Positions 1 to 15,192 of a stretch of DNA of 15,192 nt are shown here, piece by piece (position 1 is the first letter of the stretch; each line of letters starts with the position of its first letter). The position numbers and the translations under genes are program-made. The notes under the pieces were generated by a model. The model saw nothing but the letters and a program-made list of their open reading frames with translations. It was not told where the DNA came from and made no database searches. This stretch comes from Naegleria gruberi (Eukaryota), in assembly GCA_000004985.1 (NCBI GenBank), contig GG738981.1; one strand, written 5' to 3'.

Positions 1-280
1 AAATTTCCTCTCTCAATTTTTGATGATTCTTTCCATTATTAATTCCTTTCGAAAGACTATCATAGAGACAATTGCCATCCGATACGGAGGGAATAATTTT
101 GAAATGATCAGTCAGTAATTTTCCTCGGAGTGATGATGATGATGAAATATTGTTATCGGCAAAAGAAAATCTTGATGCAGAGAAATTACGAAAATAATTA
201 ATTTTTCTATTATTATTACTAATAATTTGTAATGAAGATGAAAAATTGGTGAATTGTTTTCTGCTTATCGATTTAATCAT
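1..280 (-). CDS. OTU-like cysteine protease (deubiquitinase-type), N-terminal part. ATG at 280..278 (minus strand); the CDS continues past position 1, so the C-terminal part lies outside the window.
   Basis: Hand translation of the minus strand from the ATG (context caacaaaaaaATG) is open through to position 1. It reads MIKSISRKQFTNFSSSLQIISNNNRKINYFRNFSASRFSFADNNISSSSSLRGKLLTDHFKIIPSVSDGNCLYDSLSKGINNGKNHQKLREEI. The block IPxxxDGNCLYxxLSxx...NHxxLRxE matches the catalytic Cys-box region of OTU-family proteases (e.g. GDGNCLFRALGDQ...NHLKHRQE). It is not listed in the supplied ORF track. Confidence 0.5.
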   Translation of the reverse strand, partial: MIKSISRKQFTNFSSSLQIISNNNRKINYFRNFSASRFSFADNNISSSSSLRGKLLTDHFKIIPSVSDGNCLYDSLSKGINNGKNHQKLREEI

Positions 281-371
281 TTTTTTGTTGCTTTTTAAAA
301 ATTGTAAAAATTTTCATCAACTAAAAGGAATTGATCATATTTGGTAATTAATTGTTAATAATAAATTCATT

Positions 372-1458
372 TTACTGTATTCCAGCAAGTTGTTTCAATG
401 TAGCATCATTGATTCCCTCCTTTCGAATATCTTCTCTGCATTTCATATCGGTGGCTGATAAGTTCCATAAGGATTTGGCTGCGAATGAGCTCACTTGCTT
501 ATCCTTTCCATTGGCAAATCGAATTAGTTGTGGAACAATTGCATGAGAGAGGAGAATCTTTTGATTTTCTGCATTCTTGGTCATGTTAAATAAGGCAGCA
601 TTATACGATTCCAAATTTGGTTGTGGAATTGGACATGGAGATTTGGAAAACCATTCAGCAATGAGTTTTACAAAACCACTCTCTCTAAATGCCTCAATAT
701 TTTCTCTCATATTGGTCAATTTGACCAACAAACTTGTGGCCATATTGAAACAAGATGGTTTTTGAGAGGCAATGCTAATTTCATCTCTCAAAAAATTGGT
801 CAAAATAATTAAACCTCCCTTAGATTGTGAAAATTCGAGGCACATTTCTGGACTAGCATAACATAGGGAAACTACTGAGGAGAGGACATGTTCGAGAGCT
901 GTCTTGTTTTTTGAAGAGAACTTTTTGAAGGCCGACACTAAATTGGACATGATGAATGTGTGTTCGTGGAGTTGAGTGGAAATTTCTGGATTTTGGACAA
1001 TGTTTCCAACTGCTCCTGCAGCACTTTGAGCAATTGAATCAACTGCATGAGTGAGGAAATTGCTTACCACTTTCAATGCCCTAACAAGTTGAATTTCAGA
1101 ACATTGTCCCTTCTTTTCACATACAAATGAGAGTGACATTAGACAGTTAGCAAGGCATTCATTATTTTCACTGTTTGGATTCTCTAAAATGGAAACCATC
1201 TTTTCCACAAATCCTTCCTTTACCAACAATTTCTGAATGGAACCACCCTCATCATCACTCACAATTAAATTGTAAACACAAAAGACAGTTTTCGATCTGA
1301 TTTGTTCCAATTGTGTTAAATCTATTTGTTTCACTAAAATCCTGAGAAGTGATTGATCATTGGCTGAGTTTTGTAATTTCTGAGCCATGTATTTTCCAGT
1401 AGTTGCACTTGTAGAGCTAGTTGTGGTGGAATTTGAACTTGCTTTTACAATTTTTGTA
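372..1458 (-). CDS. Armadillo (ARM)-repeat protein, C-terminal ~360 aa. Stop TAA at 374..372 (minus); the N-terminal part is hidden in the N run.
   Basis: Long clean minus-strand reading frame ending ...AKSLWNLSATDMKCREDIRKEGINDATLKQLAGIQ*. Repeated ~40-aa units carry ARM-like signatures (LVRALKVVSNF, AAGAVGNIV, AIVPQLIRFANGKDKQVSSFAAKSLWNLS). The upstream portion is Ser/Thr-rich (SSNSTTTSSTSATT) and still in frame at the gap edge, so the CDS probably continues into the gap rather than starting at the internal Met (1388). Confidence 0.7.
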
Positions 1459-4400
1459 NNNNNNNNNNNNNNNNNNNNNNNNNNNNNNNNNNNNNNNNNN
1501 NNNNNNNNNNNNNNNNNNNNNNNNNNNNNNNNNNNNNNNNNNNNNNNNNNNNNNNNNNNNNNNNNNNNNNNNNNNNNNNNNNNNNNNNNNNNNNNNNNNN
1601 NNNNNNNNNNNNNNNNNNNNNNNNNNNNNNNNNNNNNNNNNNNNNNNNNNNNNNNNNNNNNNNNNNNNNNNNNNNNNNNNNNNNNNNNNNNNNNNNNNNN
1701 NNNNNNNNNNNNNNNNNNNNNNNNNNNNNNNNNNNNNNNNNNNNNNNNNNNNNNNNNNNNNNNNNNNNNNNNNNNNNNNNNNNNNNNNNNNNNNNNNNNN
1801 NNNNNNNNNNNNNNNNNNNNNNNNNNNNNNNNNNNNNNNNNNNNNNNNNNNNNNNNNNNNNNNNNNNNNNNNNNNNNNNNNNNNNNNNNNNNNNNNNNNN
1901 NNNNNNNNNNNNNNNNNNNNNNNNNNNNNNNNNNNNNNNNNNNNNNNNNNNNNNNNNNNNNNNNNNNNNNNNNNNNNNNNNNNNNNNNNNNNNNNNNNNN
2001 NNNNNNNNNNNNNNNNNNNNNNNNNNNNNNNNNNNNNNNNNNNNNNNNNNNNNNNNNNNNNNNNNNNNNNNNNNNNNNNNNNNNNNNNNNNNNNNNNNNN
2101 NNNNNNNNNNNNNNNNNNNNNNNNNNNNNNNNNNNNNNNNNNNNNNNNNNNNNNNNNNNNNNNNNNNNNNNNNNNNNNNNNNNNNNNNNNNNNNNNNNNN
2201 NNNNNNNNNNNNNNNNNNNNNNNNNNNNNNNNNNNNNNNNNNNNNNNNNNNNNNNNNNNNNNNNNNNNNNNNNNNNNNNNNNNNNNNNNNNNNNNNNNNN
2301 NNNNNNNNNNNNNNNNNNNNNNNNNNNNNNNNNNNNNNNNNNNNNNNNNNNNNNNNNNNNNNNNNNNNNNNNNNNNNNNNNNNNNNNNNNNNNNNNNNNN
2401 NNNNNNNNNNNNNNNNNNNNNNNNNNNNNNNNNNNNNNNNNNNNNNNNNNNNNNNNNNNNNNNNNNNNNNNNNNNNNNNNNNNNNNNNNNNNNNNNNNNN
2501 NNNNNNNNNNNNNNNNNNNNNNNNNNNNNNNNNNNNNNNNNNNNNNNNNNNNNNNNNNNNNNNNNNNNNNNNNNNNNNNNNNNNNNNNNNNNNNNNNNNN
2601 NNNNNNNNNNNNNNNNNNNNNNNNNNNNNNNNNNNNNNNNNNNNNNNNNNNNNNNNNNNNNNNNNNNNNNNNNNNNNNNNNNNNNNNNNNNNNNNNNNNN
2701 NNNNNNNNNNNNNNNNNNNNNNNNNNNNNNNNNNNNNNNNNNNNNNNNNNNNNNNNNNNNNNNNNNNNNNNNNNNNNNNNNNNNNNNNNNNNNNNNNNNN
2801 NNNNNNNNNNNNNNNNNNNNNNNNNNNNNNNNNNNNNNNNNNNNNNNNNNNNNNNNNNNNNNNNNNNNNNNNNNNNNNNNNNNNNNNNNNNNNNNNNNNN
2901 NNNNNNNNNNNNNNNNNNNNNNNNNNNNNNNNNNNNNNNNNNNNNNNNNNNNNNNNNNNNNNNNNNNNNNNNNNNNNNNNNNNNNNNNNNNNNNNNNNNN
3001 NNNNNNNNNNNNNNNNNNNNNNNNNNNNNNNNNNNNNNNNNNNNNNNNNNNNNNNNNNNNNNNNNNNNNNNNNNNNNNNNNNNNNNNNNNNNNNNNNNNN
3101 NNNNNNNNNNNNNNNNNNNNNNNNNNNNNNNNNNNNNNNNNNNNNNNNNNNNNNNNNNNNNNNNNNNNNNNNNNNNNNNNNNNNNNNNNNNNNNNNNNNN
3201 NNNNNNNNNNNNNNNNNNNNNNNNNNNNNNNNNNNNNNNNNNNNNNNNNNNNNNNNNNNNNNNNNNNNNNNNNNNNNNNNNNNNNNNNNNNNNNNNNNNN
3301 NNNNNNNNNNNNNNNNNNNNNNNNNNNNNNNNNNNNNNNNNNNNNNNNNNNNNNNNNNNNNNNNNNNNNNNNNNNNNNNNNNNNNNNNNNNNNNNNNNNN
3401 NNNNNNNNNNNNNNNNNNNNNNNNNNNNNNNNNNNNNNNNNNNNNNNNNNNNNNNNNNNNNNNNNNNNNNNNNNNNNNNNNNNNNNNNNNNNNNNNNNNN
3501 NNNNNNNNNNNNNNNNNNNNNNNNNNNNNNNNNNNNNNNNNNNNNNNNNNNNNNNNNNNNNNNNNNNNNNNNNNNNNNNNNNNNNNNNNNNNNNNNNNNN
3601 NNNNNNNNNNNNNNNNNNNNNNNNNNNNNNNNNNNNNNNNNNNNNNNNNNNNNNNNNNNNNNNNNNNNNNNNNNNNNNNNNNNNNNNNNNNNNNNNNNNN
3701 NNNNNNNNNNNNNNNNNNNNNNNNNNNNNNNNNNNNNNNNNNNNNNNNNNNNNNNNNNNNNNNNNNNNNNNNNNNNNNNNNNNNNNNNNNNNNNNNNNNN
3801 NNNNNNNNNNNNNNNNNNNNNNNNNNNNNNNNNNNNNNNNNNNNNNNNNNNNNNNNNNNNNNNNNNNNNNNNNNNNNNNNNNNNNNNNNNNNNNNNNNNN
3901 NNNNNNNNNNNNNNNNNNNNNNNNNNNNNNNNNNNNNNNNNNNNNNNNNNNNNNNNNNNNNNNNNNNNNNNNNNNNNNNNNNNNNNNNNNNNNNNNNNNN
4001 NNNNNNNNNNNNNNNNNNNNNNNNNNNNNNNNNNNNNNNNNNNNNNNNNNNNNNNNNNNNNNNNNNNNNNNNNNNNNNNNNNNNNNNNNNNNNNNNNNNN
4101 NNNNNNNNNNNNNNNNNNNNNNNNNNNNNNNNNNNNNNNNNNNNNNNNNNNNNNNNNNNNNNNNNNNNNNNNNNNNNNNNNNNNNNNNNNNNNNNNNNNN
4201 NNNNNNNNNNNNNNNNNNNNNNNNNNNNNNNNNNNNNNNNNNNNNNNNNNNNNNNNNNNNNNNNNNNNNNNNNNNNNNNNNNNNNNNNNNNNNNNNNNNN
4301 NNNNNNNNNNNNNNNNNNNNNNNNNNNNNNNNNNNNNNNNNNNNNNNNNNNNNNNNNNNNNNNNNNNNNNNNNNNNNNNNNNNNNNNNNNNNNNNNNNNN

Positions 4401-5728
4401 NNNNNNNNNNNNNNNNNNNNNNNNNNNNNNNNNNNNNNNNNNNNNNNNNNNNNNNNNNNNNNNNNNNNNNNNNNNNNNNNNNNNNNNNNNNNNNNNNNNN
4501 NNNNNNNNNNNNNNNNNNNNNNNNNNNNNNNNNNNNNNNNNNNNNNNNNNNNNNNNNNNNNNNNNNNNNNNNNNNNNNNNNNNNNNNNNNNNNNNNNNNN
4601 NNNNNNNNNNNNNNNNNNNNNNNNNNNNNNNNNNNNNNNNNNNNNNNNNNNNNNNNNNNNNNNNNNNNNNNNNNNNNNNNNNNNNNNNNNNNNNNNNNNN
4701 NNNNNNNNNNNNNNNNNNNNNNNNNNNNNNNNNNNNNNNNNNNNNNNNNNNNNNNNNNNNNNNNNNNNNNNNNNNNNNNNNNNNNNNNNNNNNNNNNNNN
4801 NNNNNNNNNNNNNNNNNNNNNNNNNNNNNNNNNNNNNNNNNNNNNNNNNNNNNNNNNNNNNNNNNNNNNNNNNNNNNNNNNNNNNNNNNNNNNNNNNNNN
4901 NNNNNNNNNNNNNNNNNNNNNNNNNNNNNNNNNNNNNNNNNNNNNNNNNNNNNNNNNNNNNNNNNNNNNNNNNNNNNNNNNNNNNNNNNNNNNNNNNNNN
5001 NNNNNNNNNNNNNNNNNNNNNNNNNNNNNNNNNNNNNNNNNNNNNNNNNNNNNNNNNNNNNNNNNNNNNNNNNNNNNNNNNNNNNNNNNNNNNNNNNNNN
5101 NNNNNNNNNNNNNNNNNNNNNNNNNNNNNNNNNNNNNNNNNNNNNNNNNNNNNNNNNNNNNNNNNNNNNNNNNNNNNNNNNNNNNNNNNNNNNNNNNNNN
5201 NNNNNNNNNNNNNNNNNNNNNNNNNNNNNNNNNNNNNNNNNNNNNNNNNNNNNNNNNNNNNNNNNNNNNNNNNNNNNNNNNNNNNNNNNNNNNNNNNNNN
5301 NNNNNNNNNNNNNNNNNNNNNNNNNNNNNNNNNNNNNNNNNNNNNNNNNNNNNNNNNNNNNNNNNNNNNNNNNNNNNNNNNNNNNNNNNNNNNNNNNNNN
5401 NNNNNNNNNNNNNNNNNNNNNNNNNNNNNNNNNNNNNNNNNNNNNNNNNNNNNNNNNNNNNNNNNNNNNNNNNNNNNNNNNNNNNNNNNNNNNNNNNNNN
5501 NNNNNNNNNNNNNNNNNNNNNNNNNNNNNNNNNNNNNNNNNNNNNNNNNNNNNNNNNNNNNNNNNNNNNNNNNNNNNNNNNNNNNNNNNNNNNNNNNNNN
5601 NNNNNNNNNNNNNNNNNNNNNNNNNNNNNNNNNNNNNNNNNNNNNNNNNNNNNNNNNNNNNNNNNNNNNNNNNNNNNNNNNNNNNNNNNNNNNNNNNNNN
5701 NNNNNNNNNNNNNNNNNNNNNNNNNNNN
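1459..5728. other. Run of 4270 N (assembly gap or masked sequence); no information.
   Basis: Directly seen. All ORF-track entries whose translation is mostly X (372..5855-, 1387..5739+, 1421..5746+, 1445..5770-, 1417..6423-) exist only because N codons contain no stops. Confidence 0.99.
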
Positions 5729-6420
5729 TGGTCTTGTGAAGTTTGATTGGAGAGCCAATTTTCCAACCACATGGCTGTTTTCTTTTCTCCTGATTTTTCC
5801 TCTTGTTGTTGTTCATTGACTGAAGAATGCCACTCTGCATGAAACTCCTCTCCAAGAATTGGATTGTATGGTTTTAAACCTTCAAAGCTATCTCCAAAAG
5901 TATTTGAACACGAAATGAGTGAAAAGAGTAAGCAACATAACATTCTATCTAGCTCACTATCCATTTCCCTCAACACCTTCAAAGCCAGTGTTGGTTCTGT
6001 ATAGTAGGTATACAATTCAAGTGTTGAAATTGGTCTCATAATGAAAATAGGTGAACACATTCTCAAAAGGTCAACCTGAGGTTGTAACTGTTTGATAAAT
6101 TGCCACAGAATTGACGAAGACGACGAATCATTACTCTTCATCTTGTGAATCATTCCCCGATGAGAAAAGTCAGGGTGATGATAAATGTCATCTTGTCGTC
6201 CCTCAAAGGAACCATCATCATCAGACGATGATACCATCGAAGATCTATCATCACCATTCGATTCTACCAATGATGAACAGGCACTTGTTCCATTATTGGT
6301 GTGTGTACTATTGTTGTTATTGTTGATTATCTTTTGGAGTTCCTCTTCATTAACACTACTACTATTATTGTTGATATTAATACTCTTATCGTCCTCCAAC
6401 ATTGTATTTGAAGCCATCAT
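5729..6420 (-). CDS. Oxysterol-binding protein family (short Osh4/Kes1-like ORP), N-terminal ~230 aa. ATG at 6420..6418 (minus); continues into the N run.
   Basis: Minus-strand frame MMASNTMLEDDK...SSSSSILWQFIKQLQP...MCSPIFIMRPISTLELYTYYTEPTLALKV...RMLCCLLFSLISCSNTFGDSFEGLKPYNPILGEEFHAEW. The segment SSSSxxxFxKxI / PxFIxxPISxxExxxYxxxP / RMLxxxxxxIS / KPxNPxLGExFxxxW is co-linear with the N-terminal lid and the start of the OSBP-related domain in yeast Osh4/Kes1 (KPLNPFLGELFVGKW). The first codon reported by the ORF track (6423) is GTG; the first ATG is 6420. The EQVSHHPP fingerprint is not reached before the gap. Confidence 0.8.
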
Positions 6421-6476
6421 CACGAAGAAGTTAAATTAAATTATTATTATTTGGGTAATATAAATTCTTCAAGTTG

Positions 6477-6495
6477 GAATCGGCCGATTCAGCTG
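6477..6495. repeat. Perfect 14-bp palindrome GAATCGGCCGATTC (6477-6490), overlapping and followed by a CAGCTG E-box-type palindrome (6490-6495); 57-75 bp upstream of the OSBP-like gene ATG.
   Basis: Directly seen; the reverse complement of 6477-6490 equals itself. It is a GC-rich island in an otherwise AT-biased spacer, so a candidate transcription-factor site. No function can be asserted. Confidence 0.5.
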
Positions 6496-6870
6496 TTTTT
6501 TTATGATTATGTAATCACCAAGGATTTCCAACCTCAACTACTTGAGAACCACAACAAGATACCACCACAAGAATCACCTCATGACTTGAGATTTTAATGT
6601 GGACATTCGCAGTTGTCTCTCCTTGTTTTCATGTTCAAGTTGTGTAATGGATTTTTTTTAAGCTTTGAAATTTACTGGTTTTTGGGCGCCAATCGCAACA
6701 AGCGCATGAATTTATAGTTGAGCTAAGTTGAATTTCTTGAGAATCTGAGATCTATTTGAAAACCAAATTAAGCTTTTTGTGTTTTTCAGAGGAAGATAAC
6801 AAGGTAAACAACGTGTTAAAAATGTGTGGCTTCTCTGTGTTTACTTTTGCTGGCGTTGTCAAAATTGTTC

Positions 6871-6878
6871 TATAAATA
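6871..6878 (+). promoter_or_regulatory. TATA box (TATAAATA) for the RWP-RK gene, 84 bp upstream of ATG 6962, followed by an A-rich leader.
   Basis: Canonical TATAAATA at an appropriate distance from the first in-frame ATG. The in-frame region 6824-6961 begins with GTG (not ATG) and encodes a Cys/Trp-rich improbable peptide, consistent with promoter and 5'UTR rather than CDS. Confidence 0.35.
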
Positions 6879-6961
6879 CATCCATACAAAAAACACATGG
6901 TAAAAAAAATGTTCAAAACAATACCGTACCTATTAACAACAGCACACAACATCTCCCACCA

Positions 6962-8074
6962 ATGTCCTTCATTCACTACAATCCACTGGATGGAACTTCA
7001 CCAAAGAAGAAGCAATTAACATTGGATGAACTGAAGTCCGTTCTTCACTTGAGCCAAGAGCAAGCTGCTAAAGTACTTGGTACATCTTCTTTCAAACTTC
7101 GCTCTTTATTCAAGAAGCATAGAGAGGAGCTTTCTATGGTTAGATGGCCAACACAAAAGGCTAGACAACAAATGCTAACGAATAACAACAACAACAACAT
7201 CATAGTGAAGGAAGAAGAAGAATTTCCTAGAGATGAAAATGACTTTCCAATCTTTAAAAAATCTCTCATATACAAACAACAAATCAAAAAGGGCAATAAT
7301 CCATTCACTTCTATTGAACCTAAAATATTATATCTTCCTTCTCCACTTGAAAATAATCAACATAATGTTAACCATGAATCAATTTATTCCGGTTATACAG
7401 ATGATGATAAGATTTTCACCTTTAACAAATATGAACTACAAGATTTCTTACATTTTTTGGAAATGAAAAGATTGGAAAAGGATATTTGTGATCGTATGAT
7501 TGGTAGAGTAGCAAATGGATTCAAGAAAGTTGTATTCTGTATGCCAGTTTCAAAGTGTACCAGAAATGTATTTACCAGTTACTTTGATATGTATGGAGAA
7601 CATTGTACAATTAGAAGTAGAAAGGTTCTTGGATACGATTCTATTGGCTGTTTTACAAAAGGAAATGTTTCAAGATATGTGTTTGAATTTCCATATTTAC
7701 CAACATTCGGAAATGGACGATGGACTTTGAATCAATATAGTTTAGATAATAATAATTATGAATCGGAATTTGAAGATGGGGAAGGAATAACAATATTCAA
7801 CGATTCTACATCAACAACAAGTAGTACATCATCAAATGATTTCAGTTTTCCAGTTATCGAAGACAATGATTATTCATTTTTAGGAGAGGAGTTGAATGAG
7901 TTTAATGAACATTGCAATAGACAATTGGAATTCATGGAAGGATGGGATCATGTTCGAAACATGGTTTATAGATTAAGTGTTTCTCATAATTCAATCACTC
8001 AACTGGTTACAGTTTCATTCGGAATGATTTCTTTGAAGTTGTGGTATGATGGAACCTATAAAGAAACATTTTAA
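6962..8074 (+). CDS. RWP-RK domain protein (putative NIN-like/RKD-type transcription factor), 370 aa, apparently a single exon.
   Basis: ATG at 6962 within ORF-track entry 6824..8074 (whose reported start is GTG). N-terminal residues ~23-70 are QLTLDELKSVLHLSQEQAAKVLGTSSFKLRSLFKKHREELSMVRWPTQKARQ. This matches the RWP-RK consensus (LtLedLskyFhlpikeAAkeLgvslTtLKriCRq.gIsRWPhRK), including the invariant RWP. An Asn run and an acidic stretch follow. The C-terminal 300 aa have no domain I recognise. Stop TAA 8072-8074 overlaps an AATAAA. Confidence 0.8.
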   Translation: MSFIHYNPLDGTSPKKKQLTLDELKSVLHLSQEQAAKVLGTSSFKLRSLFKKHREELSMVRWPTQKARQQMLTNNNNNNIIVKEEEEFPRDENDFPIFKKSLIYKQQIKKGNNPFTSIEPKILYLPSPLENNQHNVNHESIYSGYTDDDKIFTFNKYELQDFLHFLEMKRLEKDICDRMIGRVANGFKKVVFCMPVSKCTRNVFTSYFDMYGEHCTIRSRKVLGYDSIGCFTKGNVSRYVFEFPYLPTFGNGRWTLNQYSLDNNNYESEFEDGEGITIFNDSTSTTSSTSSNDFSFPVIEDNDYSFLGEELNEFNEHCNRQLEFMEGWDHVRNMVYRLSVSHNSITQLVTVSFGMISLKLWYDGTYKETF

Positions 8075-8182
8075 TAAAGTATAACATTTAATCTATCACT
8101 TTTATACCATCATTATCACTTACATCAACAAGTTCAACAATAACATTAATCAACTTCAACTTCTGTTTCACCTAACAAAGTA

Positions 8183-8231
8183 TTTTTTGACCCTGCAATA
8201 AAAATAAAAAATTTATTGCAGGGTCAAAAAA
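8183..8231. repeat. Perfect inverted repeat / hairpin. Stem 8183-8202 (TTTTTTGACCCTGCAATAAA) pairs with 8212-8231 (TTTATTGCAGGGTCAAAAAA); 9-nt loop AATAAAAAA. The stem ends 1 nt before the ATG at 8232.
   Basis: Directly seen; 20/20 complementary positions. GC-rich 8-bp core GACCCTGC/GCAGGGTC. Two tandem AATAAA hexamers (8197-8202, 8203-8208) sit in the stem-loop junction. Confidence 0.85.
8197..8208 (+). promoter_or_regulatory. Tandem AATAAA polyadenylation-signal motifs, ~125 bp downstream of the RWP-RK stop codon.
   Basis: AATAAAAATAAA seen directly. An additional AATAAA overlaps the stop codon at 8073-8078. Which one is used cannot be determined from sequence alone. Confidence 0.3.
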
Positions 8232-8645
8232 ATGCTTAAACAACCCAAACGCAAAAAACAAAAACAGGACCATCAAAACACAACTTCAACAATAACAACA
8301 ACAACATCAACCCCAACAACAACAACAACTTCATCGATTAGAAAGTGTATTGTTAATTGTATCAATAATCAAATACGCTTTTCTAAATCGGAAACACTAG
8401 TAACTTTATTAAAAGATTCAATGAATAAGAAGGAGTCATCAAATGAAATTTGTATTGTTTGTAAAAACGGAACACCAGATAAAGTTAGACCCTATGATCA
8501 TTTTAAACCACATTCTAAAAAGATTATTAAATTATCAAATAATATTCCTATTAAATCTATTAATAATTATGATGAGTTAATTAAAGAAATGATTAGTAAT
8601 AATTTTGCTAAATTTATGTTTTTAAACCCACAGGGGTTTAATTAG
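8232..8645 (+). CDS. Hypothetical protein: first open frame of an unresolved gene locus (137 codons, ATG start, Thr-rich low-complexity N-terminus).
   Basis: True ATG at 8232 with AAAAAAATG context. Translation: MLKQPKRKKQKQDHQNTTSTITTTTSTPTTTTTSSIRKCIVNCINNQIRFSKSETLVTLLKDSMNKKESSNEICIVCKNGTPDKVRPYDHFKPHSKKIIKLSNNIPIKSINNYDELIKEMISNNFAKFMFLNPQGFN*. It has protein-like composition; no homology recognised. Confidence 0.45.
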   Translation: MLKQPKRKKQKQDHQNTTSTITTTTSTPTTTTTSSIRKCIVNCINNQIRFSKSETLVTLLKDSMNKKESSNEICIVCKNGTPDKVRPYDHFKPHSKKIIKLSNNIPIKSINNYDELIKEMISNNFAKFMFLNPQGFN

Positions 8646-8985
8646 TAAATTTTATACTACTGATTTTAAACGCCAGTTATTTAATATTCATTTAGTAATA
8701 ACTGGATTTAAAATATTTTACTTTTTTAAGGATAATATTATTTTACCAAATTTGAAAGAAAGAACTTCTAATGAAACAAATGAAGTATTATTATTTGATG
8801 ATATTGGAATTCTACATGAAACTATTCAGAATTTTTTATCTTCGAAACAAAATTCTTTAAAAGAATTTGAAGACAAATATGGACTTGAATTATGTATTGT
8901 TGGACTTGGCCAAAGTATTGTGTTTAAAGAACTTGTTCCTCATGGAACCTTTAATTGGGGTCCTATTATAATAAGTTTTGGATAA
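8626..8985 (+). CDS. Second open frame (+1 relative to 8232 frame). Possible internal exon of the same gene; no ATG (the track's 'M' at 8752 is TTG).
   Basis: Frame is open from 8626 to the TAA at 8983-8985. It reads ...FKIFYFFKDNIILPNLKERTSNETNEVLLFDDIGILHETIQNFLSSKQNSLKEFEDKYGLELCIVGLGQSIVFKELVPHGTFNWGPIIISFG*. It overlaps the end of the first frame by 20 nt. A GTAATA(8596)...TTTAG(8695) intron of 100 nt would join the two frames in phase. Confidence 0.3.
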   Translation, partial: THRGLISKFYTTDFKRQLFNIHLVITGFKIFYFFKDNIILPNLKERTSNETNEVLLFDDIGILHETIQNFLSSKQNSLKEFEDKYGLELCIVGLGQSIVFKELVPHGTFNWGPIIISFG

Positions 8986-9231
8986 ACTTATTTTGGAAAT
9001 GAAATTGATTATAATACTCATTTTATTACTGAGACATTGGTTTATAATTTAGAAAATTCTTATAAATCTTTATTTGAGGAATACAATAATTGTCAGAATA
9101 GTAGAAAAATAGAAATAGAATTGGATTGTTGGAGAATCACTAGTAATTTAATTGGCTATTTAAAGAATGAAAAGATTAATAATTTTATCAAAAGATTATT
9201 ACAGAAAACAAGAAGAGGATGGAATTGTTAG
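8986..9231 (+). CDS. Third open frame, same frame as 8626-8985 and separated from it by a single TAA. Possible exon or decayed continuation; no ATG start (the track's 9037 start is TTG).
   Basis: TYFGNEIDYNTHFITETLVYNLENSYKSLFEEYNNCQNSRKIEIELDCWRITSNLIGYLKNEKINNFIKRLLQKTRRGWNC*. Protein-like composition, but splice signals that would remove the in-frame stop are weak (GTTTTG at 8975 ... TTTAG at 9048-9052). Confidence 0.2.
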   Translation, partial: TYFGNEIDYNTHFITETLVYNLENSYKSLFEEYNNCQNSRKIEIELDCWRITSNLIGYLKNEKINNFIKRLLQKTRRGWNC

Positions 9232-9377
9232 AAAACCAATTCGGTGAAATAGAGGCATTATTTATTGAAGTATCTTCCTATATCACTAAAAGACGAGAGA
9301 AACTAGAAATACAAGATAAAATAGAACACGCTGTTATCAAAGAAGAATTGAAAAAGCTTTTTGCAGAAGAAAACTAA
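9219..9377 (+). CDS. Small ATG-initiated ORF (52 aa) overlapping the end of the previous frame. Could be a terminal exon or an independent small ORF.
   Basis: ATG 9219; MELLENQFGEIEALFIEVSSYITKRREKLEIQDKIEHAVIKEELKKLFAEEN*; charged, helix-like composition. Below the 60-aa cutoff of the supplied track. Confidence 0.2.
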   Translation: MELLENQFGEIEALFIEVSSYITKRREKLEIQDKIEHAVIKEELKKLFAEEN

Positions 9378-9391
9378 ACTATTTTCATGAC

Positions 9392-9509
9392 TTTACATTT
9401 ATTTACATTTATTTACGTTTATTTACGTTTATTTATATCAAATAATTACAAATAGTAACGTCTTTTTAGGTTTATTTACGTTTATTGAAATATTAACGTT
9501 TATTTATAT
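9392..9509. repeat. Minisatellite. 4.6 tandem copies of TTTACRTTTA (9392-9437: 2x TTTACATTTA, 2x TTTACGTTTA, partial), plus degenerate dispersed copies (TTTATTTACGTTTATT 9471-9486; AACGTTTATTTATA 9496-9509).
   Basis: Directly seen; 10-bp period, with copies differing only at the A/G position. Confidence 0.8.
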
Positions 9510-9645
9510 ATATTACTATTTGTTGAATAAATTAACTGTATTTATTATTAATAAAACCTAGTTTAATGTTTAATCATAATGAAGCAAACATTTTGTATTA
9601 AATAATAATCATTTGATACATAATAATACATATCTTCCGGCATGG

Positions 9646-12600
9646 NNNNNNNNNNNNNNNNNNNNNNNNNNNNNNNNNNNNNNNNNNNNNNNNNNNNNNN
9701 NNNNNNNNNNNNNNNNNNNNNNNNNNNNNNNNNNNNNNNNNNNNNNNNNNNNNNNNNNNNNNNNNNNNNNNNNNNNNNNNNNNNNNNNNNNNNNNNNNNN
9801 NNNNNNNNNNNNNNNNNNNNNNNNNNNNNNNNNNNNNNNNNNNNNNNNNNNNNNNNNNNNNNNNNNNNNNNNNNNNNNNNNNNNNNNNNNNNNNNNNNNN
9901 NNNNNNNNNNNNNNNNNNNNNNNNNNNNNNNNNNNNNNNNNNNNNNNNNNNNNNNNNNNNNNNNNNNNNNNNNNNNNNNNNNNNNNNNNNNNNNNNNNNN
10001 NNNNNNNNNNNNNNNNNNNNNNNNNNNNNNNNNNNNNNNNNNNNNNNNNNNNNNNNNNNNNNNNNNNNNNNNNNNNNNNNNNNNNNNNNNNNNNNNNNNN
10101 NNNNNNNNNNNNNNNNNNNNNNNNNNNNNNNNNNNNNNNNNNNNNNNNNNNNNNNNNNNNNNNNNNNNNNNNNNNNNNNNNNNNNNNNNNNNNNNNNNNN
10201 NNNNNNNNNNNNNNNNNNNNNNNNNNNNNNNNNNNNNNNNNNNNNNNNNNNNNNNNNNNNNNNNNNNNNNNNNNNNNNNNNNNNNNNNNNNNNNNNNNNN
10301 NNNNNNNNNNNNNNNNNNNNNNNNNNNNNNNNNNNNNNNNNNNNNNNNNNNNNNNNNNNNNNNNNNNNNNNNNNNNNNNNNNNNNNNNNNNNNNNNNNNN
10401 NNNNNNNNNNNNNNNNNNNNNNNNNNNNNNNNNNNNNNNNNNNNNNNNNNNNNNNNNNNNNNNNNNNNNNNNNNNNNNNNNNNNNNNNNNNNNNNNNNNN
10501 NNNNNNNNNNNNNNNNNNNNNNNNNNNNNNNNNNNNNNNNNNNNNNNNNNNNNNNNNNNNNNNNNNNNNNNNNNNNNNNNNNNNNNNNNNNNNNNNNNNN
10601 NNNNNNNNNNNNNNNNNNNNNNNNNNNNNNNNNNNNNNNNNNNNNNNNNNNNNNNNNNNNNNNNNNNNNNNNNNNNNNNNNNNNNNNNNNNNNNNNNNNN
10701 NNNNNNNNNNNNNNNNNNNNNNNNNNNNNNNNNNNNNNNNNNNNNNNNNNNNNNNNNNNNNNNNNNNNNNNNNNNNNNNNNNNNNNNNNNNNNNNNNNNN
10801 NNNNNNNNNNNNNNNNNNNNNNNNNNNNNNNNNNNNNNNNNNNNNNNNNNNNNNNNNNNNNNNNNNNNNNNNNNNNNNNNNNNNNNNNNNNNNNNNNNNN
10901 NNNNNNNNNNNNNNNNNNNNNNNNNNNNNNNNNNNNNNNNNNNNNNNNNNNNNNNNNNNNNNNNNNNNNNNNNNNNNNNNNNNNNNNNNNNNNNNNNNNN
11001 NNNNNNNNNNNNNNNNNNNNNNNNNNNNNNNNNNNNNNNNNNNNNNNNNNNNNNNNNNNNNNNNNNNNNNNNNNNNNNNNNNNNNNNNNNNNNNNNNNNN
11101 NNNNNNNNNNNNNNNNNNNNNNNNNNNNNNNNNNNNNNNNNNNNNNNNNNNNNNNNNNNNNNNNNNNNNNNNNNNNNNNNNNNNNNNNNNNNNNNNNNNN
11201 NNNNNNNNNNNNNNNNNNNNNNNNNNNNNNNNNNNNNNNNNNNNNNNNNNNNNNNNNNNNNNNNNNNNNNNNNNNNNNNNNNNNNNNNNNNNNNNNNNNN
11301 NNNNNNNNNNNNNNNNNNNNNNNNNNNNNNNNNNNNNNNNNNNNNNNNNNNNNNNNNNNNNNNNNNNNNNNNNNNNNNNNNNNNNNNNNNNNNNNNNNNN
11401 NNNNNNNNNNNNNNNNNNNNNNNNNNNNNNNNNNNNNNNNNNNNNNNNNNNNNNNNNNNNNNNNNNNNNNNNNNNNNNNNNNNNNNNNNNNNNNNNNNNN
11501 NNNNNNNNNNNNNNNNNNNNNNNNNNNNNNNNNNNNNNNNNNNNNNNNNNNNNNNNNNNNNNNNNNNNNNNNNNNNNNNNNNNNNNNNNNNNNNNNNNNN
11601 NNNNNNNNNNNNNNNNNNNNNNNNNNNNNNNNNNNNNNNNNNNNNNNNNNNNNNNNNNNNNNNNNNNNNNNNNNNNNNNNNNNNNNNNNNNNNNNNNNNN
11701 NNNNNNNNNNNNNNNNNNNNNNNNNNNNNNNNNNNNNNNNNNNNNNNNNNNNNNNNNNNNNNNNNNNNNNNNNNNNNNNNNNNNNNNNNNNNNNNNNNNN
11801 NNNNNNNNNNNNNNNNNNNNNNNNNNNNNNNNNNNNNNNNNNNNNNNNNNNNNNNNNNNNNNNNNNNNNNNNNNNNNNNNNNNNNNNNNNNNNNNNNNNN
11901 NNNNNNNNNNNNNNNNNNNNNNNNNNNNNNNNNNNNNNNNNNNNNNNNNNNNNNNNNNNNNNNNNNNNNNNNNNNNNNNNNNNNNNNNNNNNNNNNNNNN
12001 NNNNNNNNNNNNNNNNNNNNNNNNNNNNNNNNNNNNNNNNNNNNNNNNNNNNNNNNNNNNNNNNNNNNNNNNNNNNNNNNNNNNNNNNNNNNNNNNNNNN
12101 NNNNNNNNNNNNNNNNNNNNNNNNNNNNNNNNNNNNNNNNNNNNNNNNNNNNNNNNNNNNNNNNNNNNNNNNNNNNNNNNNNNNNNNNNNNNNNNNNNNN
12201 NNNNNNNNNNNNNNNNNNNNNNNNNNNNNNNNNNNNNNNNNNNNNNNNNNNNNNNNNNNNNNNNNNNNNNNNNNNNNNNNNNNNNNNNNNNNNNNNNNNN
12301 NNNNNNNNNNNNNNNNNNNNNNNNNNNNNNNNNNNNNNNNNNNNNNNNNNNNNNNNNNNNNNNNNNNNNNNNNNNNNNNNNNNNNNNNNNNNNNNNNNNN
12401 NNNNNNNNNNNNNNNNNNNNNNNNNNNNNNNNNNNNNNNNNNNNNNNNNNNNNNNNNNNNNNNNNNNNNNNNNNNNNNNNNNNNNNNNNNNNNNNNNNNN
12501 NNNNNNNNNNNNNNNNNNNNNNNNNNNNNNNNNNNNNNNNNNNNNNNNNNNNNNNNNNNNNNNNNNNNNNNNNNNNNNNNNNNNNNNNNNNNNNNNNNNN

Positions 12601-12756
12601 NNNNNNNNNNNNNNNNNNNNNNNNNNNNNNNNNNNNNNNNNNNNNNNNNNNNNNNNNNNNNNNNNNNNNNNNNNNNNNNNNNNNNNNNNNNNNNNNNNNN
12701 NNNNNNNNNNNNNNNNNNNNNNNNNNNNNNNNNNNNNNNNNNNNNNNNNNNNNNNN
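9646..12756. other. Run of 3111 N (assembly gap or masked sequence); no information.
   Basis: Directly seen. ORF-track entries 9563..12772-, 9598..13176-, 9609..12851-, 9613..12792+ and 9642..12803+ are mostly X and are artefacts, except for the real N-terminal segment 12757-13176 on the minus strand. Confidence 0.99.
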
Positions 12757-13176
12757 CCATGTGCCAACCCAAGCAGATGTATAATCACCTGATGGATTAT
12801 TAGAACCAATTTGGACATCAACACTGAGAGATTGTGAATAGGTTGATCCACCAGAAGTATAGGTTGCTTTCAACATGCCAGAAGTAGCAGCTGAAACTGT
12901 GATGGAAACTGAGAAGGCAGCAACACCATTAGAGAATGAAGCAACCGTAGAGCCACCCAAAGTACCACTTCCTTCCCAACTCAAAACAACAGAACCAGAA
13001 GCTGCCATGGTGTTTCCACTAGAATCTAACATTTTGGCACTTGCAGAGAAAGTTTGGCCACTAGTAACAGTGTTTGGAACTGTCAAGCTCAAAAAAGCCA
13101 ATGTGGCAGCTTGGCAGGTGCCAACAAAAGCGAGCAATGCGAGTATGACAACAAGGAATTGTTTAGTATTGAACAT
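12757..13176 (-). CDS. Secreted protein with N-terminal signal peptide and bacterial-Ig-like (Big/invasin-like) domain; N-terminal 140 aa. ATG at 13176..13174 (minus); continues into the N run.
   Basis: ttcaaaaaaATG context. MFNTKQFLVVILALLAFVGTCQA|ATLAF... has the n/h/c regions of a signal peptide with an AxA-type cleavage site. The mature part TVTSGQTFSASAKMLDSSGNTMAASGSVVLSWEGSGTLGGSTVASFSNGVAAFSVSITVSAATSGMLKATYTSGGSTYSQSLSVDV follows the pattern of Big_1/invasin-type Ig-like domains (...TLTATVTDANGNPVAGQTVTFS...GVATVTLTSTTAGTATVTATY...). Codon usage is C/T-ending (ttc, acc, ggt, gct, tct), and GC (~44%) is a little above the neighbours. Confidence 0.75.
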
Positions 13177-13208
13177 TTTTTTGAATGATAATTAGAATTA
13201 GTTACATT

Positions 13209-13219
13209 CGTCAATGACG
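13209..13219. promoter_or_regulatory. CGTCA-A-TGACG palindrome (everted TGACG bZIP-type half-sites), 33-43 bp upstream of the secreted-protein ATG.
   Basis: Directly seen 5+1+5 palindrome. Any function as a binding site is inference only. Confidence 0.25.
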
Positions 13220-13495
13220 TTTCATACACGAAGGGAATTCAAAAGTTACAATGACAGGACCAATCAAGTGCTACCATTTGTGTATTTTACAATAGAAGAG
13301 GTAGAAAGGTATCCTCCTAGCCAGCTGAAGGTAGTCACCAGTTTTTAATTGTTTCGACCTAACGGTTTTGTTTGTTGTAATCATTTTCTGATGTTATGTT
13401 ATATCTATTCAAGTTAACCATAAACAATGAAGTTAACTAATTCTGAAGTAAACTTGATCATACGACTCATCGGCAAATATTCAATTTTTCATTAT

Positions 13496-13533
13496 TAAGG
13501 GAGGTTTTATTGTTGAGCCTTTCGCCTCCCTTA
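13496..13533. repeat. Stem-loop. 9-bp stem TAAGGGAGG (13496-13504) / CCTCCCTTA (13525-13533) with 20-nt loop TTTTATTGTTGAGCCTTTCG.
   Basis: Directly seen. The G/C-rich stem is unusual within an AT-biased spacer. Candidate small-RNA or regulatory hairpin; no family recognised. Confidence 0.35.
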
Positions 13534-13654
13534 TTGCTTAAATCTTTCCTTTTATGAATTGTAAACGGAGAGGATTAATAATATGGCAATAGATTGTGCT
13601 CATGGGTCTTCGTAAAAACAACCCTCCACTACAACTATTATCTAAACACTACCA

Positions 13655-13825
13655 ATGCAAATCAGTCAAATCAATCTCAGTGGGATACCTTTGCTTTTCT
13701 TGTCATTTGTTCTAAATTTGTTTGTTGTGTTCATTGTGTTTGACTACCTGTACATCATGCTCAACATGAACCTCTGCATCTTAGAGCGTTTCTTGATGAT
13801 TTACAAACAGAGTATGATAAATTAA
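13655..13825 (+). other. Small hydrophobic ORF (56 aa), ATG-initiated, inside the long divergent intergenic region. Possibly chance; possibly a small membrane peptide or uORF.
   Basis: MQISQINLSGIPLLFLSFVLNLFVVFIVFDYLYIMLNMNLCILERFLMIYKQSMIN*; one clear TM-like segment. ORF length is not statistically compelling at this base composition. Confidence 0.12.
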
Positions 13826-14336
13826 CTTTCTGTTGCCTTAATGGAAAATTAACAAGACTATCGATATATTGGCAAGTATTAATAGCACTACTCTCACTTC
13901 TCAAATCATAATACTTGGTACAAGACCCCAACCATGACCACTGTTTGGAATTCTTCCATCAAACAAAGAATTGGTGGTATATTAGTATTTACATGACAAG
14001 TTATAATTATGTTTTTGTAATAAGTACTGAACCACTTTTCCAGCCAATATCGTACACAAGTTTCACTTGACTTGTTTGGCAAGTGTACTAACCAAATGGA
14101 ATGACATGGATTGTTTCCTGTCAATTTATAGTCATCACACAATTCATCATTTCAACAACTAACAATGAAATAGAATACTTATTGGATGCCTTTCATTATT
14201 ACAACTGGTAGAATTTTGTAGTATCTATTGCATTCTGATGAATACTCAATATACTGCTACAATATTTTCATCATAACAATATCGGAATAAACCTGTCCTC
14301 TCTCCAACGAATATGTCACTAGTCATTTGAAAAAAA

Positions 14337-15192
14337 ATGACACAATCACCTTCATCAAATCAGGGTGGTAATGACAAGAGCAAAAACTTTCCCAGCCGTA
14401 TCAAAAGCTTTTTCATCAAGTCATCTTCTCCAACTAGTCCCAACAATTCCTTACAACCGAGAATTTCATCACCTAACTCTCCAAATCTTCCCAAAACTGC
14501 AAGTTCCAACACTCTTCCTATTCATATTCATAATAATAACAATAATATCGAGAACTCTCCATCATTCACCAGAAAGAGTAGTGCTAGCAATGAAATATCA
14601 TCAGTATTATCTTCCTCTCCACTTGTTAATTCCCCATCATTAAATTCATCGTCGAATATCAATAATATTCGGCATAGTAACAATCAATTTTTGATGGTTT
14701 CTCCATCATTGAATAATAATAATAATATTTCTCCACCTAATAATAATAATAATTCTAATAATTATTATTCAACAACGGGAACAACAACTTCAAACACTAC
14801 ATCATCTAACGAGGCAATTTCCCCAAATACCAATAATGGTGGTAGTGCTGCTGCTACTACTAGTGGAGGAGGACAACAACAAAACGACAACAACAACAAC
14901 AATATTCAGCAGCATCAACTCGAGCCAATTGTTTTTGATTCGCCAAACTCACCTCCAAATCACAGTAAAAACAACGGGTCGTTTTTGGCGGGAGAATTTG
15001 ATAAGAAAAAAAATCATCATGAGCCTACAGTTTCATCCTCATCCAATTATACGACCACTTCGACATCAAATTCTATCGGAAGTGGTGGAGGTGGTAGTAG
15101 AAGAATGGATAGTACAGTATCGGATATTGTTGTTGGAGGACATATTTTGTCAAGTTCAGTGATGAATAGTGATTTGATGCAATATGATTGAA
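14337..15192 (+). CDS. Low-complexity Ser/Asn/Pro/Thr-rich protein, N-terminal 285 aa. ATG 14337; runs off the 3' edge of the window.
   Basis: gaaaaaaaATG context. The frame is open to the window end: MTQSPSSNQGGNDKSKNFPSRIKSFFIKSSSPTSPNNSLQPRISSPNSPNLPKTASSNTLPIHIHNNNNNIENSPSF...SGGGQQQNDNNNNNIQQHQLEPIVFDSPNSPPNHSKNNGSFLAGEFDKKKNHHEPTV.... Repeated SP/NSP motifs and poly-Asn/poly-Thr tracts are encoded by AAT/ACA-type codons; no domain recognised in the visible part. The overlapping ORFs 14365..14643+ and 14836..15162+ are alternative-frame readings of the same low-complexity DNA. Confidence 0.6.

Follow-up and report, generated by a model that had tools for sequence, protein, structure and literature searches.

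The stretch of Naegleria gruberi DNA analysed here (hereafter the window; 15,192 nt of contig GG738981.1, of which approximately 7.8 kb is real sequence and the remainder N) contains two tandem genes, both of them nuclear genes of N. gruberi, between which lies a spacer with a stem-loop (Table 1). The upstream gene encodes an RWP-RK protein, the RWP-RK domain being divergent in Naegleria (28.4 bits, under the Pfam cut-off); three other copies of this gene exist, the RWP-RK duplicates lying on the scaffolds that carry NAEGRDRAFT_76407, NAEGRDRAFT_59275, NAEGRDRAFT_54907 and EFC35929. The downstream ORF scores as coding and is conserved, and it has no match among the annotated N. gruberi proteins. 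The first ATG at 8232 and Met64 at 8421 are both candidate start codons of this gene, and the called start of the homolog aligns with Met64. A viral origin of this low-GC gene was considered and rejected, as no relatives were recovered from IMG/VR. The A-run at the end of the right arm of the stem-loop represents the usual pre-ATG context of N. gruberi, and the motif AAAAAATG, which marks gene 5' ends, is strongly enriched (6 observed versus 1.3 expected).

Table 1. Features of the junction between the RWP-RK gene and the downstream gene, in window coordinates (L023 is the syntenic locus described in the text).
Feature	Position	Strand	Remarks
Stop codon TAA (8072-8074) and overlapping AATAAA (8073-8078)	8072-8078	+	Probable 'dual-use' stop/poly(A) signal; identical TAATAAAGTA in L023
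Spacer, G-poor and CA-rich	8075-8177	+	Not alignable with its 201-nt L023 counterpart
Outer 5' stem extension, AAGUA	8178-8182	+	Pairs with UGCUU (8233-8237) across a 1-nt bulge; one U.G pair
Left arm, TTTTTTGACCCTGCAATAAA	8183-8202	+	U-run, GC-rich core and AAUAAA (8197-8202) buried in the stem
Loop, AATAAAAAA (as RNA, AAUAAAAAA)	8203-8211	+	AAUAAA (8203-8208) displayed single-stranded
Right arm, TTTATTGCAGGGTCAAAAAA	8212-8231	+	TTTATT within the arm is a minus-strand AATAAA
ATGCTT	8232-8237	+	Downstream ORF's first ATG, also forming the 3' side of the outer stem
Downstream gene, first ORF/exon	8232-8645	+	Unannotated, low GC, multi-exon; alternative start Met64 (8421-8423)

The initial annotation of this region had described a flawless 20-bp inverted repeat with tandem AATAAA motifs, and both observations are borne out: the arms are complementary at 20 of 20 positions around a 9-nt loop, and AATAAA begins at 8197 and again at 8203 on the plus strand, with a minus-strand copy at 8212-8217. 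The right arm, which had been placed 1 nt before the downstream ATG, in fact ends at 8231 and abuts this codon with zero bases between them. The hairpin has a minimum free energy of -30.8 kcal/mol as RNA (z -9.4, equalled by none of 200 shuffles) and of -21.3 kcal/mol as DNA (z -8.8). In 150 dinucleotide shuffles, covering all real sequence of the window, perfect short-loop hairpins reached 13 bp at most, and the runner-up among the real perfect hairpins of the window was 10 bp as opposed to 20 bp here; the structure is thus far beyond chance, as the initial annotation had suspected. Comparable hairpins were absent from the other tandem junction in the window (approximately 285-372, minus strand) and from its other gene ends (372 on the minus strand and 9377 on the plus strand), which together form a very small sample.

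In the modelled RNA, the probability of being unpaired is 0.05 for the hexamer in the stem (8197-8202) and 0.98 for that in the loop (8203-8208). When a 1-nt bulge and one G.U pair are allowed, the stem spans 8178-8237 and places the AUG inside it, this outer extension being only marginally unusual when taken alone (P~0.03). In a transcript that contains the left arm, the AUG at 8232 would accordingly be closed (probability unpaired 0.06), with values of 0.05-0.07 for modelled transcription start sites (TSSs) at or upstream of 8170; modelled leaders that start at or after 8195 are unstructured.

The syntenic locus of a related Naegleria-like organism was represented in two independent metagenome samples (L023 and L022, which differ at 1 of 787 nt). 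The coding end of the RWP-RK gene is 92% identical between the window and L023, at a divergence of dS~0.3, and homology stops at 8081, 7 nt past the RWP-RK stop codon. Beyond this point the L023 spacer is unalignable and 95 nt longer, and it separates stop codon and hairpin by 201 nt rather than the 108 nt of the window. The most stable hairpin of L023 is located at the same place, overlapping AAAAAATGCT, with a stability of -17.1 to -19.3 kcal/mol, and a second hairpin in the same spacer is close behind (-16.2 versus -17.1 kcal/mol). Owing to the difference in spacer length, global MAFFT alignment mis-registers the two hairpins, which were instead compared by local alignment. Eighteen pairs are common to both lineages in one register, 12 of them invariant, one changed from U.G to C-G and five with two-sided changes; in the local, sequence-only alignment 86% of cells are paired, compared to at most 55% when the partners are slid. 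The probability of a neutral perfect 20-bp stem staying intact at dS~0.3 is approximately 0.0015.

Two plus-strand AAUAAA hexamers (767 and 772) are present in the A-rich loop/apex of the L023 hairpin, the loop AAAAAAAAUAAAA itself carrying AAUAAA, and the only further plus-strand copy in L023 is the one that overlaps the RWP-RK stop codon. A 'bidirectional poly(A) site' was rejected as a conserved feature since the L023 hairpin is devoid of a minus-strand AATAAA. The sequence ATGCT is kept in L023, where the equivalent of the outer stem (GCA/UGC) is likewise paired, and both lineages show pairing of the U and G of this AUG. The L023 AUG opens an ORF of only 19 codons, in a frame other than that of the conserved coding block, and the L023 RWP-RK copy contains a 2-nt frameshift; judging from its sequence, this locus may be decaying. 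A homolog search for further orthologous junctions yielded the P0005 cluster only. Since the related lineage has a hairpin in this very position, built on another stem sequence, the structure is probably a real gene-boundary element, the role of which we infer below; as far as sequence comparison can tell, the stem-loop is conserved and strand-polar where two tandem Naegleria genes meet.

AAUAAA is the dominant poly(A) determinant of N. gruberi and lies 15-20 nt upstream of where cleavage occurs, the median 3'UTR is 39 nt long, and a class of 'dual-use' stops is known from this organism (PMC11529991). The RWP-RK stop, TAATAAA, corresponds exactly to that published class (PMC11529991) and is conserved in L023, and the overlapping AAUAAA is likely the primary 3'-end signal of this gene. 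Its main 3' end is therefore probably situated some 85 nt upstream of the hairpin, and because the stop codon itself overlaps AAUAAA a secondary role is more likely for the hairpin than that of main 3' end, the resemblance to dual-use signals concerning the signal at 8073 and not the hairpin. The G-depletion of the spacer that had been noted is real (3.7% G in 8075-8182), but its reading as transcribed 3'UTR is unsupported, given that homology ends so soon after the stop codon and that 3'UTRs in this organism are typically so short.

Concerning the hairpin itself, a UGUA upstream element was not found near its poly(A) signals. The dinucleotide CA at 8225-8226 starts 17 nt past the end of the hexamer in the loop (approximately 22 nt from the hexamer start), and would lie at roughly the published signal-to-cleavage distance when counted from the hexamer end. 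In 5.3 kb of transcription units, AATAAA in the sense orientation was observed 0 times against 10.7 expected (P 2e-5), whereas its antisense counterpart occurs at expectation in the same sequence; this purge of sense hexamers makes it unlikely that the copies at -35 and -29 relative to the AUG lie within the downstream mRNA.

We tentatively propose, at a probability of roughly 0.3, that the hairpin is a structured secondary (fail-safe) poly(A)/termination site for RWP-RK transcription and marks the downstream gene's 5' edge. From the stem-loop and its hexamers, the finding of a hairpin in the same place in a second lineage, the dual-use stop and the AAUAAA purge, all of which are observed, we infer a series of transcript steps comprising the cleavage sites, the TSS position and an insulating function. 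RWP-RK transcripts would mostly be cleaved approximately 15-20 nt past the stop-overlapping AAUAAA, at around 8093-8100, while polymerases or transcripts passing this first site would transcribe both arms and allow the hairpin to fold, hiding one hexamer in the stem and showing the other in the loop. Read-through RNA may then be cleaved close to the CA/A-run with which the stem ends on its 3' side (approximately 8225-8231), just before the downstream AUG, which would insulate the downstream gene from read-through. Downstream transcripts would probably start within or after the right arm and, lacking the left arm, possess an unstructured leader with an open AUG. As in the HIV-1 polyA hairpin, accessibility of the signal might be tuned by the stem. 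Of the 3'-end hairpin suggested in the initial annotation, the identity of AAUAAA as the host signal, its display in the loop and the apex hexamers of L023 are thus retained, the main signal more likely being that which overlaps the RWP-RK stop. Against a secondary site, a conserved signal already overlaps the stop codon of the RWP-RK gene, so that a second one is not strictly needed, and the conservation evidence comes from one other lineage. The lack of a UGUA element, the narrow lead of the L023 hairpin over its neighbour, the frameshift in the L023 RWP-RK copy and the bare second tandem junction of the window count against it as well. Furthermore, the position of the hairpin is constant with respect to the downstream AUG and not to the upstream stop codon, which fits an element of the downstream gene equally well.

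The closest functional parallel is provided by the polyA hairpin in the R region of HIV-1, in which the upper stem/loop of a stable structure likewise contains AAUAAA, stem stability tunes the accessibility of the signal (PMC2645353), and the site is used by transcripts arriving from upstream and ignored by those starting nearby, as is proposed here. The L023 hairpin (-17 to -19 kcal/mol) approximates wild-type HIV-1 stability, and the CA and A-run on the 3' side of the window hairpin would be consistent with HIV-1-type cleavage 15-20 nt downstream of the signal. In contrast to its viral counterpart, the window hairpin resides in a cellular intergenic spacer rather than a retroviral repeat, its stem is perfect and much more stable, it contains two hexamers of which one is fully looped out, and it has neither a known USE or U1-snRNP context nor sequence homology to the viral element. 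In HIV-1, making the polyA hairpin more stable, from -17.5 to -24.7 kcal/mol, inhibits polyadenylation (PMC2645353), and as the latter value is already inhibitory a stem of -30.8 kcal/mol might mask the site rather than present it; the proposed CA cleavage site is itself paired in the modelled fold. A second parallel is the 'hairpin rule' of Mimiviridae and Pithovirus, according to which intergenic palindromes at transcript ends of AT-rich, gene-dense genomes are conserved in structure and not in sequence (PMC4402537). The palindrome in the window is similarly intergenic, with its structure kept and its sequence not. Unlike the present case, in which the hairpin contains the host AAUAAA and is flanked by cellular genes, the viral signal takes the place of AAUAAA and is processed by viral RNase III-like and vPAP enzymes, the former cutting it in the cytoplasm, and the viral rule covers nearly all genes whereas the other 3' ends of the window are without hairpins. 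Neither viral relatives (IMG/VR) nor copies in viral contigs were found.

Among the alternatives, a translational role as a 5'-leader hairpin of the downstream gene is unlikely in our estimation. If transcription started upstream of 8178, a leader stem-loop would sequester the AUG and throttle scanning or initiation until opened, while also masking AAUAAA, and such masking of a 5'-proximal AAUAAA has a precedent in the 5' copy of the HIV-1 hairpin (PMC2645353). The hairpin keeps its place at the AUG in either lineage although it lies at different distances from the upstream stop, which agrees with this part of the initial annotation, as do the pairing of the AUG's U and G in both lineages, the low predicted accessibility of the AUG for modelled TSSs at or upstream of 8170, and the sole one-sided change, U.G to C-G, one that is tolerated only in plus-strand RNA. 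It is difficult to reconcile with a leader, however, that two hexamers were kept in both lineages when sense AAUAAA is purged from transcription units, that one of them is fully exposed in the loop, that the L023 AUG leads into a short out-of-frame ORF, and that the promoter would have to fit into approximately 80 nt of non-conserved spacer. That ATG in L023 would be tolerated if the palindrome acted as DNA, either as a core promoter of the downstream gene with a TATA-like A/T-rich centre some 25-35 bp ahead of a TSS located at the A-run/ATG, or through GC-rich arms serving as symmetric putative binding sites, perhaps for an RWP-RK factor like that of the upstream gene, or as a cruciform. The palindrome centre does lie 21-35 bp upstream of 8232, next to a gene 5' end of the kind at which AAAAAATG is enriched, and both arms contain TGACCCTG, a 7/8 match to TG(A/G)C(C/T)CTT, the half-site of the semi-palindromic plant NRE that is bound by NLP RWP-RK factors (PMC13170786), here beside an RWP-RK gene. 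The L023 arms match at 5-6 of 8 positions, the right arm reading TGGCTCgg on the minus strand with changes at degenerate positions. One-mismatch half-sites nevertheless occur at chance frequency (24 observed versus 19.7 expected), so that for the protein-binding palindrome of the initial annotation the resemblance to this plant consensus is no better than chance, and the half-sites are separated by N23 (8196-8218) rather than by N10. A TATA element or factor site requires neither 20 contiguous complementary bp, which the NRE comparison leaves unaccounted for, nor the three compensatory changes outside the 8-mer, and the divergence of the Naegleria RWP-RK domain also counts against this reading, which we regard as quite improbable.

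Doubtful, too, is a neutral origin, in which an inverted duplication of leader-proximal sequence arose by replication template switching and was kept complementary, without any selected function, through hairpin-primed switching or arm-to-arm correction. Template switching makes perfect stems in one event and repairs existing ones (PMC8794818, PMC10710096), any two differing palindromes automatically appear 'compensatory', the native A-run start context in the right arm suggests that the left arm is the copy, and no Rfam homolog exists; the second strong, imperfect hairpin in the L023 spacer would moreover suit spacers that may be palindrome-prone. The perfect reverse-complement repeat and short loop resemble the single-event type of template-switch hairpin (PMC8794818), with the difference that such hairpins are lineage-specific and that a lineage at dS~0.3 already carries a hairpin at the orthologous site; a de novo lineage-specific origin was rejected for this reason, while upkeep of the hairpin by template switching may occur. 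Persistence at the same site while the rest of the spacer was scrambled, together with the loop polarity and plus-strand AAUAAA content kept in both lineages, speaks against neutrality, and purely mutational upkeep would need an unusually high local rate. It is highly improbable that the repeat represents a mobile element in remnant or miniature form (an excision footprint or terminal inverted repeats) or a small-RNA precursor of the Dicer type, even though the inverted repeat is perfect and generic miRNA models match weakly on both strands. All Rfam matches, of which the best was mir-2363 (29.5 bits against a threshold of 90), were generic hairpin matches far below the gathering score. A transposon end is unlikely because the flanks (AAAGTA before the left arm and ATGCTT after the right) carry no target-site duplication, just 9 nt separate the arms, and the hairpin is found at the orthologous site in L023/L022, with arms that are diverged but homologous and still complementary, rather than as an insertion polymorphism between related lineages. 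The exact palindrome had 0 matches in viral and metagenome contigs and no second copy in the window; a relaxed core pattern recovered 12 metagenome and 9 prokaryotic matches, all of which were dismissed as chance finds of unrelated stem-loops that differ in loop, flanks and GC content. A scan for bacterial-type terminators and promoters found nothing, and a bacterial-type intrinsic terminator was rejected as an A-run, not a U-run, follows the stem on both strands.

In gene-dense protist genomes one transcript ends and the next starts within approximately 100-200 bp, the spacers of the N. gruberi genome being only about 150 bp, and to our knowledge the manner in which transcriptional interference is avoided in such organisms is poorly understood. 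The Naegleria literature yielded nothing usable on palindromes, TSSs, 5'UTRs or initiators, and promoters and terminators are unpublished beyond the AAUAAA signal. The hairpin is a concrete and mutable candidate for a boundary element that shows a poly(A) signal, touches the start of the next gene and is retained by compensatory change. Even as a 5'-leader switch or a site of RWP-RK autoregulation it would rank as this lineage's first defined cis-regulatory element, while a self-maintaining neutral palindrome would offer a clean case of palindrome persistence across species. It is a very speculative extension, and one we consider a long shot, that Naegleria nuclear genes use AAUAAA-embedding hairpins as recurrent intergenic 'punctuation' that ends read-through and defines the 5' edge of the next gene. 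If true, this device would be a cellular counterpart of the hairpin rule in giant viruses as well as of the polyA hairpin in retroviruses, and, with stems free to change by compensation, it would constitute a class of elements that sequence searches miss.

The inverted repeat between the two tandem genes is a real feature whose origin by chance is very unlikely. Its arms (8183-8202 and 8212-8231), described as flawless in the initial annotation, are indeed complementary at 20 of 20 positions around a 9-nt loop, AATAAAAAA; when all real window sequence (1-1458, 5729-9645 and 12757-15192, the remainder being N) was dinucleotide-shuffled 150 times, perfect short-loop stems reached at most 13 bp, and the second-best real stem of this type in the window is 10 bp. 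Folding, which had been proposed in the same annotation, gave a minimum free energy of -30.8 kcal/mol as RNA (z -9.4) and -21.3 kcal/mol as DNA (z -8.8). The tandem AATAAA hexamers (listed in the table) and the G-depletion of the preceding spacer (3.7% G in 8075-8182) were likewise borne out, while the reported 1-nt gap before the start codon was not, as the right arm immediately adjoins the ATG at 8232. The stem can be extended to 8178-8237, thereby enclosing the AUG, via a 1-nt bulge and one U.G pair, although this extension is by itself only marginally unusual (P~0.03). The hairpin is not in any curated RNA family. Folding predicts that the hexamer within the stem is buried (probability of being unpaired 0.05) and that the loop hexamer is displayed (0.98), while a CA at the 3' base of the stem (8225-8226) starts 17 nt past the end of the loop hexamer. 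In the same analysis the AUG is paired only when the transcript includes the left arm, and modelled leaders with a start at or after 8195 are unstructured.

Hexamers of the hairpin and copies of the gene-start motif in the window
Feature	Position	Strand	Remark
AATAAA	8197	+	within stem
AATAAA	8203	+	within loop
TTTATT (AATAAA on minus strand)	8212	-	
AAAAAATG	285(-), 6904, 7458(-), 8227, 13181(-), 14332		six copies

Direct RNA sequencing of N. gruberi identified AAUAAA as the poly(A) signal, a determinant far more important than any other, and gave a median 3'UTR length of 39 nt; approximately 11-13% of stop codons overlap this hexamer ("dual-use" stops), and in the genes concerned the median is 22 nt (PMC11529991). 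The upstream RWP-RK gene (ORF 6962-8074) has a stop of this kind, in the context TTT TAA TAA AGT with AATAAA at 8073-8078, and from this overlap its main 3' end is predicted near 8093-8100, some 85 nt upstream of the hairpin. The ORF is 100% identical to the N. gruberi predicted protein XP_002680601/EFC47857 and also to EFC35929, its RWP-RK match (28.4 bits) being slightly below the Pfam cut-off, and more copies of the gene with at least 90% identity are present in the assembly. Across 5.3 kb of transcription units in the window no AATAAA lies on the sense strand, against 10.7 expected (P 2e-5), while the antisense count matches expectation (6 observed versus 5.1), and all seven plus-strand copies in the window (360, 8073, 8197, 8203, 9526, 9550 and 14286) lie outside gene bodies.

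Other hexamers were noted in the window. That at 14286-14291 precedes the ATG at 14337 by 51 nt, placing a poly(A) hexamer shortly before a gene start without a hairpin. Tandem 10-nt repeats (TTTACRTTTA) at 9392-9435 (4.4 copies) and 9465-9486 (2.2 copies), located in the convergent spacer after the stop of the downstream gene, supply six of the eight minus-strand AATAAA found within ~150 nt (9398-9541), a cluster that could be a poly(A)-signal array serving the minus-strand gene that ends near 9598. The 1.16-kb divergent spacer holds an imperfect hairpin (13487-13542, TTATTAAGGGAGG / CCTCCCTTATT, 18 nt, 78%) with a minus-strand AATAAA at 13506.

A syntenic locus is carried by metagenome DNA of a related Naegleria-like lineage, encoding proteins P0008/P0005 and recovered from two independent samples (L023, 1538 nt; L022, 787 nt) that differ at 1 of 787 nt. 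In L023 the C-terminal half of the RWP-RK gene is 92% identical to that of the window, 25 of 155 codons differing only synonymously and 11 non-synonymously (dS about 0.3), and the TAATAAAGTA stop is the same; a spacer of 252 nt (versus 157 nt in the window) follows, then CCAAAAAATGCTAAC and the conserved downstream coding block. BLASTN homology stops 7 nt past the RWP-RK stop (window position 8081) and restarts at ~8309. In a scan of 64-nt windows, the energy minimum of L023 (-17.1 kcal/mol) nevertheless falls on a hairpin at 740-794 (GCAATTTTGGGCTCCGATTTA / loop AAAAAAAATAAAA / TAAATCCGAGCCAAAAAATGC) that forms 18 of 21 pairs, has -19.3 kcal/mol (z -4.4) when 76 nt are folded and shares its AUGC anchor with the window hairpin. 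A sequence-only MAFFT alignment with one gap places both hairpins in the same pairing register: 12 of the 18 common pairs are invariant, one changes from U.G to C-G and five are changed on both sides (A-U to G-C, C-G to U-A, C-G to A-U and, twice, A-U to U-A), while three internal pairs do not form in L023; of the aligned cells, 86% are paired, compared with at most 55% when partners are slid, in what is a single comparison (the L023/L022 lineage against the window) of a kind where any two differing palindromes look compensatory. L023 has just three plus-strand AATAAA, one (537) at the stop and two (767, 772) in the apex of the hairpin, whose minus strand has none. If a perfect 20-bp stem decayed neutrally, with ~0.15 substitutions per site in each lineage, its chance of staying intact would be P~0.0015. 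The hairpin appears to have been retained in the second lineage. Its pairing is maintained, its loop keeps its A-rich polarity and plus-strand AAUAAA, and it is anchored to the 5' edge of the downstream gene.

The L023 spacer also contains a second imperfect hairpin (607-670), almost as stable (-16.2 kcal/mol), with no counterpart in the window. The L023 RWP-RK copy has lost 2 nt at 62-63 (window 7599-7600), a frameshift that cuts the true reading frame short, and the AUG after the L023 spacer is not in frame with the conserved coding sequence that follows; this locus may be decaying. The RWP-RK copy itself may be a pseudogene, although synonymous changes still exceed non-synonymous ones in the codons downstream of the deletion. 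The out-of-frame A-run ATG of L023 has a parallel in the window (6909-7019), where an A-run ATG, likewise out of frame and 53 nt ahead of the annotated start of RWP-RK, opens a 36-codon uORF overlapping the main ATG.

The downstream ORF (8232-8645) has no match among annotated proteins, and only its own frame scores as coding. Subsequent pieces of the gene shift frame and contain no Met, and the gene is therefore taken to be spliced; the frame goes from 1 to 2 and back to 1 with no clear canonical introns, and GC content over 8232-9377 is 22-29% versus 32-43% in its neighbours. The gene may have been missed in annotation or may be a recent pseudogene, and its exons 1 and 2 are conserved in L023. 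A full HMMER search retrieved P0005 (ENA metagenome), 66% identical over residues 73-129, whose called Met aligns with Met64 (8421); since the 63 codons upstream of Met64 are open (P 0.011 by composition) yet have a coding score near zero, the start is ambiguous, with ATG 8232 and Met64 both candidate start codons. The last exon (9183-9374) shares 93.7% identity with the C-terminal end of NAEGRDRAFT_46908 (EFC47856), which is accession-adjacent to the RWP-RK gene on a 695-kb scaffold and likewise on a 312-kb scaffold; as the first 139 residues of this protein are not encoded in the window, the latter represents a structurally different copy of this region. The motif AAAAAATG is enriched in the window (6 observed versus 1.3 expected) and marks gene 5' ends, three of the six copies being ORF starts and that at 285 probably starting the next gene after the ARM-repeat gene. 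The A-run in the right arm therefore belongs to the native context of a gene start, and the motif may represent, in N. gruberi, either an initiator-like element or a strong start context built on an A-run.

Several explanations of the hairpin may be considered. Anchoring at the AUG would suit a hairpin in the 5' leader of the downstream gene, an unlikely reading that is at odds with the purge of AAUAAA from transcription units and with the out-of-frame AUG in L023. A self-maintaining palindrome generated by template switching (PMC8794818) would account for the perfect arms but explains positional persistence and the conserved loop less well, and is similarly doubtful. That the palindrome acts at the DNA level, as a promoter or transcription-factor site, is suggested by its TATA-like centre and by the match of both arms, at 7 of 8 positions, to the half-site of the plant nitrate-responsive element (NRE) bound by RWP-RK factors (PMC13170786); however, such matches occur at chance frequency, the spacing differs from that of the NRE and full complementarity is left unexplained, making this quite improbable. 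A mobile element or small-RNA precursor is strongly disfavoured, as no further copy of the arm occurs within the window and the hairpin is also present in L023.

The retained pairing and loop AAUAAA, the 5'-edge anchoring, the display of one hexamer and the open late-start leaders together favour, at a probability of only about 0.3, a secondary, structured poly(A)/termination site. In architecture the stem-loop comes closest to the HIV-1 polyA hairpin, where added stability (-17.5 to -24.7 kcal/mol) inhibits use of the signal (PMC2645353), an effect that, for a stem of -30.8 kcal/mol, counts against an efficient poly(A) site. The hairpin rule of the Mimiviridae (PMC4402537) shares the "structure, not sequence" property with the window hairpin while differing in its AAUAAA independence, viral machinery and generality. 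Under the favoured model, transcription reading through from the RWP-RK gene would meet the hairpin as a secondary poly(A)/termination site, and transcription of the downstream gene would start within or after the right arm.
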